IMG/VR virus record: IMGVR_UViG_3300022752_000071
Coordinates: 1 to 61,365 of that record
Length of the DNA stretch: 61,365 nt
Strand: one strand, 5' to 3'
Source: a virus
Taxonomy: Duplodnaviria > Caudoviricetes
Positions 1 to 61,365 of the stretch are shown here, piece after piece. The stretch's first letter is position 1; every line of letters begins with the position of its first letter. Position numbers and translations under genes: made by a program. A model generated the notes under the pieces. That model had not been told where the DNA came from, did not search any database, and saw only the letters and a list, made by a program, of their open reading frames with translations.

Positions 1-449
1 GCCCGTCGGCGCAGGCATCGCCCCAATCCAAGAGGTCGTCGCGCTCGCGTTCCATCTCCGAATACAGCGCGGCTACCGAGTCGGCCAAGTCGATGAGCGT
101 CATGTCATCGGTGCTGTTGACGTGCAGCCCGTCGAGAATGGCGCGGGTTTTTTCGCGTTCGACTTGCAGTTGCACGAGCATCGCGTCGAGTTCGTTTCCT
201 TCGGGGAGCTTCTGAACGCGAGCGCGCAGTTGCCACATAGGGTCATTGGGGTTCGTTGTCGGCATTGGTGTCTTTCGTTGGGGTGTCAATCAAGCCAGTC
301 GCACAAGTCGAGCGACGGGCAGGGGTCTCCGGTCCGTAGCGCCACCGCTAGATCGGAAGCGGCGAGCACTTGATCTTGATGGACGTGGTAGGTGTCCACA
401 CCGAGCAACAGCAGGGGTTCAGCGAGTTCGTGGTGCCGGTGGCAGGACC
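1..449. repeat. Terminal direct repeat / circular overlap, copy 1
   Basis: Matches 60917-61365 except at 128, 176, 245, 292, 334. Confidence 0.95.
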
Positions 450-753
450 AGGGTTCAGCGCAGGCACAGAGCAAGATCAGGTTCTCTGTTTGCTCTCGTG
501 CCACCAGCGGACGTAGGCACTCTTCCGGCGCGCGCTGCCACGTCGGCGACTTGGTGCGAAACGCCCGACCACCAAGCGTCTCGCCGTGCCACTCGTATCG
601 CTCTCCGAACTCGCGGGCCAAGTCCGCGCCGCGCCACCCCTGGCGACCCTGCGGTCGCGCGCGAACGTCCACGATGCGCGCGTTGAGCAGACCGACGAGT
701 TCGACGAAGACGTCGCCGCTGTCCGGTGTGTTGTATCCGAAGGAAAGAATCAC
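286..753 (-). CDS. DUF488-family protein
   Basis: GTG at 753 overlaps the upstream stop (GTGA); motifs SFGY, IVDVR..P, LGG, LLCAC.EP..CHR; repeat variants are synonymous in this frame. Confidence 0.75.
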   Translation of the reverse strand: MILSFGYNTPDSGDVFVELVGLLNARIVDVRARPQGRQGWRGADLAREFGERYEWHGETLGGRAFRTKSPTWQRAPEECLRPLVAREQTENLILLCACAEPWSCHRHHELAEPLLLLGVDTYHVHQDQVLAASDLAVALRTGDPCPSLDLCDWLD

Positions 754-1091
754 GTTCGCACTTTCTTCCAGAGGGCAAAGCCAGACGCCCACAAACCGCG
801 GGCCTGCTTCACCGTGTCGATGCCGCCGAGCCGGCCGAGCGCATCGCTGTCGCCCTTCTTGGCGCGTTCGATCTCGTCGTCCATGTCGTTGATGAGTTCG
901 AGAAGCATCCGCGCCAGCGCGTCTCGGTGGAACTCGCCCACCGCCATCGCGGTGCCGCGCGAACGCTCCAAGTGCTCGGCGATGTTCGCGGCGACGCGCG
1001 CCTCCTCGGTGTCCTCGTCGTCGAGGTAGCGACCGACGATCTCGATCTCCAAGAACGACGCTTGTGCTGGGGTGATGGGGAACAACTTCAT
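750..1091 (-). CDS. Hypothetical protein
   Basis: Acidic helical 113-aa ORF coupled to the next gene; promoter-like TTGCGT..TATTGT upstream. Confidence 0.7.
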   Translation of the reverse strand: MKLFPITPAQASFLEIEIVGRYLDDEDTEEARVAANIAEHLERSRGTAMAVGEFHRDALARMLLELINDMDDEIERAKKGDSDALGRLGGIDTVKQARGLWASGFALWKKVRT

Positions 1092-1268
1092 GGTGACGAG
1101 AGAACAATAGTCTTTCCGTCAAAAAACGCAAGCGTTTGAAACAACTTTTTTTGACGACGGAGTAAAAGCGAAACATTCCGAATACTTAGCGCGACAAGTA
1201 TTTTCGGGCCGCGTGGATTGTGGTGATAGTTGTTGCATTTGCTAGCCGAGAGCTATATCCACGCAGGC

Positions 1269-3698
1269 ATGCAACCACCCCATATTTCCGTCACCGCATG
1301 GCCCGGCCTGAACGCGAAACTCCCCGGCGTTCGGCAGGACATCACGCTCGAAGAACTCATCGACGACTTGCGACAGCCGGCGCAGTACCGGGGCAAGTGG
1401 GACCATCCCGGTTGGTCGCCGGGCGTGTTCGATCCGCCGCTTCGCAAGAGCGGCAACGTCCGCGAAATGTACTTGCTCGGCCTCGATTACGACGGCGACT
1501 CGGGCGCGACCATCGACGAGGCGCTCGCGTGCTGGGAGGGCGTTCGTGGTTTCCTCTACACCACCAAGAGCCACACGCCGCAGCAGCATCGCTTCCGCGT
1601 GATGCTCCTGCTCGACCGTCCGGTTTCGGCGGTGGAATACAAGCGGCTTTGGTTGCTCGCCGATGCGATGCTGAAGGAGATTGGCCATAAGGTCGATCCG
1701 CAGGCGAAGGACGCCGCACGCTTCTGGTACGCGCCGGGCACGGACGGAGCGCCGCACGAGCTTCACGACTTCGACGGTGAGCCGCTCGCGGTAGACGAGT
1801 GGCTTGACCAAGCACCAGAACTCGCCGCCGTCGTGAGCGCCTACGACTGGGACGAAGCCGACGCGCCGCCGGAAATCGTGGCGAATGCGAAGGCGTACCT
1901 TGCGGCGATGCCGCCCGCCATCAGCGGGCAGGGCGGGCACCCGACGACGTTCCGCGCTGCCGTCGCCCTTGTTCGAGGGTTCGGCTTGTCCCGCCGACAG
2001 GCAGTGGACGTGCTGATGACGGACTACAATCCGCGCTGCTTGCCGCAGTGGACCGAAGACGAGCTTCGCCACAAGGTCGAAGACGCCCACGCCAATTCAA
2101 CGCGACCGTGGGGGTACCTTCGCTCGCGCCCTACCATTCGCCTGGGTGTCGATCTCTTCCGCGTCGTCAACGATGCGGTGGCGGCACTCGCCCAGGCGAA
2201 GACGCTGTACCAGACGACGGGCCGACTCGTCCGCGTCGTGCGGGTTGAGGAGGCGGACGAAGGCAGGACGCAGGCTACGCGCGGCACGCCGCTCATCTCG
2301 CCGCTGACGCCGATGGCGCTGCACTCGCACCTTACGGAAATCGCCCGCTGGGAGTCGTTCGACAATCGAACGCAGACGTGGGTGCCGAAAGAGCCAAGCA
2401 AGAACGCCGTGCTCGCCCTCGCCGAACTCATGGAGTGGCCGGGAGTCCCTCCGATTGCCGGAATCACCGAAGTCCCCGTCATGCGCGCCGACGGCACGGT
2501 GCTCGACAAGCCTGGCTACGACAACGCCACGGGGTATCTCTACTTGAGCCAAGGCGCGTTCGAGCCAATCCAAGAGTTCCCCTCGCAGGTCGATGCTCGC
2601 GCCGCCCTCACCGACTTGGTCGAAGTCTGGCAGGACTTCCCCTTCAAGACCGAAGCCGACAGGTTCATCCCCATTGCGGCGCTGCTCACCCTCGTCGCCC
2701 GTCCCGCCATCACCGGCAACGTGCCCTTGATTGCGTTCGATGCCCCCTTGAAGGGCACCGGCAAGACGCTCGCCATCGACAGCGTCGGTGTCATCGCGAC
2801 GGGTCGACCGAGCTACAAGATCAATTGGACCGGAAACGAGGACGAGCAGGAAAAGCAGTTGAACAGCTACGCGCGCCTCCGCACGCCGCTCGTCAACTTC
2901 GACAACGCCAACACGCCGATTCGCGGTGCGGCATTGGAGCGCGTGCTGACGAGCCGGGGGCGCGTGGCGTTGCGAGTTCTTGGTTCGTCGACCATCGAGG
3001 AGCACATCTGGAAGACGGTCATCTTCGTCTCGGGCAATCAGTTGAAGATTGCTTCCGACATGACGCGACGCACGCTTCGCTGCCGCATGGTTCCGCGGCA
3101 CGAGCGCCCAAGCGAACGGCCCCTCGACACGTTCGCGCACAACGACTTGCTTTCTTGGTGCCGACAGGAGCGCGAGCGGCTCATTGACAGCGCCCTCACC
3201 CTGCTCCGCGCCTACGTCGTCGCCGGCAAACCGCGGCAGGACATCGGCAATCGCGGAGGGTTCGAGGAATGGATCGAACTCATCGCAGGGGCCATCAAGT
3301 GGGCGGGCGGTCCCGACATTCTCACTTGCTGGGACCACGAGGACGATGACGACGAGCAGCGACAGGCGCATGTCGCGTTGCTCGAATGGTGGAAAGAACG
3401 CTGGCCGGACGGCACCACGTCGAAGGAGGCCCTTGCCGACTTGCAGTCTCCGTCTACGTCTCTCGGAGGACAGGCTCGCCGAGCCGAGGTGCTTGATGCT
3501 GTTCGAGTTCTTTGCGGCCTCACGGACGTGAAGAGCCTTTCGGCAAGGGAACTCGGCTTCGCGTTGCGTACGCTTCGCGAGGTCTACGTTGGCGGGAAGT
3601 TCTTCGATTCAGGCAAGAACACCAACGCCGGCAAGCTGTGGCTTGTCACTTCGCACGCAGAGCAGCAGGCAGCGCTCGCAAGCGACGCGGCCCAGTAG
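1269..3698 (+). CDS. Primase / P-loop helicase fusion (replication protein)
   Basis: N-terminal prim-pol-like region (LGLDYD, YTTKSH, RFRV), PriCT-like helical region, Walker A APLKGTGKT; ATG at 1269 preferred. Confidence 0.8.
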   Translation: MQPPHISVTAWPGLNAKLPGVRQDITLEELIDDLRQPAQYRGKWDHPGWSPGVFDPPLRKSGNVREMYLLGLDYDGDSGATIDEALACWEGVRGFLYTTKSHTPQQHRFRVMLLLDRPVSAVEYKRLWLLADAMLKEIGHKVDPQAKDAARFWYAPGTDGAPHELHDFDGEPLAVDEWLDQAPELAAVVSAYDWDEADAPPEIVANAKAYLAAMPPAISGQGGHPTTFRAAVALVRGFGLSRRQAVDVLMTDYNPRCLPQWTEDELRHKVEDAHANSTRPWGYLRSRPTIRLGVDLFRVVNDAVAALAQAKTLYQTTGRLVRVVRVEEADEGRTQATRGTPLISPLTPMALHSHLTEIARWESFDNRTQTWVPKEPSKNAVLALAELMEWPGVPPIAGITEVPVMRADGTVLDKPGYDNATGYLYLSQGAFEPIQEFPSQVDARAALTDLVEVWQDFPFKTEADRFIPIAALLTLVARPAITGNVPLIAFDAPLKGTGKTLAIDSVGVIATGRPSYKINWTGNEDEQEKQLNSYARLRTPLVNFDNANTPIRGAALERVLTSRGRVALRVLGSSTIEEHIWKTVIFVSGNQLKIASDMTRRTLRCRMVPRHERPSERPLDTFAHNDLLSWCRQERERLIDSALTLLRAYVVAGKPRQDIGNRGGFEEWIELIAGAIKWAGGPDILTCWDHEDDDDEQRQAHVALLEWWKERWPDGTTSKEALADLQSPSTSLGGQARRAEVLDAVRVLCGLTDVKSLSARELGFALRTLREVYVGGKFFDSGKNTNAGKLWLVTSHAEQQAALASDAAQ

Positions 3699-3728
3699 CA
3701 GCGAGGGGCACAGCGAGGGACACAGCGA

Positions 3729-3761
3729 GGGGATACTGAAGATTCTTTCTTCGGTATCCCC
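3729..3761 (+). terminator. Hairpin after primase gene
   Basis: ggggatactgaaga / tcttcggtatcccc 14-bp stem, preceded by 3 x cagcgaggg. Confidence 0.5.
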
Positions 3762-3764
3762 ACT

Positions 3765-3946
3765 CACAACCTGACCGGCCGTCCGCGCTTTTCCTTGAGA
3801 CGGCCCGCTGCCCGACGAACTTGCAACCCAACCGCCCACCGCAAAATCGAAGATTGGTTTTCCCGCCCGACGCCAGCACAACCTAACCGGCTGCCGCGCA
3901 CAACCTAACCGGCTTTCGCCCCGACGTTCTCACAACCTGATCGGCT
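3765..3946. repeat. Iteron-like repeats CACAACCTRAYCGGC
   Basis: Copies at 3765, 3877, 3899, 3931. Confidence 0.8.
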
Positions 3947-4132
3947 TCCGCGAACTCTCTCGAAGGCTCATATAGGTAATTACGAATTGCGAATTGCGAA
4001 TTACCGAGCGCCTCACCCTTCATCCCTCACCGCCCTACCATCAAGCCAATCGCGCTTAGGCTGACGCCTTAAGTCAGGCCGTCGTGCTATTAATTTGGGC
4101 CGCCTTTCGCGCCGCCCCCGGTCGCCGCGCGT

Positions 4133-4340
4133 GCGTCGGTCGCCGCGCGCGCGTGTGGGTGCGTGTGGGTGCGCGTGCGTGCGCGAGGGCGGACTACGCC
4201 GCGCGCGCGTCGGTCGCCGCGCGCGCGTGTGGGTGCGTGTGGGTGCGCGTGCGTGCGCGAGGGCGGACTACGCCGCGAGGGGGAGCCGAGGACGAGCCGA
4301 GGACGAGCCGAGGACGAGCCGAGGGCGGACTACGCCGCGA
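4133..4340. repeat. 74-bp tandem duplication, (gagccgaggac)n and 3 x GGCG-gacta-CGCC hairpin
   Basis: Units start at 4133 and 4207; long alternating purine/pyrimidine runs. Confidence 0.85.
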
Positions 4341-4677
4341 GGGGGAGGGGGAGGGGGAGCATGTGGACGGACGCCACGTCCAGGCGCTCGGAGGACGTCG
4401 CCAGCGCGCGGAGGGACGCGCGGTGGAGCGTCTCGATCTCCGCGTCCGCGTCGACCGAGGCGACGCTCGCCATAGCCTCACCCCAGGCCATCGCGACCGC
4501 GACCGGGTCGATCAGTTCAACATCCGAGACGTCGAGGACGATTACCGCGTCGACGTCCGCGGGGACATCGGGCAGCGCGACCGAGCCCATTGCGAGCACC
4601 GCGAGGGTAGCGGCGACGAAGGACCAGCTAGCGCAGATCGGCAGGGCGAGCAAAGCGACGAAGATGGCGAGAGTCAT
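4330..4677 (-). CDS. Hypothetical membrane protein
   Basis: Hydrophobic N-terminus; GGAG RBS and promoter upstream. Confidence 0.6.
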   Translation of the reverse strand: MTLAIFVALLALPICASWSFVAATLAVLAMGSVALPDVPADVDAVIVLDVSDVELIDPVAVAMAWGEAMASVASVDADAEIETLHRASLRALATSSERLDVASVHMLPLPLPLAA

Positions 4678-4716
4678 GGTGGGGGGTCTCCGTTGGGGGG
4701 TGTCGAGGACAAGAGG

Positions 4717-4745
4717 ACGTTACACACTAGCGTGTCGAAACGCAA
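4717..4745 (-). promoter_or_regulatory. Sigma70-like promoter
   Basis: TTGCGT-N17-TAACGT. Confidence 0.5.
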
Positions 4746-4812
4746 GTATTAATTCCCTCCCCTTTGTCGATTTTCGCGAATCGCGGCAAATTGCGGGCGA
4801 TCCGCGAGCCAC

Positions 4813-4851
4813 AAAATGAAACGACCCCCGATCGAGGGGCCGATCGGGGGT
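4813..4851 (-). terminator. Intrinsic terminator
   Basis: 11-bp stem acccccgatcg / cgatcgggggt followed by a T-rich run on the minus strand. Confidence 0.7.
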
Positions 4852-4879
4852 TAGTAGCGGGAGGGGAGGGGAGGCTAGG

Positions 4880-5635
4880 TCATCCCCTCACTGGCATCAC
4901 GAGCGCGAGCGCGTCCGTGCCGTCTCGTCCCTCGATGTCGTACCGCATGGGGGCAAGGTAGGCCCATTCGCCTTGATCCTTCGCCGCCCCCCACGAGCGA
5001 TCGGGACGCCATTCGGCGTCTGCGATCGAGGCGCGGACGCTGGTCGCGCCGACGGCGTCCGCGACGTCCGCGAGCCGGGCGAGGTAGTGTGGATCGGCAT
5101 ACCAGATCGCGCTACCAGTAGCAGCGCCCGCGTCCGGCGTCGTCCCGTGCGTGCGTCGCGCGGGAATGACTTGGTCGACGGGGGGGTACTGCATCCCGCC
5201 ATCGATCACGACTTGCGACGTTGTCGAGGGGGAGCCGAGCATCGGGTCTCCCTCCCCCTTGCGTCCGGCGTGGGGGACGGTCGCGACGTCCGCGTGGAGG
5301 ATGGGTGAACCTTCGACTTGCGAGCCGATCGCGATCGCGATCGACTCGCGGGCACCGCATGCCTTGACCGCGCGCATCATGGTCGATCGGGGGATGACCG
5401 CGTATCCCTGGGGGGAGTAAGCGGGGATCGGCGTCGACCCACCCGTCCGCCCGCGGAGGAGGAGCAGGGTATGTCCGTCCGTCGCGATCGCCTCCGGGCG
5501 TCCGTCGACATAGCGCAGGCACACCGAGCACAGCGCGGTGCGCGTCTCGTCGGTCGACGCAAAGGCTAGCAGGGCCTTCGCTTCGGCTTTTGAGAAAGTG
5601 AGGTAAACGCGGGAATCGTGGCTGTAGGTCTGCAT
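4880..5635 (-). CDS. Truncated beta-sliding-clamp (DnaN)-like protein
   Basis: FASTDETR..L, IATDGH, VIPR, YPPVDQVIP, DPHYL resemble DnaN middle and C-terminal motifs. Confidence 0.65.
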   Translation of the reverse strand: MQTYSHDSRVYLTFSKAEAKALLAFASTDETRTALCSVCLRYVDGRPEAIATDGHTLLLLRGRTGGSTPIPAYSPQGYAVIPRSTMMRAVKACGARESIAIAIGSQVEGSPILHADVATVPHAGRKGEGDPMLGSPSTTSQVVIDGGMQYPPVDQVIPARRTHGTTPDAGAATGSAIWYADPHYLARLADVADAVGATSVRASIADAEWRPDRSWGAAKDQGEWAYLAPMRYDIEGRDGTDALALVMPVRG

Positions 5636-5670
5636 GGTGGGTTTCTCCGTTGCTAGGTGGGGCGAGGGGG

Positions 5671-5853
5671 TTATCGGTGGGGACGCGGCCGGGGTGCCGG
5701 CCGGGGTGCCGGCCGATAGACTGGCCGGGAGTAGTGCGCGCGCACTACTGGCCCGGCATGCCGCGGGGGATCGTCGGGGGCCAGCGCGACTAGTCCGCCG
5801 AGCGCCGCGCCAAATAGCGCGGCCCCCAGGGCTTCAAGGATGGATCGGGTCAT
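5671..5853 (-). CDS. Small membrane protein
   Basis: TM segment and Pro/Arg tail; ATGA-coupled to upstream gene. Confidence 0.5.
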   Translation of the reverse strand: MTRSILEALGAALFGAALGGLVALAPDDPPRHAGPVVRAHYSRPVYRPAPRPAPRPRPHR

Positions 5854-6329
5854 GGCGCGCGGTATGCCTCGATAAAGCGGCCGTCCGCGTAGGTGAGGCA
5901 GACTCGCAGCGCCACCGGGCCGCGCGTCTCTTCGTCGTCGGTCTCGACCGACGTCTGGACTAGTTCGACACGCGCGGCTACGTCTGCGGCAATCTCGATC
6001 GCTGCGAGGCGATCACGCTCCGCGCGGAGCGCGCGCCATAGTGCGGGCGACGGCGTTTCGTCATCGCCGATTGCGGTCTCATGAGTGACTGCACCGCACC
6101 ACGGCAGGGTGTGGAGACGCACGTAGCCGAGCGATTTCGCAATCCCCCACAAATATTCCCCGATCTTCCGCTTGTACGGGTCGGAATGTGGGCCGAGTGT
6201 CGCGAGCCATGCGGATTCTTCCGCGTCATGCATTCCCGCCGCGGTGGCGAGCCGCGCAACGGCCGCGAGGCGCTCCGAGCGCGCGGTCGGATGATTGAGC
6301 ATGTAGTTGGTCTCGATCCAGTTGTTCAT
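5850..6329 (-). CDS. Hypothetical protein
   Basis: AAGGA RBS; ATGA overlap. Confidence 0.7.
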   Translation of the reverse strand: MNNWIETNYMLNHPTARSERLAAVARLATAAGMHDAEESAWLATLGPHSDPYKRKIGEYLWGIAKSLGYVRLHTLPWCGAVTHETAIGDDETPSPALWRALRAERDRLAAIEIAADVAARVELVQTSVETDDEETRGPVALRVCLTYADGRFIEAYRAP

Positions 6330-6362
6330 GGGTTCCTTCGTAGGGGTGGGTGCGTCCGTCGC

Positions 6363-6426
6363 ACCCTTCGGCCGCTCACGGGAGGGTGAGCGGCCGAAGG
6401 GTACGCCCGACCGGACGACGGTCGGG
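6363..6426. promoter_or_regulatory. Two adjacent intergenic hairpins
   Basis: Perfect 17-bp stem 6363-6379 / 6386-6402 and 8-bp stem 6406-6413 / 6419-6426. Confidence 0.7.
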
Positions 6427-6434
6427 TGTCCCTG

Positions 6435-7493
6435 TCAGCCGTCCAAGATCCAATCGAGGAGGCCGGCCTGCTCGGCCGGCACGCCCATCGCGACCGCTTC
6501 GGCGACCGCGACCGCTTCGACGCTGCCGTCCGGCCGGACGACTTCGACAAGACGTTCGATTACGGTCTCGATCTCCGCGATCCGCTTGCTCCGCGCTCCG
6601 AAGAGGAGACTGTCTAGGCGGTCCGCTCCCCCGCGACATTCGCGCGTTGCGCCGTCCGCTTCGCGATCGACCAGCCACGTAGCGGCATTCCACAGGCTGG
6701 CGACATTGCCGGCCGCACCGCCGACGGCGTTTTCGGGGCGGCGGGCCGCGATCCTCGCGTCCGTCCGCTCGTTCTCCGCGCGGGTCTTCGCACGCTGCGA
6801 AGCATCGTCGGGCGCGGAGGGAAACAGCGCGTCAAACGCTTCGCGCGCGGCGTCGGCGGGGAGAACGGTGCGGCTCGCTCGCTCGTACAATTCGCGCACC
6901 TTGCGTCCGCTGGCGATCGATTCGCCGATCGTGTCGGCGAGCACGTTTACCTTCTCTTCAAGGGATGCGGTGTGCCGCAGTCTGGCCATTCCCTTGCCAT
7001 CGCTCGACATCGCTGCTTTGAGGGTGTTCGCACAAACGACTCGGACGCTGCTCGTTCCCGCGGTTAACTGAAGCGTGCCGTCGAAGCTATCGGCCAACAT
7101 GAGATGGTCGACGAGACCGCTACCGCTACCGATCTCGAACGTCGCGAGCACTCGCGTGCCATCGCGAAGCGAGAACGCCCCGGTGGGTCGCGCACCGGCA
7201 GCGGTAGCAGCGCGAACCAGGGTCCGCCACTCATCCGGCGTCGTTGCGCGGTAGCGGTCGCCGACGACGGAGAGCGCCCGATCGGGGTGCGCGAGGTAGG
7301 ACGCGACGATCGCGGAGCCCGGAGCCCGGAGCCCGCCGGACGTGTAGACGTCCTCCGAGCGGAGAGCGATAGGCCACGCGCCCGAAGTCTCGCCGTGCGC
7401 GACGATGTCCTCCGCGGTGTGCATCTCCGCGACCGTTTCGAGACCGTGCCAAGACGATGCGGCGAGCACGCCGCGATGCCATTCGTGAGCCAT
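6435..7493 (-). CDS. DUF932/DUF945-like phage/plasmid protein
   Basis: MAHE..WHGL, VVGDRY, GAFSLRDG, DSFDG, VRVVCANTL, RHT; AAAGGA RBS before ATG 7493. Confidence 0.8.
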   Translation of the reverse strand: MAHEWHRGVLAASSWHGLETVAEMHTAEDIVAHGETSGAWPIALRSEDVYTSGGLRAPGSAIVASYLAHPDRALSVVGDRYRATTPDEWRTLVRAATAAGARPTGAFSLRDGTRVLATFEIGSGSGLVDHLMLADSFDGTLQLTAGTSSVRVVCANTLKAAMSSDGKGMARLRHTASLEEKVNVLADTIGESIASGRKVRELYERASRTVLPADAAREAFDALFPSAPDDASQRAKTRAENERTDARIAARRPENAVGGAAGNVASLWNAATWLVDREADGATRECRGGADRLDSLLFGARSKRIAEIETVIERLVEVVRPDGSVEAVAVAEAVAMGVPAEQAGLLDWILDG

Positions 7494-7979
7494 GTGGTGG
7501 TTTCCTTTCGTTCGGTGGGGCGCGCCGTCGCGCCGTTTGACGAAAGAGTTATGACACGCGACTATTAATCGGAGCAAGCAAAAATCGTCCTGCGATGTCG
7601 ATTTTTCTCAATTCGCGGAAATCCCCTGCGATTTCGGCGCTTTGCGGGATTCGCGAATTTCTCACGCGGGCCACCGCGGCGAACGGCCGCACAAATAAAG
7701 GAACCGCGCGCGCCCGCGCGAATAGTCGAAAGCGTTAAACAACGCAAGGGGAAAAGCACGGCCGCGTGACGATTTTAGGGGTGCTCGGGTGTAGGTATTA
7801 ACTTACCCGTTAAATTCCCGGGGAAAATCGGGATTTCCGTTTTAACGCATTTTCGGCACTAAAACGGGTCAAGGTAGCACAATAGCGTGTCGATGCGTTA
7901 TAAAGGCGTTTGGGCGGCTTCGCGGGCATCACGGAATAAAACGATATCGTGCGAAAAGTCTTGACGGCACCCCAAAAAT

Positions 7980-8110
7980 CGGTGGTGGTAGTGACTCGTG
8001 GATCAGTCCTAGCCTATAGAGAATGCAATTTATAATTGCGTATTTAAGCGTTTAGATAATATTGCGATCCCTATAGGGGTGGGCCAGAATTGGACTCACT
8101 ACCACCACCG
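7980..8110. promoter_or_regulatory. 131-bp imperfect dyad-symmetric element with AT-rich core
   Basis: 15-bp perfect outer inverted repeat plus in-register cctatag and gcaat blocks. Confidence 0.75.
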
Positions 8111-8180
8111 CGCGCGGGGCGCGCGTCATCGCGCGCGGTGGCGCTTGCCTTGCGCTCGTGTGGTGGGGCATACTTGACGC

Positions 8181-8654
8181 ATGCCGAAAATCGTGCGTCG
8201 GTTGACGTTGATCGAAGTCGCCACGCTGCTCGGCTGGCCTACGGACGGGCCGCCGATTGCAGCGCGTAAGCGGACGCGGGATCGCCTCCGGGCTATCGAA
8301 GCGCGGACTGGGGTCTCGCTCATTCGCCGCGGTGGGGGGCGTGGCAACCCTTCGACCGTTGCGTGGTCGTCGCTCCGTGCCGCTGGTCTAGTCGACGACG
8401 TCGCCGCTACAGCGGAGAGACTCCGCGAGGAACGGGACGAGCTAGCGCGGAGCGTCGCGACGCTACGTCGCGCATTGTCTCGGCTCGCGCGTCGCGTGAT
8501 GGCGCTCGAACAGGGACAGCCCCCCGCGCGTCGGCCACGCCGCCGCACGTGGCGACACCACGAGACCGCCGGAACGGCGCGCGCATCGACGCCCGACCCC
8601 TCGGTCGTGGCGCTCGCCGCGGCCGCGATGTCGCCGACGGATTCGGCCGGTTAG
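8181..8654 (+). CDS. Putative HTH / coiled-coil DNA-binding protein
   Basis: LTLIEVATLLGW HTH-like start and heptad region; CATACT just upstream (possibly leaderless). Confidence 0.55.
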   Translation: MPKIVRRLTLIEVATLLGWPTDGPPIAARKRTRDRLRAIEARTGVSLIRRGGGRGNPSTVAWSSLRAAGLVDDVAATAERLREERDELARSVATLRRALSRLARRVMALEQGQPPARRPRRRTWRHHETAGTARASTPDPSVVALAAAAMSPTDSAG

Positions 8655-8782
8655 CGGACGCCGAACGCGATCGCGGACCCTTTCGATCGCGCTGATTTTC
8701 CCAGCATCTTCTTCCACTGCCCCCCCTCCCGCGCGGGAAAATGCAGGGAATCCGCGCGCGGCCCGTTGCTTCGCGCGTGCGC

Positions 8783-8811
8783 GCTCGGCTCGGCTCGGCT
8801 CGGCTCGGCTC
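8783..8811. repeat. (GGCTC)n simple repeat
   Basis: About 6 tandem pentamers. Confidence 0.85.
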
Positions 8812-8919
8812 GCCGCGGTTCGCCGATTGCACTAGTTCGTCCGCGGTTCGGCCGGTTAGGCTATATGCAAGGGGTGTGCCTAATGGAGGAAAATCGCCGA
8901 TCACGCGGTGGTCCACACA

Positions 8920-9140
8920 CAACCTGGGTGGCCGAATCGGTGTTTTCGAAAAAAGACAACCTGGGTGGCCGAATCGGTGTTTTTGAAAAACGGCAACCCA
9001 GCCGGACGAATCGGTGTTTTTGGAAAACGGCAATTCAGCCGGACGCGGAGCGGTTTTCCGACGCCCGAACAACCCAGCCGGACGCGGAGTGGTTCTCCGA
9101 CGCCCGAACAACCCAGACGGACGCGGAGCAAGCAGAACAA
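8920..9140. repeat. Graded tandem array of 37-39 bp units
   Basis: Units start at 8920, 8957, 8994, 9031, 9070, 9109. Confidence 0.85.
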
Positions 9141-9194
9141 CACGATTGCTTAAAACAAAAGCGTGTTACGCGGTTTTGTGCGGGTGCGTTCTAC

Positions 9195-9228
9195 TGGACA
9201 CACCTATCGCGAAGTGGCTAAGGTGCGA
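9195..9228 (+). promoter_or_regulatory. Promoter of the rightward operon
   Basis: TGGACA-N18-TAAGGTgcga, similar to promoters at 53052 and 60157. Confidence 0.55.
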
Positions 9229-9241
9229 GGTGGAGGTGCCC

Positions 9242-9391
9242 ATGCCCGGTGAAGGCGGAAAAGGCAAAGGCGTCGTGACGCAGAAGAAGGGCGAGGGGTC
9301 GAAGGGGCCGAAGCTCGTCGCGGGTCGGACGACGAAGGAACTTCGCAAGAAGCTTTCTCGTGCGAAGGAGAAGCGGGAGCGCGTTAGGTGA
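9242..9391 (+). CDS. Small Lys/Arg-rich protein (49 aa)
   Basis: GGAGGT RBS; GTGA overlap with next gene. Confidence 0.65.
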   Translation: MPGEGGKGKGVVTQKKGEGSKGPKLVAGRTTKELRKKLSRAKEKRERVR

Positions 9392-10050
9392 AGCTGGCCG
9401 CGCTCGACCGCGCCATCGAGAAGGTGAAGGACCGCGAGGTGCTCGTGTCCTTCAGCGGTGGCAAGGACTCGTGGATCGTGCTCGACATTTGCTCGCGGTA
9501 CGCGAAGCGGTTCGAGGCGTTCTTCATGTACGTCGTGCCGGATCTTGAATCCGTGCAGGAGCAGATGGATCTGGCCGAAGCGCGTTACGGCATCCGGGTG
9601 CGGCACTATCCGCATTGGATGCGGGCGGCGTACATGCGCGAGGGGGTGATGTGCTTCGAGAAGGCGGACGCGCCGCACTTGGCGATCAACGACATCTATG
9701 CGCTCGCGCGAGCGGACGCGGGGATTGAGCTTGTCGGCCACGGTGCCAAGCGTGCCGATTCGGTTTGGCGAGCCCAAAGCGGGGCGAACAAGTTCAAGAA
9801 GGACGATGTGGTTGCGCCGCTCTGGGATTGGACCAGCCGAGACGTGATGGCGTACCTTGCGATGCGAAAACTGCCGATCCCACCGAGCACGAATCAGCGG
9901 GTGAACGGGATCGGTCTCGACACGGAAACGGTTTGTTGGCTCTATGACCTCTATCCAAACGACTTCAAAAAACTCGAAGAAGCGTTCCCGTTCTGCGGAG
10001 CCATCATCGAGCGACGACGCCTTTTCGGCATCGGCCCCAGCTACGCTTGA
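9388..10050 (+). CDS. PAPS-reductase-family (PP-loop) protein
   Basis: VSFSGGKDS, G.KRADS..R, PLWDWT..DV..YL. Confidence 0.85.
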   Translation: MKLAALDRAIEKVKDREVLVSFSGGKDSWIVLDICSRYAKRFEAFFMYVVPDLESVQEQMDLAEARYGIRVRHYPHWMRAAYMREGVMCFEKADAPHLAINDIYALARADAGIELVGHGAKRADSVWRAQSGANKFKKDDVVAPLWDWTSRDVMAYLAMRKLPIPPSTNQRVNGIGLDTETVCWLYDLYPNDFKKLEEAFPFCGAIIERRRLFGIGPSYA

Positions 10051-10843
10051 AGACGCGCAGCGGCACGCTTCCGAGCGGTACGAGATCGTCGAGATCCATC
10101 GTTCGCAGATTGTCGAAGCCGACTACAATCCGCGGTACATCACTGAAGATGCGCGGCGCAGGCTGAAGAAGGCGATTGAGAAGGTTGGTCTTCTCGCGCC
10201 GATCACGTGGAATCGCCGAACGGGTCGTGTTGTTGGTGGGCATCAGCGCCTTCGCGCGCTCGACACCATCAACGGAAACCGCGATTACGTGCTTCGCGTG
10301 GCGGCGGTGGACATGGACGATGCGGAGGAGAAGGCGGCGAACCTTCTTCTCAACAACGCCGAAGCACAAGGCGAGTGGGATCTGGAGAAACTCGGCGAGA
10401 TGCTGAAAGCCCCGGATCTCGATTTGATGATTGCCGGCTTCGATGCGTCCGATGTTTTCAAGATCGTCGGCGACACGGCGACCGACACGGTGCTTGCGGA
10501 GATTGCCGACCGCGTCGAGCAGGTCAAGCAGGCACGAGACAACACCGCCAAGCACAACAACACGACGCACTCGTCGCATTGGTTTTTGGTTGTCGTCTTC
10601 CGTGACGATGAGGAGCGTCTCGCGTTTACCGAGCGCGCGGGTTTGCCGAACAACCGCTACGTCGATGGTCGGCAGCTTGCCGCGCTTTTGCCCGAACGTG
10701 CGGCAACGCAAGAGGACGAAGAGGATTTGCAGTTGGCCGAGGTGCCTACCGAGGAGTTGCGCGCGGTCCTCGAAGACCCAGAACTCGAAGACGATCTGCG
10801 AGAAGACATTCTGGCAGAGTTGAACAAGCGAGGTGAGGCATGA
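9944..10843 (+). CDS. ParB/Srx N-terminal domain protein
   Basis: ADYNPR, GLLAPITWN.RTG.VVGGHQRL, LN...GEWD. Confidence 0.85.
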   Translation: MTSIQTTSKNSKKRSRSAEPSSSDDAFSASAPATLEDAQRHASERYEIVEIHRSQIVEADYNPRYITEDARRRLKKAIEKVGLLAPITWNRRTGRVVGGHQRLRALDTINGNRDYVLRVAAVDMDDAEEKAANLLLNNAEAQGEWDLEKLGEMLKAPDLDLMIAGFDASDVFKIVGDTATDTVLAEIADRVEQVKQARDNTAKHNNTTHSSHWFLVVVFRDDEERLAFTERAGLPNNRYVDGRQLAALLPERAATQEDEEDLQLAEVPTEELRAVLEDPELEDDLREDILAELNKRGEA

Positions 10844-11445
10844 CGGCTTCCGCGGTCGACCGGTTCAAGTCGCTGCTCTACACCAAGCAGGACATTGCCA
10901 CGCACGAGAGCATCACGCCCGCGGTGGGGACAAGCGGGCCAGACGAGCCGGTTCGTCCGCCGGCAGCGCCGGCCGTGGTGAAGATGACGCCGGGCGAGCA
11001 CAAGGCGCGGCTGAAGTACACGACCGAACTCGGGCAGAAGATTCTGTCGGTGATGCAGGCGGGCAACACGCGCGAGGTGGCGTGTGCCTCCGCGGGGGTC
11101 GACATTCGGACGTTTACGATTTGGGCGCGGCTCGCGAACGAAGGCGAGGAACCTTTCGCGTCGTTTTTCGATCAGGTGGATCGGACGGAGGCGGGACTGG
11201 AAGCAGTCCTCGTCGCCATCATCCGGCAGAAGGCGCAGGACGACCCGAACATGGCGTTCCGTCTTTTGGAGCGGCGCTTCCCGCAGCGATGGGCACCGGG
11301 CGTTCAACCCGCGGTGAACATCAACATGGGGCAGCAGAATCAGATGACGCCGGCGGACGCGCGGCAGGTCATGCGGAACTTGTTCGGCGATCTGTCGCCG
11401 AAGAAGGTCATCGAAGCGCCGACGAACGAGCCCGAAGAGCCGTGA
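10840..11445 (+). CDS. Putative terminase small subunit
   Basis: HTH-like region (ACASAGVDIRTF..W), LERRFP..W; directly before TerL. Confidence 0.65.
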   Translation: MTASAVDRFKSLLYTKQDIATHESITPAVGTSGPDEPVRPPAAPAVVKMTPGEHKARLKYTTELGQKILSVMQAGNTREVACASAGVDIRTFTIWARLANEGEEPFASFFDQVDRTEAGLEAVLVAIIRQKAQDDPNMAFRLLERRFPQRWAPGVQPAVNINMGQQNQMTPADARQVMRNLFGDLSPKKVIEAPTNEPEEP

Positions 11446-12761
11446 TTTCCCCGGACGCGCCGCTTTCGGAAAACGCACGCCGCGCCCTGGACGCACTAAG
11501 CGCGCTGCCGGAGAACGAATGTCGAGCGATTCAGCTTTGGCTTTCGACGTTCTACCGCTTTCAGTTGGAGTGGCTGCTCGACTTCACCCGCTTCGCGCTG
11601 ATTCTCAAAAGTCGGCAGATTGGGTGTTCACACACCATCGCGGCGGCGAGCGTTCTTTGGGCGATGCTTGGAGAGACAACGACCATCATCTCTCTTGGTC
11701 AGCGCGAGGCCGACGAGGTGCTCGACAAGGCGAGCAAGCACGCGCAGGCACTCACTCAGCTAGGCTCGACGTGGGCGCAAGCCAAGCGGGCGAAGAGCAA
11801 GGAACTGGAACTGATGACAGGCGGACGGATCATGTCGCTGCCGAACAGCAGCGCGGGTCGTTCGTTCAGCGGCAACGTCATTCTTGACGAGGTGGCGTAT
11901 TACGACCGACCGGAGGAAGTCTGGGACGGTGCGGGCGGCACAGCACTTCACGGCTACCGAATCCGCGTGTTGAGTACGCCGAACGGCGCGGGCGATTTCT
12001 GGTACGGGCTTTGGTCCGACCCGAAGCAGCATCAGGGCTACACCAAGCACATGGTGACGCTCGATGACGCCATCGCCGACGGGATGCCGGTCAACATCGA
12101 GGATTGCTGGAAGCTCGCGCGAGGTGATGGGCGAGTGTTCGGGCAGTTGTTCCGTTGCGAGTTCATCAACAGCGCGCAGCAGTACATTCCGAGTGAAGCT
12201 CTGTACTCCTGCGCGGTGGACGACACGTACAGCTACGACGGGATTTGCTACGCCGGGATGGATCTTGGGCGTGTGAACGACCGAACCGAACTCGTCATCG
12301 TGAAGAAGGACTTCCGTGGCATCCGGTGGATGCAGTACGCGGAGAACGCCAAGCGGACGGCGTACGAGGACATCGAGAGGTTCGCGGCGCTCGCGTTCAG
12401 CCCGACATGGAACGTCAAGCGACTCTGCATCGACGCAACGGGTATGGGTGCTTTCCCGGCAGAACGGCTTCAGAAGCGGTTCGGTCGGTCGCGAGTCGAG
12501 CCGGTGACGTTCACCGCGCAGTCCAAAGAGGACTTGGCGACGGGTTTGTATTCGGCGTTCACCGAGCAGACCGTGAGAATCCCGGCGAACGACAAGCTTT
12601 TGATGACCGATTTGTCGTCGATTCGGCGAATCGTGACGAGCGCGGGGAATGTGCGCTACGATGCCCCACAGACCGACGACGGTCACGGAGACCGGGCGTG
12701 GGCACTCGCGCTAGCACTCCACGCTTGCAGCGGGCCAGATCGGCGGCGTCACGAGGTTTGA
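11442..12761 (+). CDS. terL: Terminase large subunit (Mu-like)
   Basis: KSRQIG, VILDE, STPNG, GMDLGR..D, DATGMG, HGD..WALALA; GTG at 11442. Confidence 0.92.
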   Translation: MISPDAPLSENARRALDALSALPENECRAIQLWLSTFYRFQLEWLLDFTRFALILKSRQIGCSHTIAAASVLWAMLGETTTIISLGQREADEVLDKASKHAQALTQLGSTWAQAKRAKSKELELMTGGRIMSLPNSSAGRSFSGNVILDEVAYYDRPEEVWDGAGGTALHGYRIRVLSTPNGAGDFWYGLWSDPKQHQGYTKHMVTLDDAIADGMPVNIEDCWKLARGDGRVFGQLFRCEFINSAQQYIPSEALYSCAVDDTYSYDGICYAGMDLGRVNDRTELVIVKKDFRGIRWMQYAENAKRTAYEDIERFAALAFSPTWNVKRLCIDATGMGAFPAERLQKRFGRSRVEPVTFTAQSKEDLATGLYSAFTEQTVRIPANDKLLMTDLSSIRRIVTSAGNVRYDAPQTDDGHGDRAWALALALHACSGPDRRRHEV

Positions 12762-14168
12762 ATGTATCACGGGCAGAATTTGACGAGCATGGACGGCTAC
12801 GCGCAGGCCGCGGAGCTTATCGCCGAGCATCTTTCGCCTCGTTCGCAGCGCATGGCGAATCTGGAGCGGTACGTAGACGGCACGCAGTACGCCGGCAGGC
12901 CGGAGTTCTTCGACCGTTCGGTACCGCTTTGGCACCGTGCGCCGTGCATCGTCTATCCGCTGGTTCGAAACGCCATCGCCTCGAACACCGACTTGGTGTT
13001 GGGGGAGACGCGATGGCCGCGAATCACCAGCCGGCCTAGCGAGGATGATCGAGGCGTCGACATTTCGGGGCTGTCGGCGGAAGAGTCCGCCCTGATCGAC
13101 AAGTTCATCTGCGAAGTGGAAAGGCAGTCGCGGTTTCACGCGGCGATTCGCGAAGCGTTCAATGCCGCGCAGGGCTGCGGCAGCGCAGTGCTCATCCACG
13201 GCGTTCGTGGCGGGCAGTTGTTCATCGACTCGACCAAGGCGCGGTGGTGTGAGCCGGAGTTCGATGACGACGGCAGCGTCAAGCGGCTCGTCATCGAGTA
13301 CCCGTATTACGCGACGGTCAAAGAGCGGAACTGCTGGAAGGTCGTTCCGAAGATGTACCGCCGCGAGATCGACGACAAGAAGGACGTCGAGTTCAAGGCC
13401 GCGACGATCACGAGCGGCTACGCCGAACCGAATTGGCAGGTTCAGTCCTCTGTCGAACACGGCTTGGGTTTCTGCCCGGTCGTTTGGTATCCCTTCATGC
13501 GCGGCTGTTCGGTTGTCGACAACTACGACGGCAACGCCATCCACGAGAATCTTCTCGATGAAGTGACGGCGCTGGATTTCGCGTTGTCGATGAAGCATCG
13601 CGCGGCGCTCTACGCGGGCGATCCGCAGTGGACGGAGATCGGTGTCGAGCCCGGTTTCATGCCTTCGCAGATCGGAGACATCGTTTCGGTGCCGGCGACT
13701 TCCCGCGGCGGGCCGATCACCAGCGACAACCGCCCGACCGGCGAGTACCGACCGCAACAGCGGCAACAGGGACGCCGCAAGGGACCGGGCGAGGTGTGGC
13801 AGTACGAGTCCCCCGACGTGAAGGTGCAACTTCACACGCTGCCCGGTGACGCGCTCGCGTCGCTGGAAAACCACTGCATGGACCTTCGAATGAAACTTGC
13901 CGAGTCCCTCTCGGCGGTGTTCCTCGACGCCGACTCGATTCGCATGCGCGCCAGCGTCCTGTCGGGCAAGGCGCTCGAAGTCATTCGCGCCCGGCAGATT
14001 GACCGCTGCGAGCAGTACCGCGACGATGTGGGTTCGCGGCTGCTTCTGCCGAGCTTGCATATGCTGCTTCGCGTGTCCTACGTGATGGGGCAGCGAGGGC
14101 AGCTACGCATTCCAGCCCTGGCTTCTTCTCTCGAACTTCTGAGGCGTTCCGATGTGGCAACCCCCTAG
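12762..14168 (+). CDS. Portal protein, N-terminal part
   Basis: Position after TerL, size, HGLGFCPVVW, SGKAL. Confidence 0.8.
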   Translation: MYHGQNLTSMDGYAQAAELIAEHLSPRSQRMANLERYVDGTQYAGRPEFFDRSVPLWHRAPCIVYPLVRNAIASNTDLVLGETRWPRITSRPSEDDRGVDISGLSAEESALIDKFICEVERQSRFHAAIREAFNAAQGCGSAVLIHGVRGGQLFIDSTKARWCEPEFDDDGSVKRLVIEYPYYATVKERNCWKVVPKMYRREIDDKKDVEFKAATITSGYAEPNWQVQSSVEHGLGFCPVVWYPFMRGCSVVDNYDGNAIHENLLDEVTALDFALSMKHRAALYAGDPQWTEIGVEPGFMPSQIGDIVSVPATSRGGPITSDNRPTGEYRPQQRQQGRRKGPGEVWQYESPDVKVQLHTLPGDALASLENHCMDLRMKLAESLSAVFLDADSIRMRASVLSGKALEVIRARQIDRCEQYRDDVGSRLLLPSLHMLLRVSYVMGQRGQLRIPALASSLELLRRSDVATP

Positions 14169-14490
14169 TCTTTCTCTTGTCTGGCCTCCCTTCTTCCGGT
14201 CGGATCGGACGGAGGAGCAACAGGTCATCGCGACCGCGGCACTCGCGCTTCAGTCGAACATGATCACTCGGAGGATGGCGCTGGAGAAAATCCGCTCCGT
14301 GTATCCCTTCGAAAACATGGAAGCCGTCCTCGAACAAATCGAGGAGCAGGCCGAAGAAGCCGCCGAGCACAGCGTCGAAAAGCTGCTCTCCAAGGCAATG
14401 AAGTCCGAAGAGAAGGACGAGGCGGACGAAGATGGCGCAGCCGAGCGAAGCGGAGAGGAAGAAGACGAGGAAGCTCCAGCTAGCCGCTGA
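14152..14490 (+). CDS. Portal C-terminal-like segment in the +1 frame
   Basis: L.W...D..E, ITRRMAL, E.VLEQIEE resemble SPP1-type portal C-termini. Confidence 0.65.
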   Translation: MWQPPSLSLVWPPFFRSDRTEEQQVIATAALALQSNMITRRMALEKIRSVYPFENMEAVLEQIEEQAEEAAEHSVEKLLSKAMKSEEKDEADEDGAAERSGEEEDEEAPASR

Positions 14491-15052
14491 AGCCGTCTTC
14501 TTGCTGCTGCTCATGCGAGCAGCGAAAAAGTCCCGCGGAGCCAAAGCCGCACTCGTTCAGGCGCTTCTGGACGGGCAAATCCCTCTGCGACAACTTGCGC
14601 GCGATCGACTGCTCGTCGAATTGCGCGTCAAGAAGCCTCCGACGGGAGGGGTGTTTCGTTCGACACGCGCTCCGACCAAAGCCGAACAGCGTCGAGCGGC
14701 GTCGCTGGCTTCAAGCTTCATCGAGTTTCGAGACAAGAAACTGCGAATGGCGACGACCAGCGAACTGAAGAAGCTCGCCGAAACCGCCATCGACAGCCGA
14801 ATCCGCCTTCTCGCCGCGAACGAAGCGGTTCGTGTGTTGGAAGAGGAGCGGAGGAAAGCGGCGGAAACCGTGGTCGGCGTAGAGAAGGCGGTTGCGCTTA
14901 AGCGTTGGGATGCTTCCAACGATGCGCTAACGTGTATGGAGTGCAGCAGTTTGGACGATACGGAGATCCCGATTGAGGAAGAGTTCCCCCAAGGCGATCC
15001 GCCCTTGCATCCGAATTGCCGTTGCTCGATAGAATACAGTTTTGATAGTTAG
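14432..15052 (+). CDS. Head morphogenesis protein (MuF / SPP1 gp7-like)
   Basis: KRW....D..TC..C..LD, PPLHPNCRC. Confidence 0.85.
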   Translation: MAQPSEAERKKTRKLQLAAEAVFLLLLMRAAKKSRGAKAALVQALLDGQIPLRQLARDRLLVELRVKKPPTGGVFRSTRAPTKAEQRRAASLASSFIEFRDKKLRMATTSELKKLAETAIDSRIRLLAANEAVRVLEEERRKAAETVVGVEKAVALKRWDASNDALTCMECSSLDDTEIPIEEEFPQGDPPLHPNCRCSIEYSFDS

Positions 15053-15060
15053 GTGAAGCC

Positions 15061-15381
15061 ATGAAGCGTTGCGTTGTTTGCGGACACAAGACTCCCGGCT
15101 CCGATCTCTCGTGCATCAAGTGCGGGGAAGCGTCGTGGGCGTGGGTTGCGGATGTTGCACCGGCAGCGCCAGCGGCCGAGCCCGCACCGAAGAAGGGCGC
15201 GAAGAAAAAGGCCAAGGTCGTCGAGCCGGTTGCTCCCGCAATCAGCGATGCGGAGTTCGAGGCGGAACTCGCCGCCGCGAGCGACGACGAGTTGTTCGCG
15301 TTGTACGCAGACGAGAATTTGTCGCCAGCGTGGCTGAAGCTCATCGAGGCTGAAGTCGCGCGCCGGGATTCGCAGTCGTGA
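15061..15381 (+). CDS. Zn-ribbon hypothetical protein
   Basis: CxxC...CxxC N-terminus. Confidence 0.7.
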   Translation: MKRCVVCGHKTPGSDLSCIKCGEASWAWVADVAPAAPAAEPAPKKGAKKKAKVVEPVAPAISDAEFEAELAAASDDELFALYADENLSPAWLKLIEAEVARRDSQS

Positions 15382-15695
15382 AAGATTCACACGTTTTCGA
15401 GTTTGGCGAGCAGTTCGCTCCTCTGCCGGAGACGGCGGGGGAGCCTGTGGCAGTTCCGGCTGCCGCAGCACCCCCTTCCGTTGAACTCAATTCGAAGCCG
15501 CAAGTCGCTACGGCGCTTCAGCCCATGTCCACTCAACAACTGGTTCGTGACTTGAAGCGGCGATTGCGATACGTCGAGAGCGAAATCAAGGCGCGCAAGC
15601 ACCTTGAGAAAGAACGAGATCAGATTCGGCGGCTACTGAAAGCCGCGAAACTTGAACAGGCTACAGTCCACGCGATCAAACGCGCGGCTGGTTGA
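15378..15695 (+). CDS. Hypothetical coiled-coil protein
   Basis: Coupled ORF. Confidence 0.65.
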   Translation: MKDSHVFEFGEQFAPLPETAGEPVAVPAAAAPPSVELNSKPQVATALQPMSTQQLVRDLKRRLRYVESEIKARKHLEKERDQIRRLLKAAKLEQATVHAIKRAAG

Positions 15696-15706
15696 GGAGA
15701 AATCAC

Positions 15707-16096
15707 ATGGCAGTCATCGCTGGTACGATTCGGGGTCTTCAGTGCGTCGGTCGCTCGTTCTCGGGCATCGGCTCGCGTGAGGCTTGGTTCATCACTGTGG
15801 ACTTCGGTGCGTACACCGGAGCCGCCGACACCGCGTCGCTCGCTGGCGTCGGTGCGGCCATCGACGCGACGGCGCGCGACGGCAAGGCTTCGACGCTCCG
15901 CGCCGGAAGCTGCATCCTCGCGGGTGCGGACACGAACAAGCAGGCGGTCTACTTCACCGGCACCGCTGTTCAGGCGCTCACCGTGTCGTCGGACAGCCTT
16001 ACTGGTCAGCTTTCGGCCGCGGACGGCACCGAGGTCACGACCTCGACCGCTCTCGACAGCGAGCTTGGCATCATCGCGGTCGTCGACCGCGCCTGA
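15707..16096 (+). CDS. Hypothetical, possible virion protein
   Basis: GAGGAG RBS; A/T/G-rich composition. Confidence 0.7.
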   Translation: MAVIAGTIRGLQCVGRSFSGIGSREAWFITVDFGAYTGAADTASLAGVGAAIDATARDGKASTLRAGSCILAGADTNKQAVYFTGTAVQALTVSSDSLTGQLSAADGTEVTTSTALDSELGIIAVVDRA

Positions 16097-16117
16097 TTCT
16101 AATCGGGAGGCGTCGCC

Positions 16118-16408
16118 GTGGCAGGGAAGTTCAAGAAGCTCGTGGACAAAAGCCGCGTGAAGCTTGGCAAACCCATGCCCGGCGACGTCAAGAAGTTCAA
16201 GGTGTTCGTCAAGAACGCCAAGGGCAACGTCGTCAAAGTGAACTTCGGCGACAAAAACATGGAGATTCGTCGCGACGACCCAAAGCGTCGCGCGAACTTC
16301 CGCGCTCGCCACAACTGTGCAACGGCCACCGATCGGACCACTCCGCGGTACTGGTCTTGCCGGATGTGGAGCAAAAAGCCGGTTTCCGCTATTCTGCGTA
16401 GCAAGTAA
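16118..16408 (+). CDS. Small basic conserved viral protein
   Basis: KKF.V.VKN..GNV.KVNFG, RR.NFRARHNC, RYWSCR.W. Confidence 0.8.
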   Translation: MAGKFKKLVDKSRVKLGKPMPGDVKKFKVFVKNAKGNVVKVNFGDKNMEIRRDDPKRRANFRARHNCATATDRTTPRYWSCRMWSKKPVSAILRSK

Positions 16409-16411
16409 CCA

Positions 16412-16828
16412 ATGTCCGTCGCGAAAAAGACCAAGCCGAAGATGTGGAGCAACATCGTTGCTTCCGTTAAATCGGGCGCAAAAGGCGGAAAGCCTGGGCA
16501 GTGGTCTGCGCGAAAGGCGCAACTTGCGGTTGCTCGCTACAAGCAGGCAGGTGGCGGCTACGTCGGGGCGAAGAGCGCGAGCAACGCGCTTTCCCGTTGG
16601 ACCAAGCAGAAGTGGCGCACCAAGAGCGGAAAGCCTTCGCTTCAGACGGGCGAGCGGTATTTGCCCGAAGCCGCTATCAAGAAGCTCTCGCCGCAAGAGT
16701 ACGCGGCCACCACGCGCGCGAAGCGTGAGGGGATGAAGCGCGGACAACAGTTCGTCTCACAGCCCTCGAAGATCGCACAGAAGACCAAACGCTTTCGGCG
16801 GTTGACCGCAAAGCAGAAAGGCGAATGA
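16412..16828 (+). CDS. Basic protein, DUF5872-like
   Basis: KGGKPGQWSARKAQL...Y...GGGY.G, WT.Q.W.T, ERYLP. Confidence 0.75.
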   Translation: MSVAKKTKPKMWSNIVASVKSGAKGGKPGQWSARKAQLAVARYKQAGGGYVGAKSASNALSRWTKQKWRTKSGKPSLQTGERYLPEAAIKKLSPQEYAATTRAKREGMKRGQQFVSQPSKIAQKTKRFRRLTAKQKGE

Positions 16829-16998
16829 CCGTGAAGATGCCCAAACTCGGTACCGGCAAGCGTTTCGAGATGCTCACGAAGAGCCTTTCGGCCAAGGGAG
16901 CAGAAGACCCCAAGGCGCTCGCGGCGTACATTGGTCGCAAGAAGTACGGGGCCAAGAAGTTCGCCAAGCTGGCAGCGAAAGGTCGCGCCGGCAAGTAA
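16825..16998 (+). CDS. Small basic protein (57 aa, not in ORF track)
   Basis: MTVKMPKLGTGKRF...DPKALAAYIGRKKYGAKKF; ATGA overlap. Confidence 0.75.
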   Translation: MTVKMPKLGTGKRFEMLTKSLSAKGAEDPKALAAYIGRKKYGAKKFAKLAAKGRAGK

Positions 16999-17065
16999 AC
17001 CAAACTACGTTCCCTAACTCCTCGCCTCACCGAGCGTTATCGGGTGTATCGGAAAGAAGGGAATC

Positions 17066-17722
17066 ATGTCACGTATTCAGCACACTCCTACGACTGTCGA
17101 ATCTCCCATGCCCGTTGAAGCACCACAGCAGACTGAGCCCGTCGCCGCTCCGGCGAACGTGGCCGAGGTGCGTCTCACGAGCGCGCAACTGAAAGAGCGC
17201 CTCGATGAGACTCGCGCTGCTGCGGAGCGTCGCGTGCTCGCGGAACTCGGCGTCGAGGATCTCGACAAGGCGAAGCAGTTGCTTTCCAAAGCGGCTCCTC
17301 GCACCGACGAGAAGTGGTCGCAACTTGAGAGCACGGCATCTCAGCAGGCCGAGAAGCTTGCTGAAATGGAAGCGATGCTCGCGGCGATGACGAGTGAGCG
17401 TGCAGCAAACACGCTTTCGGCTCTTCCTGAGCAGGCACGCCAAGCGATTGAGCAAGCCACCGACGACGCCGAGGAGCGCATCGCGCTCGCGCAGGTGTTC
17501 CAGGCGGCGGGTGTTCTTTCGCCTGCGACGCCTCCCGCTGCCGCGCCTACCGCTCCGGTCGCACCCGTTGCGGTTTCCACCGCACTGCCGCGTTCGGCTC
17601 CGGTCGACGCGAGCACCAGTCCGCCCAACCGCAAAGACGAGTATGATCGTCTCAAGCGGGAGAACCCTATCGCGGCGGCGCACTATCTCTCGCGGTTCAG
17701 CCGCGAAATTTTCCCCGGATGA
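17066..17722 (+). CDS. Capsid scaffolding protein
   Basis: Helical with Pro-rich linker, directly before the capsid gene. Confidence 0.7.
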   Translation: MSRIQHTPTTVESPMPVEAPQQTEPVAAPANVAEVRLTSAQLKERLDETRAAAERRVLAELGVEDLDKAKQLLSKAAPRTDEKWSQLESTASQQAEKLAEMEAMLAAMTSERAANTLSALPEQARQAIEQATDDAEERIALAQVFQAAGVLSPATPPAAAPTAPVAPVAVSTALPRSAPVDASTSPPNRKDEYDRLKRENPIAAAHYLSRFSREIFPG

Positions 17723-17771
17723 TTCGATTTCGGGGAGCCTGACCTGACACCAACTAACAAGGATCACCGAA

Positions 17772-18866
17772 ATGCCGGTTTCACGTGTAACGCTCCCCGA
17801 GGAGTTCTACGACATCACGTCGGCGAAACTGCTCGTTCAGCCCGAGCCGCAGTACGCCTACGCCAACCTCATGCTCTCCGCGATTGCTGCGGACCTCAAC
17901 GTCCCCGACATGCTGGGTCTCCAGATTCCGGGTCGTCAGGTCGGCGGCGTCGGTGCTCCGTACTCCACGGCAGAGCAGGATCGTCTGGAGCTTGCCAAGG
18001 ATCTCCCTGGCGAGATTTTCGCGACGAAGTCTGACTTCATGGGTGGCCCCGGCCACACCATGCGGTTCAACCGCCCGAAGTTCACGAACTCCACCTACAC
18101 CGAGGCGTCGCGCGTCATCGGTACGGCGTCGTCGATCTCGACGACTCCGATCGAGGTGGGTTCGGAGCAGGTGGCGCTCACCATCAAGCGTTACGCCGGC
18201 CCTTACGGCGCGGCGGCTGTGCAGCCCTACGCGATCGATGCGTTCGACGCTTCGATGGGCGTTCACAATCTCGCCAAGCTCGTCGGCACGCACCTGAAGC
18301 GCGACTTCCATCGCTGGATTGATGCCGTGTGGGTTTCGCTCTTCGACCTCGCATCGACGACGCTTTACCCGAACGGCTTCGCGGCCGACAACGACATCAC
18401 TGCCAAGGGACAGGCTCCGCTCACCTACGAGCAGATCAGCCGCGCGTCCCGCGCGCAGGATGAGGCGAACCTGCCGACGTTCTCGAACGGCAAGCGTCTC
18501 ATGGTCGTGTCGCCGACGGGCAAGAAGCAACTGAAGGACGATCCGCAGTTCGCGCGTTACGCCGAGTTCCACAAGGAGATGAACCCCTTGTTCCCCGGCT
18601 ACTTCGCGTCGCTGCCGGAGTACGAGCTTGCGGTTTCGACCACGCTGTCGCAGCCGTTGAACTCGTCCAGCGTCAAGGTGCATCGCGCCCACGCTATTGC
18701 CCCCGGCGTGGCTCTCGCGGGCATGGGCGCACCGCCCGCCGTCGTCCCGGCTTCGGACGACAACTACGGTCAGCAGGCCAAGGTTATCTGGCTTGCTTTC
18801 ATGGCGTTCGGTCTCGCCGACAATCGGTTCGTGACCAGCGTCCGTTACTCGGAGGACAACGCCTGA
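17772..18866 (+). CDS. Major capsid protein
   Basis: 364 aa, strong codon bias, position after scaffold. Confidence 0.8.
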   Translation: MPVSRVTLPEEFYDITSAKLLVQPEPQYAYANLMLSAIAADLNVPDMLGLQIPGRQVGGVGAPYSTAEQDRLELAKDLPGEIFATKSDFMGGPGHTMRFNRPKFTNSTYTEASRVIGTASSISTTPIEVGSEQVALTIKRYAGPYGAAAVQPYAIDAFDASMGVHNLAKLVGTHLKRDFHRWIDAVWVSLFDLASTTLYPNGFAADNDITAKGQAPLTYEQISRASRAQDEANLPTFSNGKRLMVVSPTGKKQLKDDPQFARYAEFHKEMNPLFPGYFASLPEYELAVSTTLSQPLNSSSVKVHRAHAIAPGVALAGMGAPPAVVPASDDNYGQQAKVIWLAFMAFGLADNRFVTSVRYSEDNA

Positions 18867-19288
18867 TGAGCTTCCCGGCGCGTTATTTCAAGGGCGCGGC
18901 GGCGACGGGCAACTTCGACACGATCGCGGCGGGCGCTTCCGTTGGCGGTACTGCGTACCCCACCAACGAGATCGCCGTCGACACGCTCTCGTGCCAGTTC
19001 GTCCTCGACGCCGAAACGGACACCATCACGCTCGCTGCTCACTGGCAGGTGTCTCACGACAACTCCACGTGGGTGGACATCAAGCCGTCGAACGGCGCGG
19101 CGTACGTCGCGCAAGCGACGGGCACGATGGGTGCGGACAATCCCGTCACCGTCGTGCTCGAAGCGCCCACGGGCGTTCTCGGCTGGGAGTACGTGCGTCC
19201 CGCTGTGAAGGTCGGCGTCACGACCGGCGCAGTGGCCGACACGTACTCGATGCAGGTCTGCTTCCGCAAGTTCAACGGCTTCGGCTGA
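18866..19288 (+). CDS. Putative capsid decoration protein
   Basis: Beta-rich ORF coupled to the capsid gene. Confidence 0.55.
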   Translation: MSFPARYFKGAAATGNFDTIAAGASVGGTAYPTNEIAVDTLSCQFVLDAETDTITLAAHWQVSHDNSTWVDIKPSNGAAYVAQATGTMGADNPVTVVLEAPTGVLGWEYVRPAVKVGVTTGAVADTYSMQVCFRKFNGFG

Positions 19289-19304
19289 TAGTTGAGGGGC
19301 TGAT

Positions 19305-19913
19305 ATGGCACTGCTCGATTCCGAAATCGCCCGCTGCAAGTACGAGCTTGGCTACAACTTGCTGACGGTCGCCGCGGAGCCGTACATCGGCGTCGCACGG
19401 GTTTTCGAGTTGGTCATTCAGCCCAACTTGCTGGAAGGAGCAAAGACGACGAGCGCGACGGTGGTCACTGCGGTGGCTGCCGGCGCGCTCGCGTCTCCTG
19501 TCACTCTGACGCTTGCGAGTGCTACTGGTTTCTCCGCTGGTGACCGCGTCATCATCGACGTGGACGACCGGCAGGAGACCGCCACGGTGCAGAACGTCGT
19601 AGGTTCGACGATCACCGTACTTCTTTCCAAGACGCACACCGGAACGTACCCCGTCACCGTCGAGCGGGGAGAGTCCATCGTGCGCGAGATTCTCGGTCGG
19701 CTTCGCGACATCGCGAACAAGCTTGGAACCAGCGTTGTACAGCAGGTCGGTATCAAGCAGGTCGACGAGATCGAGTTCTTCGGCGGCAACGTATTCAGCG
19801 TTCGCCGCGAGATGCTGAATTTGCAGAACTACTGGCGCGACGAACTGGCGAGCGCGTTGGGCGTAGAGAACCTTCGCTCGACTCGTGGCGGTTCGGCTGT
19901 CGCGGTCTACTAA
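19305..19913 (+). CDS. Putative head-tail adaptor
   Basis: Synteny; KQVDEIEF. Confidence 0.55.
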   Translation: MALLDSEIARCKYELGYNLLTVAAEPYIGVARVFELVIQPNLLEGAKTTSATVVTAVAAGALASPVTLTLASATGFSAGDRVIIDVDDRQETATVQNVVGSTITVLLSKTHTGTYPVTVERGESIVREILGRLRDIANKLGTSVVQQVGIKQVDEIEFFGGNVFSVRREMLNLQNYWRDELASALGVENLRSTRGGSAVAVY

Positions 19914-20362
19914 TGGCGACGTTTCGCGATTCCATTCTTCCGGTGGTGAACTCGATTCGGGCGATCCCTGGAACGCTGGGATGGCGTCCGTACTCGTTGA
20001 CTATCGAACAGCGCACTTGGAGCGGTGCGGAGATTGGGGAGGGGACGGAAACCGTCACTTCCACGCCGATCACCGAAGCGAACGGGTATTCGCCAAAGAT
20101 TCGCTGGCTGAACAACGAGCAACTTGCGCTTGGTGGCTACGAGAAGGCCACGGTCGAAATCGGCCCTATGACGCCGAGTTATCCTGGCGGCGGCATTCTC
20201 GCGAGCGTGCTGGAGCCTAGCAATCTGCCGAACAACACCGTTGTTCAGTACAAGCTGGTCGGACCTGCATATCCGAACGGCGCGTACGGAAGACTGGTAT
20301 CCTTCAACCACGATCGCGCAGGGCACTACACGCTGCGAGTCGAGATTTCGGGGACGCCATGA
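19913..20362 (+). CDS. Putative head closure protein
   Basis: Synteny and size. Confidence 0.5.
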   Translation: MATFRDSILPVVNSIRAIPGTLGWRPYSLTIEQRTWSGAEIGEGTETVTSTPITEANGYSPKIRWLNNEQLALGGYEKATVEIGPMTPSYPGGGILASVLEPSNLPNNTVVQYKLVGPAYPNGAYGRLVSFNHDRAGHYTLRVEISGTP

Positions 20363-21141
20363 GCGACGACGGCTATCTCTACGGCAAATTCGGTGACGTC
20401 GAGTTTCCGCTGCTGCCGGTGCAGAACGCGCAGCTTTTCAGCGCGCTCGATCCGGCGCGGGACAAGCTTCTCGCCTTCTTCAAAGCCGCCATCAACAAGG
20501 AACTGGCGCAAAGCACGACGTCGGTCGTGGCGAACAGCCCGTGGGCGATTGTCACAGCCGGCACGGCGCTTTCGGCGGCGATGCCTGTGCAGGATGTCTG
20601 CTACTTGCAGCCTACCAGCGACTTGGTCAAAGAGGCCAGTTGGGGGATGCCGCTGCTCTGCTGCTACCGCACGAGCGCCGTGCATGAAGAGTTCACACTT
20701 CAGCGAGAAGTCATCCGTACGACTTGGGGGATTGATTACATCCTCCCGCCGTTGCCGGCGGACGACCGTCGCAAGATCGCCGCGATGCTCCCCGGCGTGC
20801 GGTCTTTGCTGACGTTTTTGATTCGCCGCCGCGCCCATCCCGCCTACCAGAACGGTGCGCTTCAATTCGGCCAAGGGTACGGTGGATTCGATGTCATGCG
20901 CGTTGTGGCAAGCAACGAAGGCCCGGTAGCATTCTCGGACAAAGAAGGTTCGAACTTCTACTACGCCGTGCATCTCGACATCGAGACCACCGAACTCGAC
21001 GATACGACACAAACGTATACTGATTTCGACGGCGTCGATTACAACATCGGCGTCGGCGGAAGCGAGGGTGTTCTTCCTGATACGGTGCAAGCTCGCACCG
21101 ATACCATTCCCGATCCGAACTACGGTAAGGTGCAGACGTGA
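20359..21141 (+). CDS. Putative tail completion protein
   Basis: Synteny. Confidence 0.5.
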   Translation: MSDDGYLYGKFGDVEFPLLPVQNAQLFSALDPARDKLLAFFKAAINKELAQSTTSVVANSPWAIVTAGTALSAAMPVQDVCYLQPTSDLVKEASWGMPLLCCYRTSAVHEEFTLQREVIRTTWGIDYILPPLPADDRRKIAAMLPGVRSLLTFLIRRRAHPAYQNGALQFGQGYGGFDVMRVVASNEGPVAFSDKEGSNFYYAVHLDIETTELDDTTQTYTDFDGVDYNIGVGGSEGVLPDTVQARTDTIPDPNYGKVQT

Positions 21142-21653
21142 TTCAAGACGGCAACAAGGAATTGCTCCCTCAACTGCTGGCTCGCTGGGAGGAAACGGCC
21201 CCGGAAGCAGAGCCGTTGGCCCGGTCGCTGGCGTCGGTGGCGGTTACGCTGCGTGCGGTCTACCTCATGCACCAAGCGGCGCACTGGCAGACGAAGGGTC
21301 CGTCTTTCGTAGGCGACCACAAGCTCTTCGGCGACTTGTACGGTGCGGCGCTCGACGAGATCGACATGGTCAGCGAACGCGCCGTTGGCCTTGGGGATGC
21401 CCTGCTTGTTTGCCCGCTCAAGTCGAGCGAACTTGCGCTTGAATTGCTCGAAGCTTTTGGCCGCGCCTGCGACGTTCCCGACGCGGACAAGCTCATGCAG
21501 CTTTCTCTCGAAGCCGAGCGCGGGCTGCTCCAGGTCATTGCGAGCGCCATGAAGGACGATGTCACCGACGGTGTCTCGAACTTGCTGCAAGGCATTGCCG
21601 ACAAGCACGAGACGCACGTCTACTTGCTTCAGCAGCGGCTCAAGAAGCGATGA
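21138..21653 (+). CDS. Dps-like ferritin-fold protein
   Basis: HWQTKGPSFVGDHKLF..LY...DMVSER matches Dps H-x11-H-x14-D-x3-E. Confidence 0.85.
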   Translation: MIQDGNKELLPQLLARWEETAPEAEPLARSLASVAVTLRAVYLMHQAAHWQTKGPSFVGDHKLFGDLYGAALDEIDMVSERAVGLGDALLVCPLKSSELALELLEAFGRACDVPDADKLMQLSLEAERGLLQVIASAMKDDVTDGVSNLLQGIADKHETHVYLLQQRLKKR

Positions 21654-22111
21654 TCAACATCTCGATGATGCAGGCGACGCACGCTCGTTTCGACCGGGCT
21701 TTCCACAAGATGGTCGAAAACACGATGCGCGACCACAACACCGCAGCGATGAATGAGACTCGCGGTGAATTGCAGGAGCACGTCAAGAGCGGCAAGCTTC
21801 TCGCTTCGGCGAAAGGACAATTCTTGAAGTACAAGAATCACGTCATTTCGCGCGGTAAACTTGGGGAACGGCTTAAGTACGCTCAGTCTTTTGAATACGG
21901 TGCGCGTCCGCACATGATTTACCCGCGACGCGCGCGGTTTCTTCGCTTCATCGGTCGGCGGGACGGCGCAGTCGTCTTCGCCAAAAAAGTCAATCATCCA
22001 GGCAACCGCCCCTATTTCGTCATGGGTGGAGCTTGGTGGAAGATGGCGGCTCGCTATGCCGTCGTGCTGCGCGCCAACATGCACTTCCTCGCCCAAACGG
22101 AATTCAAGTGA
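21650..22111 (+). CDS. Neck protein, HK97 gp10-like
   Basis: YA..FEYG.RPH, VNHPG..PYF. Confidence 0.7.
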   Translation: MINISMMQATHARFDRAFHKMVENTMRDHNTAAMNETRGELQEHVKSGKLLASAKGQFLKYKNHVISRGKLGERLKYAQSFEYGARPHMIYPRRARFLRFIGRRDGAVVFAKKVNHPGNRPYFVMGGAWWKMAARYAVVLRANMHFLAQTEFK

Positions 22112-22452
22112 CCACGATTCAAAAGCTCAAGTTTGTCCCGCGCGCGAATCTCCTCGTTCGTGTGCCCGGTGCGATGCAGTTCATTGGCCAAGCGGCCCCG
22201 TACGTTGGGCGCAGCAAGCGGCAGATGTCGGACGGCTCTTGGGGCTATCCGGCGGACAACCGACCGTATGAAGTTCCCGCAGACAGCAAGGAATGCCGAA
22301 GGCTGTTTGCGATGGTCAACCGTGAGCAGGCGCTTTGGCCTTTCGATGAGGCAACCGCAGCCGCTTGTGGTACCAAGTTTGTCGCCGTCGAGTGGCTCGA
22401 TGGCGAATGGGTGCCGGTCGAGAAACCGGCCAAGAAGAAATCAGAAGGCTGA
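22108..22452 (+). CDS. Hypothetical pre-sheath protein
   Basis: GTG at 22108 overlaps the upstream stop. Confidence 0.65.
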   Translation: MTTIQKLKFVPRANLLVRVPGAMQFIGQAAPYVGRSKRQMSDGSWGYPADNRPYEVPADSKECRRLFAMVNREQALWPFDEATAAACGTKFVAVEWLDGEWVPVEKPAKKKSEG

Positions 22453-22465
22453 AAGGTGAGCGACG

Positions 22466-24034
22466 ATGGCATCTATTCCCATTACTGGAGTACCTAGCAC
22501 GTACCGCGTTCCCGGCGGCTACACGGAGATTCTCTTCGCGCAGGGTCCGAGCACCGCGGCTGCCGCCGCGCGTGACGTGATCTTCGTGATGCCGAAGCTC
22601 GCGGCGACGGGTAGCTACTCCGCAAACAAGGTCTATCGTGTCAAGAACGAGCAGGACGTCATCACGGGCGCGGGGGCTGGTTCGCCCTTGCACCGTGCCG
22701 TCCGCAAGTTCCTGATGGCCAACAACATCGCGCGGGTGTTCGCCCTGCCGTACCTGCCTTCGAGCGGTGGCATGGGCCTCGTGAGCGCGCAGCTTACGGT
22801 GACGTTCGCGAACGCGGCGACGGGTACCGGCGTCGCAACGGTGACGATCTGCGGCGAGCCGAACACGATCGGCATCAAGAGCGGCGATACGGCGATTGCG
22901 ATTGCCACCAGCATGGTGGCGGTCATCAACTCGAAGTCTTGGCTGCCTGTGTCGGCAGACAACGGCGGCGGCACGCTCGCGGTGATCACGCTGACGGCGA
23001 AGATCGCGGGTGCTTCGCAGAACGCGCACATTCGCGTTCGCGCGGAGATCGCCGCCGGCATCTCGACGACGGTCGCGACGCAGAACGCGAGCGACGTGGA
23101 CGCTCTCGGCACGGGCGCGGCGACGGCGGGTGTCGATGGCACCACGACGGAAGCCACGAACCTCACGACGGCCCTCGCGGTGATTGACGCGGCGCGTTAC
23201 TACTACGTCGTCGTTTCGATCGAGGACTCGACGAAGCTGGGTCTTGTGCAGACGCACATCGCCACCAAGTCGCTGCCGATCCCCGGTCTGCGATCGGTTG
23301 CCATCGCAGCTTCGCCTCTTGCTCTCGCTTCGGTGCAGAGCCTCGCGATTGGTCGCAACTACGAGCGACTTCAGCTTGTTTGGCAGAAGAACAGCGAGGC
23401 GACTCGCGAGGAACTCGCGGCCAACATGGCGGCGATTCGTCAGAAGTACGAGCAGCGGGACTCCGCGTTCAACTTCGACAGCTACGCGGATCGGGGCGAC
23501 TGGCTGATCCCCGGCTGCTACCGCGATGCTGACCGTCCTGACGGCGACGATCAGAACGACGCGATCCTTGACGGAATCACCTGCATCGCGACCAACGATG
23601 CCGGCAGCTACGTCGTCATGTCGTGCACGACCCGCTCGAAGGATGCCACGGGCAACAACGACGACTTCCGCGCGACCGAGACGCATCGCATCAGCGTCGC
23701 CGACGAGTTCGTCGATACGCTCCTGCTTCGCCACGCGCTCAACTACTCGAACAAGAAGTTGGCGTCGGACGAGCTTCTGCCGGACGGCACGGTCAACTTC
23801 AACCAGCGGCTTTACCCGAACGTCATCACGCCGAGCAACTACGCGCCCTTCGTGCGCGCACTGCTCGACGAGTTCAACGGGCAGCGGCTTCAGAACGTCG
23901 CTCAGTCGAAGACGGGCTTGCGCGTCGTGCGCGACCCGAACAACGGCGGGCGTTTGGAGGTTGGCGTCGACATCAACGCCGTCGACCTCTTCCACCAGAT
24001 GACGGCGCGCGTCGCGGAGATCAGCGCGGCCTGA
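22466..24034 (+). CDS. Tail sheath protein (Mu-like)
   Basis: VPS..RVPG.Y.E, GAGS.L, RD.NN..RL; 522 aa. Confidence 0.88.
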   Translation: MASIPITGVPSTYRVPGGYTEILFAQGPSTAAAAARDVIFVMPKLAATGSYSANKVYRVKNEQDVITGAGAGSPLHRAVRKFLMANNIARVFALPYLPSSGGMGLVSAQLTVTFANAATGTGVATVTICGEPNTIGIKSGDTAIAIATSMVAVINSKSWLPVSADNGGGTLAVITLTAKIAGASQNAHIRVRAEIAAGISTTVATQNASDVDALGTGAATAGVDGTTTEATNLTTALAVIDAARYYYVVVSIEDSTKLGLVQTHIATKSLPIPGLRSVAIAASPLALASVQSLAIGRNYERLQLVWQKNSEATREELAANMAAIRQKYEQRDSAFNFDSYADRGDWLIPGCYRDADRPDGDDQNDAILDGITCIATNDAGSYVVMSCTTRSKDATGNNDDFRATETHRISVADEFVDTLLLRHALNYSNKKLASDELLPDGTVNFNQRLYPNVITPSNYAPFVRALLDEFNGQRLQNVAQSKTGLRVVRDPNNGGRLEVGVDINAVDLFHQMTARVAEISAA

Positions 24035-24049
24035 TAGGAGGCATCACAG

Positions 24050-24424
24050 ATGGCAACGCTGCAAGATCACGCAAGACTAGCGATTTTCGTGGATCAGGTC
24101 GTTCAGATCGAGATCACCTCGATTCAGATGACCACGAACAGCGGGCAGAACCGCGTGGACCTTCTCAACGAAGGTCTCGCCGGCTTCACCCCCGGCTCCG
24201 GCGACGTCAATCTTCAGATTGGTTTCGCGGTTCCGAAGGGCGGTCAGGAGTACCCCTGGCAGCAGAAGTGCGCGAACGGCGAGTACGTGTCGATGCAGGT
24301 CATCATCGGCTCGACGCAGTACGTCGGTCTCGGCAAGTTCCTTGACGTCTCGATCAACCAGACGGTGAACGCGAGCGTCGAGGGCACGGCGAACTGGCTT
24401 GGCGAATTGAAGCCGTTGCAGTAG
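24050..24424 (+). CDS. Tail tube protein
   Basis: 124 aa after sheath; AGGAGG RBS. Confidence 0.75.
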   Translation: MATLQDHARLAIFVDQVVQIEITSIQMTTNSGQNRVDLLNEGLAGFTPGSGDVNLQIGFAVPKGGQEYPWQQKCANGEYVSMQVIIGSTQYVGLGKFLDVSINQTVNASVEGTANWLGELKPLQ

Positions 24425-24450
24425 CCTAGTTTCGCCCTGCTCTCCTGCAC

Positions 24451-24485
24451 GAGCCGCGGGGTCGTACGACCTCGCGGCTCTTTCT
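24451..24485 (+). terminator. Intrinsic terminator
   Basis: 13-bp GC stem followed by tttct. Confidence 0.7.
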
Positions 24486-24495
24486 ATTGGTACAT

Positions 24496-25380
24496 ATGGC
24501 ATTCCCCCCAGAAGAAGTTTCCGCAACTGAACTGTTTCTCAAGCTCTCCGCTCCGGTACGTCCGAGCGAAGTGGTTGACTTCCCTCGGCGAGATCCCGAC
24601 ACGCGCCTGCCGATCGGTCGAGTTCGCCTTCAAGTGTTGAATCTCGCCGAGTACGACGAAGCGCGAATCAAAGCGCAGAACTGGCTCGTCGAGAAGAAGC
24701 GCATTCCCCGTGAACAGCACGATGCGCCGGCTGTCAAAGAGGTACTTGGCGACCGCGTTGCCAAAGAACTGCTCTCGATGGCGTGCCTTTCGGTCGATCC
24801 GATCAAGAATACGGCCGAAGCCGGCAAACCCCGCTACATTCGCCATTTCATCAACGCCGACGCCGTCGACGTGCTGATGGCCGACGAACTCGAAGCGTTG
24901 TGGATGGCGCTTCAGATGGTGCAGCGCAAGTTCGGGCCGTACGAAGGAAACATTGAGACGCCGGAGCAAGCGACGGCCTGGATGAAGCGTCTTGTGGAGG
25001 GCGGCTCCGCGCTCCCTTTAGGAGTGCTGGGCTGGCATCACTTGGTCGAATTGACCGTGTTGCTAGCGGAACGCGCGTATTCACTGTCCGCCCTCCTGGG
25101 TACCCAGTGCTCGAACTTGCCTCCTACTTTAGCTGCCTCCCTCAAGAGTTGGGATATTGGCACTTCCTCATTTGGCGCGCTTCCTGTGAGTGCCACCGAG
25201 ATTGGATTACGCGAAACTGATTTGGGCATCGACCCTGCCGAACGGAAGCGCGCGGAGGAATTTGTCGAGAGCGTGCAAGAGCAGCTTTCCGCAAAAACCG
25301 CTCCGCTTCTTCCTGATCGCCCAATTACCACCGAAGAAGCCGCGGACGTTTTCAAGCGCATGTTCAAAGACGGCGGTTGA
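24496..25380 (+). CDS. Tail assembly chaperone with -1 frameshift site at 25014-25020
   Basis: Between tube and tape measure; C CCT TTA heptamer in frame. Confidence 0.7.
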   Translation: MAFPPEEVSATELFLKLSAPVRPSEVVDFPRRDPDTRLPIGRVRLQVLNLAEYDEARIKAQNWLVEKKRIPREQHDAPAVKEVLGDRVAKELLSMACLSVDPIKNTAEAGKPRYIRHFINADAVDVLMADELEALWMALQMVQRKFGPYEGNIETPEQATAWMKRLVEGGSALPLGVLGWHHLVELTVLLAERAYSLSALLGTQCSNLPPTLAASLKSWDIGTSSFGALPVSATEIGLRETDLGIDPAERKRAEEFVESVQEQLSAKTAPLLPDRPITTEEAADVFKRMFKDGG

Positions 25381-25397
25381 GCTACTTGGAGTAATGC

Positions 25398-27740
25398 ATG
25401 GCCACGCTTCAATACGACTTTCGGATTGTCGGCATGGCCGACGTTGCTCGCGCTTTCAGGTCACTGGAGAACCGCGCTCGCGAACACAATCGCGCTGTTC
25501 AACAGATGTTCGGCGGCGCTGCCGGCGCACGTATGCGCGCAGGAGGCCCGGTCACACACGGCGGGCGCACTCCTCGATACGATGCCCATATACGCGGTCG
25601 GCAGCAGGCGTGGGCCGTCGAGCAACGAGCGCAAGAAAAGCAACTGCGAGAACAGAAGAACGCGGACGATCGAAAGTTTCGCGAGCAGCAGAAAGCCGCG
25701 CAACGGCAACTGCGAGCGCAGGAGAAACTGGCCAGAGACCTGCAGAAAGCCAGGGAACGGCAAATGCGCGATGAGCTTCGTAGCGCCAGCCGCTACGATG
25801 CACACGTTCGCTCGCGAGACAGAGGCGACGATTATCGGGCGCAAGACCGAAGGCGATCACGCCGTAATCGGGAAGCGCGAGACATCGTTAACGCACGCCT
25901 GGAAAGACAGCGAGGCTTCTACGGGGGCTTGGCACAAACGGCGTCGTCTCTCGGCTCTAGGGCACTGACGTTCGCGACTGCGGGAGCCGGCATGTTTCTC
26001 GGCGCGACGTATATGCAAGGTCGTGATGCTTATCGCGCGTCAACCGCGTTGGCCTCTCTGTCACGACAGACCGGGGACAAGCGCAATTTGGCGGACATCC
26101 AGAAGGGCATTTTGGACAGAGCCGGAACAGTCGCGCAAACGTACGGCGTGAAGCGAGGAGACGTCATCCGGTCCATGCTTGCTTTCCAGGCCCCGACCGG
26201 GAGCGTGCAAGGCGCGCTCGACCTTTCTGGTTACATCACTGCGATAGCTGAAGCCACCGCTTCGCAACCAGAGGATGTCGCCAAACTGGCCGGTTTGGCG
26301 TTTAAGTTCGCCCGAGACAAAGACGTCGGCATGACCGAACAGCAGGCTACGCGAACGGCAAAGCAGATTGTCGGTTCTTTCGCCGGGCACGCGGCGAAAG
26401 AATCCATCGAGATGTCTGAATACGCCGCCGTTGCGCCGCCAGTGCTCGGTGCAGCGACGAAGATGATGTCTTCAGATTTCGCGCAAACCGCCGCGATTGC
26501 TTCTGCTGTGGCGCAGAAGAGCATCGGCGGCGGCTCAAAAGGCGCAGCAGAAGCGGCGACAGCCACCGCGCGCCTAGTGGACGATTTGACTTTCCATCAA
26601 GAAAAGATTCTGGCTCTCACAAGAACCCAAGAGTTTGGGGGTAACGCTATTGATGTCATGGGCATCGACCCGGTGACTAAGATCCGAAAACTCCGCGGAT
26701 TCGAAGAAACCATTCCTGCGCTGCTTGCAGCGACAAAAGGAGATCAGTCGAAGCTGCAAAAGCTGGGCATCAACGTGCGCGGCAATCGTGCCATGACCGG
26801 ATTCCTCGACGAATACGCCCTGGGCACGAAACGGCAAGGCTCCGGTACGCCCGAAGAAAAGGGTGCCGCGGCTGTTCGCGACTTCCTTCTTGCCGCGATT
26901 TCTGATCGGCAGAGAGTCTCTGAGGGAGAAGCTAAAGAACTCGCGAAATCACGCGAGGAACTAGATCCGTACGCCAAGCTGGAAAAGGCGCTGCTCCGCT
27001 TGGCTGATCAGTCCATGCCGATTTTGACGCAGGCTGTTGAAAAGCTCGCAAGTGCATTAGGGGGCGGCGATCCTACTTCTTCGTCTGCTATCGTCACGCG
27101 CGCGGGTACGGAAGCTTTCAAAGATGCTGTAGAAAATCCCGGCACGACTGCGGCTCTTTTGCTCGGTGTCGGTGCTACCGCTAAGGGGCTGCTTGGTGCT
27201 CTAGGCACCGGCCTAAAAGCGAATGCGCTTAGGGCGGCGGGCGCGTTGGGCATGGAAAGTTTCATGGGGGTGCCTGTCGCAGAGGCCGCCGCGATGACTG
27301 CGCCAGGATTTGTTTCTACGCTTGCAACCGGACTGACTGCCGGTGTTGCGGCACTGGGAGGAGGCGCTGCCGCGACGCTAGGTGTAGCAGGAGGGCTTGC
27401 TGCTGGAGGCGTTGGCCTCGCCGGGTACAATCTCTACAAAGCGATTGAAGAAAACTCTGAACGCCCATTCATGCTCTCGGAGCCGGATTTGTTCGCGCTG
27501 TCTGGCTTGCCCGATCCGCGAGGGTTTCCAACCAACGCCGGGGAACTGATGGGAACGCTGCAAGGGCGTGTGCAAGAAAACATCGCTGCCGGCGCTCGGC
27601 CTGGCGATGCGTTGAAAACTTCTGCCGACAAGCTTGGTGCCGCCGCAGATAAACTCACCAACGCGGCAAACAGTTTGAGCAGTTCTTCGCTCAATCGCGG
27701 CGACGCGCCCTCTTCTGCCAGTCCGTCTTCTCCTCGGTAA
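25398..27740 (+). CDS. Tape measure protein
   Basis: 780 aa, A/G-rich helical with hydrophobic segments; synteny. Confidence 0.85.
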   Translation: MATLQYDFRIVGMADVARAFRSLENRAREHNRAVQQMFGGAAGARMRAGGPVTHGGRTPRYDAHIRGRQQAWAVEQRAQEKQLREQKNADDRKFREQQKAAQRQLRAQEKLARDLQKARERQMRDELRSASRYDAHVRSRDRGDDYRAQDRRRSRRNREARDIVNARLERQRGFYGGLAQTASSLGSRALTFATAGAGMFLGATYMQGRDAYRASTALASLSRQTGDKRNLADIQKGILDRAGTVAQTYGVKRGDVIRSMLAFQAPTGSVQGALDLSGYITAIAEATASQPEDVAKLAGLAFKFARDKDVGMTEQQATRTAKQIVGSFAGHAAKESIEMSEYAAVAPPVLGAATKMMSSDFAQTAAIASAVAQKSIGGGSKGAAEAATATARLVDDLTFHQEKILALTRTQEFGGNAIDVMGIDPVTKIRKLRGFEETIPALLAATKGDQSKLQKLGINVRGNRAMTGFLDEYALGTKRQGSGTPEEKGAAAVRDFLLAAISDRQRVSEGEAKELAKSREELDPYAKLEKALLRLADQSMPILTQAVEKLASALGGGDPTSSSAIVTRAGTEAFKDAVENPGTTAALLLGVGATAKGLLGALGTGLKANALRAAGALGMESFMGVPVAEAAAMTAPGFVSTLATGLTAGVAALGGGAAATLGVAGGLAAGGVGLAGYNLYKAIEENSERPFMLSEPDLFALSGLPDPRGFPTNAGELMGTLQGRVQENIAAGARPGDALKTSADKLGAAADKLTNAANSLSSSSLNRGDAPSSASPSSPR

Positions 27741-27749
27741 AGGACCAAC

Positions 27750-28673
27750 ATGGACGTCTTTCGTGATTTGCCTCGTCTGTCTTGGCGAGGCATCGAAGTT
27801 CCGGTCGCGGCGCGCAACGTCAGTTTCAGCCAGGACGTCGTTCGCCACAAGTACGCTTACTCGGACGGCGAACTGGTCGAATCTCTTGGCCGACGCAACT
27901 GGCGATTTCAGTACACGGTGCCGTTTCGCCAGGACATTACGAAGGGTCCGTACCGAAATTTGTTCATCGAAACGTACCCGGCGTTCCTTCGCGCGTGCCG
28001 AGACCGCACTGCCGGCGAGATGGTCGATCCTGTTCTCGGTACGTTCATGGTTCGTTGCGAGCAGGTCGAGACGACCAGCGACGTGAACAAGCGAGACGGC
28101 GACGACGTTCAGGTGGTCTTCGTGCATTCGCCCGATTTGGGAGACATTGACCAATTCGGTGCGCCGCTTGCCGGCTTGGACACCGCAGTCCAAGAAGGCA
28201 AAACGCTCAATTCGCAGGTCGCGAAAATCACCAACGCCGAACTTGAGCGGCTTCGTCTAGGGCAGTTCGACGGGGTGACGGAAGAGCTTGTTGGTGGGCT
28301 TGACGCGCTCGATCAAATCGCGGGCCTTGGTGCTCAATTGACGGCGTATGTCGATCGCGTCGAAGCGACGATCGCCAAGTACGAGCACAAGGTCAACAAG
28401 ATCGCTGACGTCCTCGCGCAGATCGACAAAAAGCTCCTGAATCCGGTGAACGCGCCGATCATCCGCACGGCTCTTCGGCAAATCGACACGCTGAACCGCT
28501 TCAATCCACTGGCGGACTTCCGGCTAATCGCCACTACGACGGTAGCACAAGACATTACCGCAACTGCTTTGGCAGCGCAGCTTGGCCTCACTGTTCAAGA
28601 ACTGATCACGCTGAACGCGAATTTGCCCCTGCCGCTCATTCCCGCCGGCACTACCGTGCGGTTCTACAAATGA
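27750..28673 (+). CDS. DNA circulation protein (Mu gpN-like) with LysM-like C-terminus
   Basis: SWRGI, H.Y...DG..VE.LGR, DP.LG; ELITLN...IPAGT. Confidence 0.8.
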   Translation: MDVFRDLPRLSWRGIEVPVAARNVSFSQDVVRHKYAYSDGELVESLGRRNWRFQYTVPFRQDITKGPYRNLFIETYPAFLRACRDRTAGEMVDPVLGTFMVRCEQVETTSDVNKRDGDDVQVVFVHSPDLGDIDQFGAPLAGLDTAVQEGKTLNSQVAKITNAELERLRLGQFDGVTEELVGGLDALDQIAGLGAQLTAYVDRVEATIAKYEHKVNKIADVLAQIDKKLLNPVNAPIIRTALRQIDTLNRFNPLADFRLIATTTVAQDITATALAAQLGLTVQELITLNANLPLPLIPAGTTVRFYK

Positions 28674-29995
28674 CGCAGCTAGACGAGCCTTCCCTGGGTG
28701 TTCAGTTCGAAGGACTGGACCTGACGACTTTCCGCATCAAGTCGTACAGCATCGACTCGGCTTACATGACGAGCACCGATGCCTTCTCGTTCACCATGTA
28801 CGAACCGGAAGGCGACGTCGATGCCACGAGATTTCGGGGTTTGGAGCTTCAGCCGGTGTCGCTGTACCTCGACGGAAATTTGCAGGTGCGCGGCCGCGTG
28901 GAGATCACGGAAGTCGGGCAAGGGCCGGGTCTCACCATCAAATGCGAAGGACGCGACTACATGGCCGACTTGGTCGAATGCCACGTCGACCCGGCGCTCG
29001 CTATCAGCGAAAACATGAAGCTGGAGCAAGTCGTCAAGTTGGCGGCTGGTCCTGTTGGCATCGACACGGTGTCGTTCGACGCCTCTGTTTGGCGTAATTC
29101 ACGGGTCGGTGTTTCGATCGAGACGCCGCTTGGCCCAAGAACTTTCCAGAACGCGCCGCTCAAGAACTACAAAGCCAACCCCGGAGAAGGGATCTTTCAG
29201 TTCCTCTCTCGGATTTGCGCCCGTTTCGGCTGCACCGTTCAGCCGACGATGGAGCGGAACAGCGTGCTGCTAGGTGCTCCTGACTACGTGCAGTCTCCCG
29301 CGTACTCGGTTCAGCGGAGCATCAGCAGCCCGACGGCGGCTTCCAACAACGTGCTTCGAGCAGTCGCTCGCCGCAATTACACCAAGTACCCTACCGTGGC
29401 TTTGGTGAGTGGCAGGACGGGAGGCGTGGGGGAAGGCCGCGTAACGGTTTCGGCGACGAGCGCGTTGGAGGCCAACACGATCGCGACATACCGGCGAGCT
29501 TCTTCCGAGAACTTCGGCTCTGCCAAGGCCACAATCATTTCTTCGGTGCCCCAAGCACCACAAGAAACGACAATCATTCCCAGCAACGTCCAGCAAACAA
29601 TCCTCGATTTGCTGCCGGAAGACGTCTCAATCATTACGCAGCGGATTTTGCCAAAGTCCAACTACGTCCCGACGAACGCGCTTTACCGCTTGTTCTACAT
29701 GCGCGACAACATTGGCAAGGACGTCAACCAGATCATGAACGTCGCCGCGCGCGCGGCAGCGGAGCGCCTGAAAGATTGCCTTCAGTACGAGATCGTTTTC
29801 CGCGGGCACAAGGACGTCGCTACTGGTCGAACGTATGCCGTCGATACGGTGATCCAAGTCGAAGACGAAGTGTGTGACATCAGCGGTTTGCTGTGGGTGG
29901 AGCACGTTCGTTTCAACTACGACGAGAATGAAGGGCCGACGACTACGTTGACCTGCTGGCGTCCCGGTTCGTTCGGGATTGGAGCACAGGAATGA
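28670..29995 (+). CDS. Baseplate hub (Mu gpP-like)
   Basis: SYSIDS....DAFSF, GRD..ADLVEC, PGE. Confidence 0.8.
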   Translation: MTQLDEPSLGVQFEGLDLTTFRIKSYSIDSAYMTSTDAFSFTMYEPEGDVDATRFRGLELQPVSLYLDGNLQVRGRVEITEVGQGPGLTIKCEGRDYMADLVECHVDPALAISENMKLEQVVKLAAGPVGIDTVSFDASVWRNSRVGVSIETPLGPRTFQNAPLKNYKANPGEGIFQFLSRICARFGCTVQPTMERNSVLLGAPDYVQSPAYSVQRSISSPTAASNNVLRAVARRNYTKYPTVALVSGRTGGVGEGRVTVSATSALEANTIATYRRASSENFGSAKATIISSVPQAPQETTIIPSNVQQTILDLLPEDVSIITQRILPKSNYVPTNALYRLFYMRDNIGKDVNQIMNVAARAAAERLKDCLQYEIVFRGHKDVATGRTYAVDTVIQVEDEVCDISGLLWVEHVRFNYDENEGPTTTLTCWRPGSFGIGAQE

Positions 29996-30708
29996 ACGTC
30001 GACATCTGCCAGATCAACACCTCGAAGCTCGACGACGAAACGAAGCTTCCGCTCATTGAAGCGTTCGTGCCGATCACCAGCGACGAAGACTACGAGTCTT
30101 TCGGCGAGGTCGGCAGCTACCAAGCACTTGGGCTGTCTGTGCTGCCGTACCCGCCCAGTGACGTCGGATTCGCTGAAGGCGTCATTCTGCGCGACGTGGG
30201 GGCCTTCAACGGAGCAATCGTCGGCGCACGCGATCCGCGGTGCGCGGGTGTGGTCGCCTCGATGCAGCCGGGAGATGCCGTCCTGCATTCTTGCGACCCC
30301 GAAGCGAAAGCGCAGGTCCGCTGCCACGCGAATCGCCAAGTGGCGCTGGTCACCGAAGGCACGGACTCCAACACAATCGCGTTGGTTTTGGACGGCGGCG
30401 CGGACAAAGTCCAGATCGCGGCGTTTGGCGGGCTGATTCAAATGTCCCCGGACGGCATTGCGCTCATTGCCCCCGAAGGCAAAAGCTCGATCCTTCTTAA
30501 CAAAAACGGCACGATTAGCATTTTGGGTAAGGTGCAAATGGGTGGCACCACAGGGTCGCACAACGTACTTGCTGCTAGGGACTCGTTGTTAACAGCGTTC
30601 AAGGCATTGCCAACGGCTGACGTTGACGCTCCCCAGTGCAGCGCCGCTTTGACCGCGCTGAAAACGCTGCTGCTGACAGCCGGCAACATGACCGTCGAGG
30701 GCAAATGA
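29992..30708 (+). CDS. Baseplate spike (Mu gp45-like)
   Basis: D.R.....MQPGD..L and beta-repeat C-terminal region. Confidence 0.7.
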   Translation: MNVDICQINTSKLDDETKLPLIEAFVPITSDEDYESFGEVGSYQALGLSVLPYPPSDVGFAEGVILRDVGAFNGAIVGARDPRCAGVVASMQPGDAVLHSCDPEAKAQVRCHANRQVALVTEGTDSNTIALVLDGGADKVQIAAFGGLIQMSPDGIALIAPEGKSSILLNKNGTISILGKVQMGGTTGSHNVLAARDSLLTAFKALPTADVDAPQCSAALTALKTLLLTAGNMTVEGK

Positions 30709-31016
30709 GCGCCTGCAAGTTCCCGGCACTGCAACTTGCCCCTCTGCCGGCATTGAAACTTACGCCGCTTCCTGCTTTGACGCTTCCGTCGTTCCAGGCA
30801 CCGCAACTCCCCAAGTTGCCGCCGATGCCTTCGATTGCCCCTCTGCCGGCATTGAAACTTACGCCGCTTCCTGCTTTGACGCTTCCGTCGTTCCAGGCAC
30901 CGCAACTCCCCAAGTTGCCGCCGATGCCTTCGATTGCCCCTCTGCCGGCATTAAAACTTACGCCGCTTCCTGCTTTGACGCTTCCGTCGTTTACGATACC
31001 CTGCCCCTTGGACTGA
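30705..31016 (+). CDS. Pro/Leu-rich repeat protein
   Basis: ATGA-coupled; 33-aa repeats; one Cys near each end. Confidence 0.65.
   Translation: MSACKFPALQLAPLPALKLTPLPALTLPSFQAPQLPKLPPMPSIAPLPALKLTPLPALTLPSFQAPQLPKLPPMPSIAPLPALKLTPLPALTLPSFTIPCPLD
30736..30991. repeat. 99-bp tandem repeat, about 2.6 copies
   Basis: Units at 30736, 30835, 30934, near identical. Confidence 0.95.
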
Positions 31017-31020
31017 ACCG

Positions 31021-31470
31021 ATGGTTTCCGGCTCTCCTGTAGGTTCGACGCCGTTCGCGATGGCGGCTCCCGTTGCTGCACCCGCAGCGGCAACGCAGGG
31101 ACCGGCTTTGTCTCGCTACATCAATCCTGGCAGCGGCGACTACCAAATCGATTCGTACGTCGGGCAGTTAGCCGGCATGCCGACACTTCGGCAGCGCGTG
31201 CTTCTCATCCTGAATACTGAGTACGGGTCTTCGAGCGCGCTTCCGACTCTTGGCATTCGCCGCCCCGCGAAGATCACCGAATCGTTCGTGGCCGAGACGC
31301 GCGCGGCGATTCGTCAAGCATTCTATCGACTCACGGATGTCGAACGCATCATGCAGATCGACAACATCTTCATCATCAAGCAATCTGGCGGACGTGTTGA
31401 GATCACGATCGAGTACCGAGACTTGACCGTTCTTTCGCCCACCCCGCAGCTTGCGACGAGGACGATCTAA
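31021..31470 (+). CDS. Baseplate wedge (gp25/gp46-like)
   Basis: QRV.L.L.T..GS. Confidence 0.75.
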   Translation: MVSGSPVGSTPFAMAAPVAAPAAATQGPALSRYINPGSGDYQIDSYVGQLAGMPTLRQRVLLILNTEYGSSSALPTLGIRRPAKITESFVAETRAAIRQAFYRLTDVERIMQIDNIFIIKQSGGRVEITIEYRDLTVLSPTPQLATRTI

Positions 31471-32984
31471 TGGCGCTGCCTACCGACCGCTTCTATGTTC
31501 CGGCGACTGCTGGAGAAATCCGTGACGATTTCCTTGTCGACGTGCGACTCGAAGCGCGGAAATTCGCAGACGAATCGCAGGTCGATCGCATCACTCGCCC
31601 CGGTACTGATTGGCACATTCTCGCGACGGCTGTCGGCAATCTGGGGATTCTGCAATACAGCAACATCCAGAAGGCAGACATCAACTCGAACCTTCTGACG
31701 GCGACCGGGGAAAGCCTCGACGAGATTCGGGCTTCTTTTGGCCTCGCCGAAATCAGCCCCGCTCCTGCTACTGGAAGCGTTGTTGTGACCATTCCGGCCT
31801 CTGGCGCTACGGCCAACTTCAACAACGACCAGCTTGTTTTGCCGAACGGACGACGCGCCCAGGTTGATGGCGTTCACATCAGCGTGCCCGATCAGGGCGA
31901 GGTGCCCGTCATCACGATCGACAAGGGCTCGGACTGCAACGCAGAAGCCGGAACTGTCGTTCGGTTCGTCTCGCCGCCTATCAACGTCCGTTCTGAAGCC
32001 AAGGTCAGCACCAATGACCCTCTGACCGGCGGCGCGGACGAAGAGACGGACGAACGCAAACGCGACCGCATCCTGAATCGGCTCCGCAACATCCCGGCGG
32101 GAGGGAACTGGGGATTCGTCGTCGAGACGTCGCTGAACGCTTTGGCAACGGTGCAGTACGCTTTCGTCTATCCGGCGCTCGGCGGTCCTGGCAGCACCAA
32201 GGTCGCTCTCGTCAAAGACATCGACCCCGATCAGTACGATTTCTCCCGCGCGCTTTCGGCGCAGGCGACATCCATCGTACGAAACGCCCTGCACGCGAAC
32301 ATGCCCGACGAGATGGAGATCGTCGTTTCGACCGTCATCGAGCAGCAGACCAACGTCGCCATTTCAGCCGTACTGCCCAATGCCGTCACGGCTGGCGGCA
32401 ACGGGTTCGGTTGGCTTGATGCGACACCTTGGCCGCAGTCTTTCGGCGGTCCCGTACTCATCAATGCCGTCTCCAACGGCGGCAAGACGATTGACATCCT
32501 GACCGCATCCACCGCGCCGATCGCCGGGCAAACGCACATCGCATGGTGGAGTCGAGTGGACCAAGCATTCTACGTGAGACTGATTGTCTCGTTCGTCGTC
32601 ATCGGCGGCGGGTACCGCATCACGTTCGACGAGGCGCTGACCGACCACAACAACGCCACCGCGCAAGTTGGTGAGTACATCAGCCCTGCCGCCGTCAACT
32701 CGACGCAGTACGGCAAAACTTGGCAGACCAGCATGCGACGAACAGGTCCGGGCGAGAGCACCACGGACGTCAATCGCTTGCCGCGCGCACTTCGCCGGCC
32801 TTTTGCCACCGAGGATTGGTATCCTTCGCTGTCCGTCAAGCAGCTAAACGAGATGTCTTCGGCACACTCTGAAATCTCCGATCTGTCCTGGCTCTATCGG
32901 TCGGCCACCTCGCCGGCAACCGCTACTCCGACGACAGGCCCGTACATTCTCGTCCCCGGCCATTTCGGGATCTACAAGCAATGA
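31470..32984 (+). CDS. Baseplate J-like protein
   Basis: TATGE.LD, G...NA.AG, TGGADEETDE..R.R, GGN, GPG. Confidence 0.88.
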   Translation: MALPTDRFYVPATAGEIRDDFLVDVRLEARKFADESQVDRITRPGTDWHILATAVGNLGILQYSNIQKADINSNLLTATGESLDEIRASFGLAEISPAPATGSVVVTIPASGATANFNNDQLVLPNGRRAQVDGVHISVPDQGEVPVITIDKGSDCNAEAGTVVRFVSPPINVRSEAKVSTNDPLTGGADEETDERKRDRILNRLRNIPAGGNWGFVVETSLNALATVQYAFVYPALGGPGSTKVALVKDIDPDQYDFSRALSAQATSIVRNALHANMPDEMEIVVSTVIEQQTNVAISAVLPNAVTAGGNGFGWLDATPWPQSFGGPVLINAVSNGGKTIDILTASTAPIAGQTHIAWWSRVDQAFYVRLIVSFVVIGGGYRITFDEALTDHNNATAQVGEYISPAAVNSTQYGKTWQTSMRRTGPGESTTDVNRLPRALRRPFATEDWYPSLSVKQLNEMSSAHSEISDLSWLYRSATSPATATPTTGPYILVPGHFGIYKQ

Positions 32985-33514
32985 GCATCACCCCCACCGG
33001 CTATCCTGTTTGGGTTCGCGCGAATGGCCACACCGCCTATGGTGGGCACATCAATAAGACCAACTACCAATCGGTAGGGACGGTCAATCCACGCACGGAT
33101 CTCAGCGCGGAAAATCTTTGCCGCATCGCCGCCGATCTTGCGGCAGTGGCGCGAACCGCGCCGTTTTCGGTGTGTACGTTTCAATGCAGCGACGCCGTAC
33201 CGGCCGCGCCTACATTGAGCACGTACTACGCGATGGCCGGCAATCCCCCCACGGCTACGCGCAACGGCAACGGCGACGTCAGTTTTCTTTGGCAAGACAG
33301 CTACGCCGACGACTACGGCGTGATTGCAAACGCGAACATCATCGCCGCGGTCGGTACGGTGCTGACGCCTGCCGCAACTCCCGGCTACGTCACGACGGAA
33401 ATCAGCGATGCCGACGCCGACGGTGTGAACGACACCGTTCGCGTTCGCGTGTTCGACGAAAACGGCATGGCTGTCTCGAACGCGGTTGTCTCGCTCATTA
33501 CTTGGACGGGTTGA
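32981..33514 (+). CDS. Baseplate/tail protein (paralog of next gene)
   Basis: Synteny; shared motifs. Confidence 0.65.
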   Translation: MSITPTGYPVWVRANGHTAYGGHINKTNYQSVGTVNPRTDLSAENLCRIAADLAAVARTAPFSVCTFQCSDAVPAAPTLSTYYAMAGNPPTATRNGNGDVSFLWQDSYADDYGVIANANIIAAVGTVLTPAATPGYVTTEISDADADGVNDTVRVRVFDENGMAVSNAVVSLITWTG

Positions 33515-33517
33515 AGC

Positions 33518-33970
33518 ATGCCGCTAGGAGGATTCGCCCCCTGCCCCTTGCCGCTTGGCGGGACCGCTCTTGACGGGCTCACCGCGGAACAGCACGCGCG
33601 GCTTGCGTCGGACCTTCGTTCGGTGATTCAGACCGCGCCCTTTGCGGTGATCCGCTTCTCTACCAACAGCACCGTCCCTCTCGCCTATCTCGGGCAACAC
33701 GACGTCGGCATTCCGGCTGCGCCGACGATTACGCTTCTCGGCGCGGGACGTGTTCGCTTGACGTGGAACACGTCTTATCGAGACGAGTACGATAACGCCT
33801 TCGCGGTCAATTTCCGAACGGTTGCCGCATCTGCCGCGTTCAGCGGAGGCAACGCGCCCGCAGTGAACGCGATCATACAAACCACGAACATGATGGAAGT
33901 ACACGCTTTCATCGTCGTGGCGGGTATTCCGACCTTCGTCAACACCGACGTTTCGCTGGTGGTGTGGTAA
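33518..33970 (+). CDS. Baseplate/tail protein (paralog of previous gene)
   Basis: Synteny; shared motifs. Confidence 0.65.
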   Translation: MPLGGFAPCPLPLGGTALDGLTAEQHARLASDLRSVIQTAPFAVIRFSTNSTVPLAYLGQHDVGIPAAPTITLLGAGRVRLTWNTSYRDEYDNAFAVNFRTVAASAAFSGGNAPAVNAIIQTTNMMEVHAFIVVAGIPTFVNTDVSLVVW

Positions 33971-34755
33971 TGGCAACGCAAGTGACGACCAAACTCGAAG
34001 GACAGCCGACATGGTCGCGTTCGCGAGTGCTTGGCCATTACGGCGCTGCTCCCGACAAGATGAACAGCCAAACCGAGGCGCGCGTGCCGTACGCCTGGGT
34101 GTTCTACCGGGAACTTCGCGCCGCGCGAGGTAGTGCCTACCGCACCGTTTACGACGGAGAGAAGACGGGCCTAGTCCATTCCGAGAACCTTGCGCTTTCC
34201 CGAAGCGAGGCCGCTCGTTGGCGCTCTGCCGACAAGATCGCGAACAACTCGTTGCCGGTGACGAGCGACGAGCGTCTGTTTTCGTGGCAGCAAATTCTCG
34301 GCGTCGAAGTTTCGCCGACGGACACTCGACACGACATTCGGTTGCGGTGCGCGGCCAAGTACCGCGCGAACACGGGCTGTTCGATTCGTGCGGTGGACGA
34401 AGCCGTCGCGCAGTTGCTCGGCGATCTCTTTGTTCGTTGCTGGCGGTACGACGGAACCGACCTCGATACGCCGCCTTCGCCGACGTTTCCTACGTATTCG
34501 CCCTACACAACGGGGCCGGTCGCGTACAGTCTCGGAGGAACGGCATGGCTTTCAGCACGGTGCCATCTTCTGGTAGAAGTCCAGCGCCCGCCGACGATGT
34601 CGCTCCAGACTTTCTTGGAAAGAACGAACGTCCAGCTTTTCGAGTTGCTCGATGCCTTGCTGCCGGCATGGGCGACGTTTGATTGGTCCACGAACGTCAC
34701 CGGATCGGGCTTCCTGCTCGACATCAGCAGTCTAGACTTTGACGGAATGTACTAG
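33970..34755 (+). CDS. Baseplate protein (Mu gp48 / YmfQ-like)
   Basis: L..WQ.ILG, R.R..AK, LLPAW. Confidence 0.7.
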   Translation: MATQVTTKLEGQPTWSRSRVLGHYGAAPDKMNSQTEARVPYAWVFYRELRAARGSAYRTVYDGEKTGLVHSENLALSRSEAARWRSADKIANNSLPVTSDERLFSWQQILGVEVSPTDTRHDIRLRCAAKYRANTGCSIRAVDEAVAQLLGDLFVRCWRYDGTDLDTPPSPTFPTYSPYTTGPVAYSLGGTAWLSARCHLLVEVQRPPTMSLQTFLERTNVQLFELLDALLPAWATFDWSTNVTGSGFLLDISSLDFDGMY

Positions 34756-34766
34756 GGAGAACTCCG

Positions 34767-35591
34767 ATGACTCTTGTCGATCCTACTGGCGGTCTTGGGT
34801 ATTCGTACGGGCAGAAGTTGCCCAGCACGCACATGAGCACGCTGGTGACGCAGCAGCCGAACGCGCTCGACATCGTCAACGGCGGCACCTACGAACTGAT
34901 CAGCAGCGGGAGTAATCTTGAAATTACCTACAATCGCGACGTCGAGCACACCTACAACGAGGATTTGACGATAACAGCCGGTTTGGCGACTAGCGTATCT
35001 GTCTTGACGCCTTCCGGGTCGACCTCTGTGAATGCCCCGACGATTGCCTGGACTTCTGCTAACTCGTCTTGGCTATTTGCCGATTGGACCGTTGCCGCAA
35101 CGGGAAGAATCTCGTTCGACTCAAACGAAGACTTGTATATCGACGTTCAAGCAGATCCCGCAGATACTACCATTTCCGGTCGCATTCTTGGATTGGCGGA
35201 CTTTGTTTTTCAGAACACGTCCGCGAGCACCCATGTTCCAGCGGTGCGCGTCCCAGGCTTGGCGATTACAAGCATCGCACCAAGCATCGTTACGACAGAC
35301 GCAAATCACAATGTCGCGTACCGATACTCTCGCTACAACATCAACACCACGGCTCCGCGCGACATTACGTTGCCCAACGCAGTTGCGGGATCTGTGTACG
35401 TCGTTTCTATGGCAAACGGCGGCGGTGTTTTTTCGCTCAACTTGAGAGGGCCGGGGGGCTCCGTTGTCGGCGCTGTTCCGGCAGGTTCTCAGGTTTGCTA
35501 CGTCGTGATGTACTGGGCCACCAACTCGCCTAGAGTCATCGCGCTTGTCAACGGCACGACGTTCGTGCCAATCGGCAACTACACCACTTGA
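34767..35591 (+). CDS. Tail fibre-like protein
   Basis: Synteny; S/T/N-rich; ITLPNA. Confidence 0.6.
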   Translation: MTLVDPTGGLGYSYGQKLPSTHMSTLVTQQPNALDIVNGGTYELISSGSNLEITYNRDVEHTYNEDLTITAGLATSVSVLTPSGSTSVNAPTIAWTSANSSWLFADWTVAATGRISFDSNEDLYIDVQADPADTTISGRILGLADFVFQNTSASTHVPAVRVPGLAITSIAPSIVTTDANHNVAYRYSRYNINTTAPRDITLPNAVAGSVYVVSMANGGGVFSLNLRGPGGSVVGAVPAGSQVCYVVMYWATNSPRVIALVNGTTFVPIGNYTT

Positions 35592-35603
35592 CGGAAAAAC
35601 CTC

Positions 35604-36755
35604 GTGACGATCACGCTGACGACGACTCCGACTTACGCCCTGCCGAATCCGGCGGTGCAGGTTACCGCCAGCGTCGCGCTGCCGACGACGTGCGACTTCA
35701 TCCGACTTTGGTGTGTCGCGGCTCCTGAAGGCAGCACGCTCTACAAGCAGCTTCAGAAAACGGAGTCGTCGCGAGTTCAGATCACGCCGCCGAACGCGCC
35801 GGTAGAAGGCGGCATTCTCCCCGAAGTGCCGTTTTCGGTCACGTTGGACGTCGGCGGTCGGTACATCTTTGTCGGGCAAGAGTACGAGTACGGCGCGACG
35901 ACGTACGGCGGTGGTTACTCCAATGCTCCCGCGGCGTACACGCCGGAGACCAAACTCGGTGCTGAACAGACGCTTTACGTCTACATCGGCCAGCGCATGA
36001 CGCAGCGCATCGGTGCCACGACTTACGGCACCGCGGCGCTCCTCGTGTATGTGTGGAACGACACCATCCGCGAAACGACCAGCACACTTCAAGGTGTCGT
36101 CTCTCCGGCGATCATCTCACCAAGCTCTCCGCGCGCCTCAAGTGCCGCGCAGTCTGCTGGAGTGCTGACGCAGCTTCTTCTGTTTCGGAATGCGGCAGTT
36201 TCCACGCTTGCCCCGAATCTTCAGCCGCTTGTTGCGGAATTGGTGACGAAGATCCCGCAGCACATGACCAACGACACCAACAACTGGCACGCCGATCCGT
36301 TCGGCTTGCCGGCGTATCCTGACTTGGTCGATAGCGTCGAGATCGAGAACCTCTCGACGCGCTGCGAGACGCCGTTGGCGTTAGCGGTGGCCGTACGAAC
36401 CATCGCCTCGTGGCTGAAACTTCACCAAGCGAACGGCTATTCTGGCCAAGAAAATTACCACAACGATCCCGACGTCACGAACGCCTTCGTGACGGAGGGC
36501 GCGGGTGATGAGTCCGATCCGGCAGTGTCTTTGGCGACGCTGGCCGACATCGTTCGCGTGTATGAAGCGCATCGCGTCGATGCGACTTCGCACACGATTC
36601 CTGACGTCGTCCATTCCATCACGACGGTTTTGGGGCCGCTCCTGACGCTCCACAAAGAGTTCCTATCCGCGATGGCCACGTTGACGCCGACCGCCTCCGG
36701 CGGTGAACAGACGGGCACGGTTCAACTGAGTGCGCTCGGTTTCAAATTGGGGTGA
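35604..36755 (+). CDS. Hypothetical virion protein
   Basis: 383-aa ORF in fibre region. Confidence 0.65.
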   Translation: MTITLTTTPTYALPNPAVQVTASVALPTTCDFIRLWCVAAPEGSTLYKQLQKTESSRVQITPPNAPVEGGILPEVPFSVTLDVGGRYIFVGQEYEYGATTYGGGYSNAPAAYTPETKLGAEQTLYVYIGQRMTQRIGATTYGTAALLVYVWNDTIRETTSTLQGVVSPAIISPSSPRASSAAQSAGVLTQLLLFRNAAVSTLAPNLQPLVAELVTKIPQHMTNDTNNWHADPFGLPAYPDLVDSVEIENLSTRCETPLALAVAVRTIASWLKLHQANGYSGQENYHNDPDVTNAFVTEGAGDESDPAVSLATLADIVRVYEAHRVDATSHTIPDVVHSITTVLGPLLTLHKEFLSAMATLTPTASGGEQTGTVQLSALGFKLG

Positions 36756-36758
36756 ACA

Positions 36759-37424
36759 ATGGCCGGTATCCTCGCAAATTCCGCTTCTGAAACGATGACC
36801 GCGGGGGATACCGCGGTCGATAATGCGCGCTCGGGCTATGTCGTCGGTGAGCGGGTGACGCTCTCTACGACGCCCACGGGCACCACGTACTCGTGGGCGA
36901 TGGCGAAGCCGGGCGGTGCGACTAGCCGCAGCGATTTGACCGACACGGACACGGCAAGTCCGACGTTCGTGCCGGATTACGCCGGCACATGGACGATCAC
37001 TTGCATCGTCGATGGTTCGACGACGTACGTGCTTCGCATCACCGCCACGGCGGTTGCAATCACGTCGGTGGCAAACGCCCACAGGTTCAGCCCGACCGCG
37101 AACAACTCCATCCCTGCGCCCGCGCTCGGATTGACGCTGTTCTGCTCCAGCGACGCGAATAGCCAGCTTCGCGTCAAGAACGCTGCGGGCGCGGTTTTGG
37201 CGCTCGATGCGGCCTCGGCCCGCACCGGGACGTTCGTCCTTTCGGCGGGGACGGTCACCGTGGCGAACACTTCTGTTACGTCCACAACGACCGTCGTCGC
37301 GAACTGCACTACTGCTAGCAACCAGGGGCAGCTTCGGTATACGTTCAACGCGGGCGTCGGATTCACAGTCACCAGTGACAATCCGTCGGACGCAAGCTCG
37401 TATCGTTTCGCGCTGCTTGGGTGA
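36759..37424 (+). CDS. Ig/PKD-like structural protein
   Basis: TYSW...P.G, SPTF.PD.AG.W.I. Confidence 0.65.
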   Translation: MAGILANSASETMTAGDTAVDNARSGYVVGERVTLSTTPTGTTYSWAMAKPGGATSRSDLTDTDTASPTFVPDYAGTWTITCIVDGSTTYVLRITATAVAITSVANAHRFSPTANNSIPAPALGLTLFCSSDANSQLRVKNAAGAVLALDAASARTGTFVLSAGTVTVANTSVTSTTTVVANCTTASNQGQLRYTFNAGVGFTVTSDNPSDASSYRFALLG

Positions 37425-37427
37425 TTC

Positions 37428-38258
37428 ATGGCGACTGCAAGTGCTCTTTTCCAAATCGACCCCGGAACGGGCGTTTACGGCGCTTCAGGCGTTGCCCAAA
37501 ATGCGGCGGCAGGAGCGACGATCAACTGTCGGCTCACTTCCACGTTGGGCGTCGATTCAGTCACTTGGCGAATCTTCGGCACGAGCGGCACCGCGACGCC
37601 GGTTCTGACGTTCTCCGGCTCACCGCCGGGGCAGATCGCCACTTTCACTCTGCCGGCAGGCGCAGGGCAGGCGTACGGCGTTGAATGCAAAGTCAACGGC
37701 GGCACGGGCGCTGAGTTCGGCGACACCAAGAAGAGCGCCGTCTACGTTCTGGATGCTGCCGCGCAACGCCCGTTCTTCATCGGCGAGACGTTCGAGTCGG
37801 ACGCGACGTTCGGCGTCGTGCCCCGACTCAACACGGCTTTTGCCAACGCCGGTGCGGCGGTTGCGCTGACCGTGCCCTTTTGGACGAAGTACACCGTCAC
37901 GTACACGCAACTCTCCGCTGCGGCGCTCACGAACAACATCCAACTGTTCTCGCTTGGTGCGAGGCAAACCGTTCACGCCGTCGTCATTCAACACACGGCG
38001 TCGTTTACGGGCGGCGCGATTGCTACGTACACGTTGAGCGTCGGCATTACCGGAACGCTTAACAAGTACGCGAGTGCGTTCAACGTGTTTCAGGCACCGG
38101 GCAATACTGTCCTTCAGTCTTCCGGCGGCGCGTTTACGGAGAACACCGGCGCTTCTACGAGCGTGCGCGTCGCGGCAACTAGCACGGGGGCGAACTTGAG
38201 CGCGGCCACCGCCGGCTCGGCGACCATTTGGGTTCTGACCAGCACTTTGCCGGTGTGA
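37428..38258 (+). CDS. Putative fibre/structural protein
   Basis: T/A/G-rich beta protein. Confidence 0.65.
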   Translation: MATASALFQIDPGTGVYGASGVAQNAAAGATINCRLTSTLGVDSVTWRIFGTSGTATPVLTFSGSPPGQIATFTLPAGAGQAYGVECKVNGGTGAEFGDTKKSAVYVLDAAAQRPFFIGETFESDATFGVVPRLNTAFANAGAAVALTVPFWTKYTVTYTQLSAAALTNNIQLFSLGARQTVHAVVIQHTASFTGGAIATYTLSVGITGTLNKYASAFNVFQAPGNTVLQSSGGAFTENTGASTSVRVAATSTGANLSAATAGSATIWVLTSTLPV

Positions 38259-38262
38259 GATT

Positions 38263-39072
38263 ATGGCGATCACCGAACTGAAAACCGATACGCTTTCTGC
38301 TTTTACGGTTAACACCGCTGGAGCAAATGTTCTTGGCGGCAATCTCGTTGTTTCGGACACTGGTGGCATCGTCGTTACTGGCAGCGGCGGGGTGACTACA
38401 ACTGGACTTATCGTCAACAATTCCGCGCAAGTTTCAGGCAATCTCAGTGTTACTGGCACGACGCCTTTCCGAAAGGTGCGCGCGGTCGTTACTGCGAATG
38501 TCGCGGATCTGGCAGCGTTCAACGTCAGCACGAACACAGACGGAGTGACGCTTGTCGCAAACGACATCGTTTTGCTGGTTGCCCAATCGACGGCTGCACT
38601 AAACGGCCCGTACGTCGTGGGCACTGTCGTGTCGGGTAGCGCGCCGCTCACTCGCCCGACTTGGTTCCCTTCGACAACGATTTTTCCTACCGGATTCACG
38701 CTGCAAGTCGGTGGAGAAGGCAACACGTTCAAAAACACGACGTGGAAAGCCATGAAGGCAGCCACAAGTTTCACCGTCGGTGCCACCGACGGGGAGTTCT
38801 ACCCGCTAGTCGTTTCCGGTTCGGCGGCGCTTAGTTCTGGGACTGCGACAATCACTTCGGTGCCTCTTCGTTCTACGACGTCGAATGTCGTGATCACGCG
38901 AATCGGTGCAGGCACTAGCGCATCTAGCACCATCATGTACGTGTTGAATGCTGCGCCTACGGCGGGGCCTATCGGCACGGCGACTTTCACCATTCGCTCG
39001 GCTCTTTCGTCGGGAAGCGTCAACACCAGCGACACTTCCACGCTTCGTTGGACCGTAATCAATCAGCCGTGA
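38263..39072 (+). CDS. Putative tail fibre protein
   Basis: TAN...DGVTL...D.VL...Q....NG.YVV....LTR fibre-type motif. Confidence 0.65.
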   Translation: MAITELKTDTLSAFTVNTAGANVLGGNLVVSDTGGIVVTGSGGVTTTGLIVNNSAQVSGNLSVTGTTPFRKVRAVVTANVADLAAFNVSTNTDGVTLVANDIVLLVAQSTAALNGPYVVGTVVSGSAPLTRPTWFPSTTIFPTGFTLQVGGEGNTFKNTTWKAMKAATSFTVGATDGEFYPLVVSGSAALSSGTATITSVPLRSTTSNVVITRIGAGTSASSTIMYVLNAAPTAGPIGTATFTIRSALSSGSVNTSDTSTLRWTVINQP

Positions 39073-39079
39073 GTTCATA

Positions 39080-39460
39080 ATGGCATCTATCGTTCAACAC
39101 ACTCCTTCCGCTCCGCAGCACATCCCGGTCAGCACCTACAACTCGAACGGGCTGCTCGACGGCGAAGCCGTCAGCACGACGCCCGTCATCGTGAAGGAAG
39201 TGCGCGTGTCGAACGCCAGCGGCGCTACGCGGTACATCCAGCTTTTCGACGCAACCGCGCTCCCGGCGGACGGCGCGGTTCCGTCGATGCTGCCGGTCGT
39301 CATCATCAACGGCGCGGTCGTCTCCATCGCTTTCCCTGAAGGTCGGCTCTTCGGCACCGGGCTTTGCTGGTGCTCGTCGTCAACGCAAGTCACCAAGACG
39401 ATTGGCGGCGCGACCGACTTCTGGGTCGAGGTTGACTACGTCAAGCAAGGGAGCACCTGA
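39080..39460 (+). CDS. Hypothetical virion protein
   Basis: Beta-rich ORF. Confidence 0.65.
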   Translation: MASIVQHTPSAPQHIPVSTYNSNGLLDGEAVSTTPVIVKEVRVSNASGATRYIQLFDATALPADGAVPSMLPVVIINGAVVSIAFPEGRLFGTGLCWCSSSTQVTKTIGGATDFWVEVDYVKQGST

Positions 39461-39463
39461 CCC

Positions 39464-41080
39464 ATGCCGATTACGCAACTCTCGGGACCGGCTGTCGCCA
39501 TCGACGGCGGCGTGTCGCTCGGCGCACCGCTGACTATCGGCACGAACGACGCGCAGCCGCTCATCTTTGAGACGAGCGGCACCGAACGCGCTCGTTTTAC
39601 TCCGACCGGCGAACTCATCGTCATTGGTCCGATCGTCACCATCAACTCGACGGTCGTCGACATCACCGACCGTGTCTTCACGGTCAACAAGAGCGCGGGG
39701 GCGAACGACCCGGTGCCGTCGCTCATGACTGGCCTCTCGGTCTACCGTGGCGCTGTCATGGGCGTTGCCCGCGACAAGTCGGTCGTCATCTGGGACGAGC
39801 CGAACTCGCGGTGGAACTTCTGTTTGAACACGGGCGGTGACGAGATCGCCATCGGCGCAGACCAGAACGTCAAGCTTGCCTCGCTGCTCGCCAGCAACGA
39901 GATGAAACTCCTGACGAACGCGAAGGCGCTCATCGGGCGGAACTTCGCAAACAGCGCGGACATTGAAATCGTTCAGGTCAACGCGAGCGACGAAGTCAAC
40001 ATCGCGGCGGGTGGCGCGAACATCACGTTTGGTGGCGGCTCGTTCCGGTGGGAGGGCGACGCCAACCGCACTCTGACGCTGCACGCTCACGGCACGGGCA
40101 GTGCGGAATTGCACACGCAGACCGGCACGCTCTCTCTGGAGACGACGACCGGCGCGATTGAAATTGCCACCACGAACCACAGCCGTTCGGTCAGTATCGC
40201 GACCGGCGGCGGTGCCGCGCAACAATCCGTCACCGTCGGTAGTCCTGCCGGCGCGTCGTCACTTACGCTGGACGCTGGTACGGGTGCTATTGGCATCGGC
40301 ACAAGTGCATCAGCGCGGGCGGTCAACATCGCTACGGGCACGGCGGAGCAGACGGTGGCGATCGGCTCCTCGACGGGCGCGTCGTCGCTCTCGCTGTACG
40401 CAGGCTCGCAGCCTATCAGCTTGAACGGCAGCACGTACGTTCGCGATGCTACGACCGGCCCCGGCACACAAGGGCTATACGTCGTCGACAGCAGCGGCAA
40501 CGGACTTCGTATTCGCCAGAATAGCGCATCGCAGACGTACTTTTTCCCGGTCGGGAGCGGCACCACGTTCGTTCTAGGCGCAACCGGCGGCTTGGTTACG
40601 CAAGGGCGAATCCTTCCGTTTTCTGACGGGTCTCTTGACCTTGGTGCGACCGGGCAGCGGTTTCGCGACGTGTACGACTCCCGCACGCTCCATAAAACGC
40701 ACGCCGCTTTCGCGGGCTCTGAATTTGTGGTGGCTACGGGCGCTGTTCAAACCACGACCGCAGCGATTACGACCGTTTTCACCTTGGCCATTCCCGATAA
40801 CTCTATGGTCGGCCTTGAGGTTTCGGTTGTCGCACGCGCCACGGGCAGCGCCGACCGCGCGCAGTACACGCTTCGCGCAGGCGTTTTTCGGCAGGCTGGC
40901 GGTGCGGCCACGGTTCTCGGCTCGGTGGCGCAAACCACCAACGAAAGCGCGGGCGCAGCCGCGTGGGACGCAACCATTACGGTGAGCGGGAACAACGCAC
41001 TTGTGCAAGTTACCGGCGCAGCCACCACGATTAACTGGGCCTGCAACGTCCGTCATCAGGCCGTGATCGGCAACGCATAA
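39464..41080 (+). CDS. Tail fibre / receptor-binding protein
   Basis: IGT.D.QPL.F.T.G.ER.R, beta repeats, DLG....RF. Confidence 0.7.
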   Translation: MPITQLSGPAVAIDGGVSLGAPLTIGTNDAQPLIFETSGTERARFTPTGELIVIGPIVTINSTVVDITDRVFTVNKSAGANDPVPSLMTGLSVYRGAVMGVARDKSVVIWDEPNSRWNFCLNTGGDEIAIGADQNVKLASLLASNEMKLLTNAKALIGRNFANSADIEIVQVNASDEVNIAAGGANITFGGGSFRWEGDANRTLTLHAHGTGSAELHTQTGTLSLETTTGAIEIATTNHSRSVSIATGGGAAQQSVTVGSPAGASSLTLDAGTGAIGIGTSASARAVNIATGTAEQTVAIGSSTGASSLSLYAGSQPISLNGSTYVRDATTGPGTQGLYVVDSSGNGLRIRQNSASQTYFFPVGSGTTFVLGATGGLVTQGRILPFSDGSLDLGATGQRFRDVYDSRTLHKTHAAFAGSEFVVATGAVQTTTAAITTVFTLAIPDNSMVGLEVSVVARATGSADRAQYTLRAGVFRQAGGAATVLGSVAQTTNESAGAAAWDATITVSGNNALVQVTGAATTINWACNVRHQAVIGNA

Positions 41081-41088
41081 AGGACCAC

Positions 41089-42219
41089 ATGCCCACCATT
41101 GAAATTCAAGAAAACGCGACCGGCAATTCCGTCGTTGTCAATGGCAGCCAGCGGCTCGCGGTATCCAATTCTGGCGTCGAAATCGGCGCAGCTACTACGG
41201 GCATCGCCGTAGCTTGTCGTTTTGGTTCGGGCGGCATGCTGTTCACGAACGCCGCCGAAACGAGCAACACGCCCGTCGGCGTTCGTTTCACCGCTGCGTC
41301 GCACACGGGACTCGCGAACGCAGAACTCGTTGAAGTGGACTTCAACTTGAATCGCTCGGTGGCATTCGCTGGGGGCGGGGCGGCTATTGCCAACCAGCGA
41401 GCCGTCCGAATCCAGGCACCGACATACACAGCGGCCTCGGCGCAGACCATCACTACGGCGGCAACGCTTGATGTATCTGGACCGCCCGTCGCTGGAGCGA
41501 ACGTCACGATCTCTTCTTTCGGGGTCAATACCGGCGCGTTTGCCGCGCGTTTCGGCGGCAAGGTTCGCCTTGACGATGCGCTTGCTATCCGCTCATCGAC
41601 GAACGACGGGCTGTTCATTACCGACGCCAGCGGTAACGGCATGTCGCTTCAGAAGCAGAGCAACACTCGCTGGTACTGGTTTCCGCAAGGACTGGCCACG
41701 ACGTGGCAGCAGTTTTTCATCCAAGAGATGTTCGCCAATATAACGGCGGGCAATGACACGCAGTACACCATCGGTACGGAAACGGCTCGCTTCTCCACCA
41801 TTTCCGTAACGCAGACTGCTGTTAAGTCCCACAACTCGTTCAGCGGCTCGCGCACGTTTGAGGCGACAGGCGCGGTGACGACGGCGACTAACGCCACGAC
41901 GACGGTCTTCGCGTCGCCCGCGCTGATTGACAATAGCGGCACTTGGGTGGAAGTGCATGTCGTCGGGCGAGCCACGGGGACCGCCGACCGCGCAATGGCT
42001 GTTCGTCGCGCGCTCATCACGCGGCAGGCGGGCGGCGGCGCTGCTTTGGTTGGTACATTTGAAGCGCCTTACACGAACAACACGCCCGGTTGGGGTGTAA
42101 CGAATTTGTGCTCAATCGGCGTCTCGGGAAACACGTTCGTCGTACAGGTCGAAGGTGCGGCGACGACCATCAATTGGACCTGCACCGTTCGCTACCAAAG
42201 CGTTTCGGGCGCGGCGTGA
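41089..42219 (+). CDS. Tail fibre / receptor-binding protein, paralogous C-terminus
   Basis: C-terminal ~200 aa aligns by eye with previous gene. Confidence 0.7.
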   Translation: MPTIEIQENATGNSVVVNGSQRLAVSNSGVEIGAATTGIAVACRFGSGGMLFTNAAETSNTPVGVRFTAASHTGLANAELVEVDFNLNRSVAFAGGGAAIANQRAVRIQAPTYTAASAQTITTAATLDVSGPPVAGANVTISSFGVNTGAFAARFGGKVRLDDALAIRSSTNDGLFITDASGNGMSLQKQSNTRWYWFPQGLATTWQQFFIQEMFANITAGNDTQYTIGTETARFSTISVTQTAVKSHNSFSGSRTFEATGAVTTATNATTTVFASPALIDNSGTWVEVHVVGRATGTADRAMAVRRALITRQAGGGAALVGTFEAPYTNNTPGWGVTNLCSIGVSGNTFVVQVEGAATTINWTCTVRYQSVSGAA

Positions 42220-42237
42220 TGTGATAGGATACCCGGC

Positions 42238-42540
42238 ATGTCTGACGTTACGGAGATCCCCATCACCGACGAAGCCCTCGTGGAAGAGCTTCAAAAACTG
42301 CAAGCGCAACTCGCGCAGCTTCAGAACCAGACAATGGAACTGGTTCTGAAGCTCGCCGCGTTCGGCGCGCTCCCAACGTCGCTTCAGCAAGCGGCGCAGA
42401 AGACCGTCGAAGTGCTCAAGGCGCGAGAAGACAAGGTCAAGAAGCACGCGGCGCTGGCCGGTGTTGACCTCGACTCGCCCGACCATGTCGGCAAGTGGGC
42501 GTGGTCTACCGAAGACAACATGCTGCGGAAGGTGCGCTGA
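42238..42540 (+). CDS. Coiled-coil hypothetical protein
   Basis: Heptad pattern; follows fibres. Confidence 0.65.
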   Translation: MSDVTEIPITDEALVEELQKLQAQLAQLQNQTMELVLKLAAFGALPTSLQQAAQKTVEVLKAREDKVKKHAALAGVDLDSPDHVGKWAWSTEDNMLRKVR

Positions 42541-42541
42541 C

Positions 42542-42907
42542 ATGGCCGCGCGCGGAGTATCGAAGGATTTGCGAGAGTTGCTGGACGACAAGTTCACTCA
42601 ACACGAGCATCGCTCCGCGCTCGCCATCAACGAGCTTAAGGGCGAGATCGTCGCCTACATTCACGAGCAAGAGAAGGCCGCGCAGGAACGGCACAATCAG
42701 ACGCTCGGGGTGCTGTCCGCGCACGGCTCGCGGCTTGACTTGCACGAGCTTCGTATCGGCAAGGTCGAGTCCGCCGCGCTCGACTTGGTGAACGAGCGCA
42801 AGGCTTCGGCGGGAGATGTCAAGCGGTGGCTGCTTGGCATCGCCGCGTCGTTCGTCATGGCGCTTTTTGGCGCGCTCGTCACGATGGCTTTGCGAGGTGG
42901 CAAATGA
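42542..42907 (+). CDS. Coiled-coil protein with C-terminal TM (lysis cassette)
   Basis: WLLGIAASFVMALFGALVTMAL. Confidence 0.65.
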   Translation: MAARGVSKDLRELLDDKFTQHEHRSALAINELKGEIVAYIHEQEKAAQERHNQTLGVLSAHGSRLDLHELRIGKVESAALDLVNERKASAGDVKRWLLGIAASFVMALFGALVTMALRGGK

Positions 42908-43125
42908 AGAAGACGAATTGGAAAGCGTGGGCTTCGGTGGCTCTTTCGACGTTCGCGGGCGCGGCGCTCGCGTTTTTCTCCATGCCCCACGAGGGCAAGG
43001 GCACGAAGGAGCTTCTGCTTGGGGCGGCGCTCGCCGGCCTGTCGGCTGTGGCGCACTTGCTCCAGAAGCCGCAGATCACCATCGCTGACCCGCCCGCCGA
43101 TGCCCCGAAAGACGGTGCGGCGTGA
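42904..43125 (+). CDS. Putative holin
   Basis: 73 aa, two TM segments, GAGGT RBS. Confidence 0.6.
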   Translation: MKKTNWKAWASVALSTFAGAALAFFSMPHEGKGTKELLLGAALAGLSAVAHLLQKPQITIADPPADAPKDGAA

Positions 43126-43334
43126 ACGACTCGAACGGGCTTGCCCCGCTCTTGGCGCTCATGGCGTTCGCCGGGCCAATGTGCCCGCCAGCGGATACGC
43201 CCGATCGTGTCGCGCGCTGTAAGTCGCTTTATGACAACTGCGTCGATGTCTCTCAATCACAGAAAGAGTACGTCGAATGCCGCGCCGCGGTGGACGCGCA
43301 GTGCCTTGACACCGTGACGGAGGAACGACCATGA
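43122..43334 (+). CDS. Small Cys-rich exported protein
   Basis: Hydrophobic leader; 5 Cys. Confidence 0.55.
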   Translation: MNDSNGLAPLLALMAFAGPMCPPADTPDRVARCKSLYDNCVDVSQSQKEYVECRAAVDAQCLDTVTEERP

Positions 43335-43693
43335 ACATCGTCGCCGTGCTCGGCCTCATCGACTTGACCATTCGGAAGATCGATCAGGCAGTCGAACAGC
43401 AAAGGGTTGAAAAACTCCTGAAGATGAAGCAGCGGCTTCTGGAACGGCAGGCCATTCTTGACGCCCGTGCGGCAGCAGATGCCCGCGCCGCCGAGAAGTT
43501 CGCGCCGCCCGCCGCGCCCGTCGTCGAAGAACCGGCTGCTCCCGTCGTCGAAGAACCGGCTGCTCCCGTCGTCGAAGAACCGGCTGCTCCCGTTGTCGAA
43601 GAACCGGCTGCTCCCGTTGTCGAAGAACCGGCTGCTCCCGTCGTCGAAGAACCGGCTGCTCCCGTCGTTGAGGAAGAGCCCGCCGCCGGCTAG
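43331..43693 (+). CDS. Hypothetical protein with (PAAPVVEE)7 tail
   Basis: GGAGGA RBS; 24-bp tandem repeat at about 43508-43680. Confidence 0.7.
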   Translation: MNIVAVLGLIDLTIRKIDQAVEQQRVEKLLKMKQRLLERQAILDARAAADARAAEKFAPPAAPVVEEPAAPVVEEPAAPVVEEPAAPVVEEPAAPVVEEPAAPVVEEPAAPVVEEEPAAG

Positions 43694-43756
43694 TGTGACT
43701 TACTCGTCACACCAAACTTGACCTTAGCGGGCTGAACGTGGTGAGGTATCCGAACC

Positions 43757-44317
43757 ATGCTCGGCCCGTTTCTCGTTTCGTACGTGCTCGCGTCCTGCCC
43801 GGACGACATGGTGTTTGCGAGCAGTCGGTCGTGTATCGATCGCTTCGCTTGGCCGAACGACCCTGAGTCACGCCCGGTGCTCGGGCTGTCCGCGCAGCGC
43901 GAGACATATCTCGACTTGCGTGGCCAGATTTGGGACTTGGAGACGCTCTGCGCGTCGCGCGGCAAACGAGTCTGCACCAGCCGCGAATGGCGCGCGGCCT
44001 GCGAAGGCACTTCGCGAGAGACTTGCCCGGCGCTCGTTTCGTACCGGGCACCGCGATGGGAACGAGTTCAACGACGCGATCCGTTTGAGTTGGCGCGGCT
44101 CGACCAGCAACAAGACGCTGTCGCGTACCCGAATTGCGTTGGAGCGACCGGGGCACGGATGATGGGAACCATTCAGGAATGGGTCCGCCATCGGCGAGGC
44201 TACGCCTTTTCCCGCGCGTTCTGGTCGCGAGAGGCGTCTTGCCAACAACTCACCACTTCGCATGATCCTCGATGGCATGACTACGCCACCGGCGGACGGT
44301 GCTGCTTGGACTTATGA
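43757..44317 (+). CDS. FGE-sulfatase (SUMF1-like) fold protein
   Basis: CP.DMV, CIDR..WPN, C..RGKR.CT..EW..AC.G, M.G...EWV, G.RCC. Confidence 0.75.
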   Translation: MLGPFLVSYVLASCPDDMVFASSRSCIDRFAWPNDPESRPVLGLSAQRETYLDLRGQIWDLETLCASRGKRVCTSREWRAACEGTSRETCPALVSYRAPRWERVQRRDPFELARLDQQQDAVAYPNCVGATGARMMGTIQEWVRHRRGYAFSRAFWSREASCQQLTTSHDPRWHDYATGGRCCLDL

Positions 44318-44424
44318 ACTGCGATTGCCCTAAGTGCCAAAACGAACGACCCGATCTCGGCAACACGGTAGGACTGGTCCTCATCGTCGCTGCTCTTATC
44401 GGGCTGTGTCTCGGAGCCCTATGA
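44314..44424 (+). CDS. 36-aa membrane peptide (not in ORF track)
   Basis: MNCDCPKC plus TM; ATGA overlaps at both ends. Confidence 0.55.
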   Translation: MNCDCPKCQNERPDLGNTVGLVLIVAALIGLCLGAL

Positions 44425-45047
44425 ACGCAACGAAACTCTTCACGCTGCTCGCGCAACTGGCGTTAGTCGAAACGCCTTTGCTGCACGACGGCACCCCCAA
44501 GAACAACAAGTACCTCGAATCCGTCCACACGATGGCGAACTTGTATGTCGAGGTCGGCAGCGCCGGCAGCTTCATCTCGCCGGAAATCGACCCGCTGGTG
44601 CTCGCGGCCATTGGCTACGAGGAAAGCCGGCATCGCGTGCGCGTCAACGACGGAGACTGCCGCTACGACTACCGCGCGCAGGATACCCGCTGCTGGTCCA
44701 TCGGGCCGATGCAGCTATCCCGCGCGACGCCGCGATGGTGGAAACAGATTGAGCCGAACGATCCGCTGTCGGTCGAGCAACTCCGCGACCCGCAAACGAG
44801 CGTTCGCGTGGCGTACCGAATGCTGTCGTACTGGAAAGACTCCTGTCACGGCGACTTGACCGCGACGCTCTCGTCGTGGAGCGCCGGCAAGTGCTTGAAG
44901 AAAGCCGCGCTCGGGCAGCGGCGCTGCTCGCTCGTCAAAGCGTTCGCTGCGGCGTCTGGCTTGCCGGAGCCGGTTTGTACCGGGCATCGCGGCGAGTACA
45001 CTGTCGCACGAGTTTCAGCGATTACGCGAAAGGATGAAACGAAGTGA
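44421..45047 (+). CDS. Lytic transglycosylase (SLT-like)
   Basis: DP.VL.AI..EES, GPMQL, L.DP..SV..A..L. Confidence 0.8.
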   Translation: MNATKLFTLLAQLALVETPLLHDGTPKNNKYLESVHTMANLYVEVGSAGSFISPEIDPLVLAAIGYEESRHRVRVNDGDCRYDYRAQDTRCWSIGPMQLSRATPRWWKQIEPNDPLSVEQLRDPQTSVRVAYRMLSYWKDSCHGDLTATLSSWSAGKCLKKAALGQRRCSLVKAFAAASGLPEPVCTGHRGEYTVARVSAITRKDETK

Positions 45048-46453
45048 AAGCGCAGGCATGGCTTCAGGCGTTTCGTGACGGGCTGCTCGTCAACGATTGG
45101 GAGACGCTTCGCCTCGAAGCGAACGGGCGAGTGGCGATCTTGCGCGTCTCTGCTGACGCGGTTCGCATTCGTCGCGGGTGCGGCACCGTCCGCGAAACGG
45201 CTGGAGCCTATGCCTACCAGCAAGTCGCCGACTTGTTCGGCGCGCTGATGCCAACGGCGAAGATTCTGGAAGAACGGCATCGACAAGCGGCGATCAAAAT
45301 TGAGCCGATGGTCGCGCCGCTCATCAAGAAAGCCGGCACGGTCGGCACCGTCAACGCCACCGAAGCGAGCCTCGCCATCGACCGCGCTGTTCAGACGGCG
45401 ACGGTGGACCCGGCGCTGCCTCGCTTCGTCTCGAACGTCGGCAAGCAGTTCATCCTCGATCGCGGATGTACCGAGAAGGTGGCCGTCAACCACGGCTTCA
45501 TCGTCCACAGTTCGCAGTGCCGACAGGGCGCGTGGCGCGGCACGCGCGTTGTTCAAAGCTCGGCGCTCGGCCCCGATTGGTGGGTCATCCAGCGCCGCGG
45601 CATGGCGCACGGCTTCGGGCCGGCGGTTGACCAAGACGACTACAGCCAGATGGTGATCCTCGTCGACGACGTGTGCGAACTCGACGGCGTGGAGTTTCCG
45701 ACCGCCTCGCTCTACACCGATCCGCGACTCGCCCCGCTCGTCACCCACGACGGGCAACCGCTGCCCTGGTCGCGCCATCCTGGCGTACCGTCGCCGGTCG
45801 AAAAGCCCGCGGTCGCCGCGCCCCCTCCGGCAGAGCCGCCGCCATCGAACGGAACTTCCTTCATCCCGGCACAGAAGACTCCTGCCACCCCCGAAGAGGT
45901 CTACGCCGCGCTCGGTAAGGTCTGGCAAGACAAGTTCGGCCAGCCGGCAAAGAGGGAAAGCCTGCTCGTCTTGCTCGCTCAATGGGCGTTCGAGACCGGC
46001 CGGGGCAAGGCAATGTGGAACTTCAACTTGGGCAACCAGAAAGGGAAGCCAGACGGCTCCGATGGGCGATCGTGGACGTTCTTCGCCTGCAACGAACTGC
46101 TGCCCACCAAACACGCCAACGCGCTTTTCGCCAAGGCGGGGCCTCGACGCGACGGCGGTCCCGGCAACAACGTCGCCATCACGGCGGTGAAGGAAGACAC
46201 GGCAACGGTCTGGTTCTACCCCGACCATCCGGCGTGTTGTTTCCGTGCGTACCGAACGCTCGAAGAAGGCGCGGTGGACTATCTCAACTTGCTGCACAAG
46301 CGATTCGCCCTCGCTTGGCCTGCCGTCATTGCAGGCGACCCGGCACAATTCAGCAAGTTGCTGAAGCAGGCGCGGTACTACACCGCCGAAGAAAGCCACT
46401 ACACCAAGAGCCTGACTTCCATTTTCCTTGAGTTCGGCAAGAAAATCGCGTAG
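45044..46453 (+). CDS. Two-domain endolysin with C-terminal GH73/FlgJ-like glucosaminidase
   Basis: AQWA.ETG.G, N..N.KG, FRAY.TLEE...DY, YYT...Y. Confidence 0.75.
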   Translation: MKAQAWLQAFRDGLLVNDWETLRLEANGRVAILRVSADAVRIRRGCGTVRETAGAYAYQQVADLFGALMPTAKILEERHRQAAIKIEPMVAPLIKKAGTVGTVNATEASLAIDRAVQTATVDPALPRFVSNVGKQFILDRGCTEKVAVNHGFIVHSSQCRQGAWRGTRVVQSSALGPDWWVIQRRGMAHGFGPAVDQDDYSQMVILVDDVCELDGVEFPTASLYTDPRLAPLVTHDGQPLPWSRHPGVPSPVEKPAVAAPPPAEPPPSNGTSFIPAQKTPATPEEVYAALGKVWQDKFGQPAKRESLLVLLAQWAFETGRGKAMWNFNLGNQKGKPDGSDGRSWTFFACNELLPTKHANALFAKAGPRRDGGPGNNVAITAVKEDTATVWFYPDHPACCFRAYRTLEEGAVDYLNLLHKRFALAWPAVIAGDPAQFSKLLKQARYYTAEESHYTKSLTSIFLEFGKKIA

Positions 46454-46484
46454 GTAGGAAGCCTGGGGTTTTTCGTTGCAGGCG

Positions 46485-46516
46485 AGCCGCAGGGCAGAAA
46501 TGTCCTGCGGCTTTTT
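46485..46516 (+). terminator. Intrinsic terminator at convergence point
   Basis: agccgcagggca-GAAA-tgtcctgcggct-tttt. Confidence 0.85.
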
Positions 46517-46791
46517 CACATCAGCCGCGACACGCCGCTGTCTTTGTCAACGCGAACGGTTCGCGTCTCCCGCAACCGCTCCTGCGTAGCAGCGCAACGC
46601 ACTTCGATGCGATGAACGCGCGTGCCGTAGTCAAAATAGTCGATGCGGTCTTGCAGCAGTTCGGTCTCGACGGCCTCGAACACCGAAGCGCCATCAGCGA
46701 CGACCGTGCCGTACGGCTGGCCGTCCGCGATGACGGACCATTCGCGCGGCGCGTCGTTTTCGATGGCGGACCAAATCGCGTTTTCGCTCAT
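46516..46791 (-). CDS. Hypothetical protein
   Basis: Coupled small ORF. Confidence 0.6.
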   Translation of the reverse strand: MSENAIWSAIENDAPREWSVIADGQPYGTVVADGASVFEAVETELLQDRIDYFDYGTRVHRIEVRCAATQERLRETRTVRVDKDSGVSRLM

Positions 46792-47024
46792 GTGCGTCTA
46801 CTTAACCACACCTTGATGCGTTCGCGATACCTTTCGCACATTCGGCAAGGCGCGGCGGGTTCGCCGTTTCGCCGCTTGCGAAGTTTCGATCCGCTGATGG
46901 TGCGCTGCCAGCACACGCTACGCTCGGGGAAATCCTCGTCGAAAAGGTGCGCGGCACGCCGGCTTTCTTCGTCGGCGGGTTCCCACCAATGCAGTTTGGC
47001 GAGGCGTTCTTCAGCGGTGGGCAC
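46788..47024 (-). CDS. Hypothetical protein
   Basis: Coupled ORF with CxxC. Confidence 0.5.
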   Translation of the reverse strand: MPTAEERLAKLHWWEPADEESRRAAHLFDEDFPERSVCWQRTISGSKLRKRRNGEPAAPCRMCERYRERIKVWLSRRT

Positions 47025-47235
47025 TGCGAAATTCGGCTAGGCGGGCGCGGATTTTGGTGATGGTGGCGCTGCTGGCAAATCCATGAGGGCCGGCGATCGT
47101 TTTCAACGTCTCGGGATTGGCGTTCAGCAAGCGGCCAAGTTCCGCCCATGAGGTAGAAAGGCGGCGAAGCTCCTGCCGTTCGGCCTCGGTGAGCATGGCA
47201 GTCCGCCGAGTGGCTTGCGGCACGAGCCCCTTCAT
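47011..47235 (-). CDS. Small HTH-like protein
   Basis: SWAELGRLLNANPETL. Confidence 0.5.
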   Translation of the reverse strand: MKGLVPQATRRTAMLTEAERQELRRLSTSWAELGRLLNANPETLKTIAGPHGFASSATITKIRARLAEFRSAHR

Positions 47236-47543
47236 TTGGCGGCTCCCATGCGCGACACGCGGAGCAGGACGAGATAGCCAAGCAGGTCGAGCACCGTGTC
47301 ATCGCCGTTGAACTCTCTGCCGCGCGCAATGCGAGAGAGCTTGTCGTCGATGCGGACGAGGAGTTGCTCTTCGGCGTTCGCTCGGCTGAACACGCGCAGC
47401 GGCGCGGTGGCGCTGTCGCCATAGGCGGCGTTCTTCGCGAGCAGTAGCTCTTTCACCTCGTCGCAAACGACGGCGATGCGTTCTGCTGTGGTCTGTTCGA
47501 CGGCGTGCAAAGCTCGCGGGTTGTCGTAGTCGGTATGGGTCAT
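47232..47543 (-). CDS. Nucleotide-modification-associated (Nmad1/DUF1599-like) protein
   Basis: KN..YG.S, RI.DKL.RI, DT..DL.GY. Confidence 0.75.
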   Translation of the reverse strand: MTHTDYDNPRALHAVEQTTAERIAVVCDEVKELLLAKNAAYGDSATAPLRVFSRANAEEQLLVRIDDKLSRIARGREFNGDDTVLDLLGYLVLLRVSRMGAAK

Positions 47544-47764
47544 GGGGTTTCCTTGGGGACGATTTGTTCTTTGCGAGGAACAACAACGTGCGCGGTGTTG
47601 CCGTGCTGTTCGACGGAAGCCGCCTTTGCGTTGCAGCAAGGGCAATGGATCTGCACGAACTCAACCGGCGCGGCTTCGTGCCGGGCGTTTTCCGTTTCAG
47701 CGACCACTAGAATCGCGGGGCGGAACTGGGCAAGTGCGCCGGTATTGATGTGGATCTTGTTCAT
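47540..47764 (-). CDS. Hypothetical protein
   Basis: Coupled ORF. Confidence 0.5.
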   Translation of the reverse strand: MNKIHINTGALAQFRPAILVVAETENARHEAAPVEFVQIHCPCCNAKAASVEQHGNTAHVVVPRKEQIVPKETP

Positions 47765-47773
47765 GTCGGCAGT

Positions 47774-49540
47774 TTACCGGACGAGCGAACCGATGCGCGC
47801 TTCCGCAATCGCGATATATTCCGCCGATTGCTCAAAACCGACGAACTCAAAGCCTTCCAGCATGCACGCCATGCCGGTCGTCCCGCTGCCGGTGAACGGA
47901 TCGAGCACGCAACCGTTCGGCGGTGTCACGAGTTTCACAAGCCAGCGCATGAGTTCGACGGGCTTCACGGTGGGGTGGCTGTTGCGAACGGCGGCAGCGG
48001 TGCGGCCGGCACCAGCACGAGGTGAGTTCAGACCGTCCGATCCTTCCTCGCGGTCAACCGCTTGCGCGCCGGTCTTCGTGGGAAGACTCTCGCAGCCGCG
48101 TTCGCGTTCCTTGCGGCCCGCCTTGGCTTCGTACTTGAAGCACGGAAAGAAGCGGGAGGCTCCGTCCTTGTCGCCTTGCCGATCCATTTCGGGGACCGGG
48201 CAGTCCTCCGCGCACTCGTCGCCGCACTCGGGTGAATGATTCAGAAGGATGTTCGGTGGCCAACGACCGATGGTGCTGGCGTCGTTCGCGCCAGAGAGAT
48301 CGCTGGAGTTCTTCCAGCTATTCTCCATCGATCCGCCGCGCGCTTTGATCGCTTGCACGCCTGCCGCTAGCTTGGCGAAGTCCGACTCGGAAGCGTAGGC
48401 GACGCGCGTGCCGTCGATGTTCAGCGCCCCGGTGCCGTGCGCGAGCACGTTCTCCGAGACGGTGCCGTCGAGCGGCTTGCGCGCCACTACAATGGGCTTA
48501 TGGCCTCTGTCTTCCTCGCCCTGGCAACTTTCCAGCGATGCGCCGGTAGCACTCTCGGTTGCAGCAAGCGTTTGGATTGCGCGCAGCCTGAGCGCGCTGG
48601 CGCGAAACAGATCGTCCGCAAGCCGCACAAGGAACGAAAATGCGGGCGCGTTCGGGCGCGTGCTCCCGTCCGTGATCTTCGACAGACAAGACAGCAAGAT
48701 TGCAGAGTCGGTTGTCTGATTTGTCTCCGTTGATGTGGTGGACGTGCTCTCTCGTGCCGAGGCTTCTTCCCAGGTGCGCTGCCATGACGACACGGTGTTC
48801 AAGCTCAAATCGATTGCCGACGCGGACTGCCACGTATCCGTCTCCGCGCACGAATCGCCCCGTGTAGCAAACCGCCGCCCTGCATCCAGCAGAGCAGAAG
48901 CGAACGCCTCTACGAACTCGTTTTGGCTTGACGCTGAATGTTCCTCCGCAAGCCTCGCACGTAACATTGACAGGCATGAACCCATTGTAGCTGGTTTTGC
49001 GGCCACAATCACCGGCTCAAATGCTGGTTTCAGCGCCGTGCCCCATCCTTGCCATTGCTTCGCGGCGTCGGTAGCGGGTGCGGTAATCCCTCGTGTGTCC
49101 AAAACTGTTCTTGGGAGATCGCCGGGAGACATCGCTCGCGCGTGCTTGTTGGCGCGTGCCGCATACGGAGACAGGCCGATCACTTCCCGCTCTTTTCCCG
49201 CCGCCTTGTCGATCGCTTTGGACACGTCCATCGACTTCGGGAAGCCCGACCCGTAGATCCAATGGATCGAATCGCGCACTTCAAAGCCCGCGTCCTCGAT
49301 GGCGCACGCCATCCGGTGATAGGTGCGCGTGCCGCCGAACGCGAGGAGATGCCCGCCCGGCTTCAGCACGCGCAGGCACTCCCTCCAGACGTCTACGTTG
49401 TAAGCAATTCCAGAGGCGTCCCACCGCTTGCCCATGAATCCCAATTCGTATGGCGGGTCGGTGACGATGGCGTCGATGCACTCGTCGGGCAGATCGCGTA
49501 GGAGTTCTCGGCAGTCGCCCTGGAAAAGCTCGTAGGTCAC
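47774..49540 (-). CDS. N6/N4 DNA methyltransferase (beta class) with 173-aa insertion
   Basis: TDPPY, RVLKPGG, W.YGSGFPK, HPTVKP, LDPFTGSGTT. Confidence 0.92.
   Translation of the reverse strand: MTYELFQGDCRELLRDLPDECIDAIVTDPPYELGFMGKRWDASGIAYNVDVWRECLRVLKPGGHLLAFGGTRTYHRMACAIEDAGFEVRDSIHWIYGSGFPKSMDVSKAIDKAAGKEREVIGLSPYAARANKHARAMSPGDLPRTVLDTRGITAPATDAAKQWQGWGTALKPAFEPVIVAAKPATMGSCLSMLRARLAEEHSASSQNEFVEAFASALLDAGRRFATRGDSCAETDTWQSASAIDLSLNTVSSWQRTWEEASARESTSTTSTETNQTTDSAILLSCLSKITDGSTRPNAPAFSFLVRLADDLFRASALRLRAIQTLAATESATGASLESCQGEEDRGHKPIVVARKPLDGTVSENVLAHGTGALNIDGTRVAYASESDFAKLAAGVQAIKARGGSMENSWKNSSDLSGANDASTIGRWPPNILLNHSPECGDECAEDCPVPEMDRQGDKDGASRFFPCFKYEAKAGRKERERGCESLPTKTGAQAVDREEGSDGLNSPRAGAGRTAAAVRNSHPTVKPVELMRWLVKLVTPPNGCVLDPFTGSGTTGMACMLEGFEFVGFEQSAEYIAIAEARIGSLVR
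48498..48977 (-). mobile_element. HNH homing endonuclease gene nested out of frame in the MTase
   Basis: GY, EHR.VM..HLGR.L...E.VHHING.K.DNRL.NL, flanking CxxC pairs; 10-bp inverted repeat at both ends. Confidence 0.88.
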
Positions 49541-50778
49541 TTTCGCACCGTCATGCTCGCTTCTTGGAAGAACTCCACGCCGGGGATGGGCGTCGGTGCG
49601 CCGTCGTCGCGCACGCTGCCGCGCATCTCCGCGTCGATCTTGTTCGGATCGGGCGAGCAGAATCGCGCAGGCACCGCCGACTCGTCAACAATTCGGAACT
49701 TCCAGACCATCCGCATCGACACGCCCTGCGGCATCGCGGTGGGCGTGGGAGCCGCAGCCAGGGCTGCGGTCGCTTCTTGGGCCGTCTGGGCCGCAGCAGC
49801 GAGCGCGAGCGCCTCGCGCGAGGCTTTCTCGCGCTCGGTCACGTAGAGCGCCACCTTTGCCTTCAGCTTCTTCTCGGCGTTCTCCAACGCGTCGAGCGCG
49901 GGTTTGAACCAGCCGTTGATCGTCTTGACGGTCGTGTTCAGCGGGCCGGTGACTTCCTTGCGCCGGTCGTCGAGTTCCTTGTGCTTCGCCTTCACCTCGC
50001 GAATGAGGTCGGCGGCGAAGGCAGAGTCCTCGTCGTTCGAGACAACGAACGTGTCGAGTTCACGCAGCGCCGCGACGGTGGCGGCGTGCTCGCCGTCGAG
50101 GTCGCCGGCTTGTTTACGGTACGGGGTCAGGTCGTTCATGGGGTCTTCGATCCTTTCTTGTTTCTTCCACGTCATAGCGGCGCTGCCGGATTGCCAGCGT
50201 TTTCCGGTAGCCACTTGCCGCCATCCATTTTTCCGCATGTACTCAGCGGCATCGCCTCGTCGACAAATCCAATTCTCCCATCGTTGCAACGTCGTCGGCG
50301 GCGCTGCGATCAGTTCGCGACGATTCGTTTTGCCTGCTGAGTAGATTGATGCGCGCGAACCGTCCGGCAGCAATCGGACAACGGCACGGCGGCGAACGGT
50401 CGCCGTCCAACCGGAGCATCGGTAAACATAGCCAGTGTGCCCTTGGCCTTCGTCGCTGAACGTCACAAGGACCGGCCAGCGTGTGCGGTCGATTTCGTGT
50501 TTCATCTGCCGCATAAGGGGCTTCGACACATGCTTCAATCGGCGTTCATGTTTCGGAACAGCGACCATTCGGGACAAGGCAAGAACGCCCCCTGGTGCTT
50601 CTGGACACACAGATTTCGCGCAGCCGGGGGGGGGAGGTTGCCATGCGTATGCTGCGACAGGGCGTTCGTTTTCGTAGACCGCAAAACAATAAACGGCGAC
50701 TCGGCCCGCCGAAGCGTAGCCATGGTGTCGCTCACACAACTCGCGCACCACTTCGATTGAAACTCGTCGCAAATCCAC
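49537..50778 (-). CDS. Mom-like adenine-modification protein fused in frame to a coiled-coil phage protein (internal ATG at 50139)
   Basis: HHGY, LSRM, LVTFSDEGQGHTGYVY.CSGW; C-terminal RK..T.PLN...K.IN.WFKP. Confidence 0.75.
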   Translation of the reverse strand: MDLRRVSIEVVRELCERHHGYASAGRVAVYCFAVYENERPVAAYAWQPPPPGCAKSVCPEAPGGVLALSRMVAVPKHERRLKHVSKPLMRQMKHEIDRTRWPVLVTFSDEGQGHTGYVYRCSGWTATVRRRAVVRLLPDGSRASIYSAGKTNRRELIAAPPTTLQRWENWICRRGDAAEYMRKNGWRQVATGKRWQSGSAAMTWKKQERIEDPMNDLTPYRKQAGDLDGEHAATVAALRELDTFVVSNDEDSAFAADLIREVKAKHKELDDRRKEVTGPLNTTVKTINGWFKPALDALENAEKKLKAKVALYVTEREKASREALALAAAAQTAQEATAALAAAPTPTAMPQGVSMRMVWKFRIVDESAVPARFCSPDPNKIDAEMRGSVRDDGAPTPIPGVEFFQEASMTVRK

Positions 50779-50832
50779 CAGCAGGTTTGCTTTCGGTACG
50801 GGGTCTGGTTCCTTGGGGTTTAGGGTTCTCGT

Positions 50833-51090
50833 TCAGCCGCCGTCGTCCTCGGCCTTCGCCTCGTGAAACGCGCGGTAGTTCTCGACGGCGCGAAGCAGCG
50901 CGCCCGCAGCGCGAATCGTCTCGCCCTTCTGGCTGTGAAGTCGGCACTGCGCGTCGCAGATTGCGTGCGGGCTGACCGATGCGGCGACGTCAATCGCGCG
51001 CATCGCCTTCTCGGCATCGTTCAAGTCGAACGTCGAGTCGTAGTACCTCTCGGCGGCTTCAATCAGTTCGGCAAGCACATCAGGTTCCAT
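50833..51090 (-). CDS. Hypothetical protein
   Basis: AAGGAG RBS. Confidence 0.65.
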   Translation of the reverse strand: MEPDVLAELIEAAERYYDSTFDLNDAEKAMRAIDVAASVSPHAICDAQCRLHSQKGETIRAAGALLRAVENYRAFHEAKAEDDGG

Positions 51091-51277
51091 TGTCGTTCTC
51101 CTTCTTGTTCAGCGCGCACTCGGCGTGCGCGTCTTCAAAAGCCCTAGCAACCATGGCTAGGGAGTTGATCGAGCAGGGCAGCAGGATGCGAATCGAGTCG
51201 CCGCAGGCGTCACATTCCAACGGCGAGTACATCGAAGCGAGCGGCGCGGGTTTCGAGCGTCCGATCCATGCAGACAT
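51080..51277 (-). CDS. Small Zn-binding hypothetical protein
   Basis: AAGGAG RBS; CxxC...H..C. Confidence 0.55.
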   Translation of the reverse strand: MSAWIGRSKPAPLASMYSPLECDACGDSIRILLPCSINSLAMVARAFEDAHAECALNKKENDNGT

Positions 51278-51696
51278 CAGGGTTCTCCTTTTCGTCGTCG
51301 AACGCACTCAGCGTGTGCGGAACGGTACTCCTCGCCGTGAATCCACAGGCCGCCGCCCATGCCGGTCGGAGGGTTCTTGCGCTTCTCCTCGGTGATGGCG
51401 AGACGCGGGCAGTCGGACGTGTCGCAGAACGGGCACGGCGTTTCTGGCACGAGTTCCCTCATGCCCCAGTGCGTCAAAGTGAACGCAGCGTCCTCGTGCG
51501 GTTCGTCGCACGTCTTACACTCCGCGTATTCGCTCAACTGCTTGATAAGGTTGTCACGCAAGAGACGACGGACGGCAATCCAGTCGCGCGAGCCGTGCGG
51601 AATGAATCCGTCAAAGTCTCCGTTTCCGCCAAGCGACGGGTGCAAGACTTTTTGCATCGCGCGCAGGACGCGCATGTCGTTTGCGGTGAGTTTCAC
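51277..51696 (-). CDS. Cys-rich hypothetical protein
   Basis: Coupled ORF. Confidence 0.6.
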   Translation of the reverse strand: MKLTANDMRVLRAMQKVLHPSLGGNGDFDGFIPHGSRDWIAVRRLLRDNLIKQLSEYAECKTCDEPHEDAAFTLTHWGMRELVPETPCPFCDTSDCPRLAITEEKRKNPPTGMGGGLWIHGEEYRSAHAECVRRRKGEP

Positions 51697-52004
51697 ACAG
51701 GCTCTCCAAGTCCGAGTGCTTCTTCAATTCGCCGCACCAGCTTCACGCTGTCCTCGGGGTCGTACTGCGACATGATGTGGTCGCGGCAGTCGTCAAGCAG
51801 CGCGGATAGACGCTCGGCATCGCGCTCGGAGGCGTCGAGTTGCTCACCTAGTTTTCGCGCCGTCTCGGCCCACTTGTCGCGAGAGTCTCTGAGTGCGGCG
51901 ACCATCTCCCCAATGTCGCGAGCATCCCATCCATGCAGATGCTTGGTTGGCCTACAAACTTGGCACGCTTGAATGAAAGCCTCCGGGCTTAATGTCCTAG
52001 TCAT
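51693..52004 (-). CDS. Hypothetical protein
   Basis: ATG at 52004 overlaps the upstream stop. Confidence 0.6.
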   Translation of the reverse strand: MTRTLSPEAFIQACQVCRPTKHLHGWDARDIGEMVAALRDSRDKWAETARKLGEQLDASERDAERLSALLDDCRDHIMSQYDPEDSVKLVRRIEEALGLGEPV

Positions 52005-52672
52005 CACTCGTCCTCTTTCAGGATCGCCATGTTGATACGACACGCGAGGCATCGCTCGCAGTCCTCGTCGTGGTCTTGCCAGCAATGCTCGCACTCGCAG
52101 TCACAGCCGTTCTCGGTGAGGAGTTCCTCAATCTTCGTTATGGGAACGACAAGTTTCGCAACGGCCTTGCTGGTTTTCTGAAGCGCCTCGCGCTGCACTT
52201 CGACGTGCGTCTGCAACGTCTCGACGTCGGCTTCTCGCTCGTTCAGTTCCGCGAGCGCCTCTAGCTCGCGCTTCTCGGCAGCGCGCAGCGCCTCGCGCAT
52301 CCAGAGGCGACCGGCTCCGTGCATCGGACACGGGCTGTCGCCCGCTTCGATCTGACAGCAGCACTTCATCGCTCGGATGGCTTCCGCCGTGGTCAAGTTG
52401 CCGTGTCGCACGGCAACGCGCGCCGCACGCTCGCGAAACGCAACGAGGTCTTGTTCCAAGTACGCAATCGCTTGCTCCGCGTCGGCCTCGGCGTGCGCGA
52501 GCCGCGTCTTGTAGAAGTCACGCTCCTTCACCGCGACGTCGTGAAACGCCTTGGCGCACGCAAGCTCGGCTTCAAGCGAAGCGACTTTCTCGCGTAGCGC
52601 GTCGCGTTCTTCAACGACCTTTTGCGCGAAGACACTCCACGTTCCTTCTCCGGGTCCGTCAAGTACGCTCAT
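52004..52672 (-). CDS. Coiled-coil Cys-rich hypothetical protein
   Basis: GGAGGA RBS. Confidence 0.65.
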   Translation of the reverse strand: MSVLDGPGEGTWSVFAQKVVEERDALREKVASLEAELACAKAFHDVAVKERDFYKTRLAHAEADAEQAIAYLEQDLVAFRERAARVAVRHGNLTTAEAIRAMKCCCQIEAGDSPCPMHGAGRLWMREALRAAEKRELEALAELNEREADVETLQTHVEVQREALQKTSKAVAKLVVPITKIEELLTENGCDCECEHCWQDHDEDCERCLACRINMAILKEDE

Positions 52673-53007
52673 GCGATCCTCCGCTTGGCGATTCGCTTCT
52701 CGGGGTGCGAAGCGCGCACCGTCGCTTCGCCGACGCCGAAGCGCGAGGCGATAGCCTGTTCACGCGATCTCGCGTCGCGGTCTTCGCGCGTGGCGCGAAC
52801 CGTCTCCCAGTCCGCCGCGTCTCGTGAGTTCGCCGTCTTGGCGACGCGCCTGAGCCACGCTGCGACGTCTTCGACCGTCTGTCGGTCTTCGTCACTCAAC
52901 GTGTTCGGGATGTCGTTGTTTGCCAGATTGAGCAGCAAATCGGCGGCGAGCGTCACGTCGTCACCGAGAAGCGCCACGGGAATGTCGACTTTGGGGTTCG
53001 GTTCCAT
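52669..53007 (-). CDS. Hypothetical protein
   Basis: ATG at 53007 just downstream of a promoter. Confidence 0.6.
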   Translation of the reverse strand: MEPNPKVDIPVALLGDDVTLAADLLLNLANNDIPNTLSDEDRQTVEDVAAWLRRVAKTANSRDAADWETVRATREDRDARSREQAIASRFGVGEATVRASHPEKRIAKRRIA

Positions 53008-53018
53008 GCGTCTTGTAT

Positions 53019-53052
53019 GTCGCACCATACGCGCCCCCAAAGGGTGTGTCAA
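53019..53052 (-). promoter_or_regulatory. Sigma70 promoter
   Basis: TTGACA-N17-TATGGTgcgac. Confidence 0.75.
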
Positions 53053-53062
53053 GTATGTCGCA

Positions 53063-53524
53063 CTAGGCGCGTTGCAGGAACCAGAGTCCGAGCGCCACGG
53101 CGTCGAGCATGTTGTGGTCGTAGCCGTGCGGGTGCGTCTTCGACACCTTGCGCTTCTCGCCTTCCAGCAAGCGCAACTCGTCGTCGGCAAGCTGCCGCAA
53201 GACGCGCGCGTGGTGGATCTCTTTGGGCACTTGCCCCTTCCAGTTCGCCGGGAAGGTCTCAATCACTCGCGTGACGAGCGGTCGGTAGTGCCCGCGAATC
53301 TCGCCGACCGTCAGCGCCAGATCGACGATGTCGTTCGGGTCGCCTTTCGAGCGATGCGGGTAGATGCGAGGGATTTCCAGAACGAGCGTCTGGTCGAAGC
53401 CGCGATGCCATACGGCGGGGTAGTCGTGGTCGCGAAAGATCCCCGCGGCCGACAGCTTTCCGGCGGTGAACTGCGCCCAACCGCTCGTTCGTCCTGGGTC
53501 GATCGCCGTCACGCGCTCGCGCAT
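53063..53524 (-). CDS. RuvC-like Holliday junction resolvase
   Basis: AIDPG..SGWA, VLE, P..WKG, HN..DA..LG. Confidence 0.75.
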   Translation of the reverse strand: MRERVTAIDPGRTSGWAQFTAGKLSAAGIFRDHDYPAVWHRGFDQTLVLEIPRIYPHRSKGDPNDIVDLALTVGEIRGHYRPLVTRVIETFPANWKGQVPKEIHHARVLRQLADDELRLLEGEKRKVSKTHPHGYDHNMLDAVALGLWFLQRA

Positions 53525-53531
53525 GGCTTGC

Positions 53532-54002
53532 TCAAAATTCAACATGCTTCTCGCAACTCCAACGATGTCGCAGCACGTTTCGTTTGCGCTCGATCTTGGC
53601 CGGTTCACTGCAAACCGTGCATTTGTGTGCGACCATTTTCGTCCCGCCGATTTGGTAGCCCAACACTTGGCAATGCAGGCAGCGGTACAGCAAACGGTGT
53701 TGTGGCGGTTCGGTCTGCCACTCGTGCGGTTTGTTCGTCGCGGGGCACTTGCCCTCTGCCGTACGGTTTTCGCGCTGCTTCTGAAGGCTCAAACGGGCGT
53801 TGTGCCGCACCGCTTTCGGCATGGACATATTCCGGTCGTCCCGTTTGGAACTGACCGTCACCACCAGAATGAAATCCTCTTCGTCTCGAATCTCGTACAC
53901 GCGAGCATTGCGTTCAGCGAGACAACGAGAGCGTCGCATGGCATCGAGCAAGTCGCGCTTCGCCTCGACAAGCTCTCCTTCGTACATGATTCGATACATC
54001 AT
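53532..54002 (-). CDS. Zn-finger hypothetical protein
   Basis: Several CxxC/CxxH pairs; ATGA overlap with polymerase. Confidence 0.65.
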   Translation of the reverse strand: MMYRIMYEGELVEAKRDLLDAMRRSRCLAERNARVYEIRDEEDFILVVTVSSKRDDRNMSMPKAVRHNARLSLQKQRENRTAEGKCPATNKPHEWQTEPPQHRLLYRCLHCQVLGYQIGGTKMVAHKCTVCSEPAKIERKRNVLRHRWSCEKHVEF

Positions 54003-55840
54003 TCCCACGGCAGCAAGCGCCCCTGTTCGTCCTTCGTCGGCTTTGCCTTCTTGCTCCACCGCCGCATCAGAAGCGGTTCGACTTTCGGCGGAACGTCGGG
54101 CATCAGCACAATAGCGCCTTCTACCATGAGCCGGGCAAGCTCCATCGCCGCGTCGTGCGCCTTTTCTTCCGGCGTCTCGATGATGATTTCGTCGTGGACG
54201 AAGTTGACGATGCGCGAACCGTAGAGCGGCGAGGATGGCTCCACGTAGCAGGCACGCGAGACAAGGAATCCGGCGTTCTTCGCCGCGTCGGCCGCGAGTC
54301 CCTGGAACATGCTGTTGCACGCCTCGGTGTACGAAACGCCACCGCGTCGCCGACCGACGTACAACTGCTCGACGGTCGGGTTCAGTTGCTCGCAGACGTT
54401 ACCAATCCAAGCGAAGTACCGCTCGAACTCGGGCCAGCTTTGAAGCCAAACGCGCTTCAATTGCTGCGCCTCGTACTCCGTCATCTCCACGCCGTAGGTG
54501 CCGCGCGCGAACTCGACGAGCCGCGCCGCACCGAGCCCGCCGGGGAAACCGAAGTTCGCGACTTTGGCGGTTTGCCGTGCGTTGTCGATCGCCTCGTCGC
54601 CGGCCTTCTTCCGCCGCAGCGCCTCCTCGTAGCTGACACCGACGATGCGCGCTGCCATCTCTAGGTGCGGGTCGAGTCCAGCATTCAGCGCCTCGGCGAG
54701 CCGAGAGAAATGAAACTGCGCGAGGCAGACTTGCGCCACCGTACGCAGTTCCATCTGCTCATAGTCGGCGGCAGCGAAGACGTAGCCGGGCCTCGGAACG
54801 AAGCACTCCCGCATGCCGCCTTTGCGCGGAAGGTTTTGGATGTTCGGCGACGATGACGTACGTCCGGTTTCCAGCAACGTCTCGAAACGCGCCTGAATGG
54901 GCTTGCTCGCCCCCGACGCGAGCAAAGGCAAGTCGGTGTTGAGTTGCTTCGACAGCGACGAGAGTCGCGCGTAGGCCGACAGCACCGGATGACCGAGTTC
55001 TTCGCACGAGCCTCGGTCGAGCGCGACCGCGCCCTTTTCGGTTCGCGGCACTTCGACGCCCTTCTGCTTGCAGACGCTTTCGACGAGACGGCCGGCGGCT
55101 TTGGTGTCGCGCGTGCCGTTCTTACGGACGACGCCGGCAGCAACGCACACCGCTTGCGCCTCGGCGAGTTCCTCTTCCACTTGCCGCTTGAACTCGGCGA
55201 CCGCAGCAGGGTCGGTCTTTAGTCCCCACGCACTCGCAAGATGCAGCCACCACGCCGCGCGAGCTTGCCGGTGCTGGTCTTCCAGCAGTTCCTTACCTTC
55301 GCCTTCTTGGTCCTGCCAAACTGCATATGTGGTGATGGCGTCGTAGATGGCGTACTCCCGCGCGCCCTCGGGCCACTCGTGCAGCGGCAACGGAAGAAGT
55401 TCGGCGTAGCCGGTGCGCCAAGTCGTCTTGTCGAGGTCGCGTCCGAGCCGTCGCTTGGCAACGTCGGCGAGCGAATAGCCGAGCTTGATCGTCTCGCCGT
55501 TCACCTTGCGGTAACCGCGATAGATACCGAGCGCGATGTGTTGCAGTTTCTCCCGCAACATCGTGTCGGTGACGCGGTTCTCTTCGTAGGCGCGGAAGAT
55601 CGCCGGAAGGAGATCAGGCCACTTCGCTGCGAAGACGGCCATGTCGAACGCGACATTGTGACCCACTAGCTCGCAGCGCAGCAGGTCTTCAACGCGCCCT
55701 CGGGTCGCCGGGTCGTTCGCGTGCCATAATTCCGGTGTCGCGCCGTCGTAGCTTGAAATGCAAACGAGTGGCGGTGCCAGACGACCGGGGGAAATGAGCG
55801 CAGTTTCGGTGTCGAACGCAATCGGCATAGGGCTCTCCAT
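53999..55840 (-). CDS. polA: Family A DNA polymerase with 3'-5' exonuclease
   Basis: FDTET, GHNVAFD, YA..DA, TGR.SS.PN.QN.P, ADY.Q.ELR, R..AK..NFG, VHDE. Confidence 0.93.
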   Translation of the reverse strand: MESPMPIAFDTETALISPGRLAPPLVCISSYDGATPELWHANDPATRGRVEDLLRCELVGHNVAFDMAVFAAKWPDLLPAIFRAYEENRVTDTMLREKLQHIALGIYRGYRKVNGETIKLGYSLADVAKRRLGRDLDKTTWRTGYAELLPLPLHEWPEGAREYAIYDAITTYAVWQDQEGEGKELLEDQHRQARAAWWLHLASAWGLKTDPAAVAEFKRQVEEELAEAQAVCVAAGVVRKNGTRDTKAAGRLVESVCKQKGVEVPRTEKGAVALDRGSCEELGHPVLSAYARLSSLSKQLNTDLPLLASGASKPIQARFETLLETGRTSSSPNIQNLPRKGGMRECFVPRPGYVFAAADYEQMELRTVAQVCLAQFHFSRLAEALNAGLDPHLEMAARIVGVSYEEALRRKKAGDEAIDNARQTAKVANFGFPGGLGAARLVEFARGTYGVEMTEYEAQQLKRVWLQSWPEFERYFAWIGNVCEQLNPTVEQLYVGRRRGGVSYTEACNSMFQGLAADAAKNAGFLVSRACYVEPSSPLYGSRIVNFVHDEIIIETPEEKAHDAAMELARLMVEGAIVLMPDVPPKVEPLLMRRWSKKAKPTKDEQGRLLPWE

Positions 55841-55841
55841 C

Positions 55842-55944
55842 GCGACGAAGGGGTCGCAAAAGAAAAAGGAACGCTGCGCCCCTGTCGGCGCGACACGCTG
55901 AGAGAATCTCGCCCAAGCTCAACATGAGCGGGCGCAGCGTTCCT
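55842..55944 (-). ncRNA. Candidate structured cis-regulatory RNA (four-way junction plus U tract)
   Basis: Perfect 15-bp closing stem with three inner hairpins. Confidence 0.5.
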
Positions 55945-55968
55945 AACTTGTCTGGTCTACGTCAGCCG

Positions 55969-56421
55969 TCAGCCAGCCGGCGACCAGTTATGCCGCGTGA
56001 AGTCGAAGCCCTTCTTGGTCTTGGTCGAGAAGGTTTCGAGGTTCACTTCCTGCCCAACGAGCGCGTTGTTCGTCTCGTTGCTGGTTGCTTCGTCCAGAAT
56101 GTTCTCCATCTCGGCGTTGATCTCGGCCATCGCGTCGCGATCACCTGGGTGAACGCCCGACACGGCGGCGACGAACGCCTTGATCGCCGGGAAGGCGACG
56201 GTCTTGTCCTGCATCTTCTGAAACCACGTTGCAGACGAGCCAACAGGATGCTCGTCAAGGTTCGACTCCAAGACGTCGAACTCGACGATGAACGCGAGCC
56301 CAGACTTGACCGACTCTTTCGCGAGCGTCTTTTTTACGCGCAGTTTACCCAGAAAACCGGGGCTGATGTACTTGCCGCGCTCGCTGATTTCCGCCTTCTC
56401 GATGCCTGAAAAAAGTCCCAT
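55969..56421 (-). CDS. Putative ssDNA-binding protein
   Basis: Between helicase and polymerase; OB-like beta pattern; AAAGGA RBS. Confidence 0.55.
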   Translation of the reverse strand: MGLFSGIEKAEISERGKYISPGFLGKLRVKKTLAKESVKSGLAFIVEFDVLESNLDEHPVGSSATWFQKMQDKTVAFPAIKAFVAAVSGVHPGDRDAMAEINAEMENILDEATSNETNNALVGQEVNLETFSTKTKKGFDFTRHNWSPAG

Positions 56422-56465
56422 GTTCTTCGTTCCTTTTCTTTCGGTTCTTGTGCTTTGTTTCTTGG

Positions 56466-58163
56466 TTACTTTCGCCAGCGTCCGCCGCCGCGTAGCGCGA
56501 CGTCATCGACGCTGGGGAAATCATGGTCGGCTACCAGAAGTTTCTGGGGAGAGCCGAGAGACGCCGCAACGTATTCAGCGTCGCGACGAGCTTGCCAAAA
56601 TGCTTCGACGTGTTCGGCAGAAAAACCGGCGACGTCGAAGTTGACTTCATCTGCTTGCTGTCCGTCGCGGTGCGTGCGTCCGAGTAGCTGCTCCCACTGC
56701 TCGCCGTTCGGCGGCGGGGAGACGACGAAGTTAGTGTTCCACGTTTGCAAGTTCAAGCCTTCTTTGCCGGCATGCACGGAAACAATCATCGGCTTGTCGG
56801 CGGGATGCTTCTCGGCGTCGCTCACGTTGCCCGCGCCGTAGTACCGCACGCCGCTCATTTGGGCCAAGCGTTCGGCGAAGTAGGTGTGCTCCGTCCAAAG
56901 GATGCCGGTCTCCTGCTTCAACCACTGCCAACAGAGTTCGAGCACACTCGGGCAGAGCCACACGGGTTTTGTGTTCGGTGTGAAAGAATCCTTCACCGCA
57001 TTCCACGCTAGGAGTTCCGGCGCGTTCGGGTGTTGCTGCTTGACTTGCAGTTCGCTGTCGAGCGAACGGGAGTGCGAAAGCGTCTCGCGAACGAACGAGC
57101 ACCACGCCTTGCGTGCGTCGAGCCACGCGCGCGGTGGGCGCGGATCCCAAACGTAGTAGAAGCCGAGCGCGATTTCGCGGGCGTGGCGGTAGACCTGCAT
57201 CGCATCGGCGAGGGGCCAGCCGTCTGGCGTCTCCCAGTTGTGCCGTAGGTGCTCGAACGCGGCGTCGATAGCAGGACTCGACGGAGGCTCAACGCACGTC
57301 ATGACAAGCGAAGCGTCGACGCTTGTCTCTTTCGTCGAGACGACACCCGACGTGTCGGTCAAGCGGCGGCGGTAGGCACGTCGCGCCCACTCTCGCGGAT
57401 TGGTAGGCCACATGCGGTCTTCTTCTGCGTCGCACAGCACGCGAAGAGCACCGGGGTCGGCGCGGCGCAGCATGCCTTTGCGTTCGTCGAGCGCGTCCGC
57501 CCAGAGTTCGAGGTCGTTGTACCCTTCCGGCAGCGGTACGTCCGTCTTCAGCGCCCAGCGAAGCAGGTGGACGTAGTCGTGCAGGCTTCGCTTGGTGATG
57601 GTGCCCGACATGACGACGATCTTCGTCTCGGGATTGACCTTCATGTACCGCGCGACGCGGCGCGTCACCGCCGCCGACTTGTTCTTCAGCTTGTGTGCTT
57701 CGTCGGCAACGATGAGGTCGGGAGCGTAGTCGTCGAGCGCGTCGGCAGCTTGCGCGCGGCCAAGCCACTCGTAGGTGATGATGCGCGGTTCGGGAATGTC
57801 CCAATGCACCGAGAGCGCCAGAAGATCGCGGCGCGTTTTACCAACGAGCTTCGCCGGAATGAGCAGCGCCGGTCGCTCCGCTTCGGCGACTACCGGAGCG
57901 AGCAGCGAGATCAACGTCTTGCCGGCACCGACGCGGATGATCCCGAAGAGTCCGCCGCGCATGCCGATTTCGGCAAGTGCCGTCGCTTGCACCGGACGGA
58001 GCGCCATCTTTCCGTTCGGTGTCTTAAGGGCGTCGGTCAGTTCTGCCGCCAGTCTCTCCGCGTCCTCCACCGACCACGAGCGGCGAGGCAACCGCTCGAT
58101 GCGGCGCATCTCGTCGTTCAGGCGAACGGCGTGGGCCGGGGAGGACGCGAAGAGACTAGGCAT
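56466..58163 (-). CDS. SF2 (SNF2-like) helicase
   Basis: LRP.Q, GAGKT, DEAH, SGT, GLNLQ, EQ..GR.HR.GQ. Confidence 0.88.
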   Translation of the reverse strand: MPSLFASSPAHAVRLNDEMRRIERLPRRSWSVEDAERLAAELTDALKTPNGKMALRPVQATALAEIGMRGGLFGIIRVGAGKTLISLLAPVVAEAERPALLIPAKLVGKTRRDLLALSVHWDIPEPRIITYEWLGRAQAADALDDYAPDLIVADEAHKLKNKSAAVTRRVARYMKVNPETKIVVMSGTITKRSLHDYVHLLRWALKTDVPLPEGYNDLELWADALDERKGMLRRADPGALRVLCDAEEDRMWPTNPREWARRAYRRRLTDTSGVVSTKETSVDASLVMTCVEPPSSPAIDAAFEHLRHNWETPDGWPLADAMQVYRHAREIALGFYYVWDPRPPRAWLDARKAWCSFVRETLSHSRSLDSELQVKQQHPNAPELLAWNAVKDSFTPNTKPVWLCPSVLELCWQWLKQETGILWTEHTYFAERLAQMSGVRYYGAGNVSDAEKHPADKPMIVSVHAGKEGLNLQTWNTNFVVSPPPNGEQWEQLLGRTHRDGQQADEVNFDVAGFSAEHVEAFWQARRDAEYVAASLGSPQKLLVADHDFPSVDDVALRGGGRWRK

Positions 58164-58183
58164 GGCGTGTGGGTGAGGAGAGG

Positions 58184-59560
58184 TCAGCCCTGAACGACGA
58201 TTGCCGCGCTCGCCTGGAGCACCTGCAACACGTCGCGAACTTCTTGGCTCGCCGTCGAGGCGACGATGCCGGCGCGTGGCGGGTTCTCTTGTAGATCGCG
58301 CGCGAACCCTTCGGCGAAGAGCGCCGGTCCCTTGCCGTACTCGTAGAGCTTGTAGTGGGTCAGGCCGGTCTCCGCAGTGAAAGCCAGCATGACGCGCGCA
58401 AGGCGATCGGCCACATACTCGGCGTTGCCGCCCTTCACCGGCTGGCAGTCCAAGTACAGCGTCCAGCCGCCCACGGGCACGGCGACGGGCGCGACCGCTG
58501 CGACACGCGGCGTCGGCGGCGCAGGCGTCGCAGCCACAACAGCAATCGACGCAGTAACCGGCGTCGCCTCTTCGACGGCGGGCGCAGGGGCCGGGGTCTC
58601 CGACTTGCGAGGACGACCGGGACCGCGCTTCACCGGGGCCTCGGCGACCGGCGCGGCGACCGGCGCGGCGACCGGCGCGGCGACCGGCGCGGCGACCGGC
58701 GCAGGCGCGGCCTCTTCGGCCTCGGGCGGGTTGACCGCAAAAGACGGAGCAGCCGCCGGAGCAGCCGCCGGAGCAGCCGCCGGAGCAGCCGCCTTGCGGG
58801 CCTGAAGACGCTGAAGAAAAGACGACTTGGAAAGCTCTTGAGCCATGATGGTTTGGTTCCTTTGATTGGGGTTCAGGTTGCAGTTTTGCTGAAACGGGCA
58901 GCCGCCGAACGCGCTGCATGCGCTCGCGTCGAACGGCAAATCTTTGGCACGGTAGCCGGCTTGGTGAATTTTGAGCATCTCGTTCGCGGAACGAACGGTT
59001 TGCTGTACTCGCAAGTCGATGTCGTCGCGCGTCACGCGCGCTCGCACGGGTGACACCGTAGGGGGGTTCTTTCTGGTGGCGTAGGTCCACTGCAAGTCGC
59101 AGCGGTCGAGACCGAACTCGTCCATCGCCACGCGCGCATAGAGACTAGCCTGCACGTCTTCAGCGAGATCGTCGCTGGTCTTCGCCCAGGTCAAACTGCC
59201 CGTCGTCTTGTGGTCGTAGATGGTGCAGTTCTCTACCGACGGCATGACGAGGTCCATGAAGCCCGTGAACGTCACGTCGCCTTCGGACCAGTGAAATTGC
59301 CGTTCGATGTTCTCCTTCGCCACCGCTTGCGGTGGAGGCAGAAGGGGGATGAGCGCACGCGCCATGACGTCGTGCAGTTTCTCGTTGCCGGGAAGCTCCG
59401 CTTCGCCGAGCCACTTCTCCAGCGCCTCGTGAACTTTGATGCCCACTTCCGCCTGCTTGTTGGGCGGCGAGGGCAGACCGTCGAGCTTTTGCCAGCCCCA
59501 CTTTCGCGGGCACAGTTCGTAGGTCGAGACTTGCGAGGCGCTGAAGACAGGCTTCTTCAT
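58184..59560 (-). CDS. PD-(D/E)XK (RecB/Cas4-like) nuclease with Pro/Ala linker and AT-hook
   Basis: SAS.....CPRKW, G..VH, G.MD, DHKT, Q..LY, C....GCPF..C; KRGPGRPRK. Confidence 0.82.
   Translation of the reverse strand: MKKPVFSASQVSTYELCPRKWGWQKLDGLPSPPNKQAEVGIKVHEALEKWLGEAELPGNEKLHDVMARALIPLLPPPQAVAKENIERQFHWSEGDVTFTGFMDLVMPSVENCTIYDHKTTGSLTWAKTSDDLAEDVQASLYARVAMDEFGLDRCDLQWTYATRKNPPTVSPVRARVTRDDIDLRVQQTVRSANEMLKIHQAGYRAKDLPFDASACSAFGGCPFQQNCNLNPNQRNQTIMAQELSKSSFLQRLQARKAAAPAAAPAAAPAAAPSFAVNPPEAEEAAPAPVAAPVAAPVAAPVAAPVAEAPVKRGPGRPRKSETPAPAPAVEEATPVTASIAVVAATPAPPTPRVAAVAPVAVPVGGWTLYLDCQPVKGGNAEYVADRLARVMLAFTAETGLTHYKLYEYGKGPALFAEGFARDLQENPPRAGIVASTASQEVRDVLQVLQASAAIVVQG
58640..58792. repeat. 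Two 12-bp tandem repeats (PVAA and AAAP coding)
   Basis: (gaccggcgcggc)n and (ggagcagccgcc)n. Confidence 0.85.
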
Positions 59561-59682
59561 TTGCTCTTCTGATTCGGGATGATTCGCATCCGCCATTGTC
59601 CGTCTTCGAAGTACACGAAGACCGCTTTGGTCGGGCCAATGCGAGCGGCGAGCTTGTCTGCTGGATGAATGCGCGGCTTCAT
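59557..59682 (-). CDS. 41-aa hypothetical protein (not in ORF track)
   Basis: ATGA overlaps at both ends. Confidence 0.55.
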   Translation of the reverse strand: MKPRIHPADKLAARIGPTKAVFVYFEDGQWRMRIIPNQKSK

Positions 59683-59921
59683 GCGTCGCCTCGTTCGTCG
59701 GGGTTGCGGAGCTTCCATCCAAGACGGACCTTGGAAAACTCCTTCAAGGTGCGAGTCAATGCGTCCTCGAAGTCGTTGTCGTCATGCCAGGAATGGCTCA
59801 CTTCGATTCCGCTGCCGCGCAGCGTGATGACTTGCTGCGGGCTCGCGGTGCAGCAGATGCTCTCCACGCCGGCCATTGCCGCGAGAGAGCGGAATTGCAT
59901 AAAGGTCAGGGGTGCGTTCAT
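59679..59921 (-). CDS. Hypothetical protein
   Basis: Coupled ORF. Confidence 0.6.
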   Translation of the reverse strand: MNAPLTFMQFRSLAAMAGVESICCTASPQQVITLRGSGIEVSHSWHDDNDFEDALTRTLKEFSKVRLGWKLRNPDERGDA

Positions 59922-60118
59922 GGGGTCTTTCGGTGTTTGTCGAGCAGGTTACGTAGCCCGTGGCGCTCCACCCACCGAAGCAGCGTGCGTCTGTTGACAC
60001 CCAACTTCTCGGCGGCGTGCGTCGTATTCCAATCCGCCGCGACGTAAGCGGCGAGGATCTGTTCACGAACTGCCGCGCCTAGTACGGTCGCCACCGTCGC
60101 GCGTTTTGGGTGCGTCAT
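59918..60118 (-). CDS. Stand-alone Fis-type HTH protein
   Basis: REQI.AA....WN.T.AA..LGV.R.TL.R...RHGL. Confidence 0.75.
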   Translation of the reverse strand: MTHPKRATVATVLGAAVREQILAAYVAADWNTTHAAEKLGVNRRTLLRWVERHGLRNLLDKHRKTP

Positions 60119-60122
60119 AGAA

Positions 60123-60157
60123 GTCGCACCATAACGCGCGTTCGGCGGGGTCGTCAA
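60123..60157 (-). promoter_or_regulatory. Sigma70 promoter, near-leaderless
   Basis: TTGACG-N18-TATGGTgcgac. Confidence 0.65.
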
Positions 60158-60169
60158 GGCGCGGGTGTG

Positions 60170-60484
60170 TCAGTTCACATCTCGCAAGTCGGCGGGAAGA
60201 GCCGGCAAGCGATCGAGACGGTCGAGACGCGCTTTGATTTCTGCGCGATGGTAGTAGCCCTCGAAGTTCGGCACGTCGCCGGTCTCGGCGAGCGTAGGGA
60301 AGTCCTCGTCGGTGATGAGGCCGACGATGTTCGCTTCGCCGTCGCTGTCTTCGTATGCCGCCCAGACGACGACCGGGACGAAACGCGCGTCTTCTCCGTC
60401 GTCAAAGAACGCGAACCAGTCTTCGGCGCTGACGAGCGAGGTGTACTTGCGCTGCACGTTGAAGCGTTTGGCGGTGATGCTCAT
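60170..60484 (-). CDS. Hypothetical protein
   Basis: GAGGT RBS; coupled. Confidence 0.65.
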   Translation of the reverse strand: MSITAKRFNVQRKYTSLVSAEDWFAFFDDGEDARFVPVVVWAAYEDSDGEANIVGLITDEDFPTLAETGDVPNFEGYYHRAEIKARLDRLDRLPALPADLRDVN

Positions 60485-60756
60485 GCCGGCACCTCAATGG
60501 ACATGCGGTTGTTCTCTTTCTTCTGCGGACGCAGTTCCGTCGGCGGCGATGGGCGCTCGACTTCTTGAATGGAGATCGTCATGCCGAGCACGTACAGGCA
60601 TTTGCGGAACACGTTCTCGGTGATCGACGGTTGGCGCAGCAAGTTGTTGATGCGCGACGGAGAGACGTTCAGCCGACGGGCGAGGTCGGTCTTCGTCCAT
60701 CCGAGATCCACGAGACGCTGTTCAATGATTTGGCCAAACGTAAAAGGGGTTTTCAT
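60481..60756 (-). CDS. XRE/Cro-like HTH regulator
   Basis: GWTKTDLARRLNVSPSRINNL. Confidence 0.8.
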   Translation of the reverse strand: MKTPFTFGQIIEQRLVDLGWTKTDLARRLNVSPSRINNLLRQPSITENVFRKCLYVLGMTISIQEVERPSPPTELRPQKKENNRMSIEVPA

Positions 60757-61181
60757 TTCGAACCTTTCTGAAACGGAGCAACAACGGCTTTGGTGAACGC
60801 CACGAAGGCGTCTTGCACTTCAAACGGCAAGTGCGCCCAGATGGGCATGGGCTCGCCGTCGGGATACTTCCAGTCACAAGCTGTCGCGAAGGCGTGGTAG
60901 CCCTCGGCAGCGGCGTGCCCGTCGGCGCAGGCATCGCCCCAATCCAAGAGGTCGTCGCGCTCGCGTTCCATCTCCGAATACAGCGCGGCTACCGAGTCGG
61001 CCAAGTCGATGAGCGTCATGTCATCGGTGCTGTTGACGTGCAGTCCGTCGAGAATGGCGCGGGTTTTTTCGCGTTCGACTTGCAGTTGCACAAGCATCGC
61101 GTCGAGTTCGTTTCCTTCGGGGAGCTTCTGAACGCGAGCGCGCAGTTGCCACATAGGGTCGTTGGGGTTCGTTGTCGGCAT
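60753..61181 (-). CDS. Hypothetical protein
   Basis: ATG at 61181; three repeat variants are synonymous in this frame. Confidence 0.7.
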   Translation of the reverse strand: MPTTNPNDPMWQLRARVQKLPEGNELDAMLVQLQVEREKTRAILDGLHVNSTDDMTLIDLADSVAALYSEMERERDDLLDWGDACADGHAAAEGYHAFATACDWKYPDGEPMPIWAHLPFEVQDAFVAFTKAVVAPFQKGSK

Positions 61182-61365
61182 TGGTGTCTTTCGTTGGGGT
61201 GTCAATCCAGCCAGTCGCACAAGTCGAGCGACGGGCAGGGGTCTCCGGTTCGTAGCGCCACCGCTAGATCGGAAGCGGCGAGCACTTGATCTTGATGGAC
61301 GTGGTAGGTGTCCACACCGAGCAACAGCAGGGGTTCAGCGAGTTCGTGGTGCCGGTGGCAGGACC
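60917..61365. repeat. Terminal direct repeat / circular overlap, copy 2
   Basis: Matches 1-449. Confidence 0.95.

Follow-up and report, generated by a model that had tools for sequence, protein, structure and literature searches.

To our knowledge, homing endonuclease genes have been thought to persist in essential or useful genes only as introns, as inteins or by gene splitting. Free-standing homing endonuclease genes split their host genes, as mobE does in nrdA of Aeromonas phage Aeh1. The bypass element of T4 gene 60 is linked with the homing endonuclease mobA; its gap is 50 nt long, its take-off codon is followed by a stop, and it has a take-off hairpin. The closest described system is the "ShiLan domain", or hidden HNH gene, of mycobacteriophage DNA methylases (Gosselin et al., 2023, PMC9957025; Arsenault, Gosselin and Gogarten, 2025, PMC11855218). 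The 2025 article reports an open host frame, an HNH gene in the third frame, the duplication of a motif of about 11 residues and no intron or intein signature, with no intron found by RNAweasel; the evidence given there comes from ten mycobacteriophages and structure prediction.

Here we analyse an element found in a 61,365-nt stretch of DNA (the window) that comes from an uncultured freshwater virus and not from an actinophage. A sequence-only reading of the window had pointed to this element; its type had already been printed (PMC9957025 and PMC11855218). Judged by sequence comparison, the element belongs to the ShiLan type and is not new in kind.

Results

An HNH gene lies out of frame within an unbroken methylase gene

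The features of the locus, all on the minus strand, are the following:

47774..49540, minus strand: N6/N4 DNA methyltransferase ORF, complete, 588 aa, open across the insert
48503..49021, minus strand: ShiLan-type insert, 519 nt or 173 codons, methylase residues 174-346
48498..48977, minus strand: HNH_3 endonuclease gene, 159 aa, intact, in the third frame, matching PF13392 at 2.7e-10
48992..49021, minus strand: 5' degenerate motif copy FEPVIVAAKP, a predicted coil that travels with the element
48473..48502, minus strand: 3' host motif copy HKPIVVARKP, a predicted core beta-strand
48990-48981, minus strand: left inverted-repeat arm CTACAATGGG (mRNA sense), 3 nt before the HNH ATG
48496-48487, minus strand: right inverted-repeat arm CCCATTGTAG, 1 nt after the HNH TAA

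The methylase matched PF01555 in two stretches (Pfam, 2.5e-33) and phrog_67 (2.9e-77), and it is related to CcrM (6pbd), DpnA (5hek), M.PvuII (1boo) and M.RsrI (1eg2). The motif order is that of the beta class, with DPPY first and FxGxG close to the C-terminus; alignments showed that both motifs, and the entire C-terminal half, are conserved among the insert-bearing methylase genes. The limits of the insert were set with the closest insert-free relative, P0005 (416 aa, 82% identical), whose alignment places it between ...ALKPA and HKPIVVARKPL; the insert is likewise missing from P0010 and P0016. Because the host motif is duplicated, the borders are uncertain by a few nucleotides. The anatomy put forward in the sequence-only reading was upheld: the ORFs, PF13392 and PF01555 agree on a complete HNH gene out of frame in an unbroken methylase ORF, the alignment with P0005 fixes the junctions of an insert of about 519 nt, and the host motif is present on both of its sides.

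The insert begins with Phe and terminates with Gly, and the residue at +1 is His. Its GC content (0.57-0.60) is below that of the flanks (about 0.62-0.65); read in the methylase frame it is rich in Ser, Thr and Ala, and only 39 nt of it lie outside the HNH ORF. Contigs from the runs of another study cover the insert at no less than 99% identity and bridge both junctions; the insert is no assembly artefact. One contig of run X2 (545 nt) passes from 48484 to 49029 through 25 other letters where the window has 544 (519 fewer). Since this contig is about 82-86% identical and its shorter side has 27 letters, it is probably an insert-free homologue from another organism, and weak evidence.

One methylase codon corresponds to positions 2 and 3 of an HNH codon plus position 1 of the next, and this offset was identical in all 12 loci first examined. 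The HNH protein has an N-terminal CxxC...C...C zinc finger, an HH-N-DNR-N-H core and a C-terminal CxxC...CC..C; C7, C10, C28, C32, H80, H81, N83, D88, N89, R90, N93, H102 and H106, which comprise catalytic and zinc residues, are invariant. With these invariant residues and the conserved methylase motifs, both proteins look functional. The HNH stop, TAA, is built out of the His and Lys codons (CAT AAG) of the 3' motif copy. A GGAG(G) sequence is found 3-8 nt upstream of the HNH start in 11 of 18 loci. In the window the HNH start falls within the inverted-repeat stem and is preceded, at 3 nt, by a bare GGG in place of a good Shine-Dalgarno sequence; the left repeat arm covers the position at which the ribosome-binding site is expected. 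In one locus (L181) the HNH frame carries a stop and the methylase frame is still open.

The element resembles the ShiLan domain more closely than inteins, split genes or bypass elements

The window and ShiLan elements share the PF01555 host family and the insertion point, between ALKP and xEPxVVARKP, as well as a stop-free host frame, a repeated motif of about 11 residues, a predicted loop on the methylase and the lack of an intron or intein signature. Both have a homologous HNH gene in the third frame; the window HNH protein aligns with the ShiLan copy over 97% of its length at 48.8% identity (E 5e-27) and is 57.9% identical to the Cr-LKS3 copy. Moreover, window residues 174-346 share alignment columns with the inserts of ShiLan, MISSy and Mantra. 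The two elements differ in the length of the insert (173 codons in the window, 202 in ShiLan) and of the HNH protein (159 aa against the published 195 aa). The HNH ATG of the window directly follows the 5' motif copy without a good Shine-Dalgarno sequence, and its inverted repeat is a perfect 10 bp, whereas the ShiLan-group copies match at only 7-8 of 9 positions. For the mycobacteriophage HNH genes, PMC11855218 proposes as start a GTG 18 bp into the insert. Among the eight mycobacteriophage loci that we compared, this GTG is followed by an in-frame TGA in six, and a downstream GTG is preceded by GGAGGA in all eight.

Like an intein, the insert lies in frame at a conserved site of a phage gene, would be translated along with the host protein, and is mobile and patchily distributed. 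Unlike an intein, it has no Hint-type splicing blocks and no Cys, Ser or Thr at +1, and its endonuclease is encoded in another frame and is not part of the translated insert. Pfam searches with the 588-aa protein returned only N6_N4_Mtase and a sub-threshold Methyltransf_11 match, and nothing suggests protein splicing of the window insert. A true intein is hosted by the same methylase family at YG/C...GN/S. With mobE the element has in common that a conserved phage gene harbours an HNH-family gene complete with start and stop, and that neither an intron nor an intein is involved; in nrdA, however, the host is broken into two separately translated parts, whereas the host frame of the window runs through. 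As in T4 gene 60, a mobile endonuclease cassette interrupts the host coding sequence without splicing and an edge codon is duplicated in the window, but the gap in the window is 519 nt, contains no stop, and selection keeps its frame open.

The element has a patchy distribution among close methylase homologues

The same architecture was found in a cyanophage, in IMG/VR viruses, in a Kribbella genome and in MAG contigs, at GC contents from 0.39 to 0.70. In the homologue alignment, 15 of the 115 proteins carry 166-195 residues at the site and the other 100 carry none, with no intermediate length. The closest insert-bearing relatives of the window include P0007, P0008, P0017 and P0019. Among 80 metagenome loci with the methylase, 79 have no insert at this site and one is incomplete. 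The methylases of Eureka, Clown and Rhynn are, according to the alignments, also insert-free at the site; the identity between MISSy and Eureka is 94-96% as far as the junction and falls to about 79% past it. The element is present twice in one gene (L012), and occupies other sites of the same gene family in L012 and L309. A word-indexed protein search with the insert region found four proteins, a number that reflects the limit of sensitivity of the search and not rarity. At the level of sequence, the patchy presence among close homologues supports mobility. In L182 the element lies beside a methylase cut short after the 5' motif copy; this is the sole locus here that resembles the split-gene type.

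The host frame is kept free of stops by selection

The sequence-only reading had named an openness of the host frame that is expected by chance as one possible refutation. In 22 of 23 complete loci (those in which the N end, the HNH gene and the C start are all present) the host frame is stop-free between the methylase halves. When near-identical mycobacteriophage copies were merged, 15 distinct lineages with an open frame remained. Across HNH segments in methylase-associated loci the +1 frame is open in 29 of 32, and the +2 frame has a mean of 6.2 stops; among HNH homologues in other contexts the +1 frame is open in 10 of 119. The frame is also open at GC contents of 0.39-0.47 (L184, L183, L012 and L179), where the +2 frame has 11-16 stops. 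We then resampled the window, keeping the HNH protein fixed and redrawing its codons from the usage of the flanking methylase sequence: of 5000 draws, 1.56% left the host frame without a stop, and the mean number of stops was 3.24. In 15 lineages the resampled probability of an open frame was 0-0.14. Shuffling the HNH gene's own codons left the frame open in 42% of trials, as opposed to 1.6% with flank usage; the codon usage of the HNH gene has been reshaped. Chance openness arising from GC content was rejected on the basis of the frame comparison and the synonymous resampling, both of which point to selection as what keeps the host frame stop-free.

In the methylase frame, the insert peptides show an identity of about 0.32, compared with about 0.26 in simulations (mean z = 2.0 over 76 pairs); 39 of the 76 pairs, which are not independent, exceed z = 2. 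This similarity is mostly a by-product of the conservation of the HNH protein. As the excess over simulation is small, we do not claim a folded domain in the insert peptide.

The duplicated motif and the predicted loop

The first 11 or so residues of the insert resemble those that follow the insertion site (AFEPVIVAAKP and GHKPIVVARKP), and this duplication was seen in all 27 insert-bearing genes compared. The 3' copies are closer to the insert-free consensus than the 5' copies (identities of 0.70 and 0.55, respectively). In the AlphaFold model the 3' copy forms a strand (350-354; mean pLDDT of 96 for residues 351-360), whereas residues 173-183, at the 5' copy, have a pLDDT below 50. Within residues 1-170 and 351-588 the mean pLDDT exceeds 85 in most blocks of 10 residues, with dips to 51-77 at residues 91-100, 121-150 and parts of 401-520; the insert, at 32-59, is modelled with low confidence as a loop on a methylase core that is mostly confident. 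Over the insert AlphaFold had a shallow alignment to work from (15 of 115 rows), so that the description of the insert as a disordered loop is weakly based; in the model it looks like a tolerated loop.

The two motif copies are more alike within a gene than between genes (0.58 and 0.47), and none of 5000 permutations attained the observed value, although the loci are related and this is no true probability. The duplication, together with the unusually strong terminal stem of the window, is unexplained by a read-through, dual-coding model. There is some chance, a small one in our estimate, that the duplicated motif is not a passive relic and is tied to transposition-like spread or to precise skipping of the insert. 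In this window the two copies are linked to the terminal inverted repeat. Each invasion may create the duplication anew, as a target-site duplication of about 30 bp; this HNH family would then spread in a transposition-like manner and not by classical double-strand-break homing. Alternatively, the direct repeats and the stem may now and then let replication or translation skip the insert precisely, which would give an insert-free methylase.

The inverted repeat is strong in the window and is not conserved

The perfect inverted repeat was confirmed at its described distances from the HNH start and stop, as was the extension of its pairing with bulges. The right arm coincides with the Pro-Ile-Val-Val codons in the motif copy that belongs to the host. 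With RNAduplex, the duplex of the window has an energy of -54.9 kcal/mol, against -32.8 kcal/mol for shuffled sequences (z = -5.0; attained by 0 of 300 shuffles), and the 9/9 Watson-Crick helix is significant when compared with random segments of the locus (p = 0.005). Of 17 lineages compared with shuffles, only the window (-5.0) and L187 (-2.7) reached z <= -2.5. In the 9-mer helix test, from which L187 was left out, 15 of 16 lineages did no better than random segments (p = 0.15-1.0). Neither a compensatory change nor covariation was detected in the repeat across the 16 lineages, and the third motif base does not covary with its partner. A conserved terminal stem was rejected, the 9-mer helix being significant in the window only (1 of 16 lineages). 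A partial complementarity, between GATAGGYTC and GAGCCNATC at 7-8 of 9 positions, is present in L001, L087, L095 and L178. The search for related nested genes suggested in the sequence-only reading thus yielded out-of-frame HNH genes in open host ORFs, but neither conservation nor covariation of the repeat.

The stem closes the insert in both the MFE and the centroid folds of the window; the fold of the whole insert is not more stable than those of shuffled sequences (z = 0.38). A search of 48200-49300 on both strands against Rfam 15 (E <= 10) found no intron or ribozyme family, the sole hit being a weak sRNA match on the opposite strand (E = 1.4). With no intron family in Rfam, 39 nt to spare and no Hint blocks, the earlier statement that the element is neither a group I/II intron nor an intein holds.

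Discussion

We think it probable that the window carries a ShiLan-type read-through, dual-coding homing element in a beta-class N6/N4 methylase. The in-frame insertion would have taken place between ...ALKP and xEPxVVARKP, the strand by which the chain enters the target-recognition region. During methylase synthesis ribosomes would read straight across the 519 nt of the element, so that it is constrained to hold no stop, and the predicted product is a methylase with a poorly structured loop of 173 residues and an intact catalytic core. Internal initiation in the third frame of the same mRNA would give the HNH protein, which presumably cuts the insert-free alleles of co-infecting relatives, and repair would copy the element in.

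Selection for an open frame favours dual coding, as there would be nothing to select for if the insert were skipped by ribosomes or by RNA processing. This bears on two of the options raised in the sequence-only reading, whose core proposal of homing by a non-intron, non-intein route, with dual coding as one possibility, is sustained by the 22 of 23 open loci. In the option of removal at the RNA level, the repeat would pair the ends of the insert and the HNH segment would be excised by an unrecognised ribozyme or by host enzymes, leaving a message for a 415-aa methylase. The stem of the window is indeed real and strong and closes the insert in the folds, and a weaker complementarity recurs in four other loci. 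However, excision would end the need for a stop-free host frame, yet the frame is conserved; in 15 of 16 lineages the stem does not outdo random segments, and it shows no covariation; the 39 nt outside the HNH ORF, the unremarkable fold of the whole insert and the lack of an intron or ribozyme family in Rfam all argue against excision, as does the negative RNAweasel result given in PMC11855218. We regard excision as very unlikely. Translational bypass, from a take-off GTG at 49006 to a landing GTG at 48487 with the aid of the stem, would restore EPVIV-ARKPL, and it draws on matched GTG codons at equivalent places of the two motif copies of the window, on the duplication of the motif in every insert-bearing gene compared and on the tie between the T4 gene 60 element and mobA. 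But the take-off codon is followed by GCC and not by a stop, the gap is about ten times that of T4 gene 60, the stem is not conserved, and neither is the matched codon (the Val positions of MISSy are TGC/GTT and GTC/GTC). Bypass, too, would lift selection on the open frame, which is observed across 166-202 codons, and we consider it extremely improbable.

The methylase could also be dead or dispensable, with the frame kept open on other grounds, for instance to spare downstream genes Rho-dependent polarity, or with insertions too young to have gathered stops. Consistent with this, the C-terminus is disrupted in ShiLan and OwlsT2W, L182 keeps the HNH gene next to a truncated methylase, and PMC11855218 describes close relatives of ShiLan that wholly lack the methylase. 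On the other hand, the HNH copies are only 42-64% identical across lineages, so the insertions are old, and the frame is nevertheless open in 15 distinct lineages. The invariant catalytic motifs are retained in the C-terminal half of the insert-bearing genes, and the codon usage of the HNH gene has been reshaped. A dead or dispensable methylase therefore seems unlikely.

For the ShiLan-type, dual-coding element, what is new here is that the arrangement is widespread beyond mycobacteriophages, occurring in a freshwater virus, a cyanophage, IMG/VR viruses, Kribbella and MAG contigs, that the element can be double in a gene or lie at other sites of the family, and that selection, not GC content, keeps the host frame stop-free. 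Several non-actinobacterial examples are now at hand for experimenters, and unusually long methylase ORFs should be checked for hidden HNH genes during annotation. The ShiLan-type element would add to introns, inteins and gene splitting a further route by which a homing endonuclease gene may persist in a useful gene, with the host ribosome reading across the endonuclease gene in another frame.

The nested HNH gene and the limits of the insert

The methylase gene of the window does contain a smaller ORF within its open frame, as the sequence-only reading had claimed. The features of the locus are:

47774-49540, minus strand: methylase ORF of 588 aa, with PF01555 (N6_N4_Mtase; E 2.5e-33) matched over two stretches, plus matches to phage methyltransferase PHROGs
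48498-48977, minus strand: nested HNH ORF of 159 aa, matching PF13392 (HNH_3; E 2.7e-10) and 12 HNH-annotated PHROGs
49537-50778, minus strand: gene directly upstream of the methylase, matching the Mom-like DNA-modification family phrog_1384 at its N-terminus (4.3e-10) and also exonuclease-annotated phrog_10477 (4.3e-20)

The HNH gene lies in the third frame, such that each methylase codon is made of HNH positions 2 and 3 and the next position 1. By sequence, the methylase is nearest to the beta-class enzymes CcrM, DpnA, M.PvuII and M.RsrI. The upstream gene and the methylase start share 4 nt (GTGA), and the matches of this gene place the methylase in a DNA-modification module. The window, a 61,365-bp linear IMG/VR virus record (CheckV completeness 81), recurs at ≥90% of sampled words in freshwater and lake metagenomes from three studies (possibly including its own source), and contigs from the third study bridge both insert junctions.

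The closest insert-free relative of the methylase (P0005; 416 aa, 82% identical) reads ...GWGTALKPA|HEPIVVARKPLIG at the junction, where the window reads ...GWGTALKPA-[FEPVIVAAKPATMGS...EEDRG]-HKPIVVARKPLDG. This alignment defines the insert as methylase residues 174-346, or 519 nt, in agreement with the size first estimated. Among 115 aligned homologues, 15 have 166-195 residues at this site and 100 have none; intermediate lengths do not occur. The first residues of the insert are a degenerate copy of a host strand motif (5' copy, FEPVIVAAKP; 3' copy, after the insert, HKPIVVARKP). MISSy and the insert-free Eureka, of the same genus, share 94-96% nucleotide identity as far as ...CTG AAA CCA; identity breaks at the 5' copy, which in MISSy uses AT-richer codons, and returns at about 79% past the element. 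By this pattern, the 5' copy is part of the element, and the 3' copy is the host's own. The two copies are 0.58 identical within a gene versus 0.47 between genes, and the observed value was reached in 0 of 5000 permutations, a count that is not a probability because the loci are related.

The element belongs to the ShiLan family

According to the passages that describe it in PMC9957025 (Genes 2023) and PMC11855218 (Genes 2025), the ShiLan domain is a 202-aa, patchily distributed element of mycobacteriophage methylases, with a host frame free of stops, a hidden HNH gene in the third frame, first 11 residues that repeat those after the insertion site, a predicted loop and no intron or intein signature. 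A full-text search found no account of it beyond these two. The window HNH shares 48.8% identity with the ShiLan HNH over 97% of its length and occupies the same alignment columns with the same frame offset. Judged by these sequence features, the window element is a further member of the ShiLan family and not a new mechanism.

Relatives were found by scans with an HNH alignment and by protein searches, the latter adding P0002-P0004, P0007, P0008, P0017, P0019, P0035 and others. The nested architecture was also found in Cylindrospermopsis phage Cr-LKS3, a Kribbella qitaiheensis genome contig (L095), MAG contigs L096 and L097, and IMG/VR contigs L012, L175-L181 and L183, as well as in L184, L185, L187 and L188, where the methylase flank detected is C-terminal only. 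The GC content of these loci spans 0.39 to 0.70. HNH genes nested in open methylase ORFs are therefore widespread. Loci with other arrangements include:

L012:1836-3818 (IMG/VR contig, GC 0.46): two nested HNH genes (2429-2821 and 2903-3307) in one open 660-aa methylase ORF
L309:592-2727 (metagenome contig, GC 0.39): 712-aa methylase, frame open, ShiLan site without insert
L182:414-5043 (289-kb viral contig): methylase N-half ending right after the 5' motif copy, then a free-standing HNH (2300-3004)

Both HNH genes of L012 keep the same frame offset; the first occupies the ShiLan site, the second follows ...ALNIDVSRV, and each has 0 stops in the +1 frame, with 11 and 6 in the +2 frame. Extra segments occur near the C-terminus of the L309 methylase, and one of them covers an HNH-like frame of 157 codons (2076-2546), again with the same offset. 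In L182, the N-half contains an intein-like insert overlapping an HNH-like ORF of 351 aa that lies in another frame (859-1914). The contig also has a second methylase (3310-5043), which is complete; only 8 residues separate its two motif copies (SYEPIIVCRKQKGETMHKSHLIYIGRKPL) and no HNH intervenes, possibly as the scar of a deletion. In L095 (1770-4283), 1245 nt lie between the methylase N end and C start, roughly double the usual distance, without closing the frame; the sequence leaves the family after ...FEPIVVGRKPLAS, pointing to what is probably a second insertion downstream of the HNH element.

In L197 (1099-2989), the methylase lacks the insert, and an HNH gene 35% identical to that of the window stands free about 270 nt downstream of it, perhaps as a free-standing relative or precursor arrangement. 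Two other elements occur in this methylase family, an in-frame LAGLIDADG domain that lacks intein blocks, after FMxKxWD, and a classical intein at YG|C...GN|SGFPKS (L087 and L094, from Mantra and Totinger, ~650-1100; L090, L002 and P0004), both already described in the passages of PMC9957025 and PMC11855218 on this family.

The inverted repeat and translation of the HNH gene

The 10-bp inverted repeat reported around the HNH gene is present exactly where it had been placed. Its duplex energy was reached by 0 of 300 shuffles, its 9/9 helix has p = 0.005 against random segments, and it closes the insert in the predicted fold. In a comparison across lineages beyond the window's own small clade, the best 9-mer helix was no better than random segments in 15 of 16 lineages, the window being the exception, and a duplex test of 17 gave, besides the window, a modest signal for L187 only. 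A partial match of GATAGGYTC to the Glu-Pro-Ile codons recurs, but no compensatory change was found in the lineages tested.

No good ribosome-binding site was found at the window HNH ATG, which the left repeat arm adjoins. The repeat may therefore have a local role, masking or coupling translation of the HNH gene. In 11 of 18 loci, GGAG(G) precedes the HNH start by 3-8 nt. For the ShiLan HNH, PMC11855218, in its passage on the start, proposes a GTG 18 bp into the insert and suggests leaderless initiation. We compared this stretch (L002:3184-3276) among 8 mycobacteriophage loci, including L001, L085, L086, L088, L089 and L090. The published GTG meets an in-frame TGA in 6 of the 8, through a change that is silent for the methylase (ACC to ACT), and a downstream start, GGAGGA-CGA-GTG, is kept in all 8. 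These observations make ordinary internal initiation appear more likely than leaderless initiation in the ShiLan group.

The host frame is kept open

No stop separates the methylase halves in 22 of the 23 loci with a methylase N end, an HNH gene and a C start, the 22 being 15 distinct lineages once near-identical mycobacteriophage copies are merged. The lone exception is L182, with its methylase stopping just past the 5' motif copy and its HNH on its own. For HNH segments of ≥300 nt in loci that we classed as methylase-associated, the +1 frame is stop-free in 29 of 32 (the others being L119 and two in L182) and the +2 frame has a mean of 6.2 stops; in other contexts, the +1 frame is stop-free in 10 of 119 (mean 3.96 stops). 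When codons for an unchanged HNH protein were redrawn at the usage of the flanking methylase, the frame came out open with a probability of 0.0156 in the window and 0-0.14 across 15 lineages, whereas shuffling the window HNH's own codons leaves the frame open in 42% of trials. This difference shows that HNH codon choice has been reshaped. Together, these results speak for selection that keeps the host frame open.

An AlphaFold model of the window methylase (115-sequence alignment; mean pLDDT 72.7) is confident over most of the methylase core: most 10-residue blocks of 1-170 and 351-588 average >85, although 91-100, 121-150 and parts of 401-520 fall to 51-77. Values for the insert are 32-59, a weak part of the model because just 15 of 115 rows cover it. 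Strand 350-354 is formed by the 3' motif copy (mean 96 for block 351-360), and the 5' copy is a low-confidence coil. Between distant lineages, insert peptides in the methylase frame are ~0.32 identical versus ~0.26 expected from HNH conservation and stop avoidance (mean z 2.0; z >2 in 39 of 76 pairs, which are non-independent). The excess is small, so most of their apparent conservation is a by-product of HNH conservation, as with STSTTST over HVHHIN and SLNTVSSW over LEHRVVM.

Excision of the insert from the RNA, or its bypass during translation, would each make a conserved stop-free frame unnecessary, and this is the main argument against both. Over these, and over a dead methylase, the best reading of the window structure is a dual-coding homing element that the host gene tolerates, a reading that leaves the within-gene likeness of the motif copies unexplained. 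Thus, the structure first described is real and dual coding is favored among the options then offered, but it is of a published kind. In L181 (2507-2557), the HNH frame has an internal stop (VKP*RVR) and the methylase frame has none, which looks like an endonuclease in decay while its host gene is preserved.
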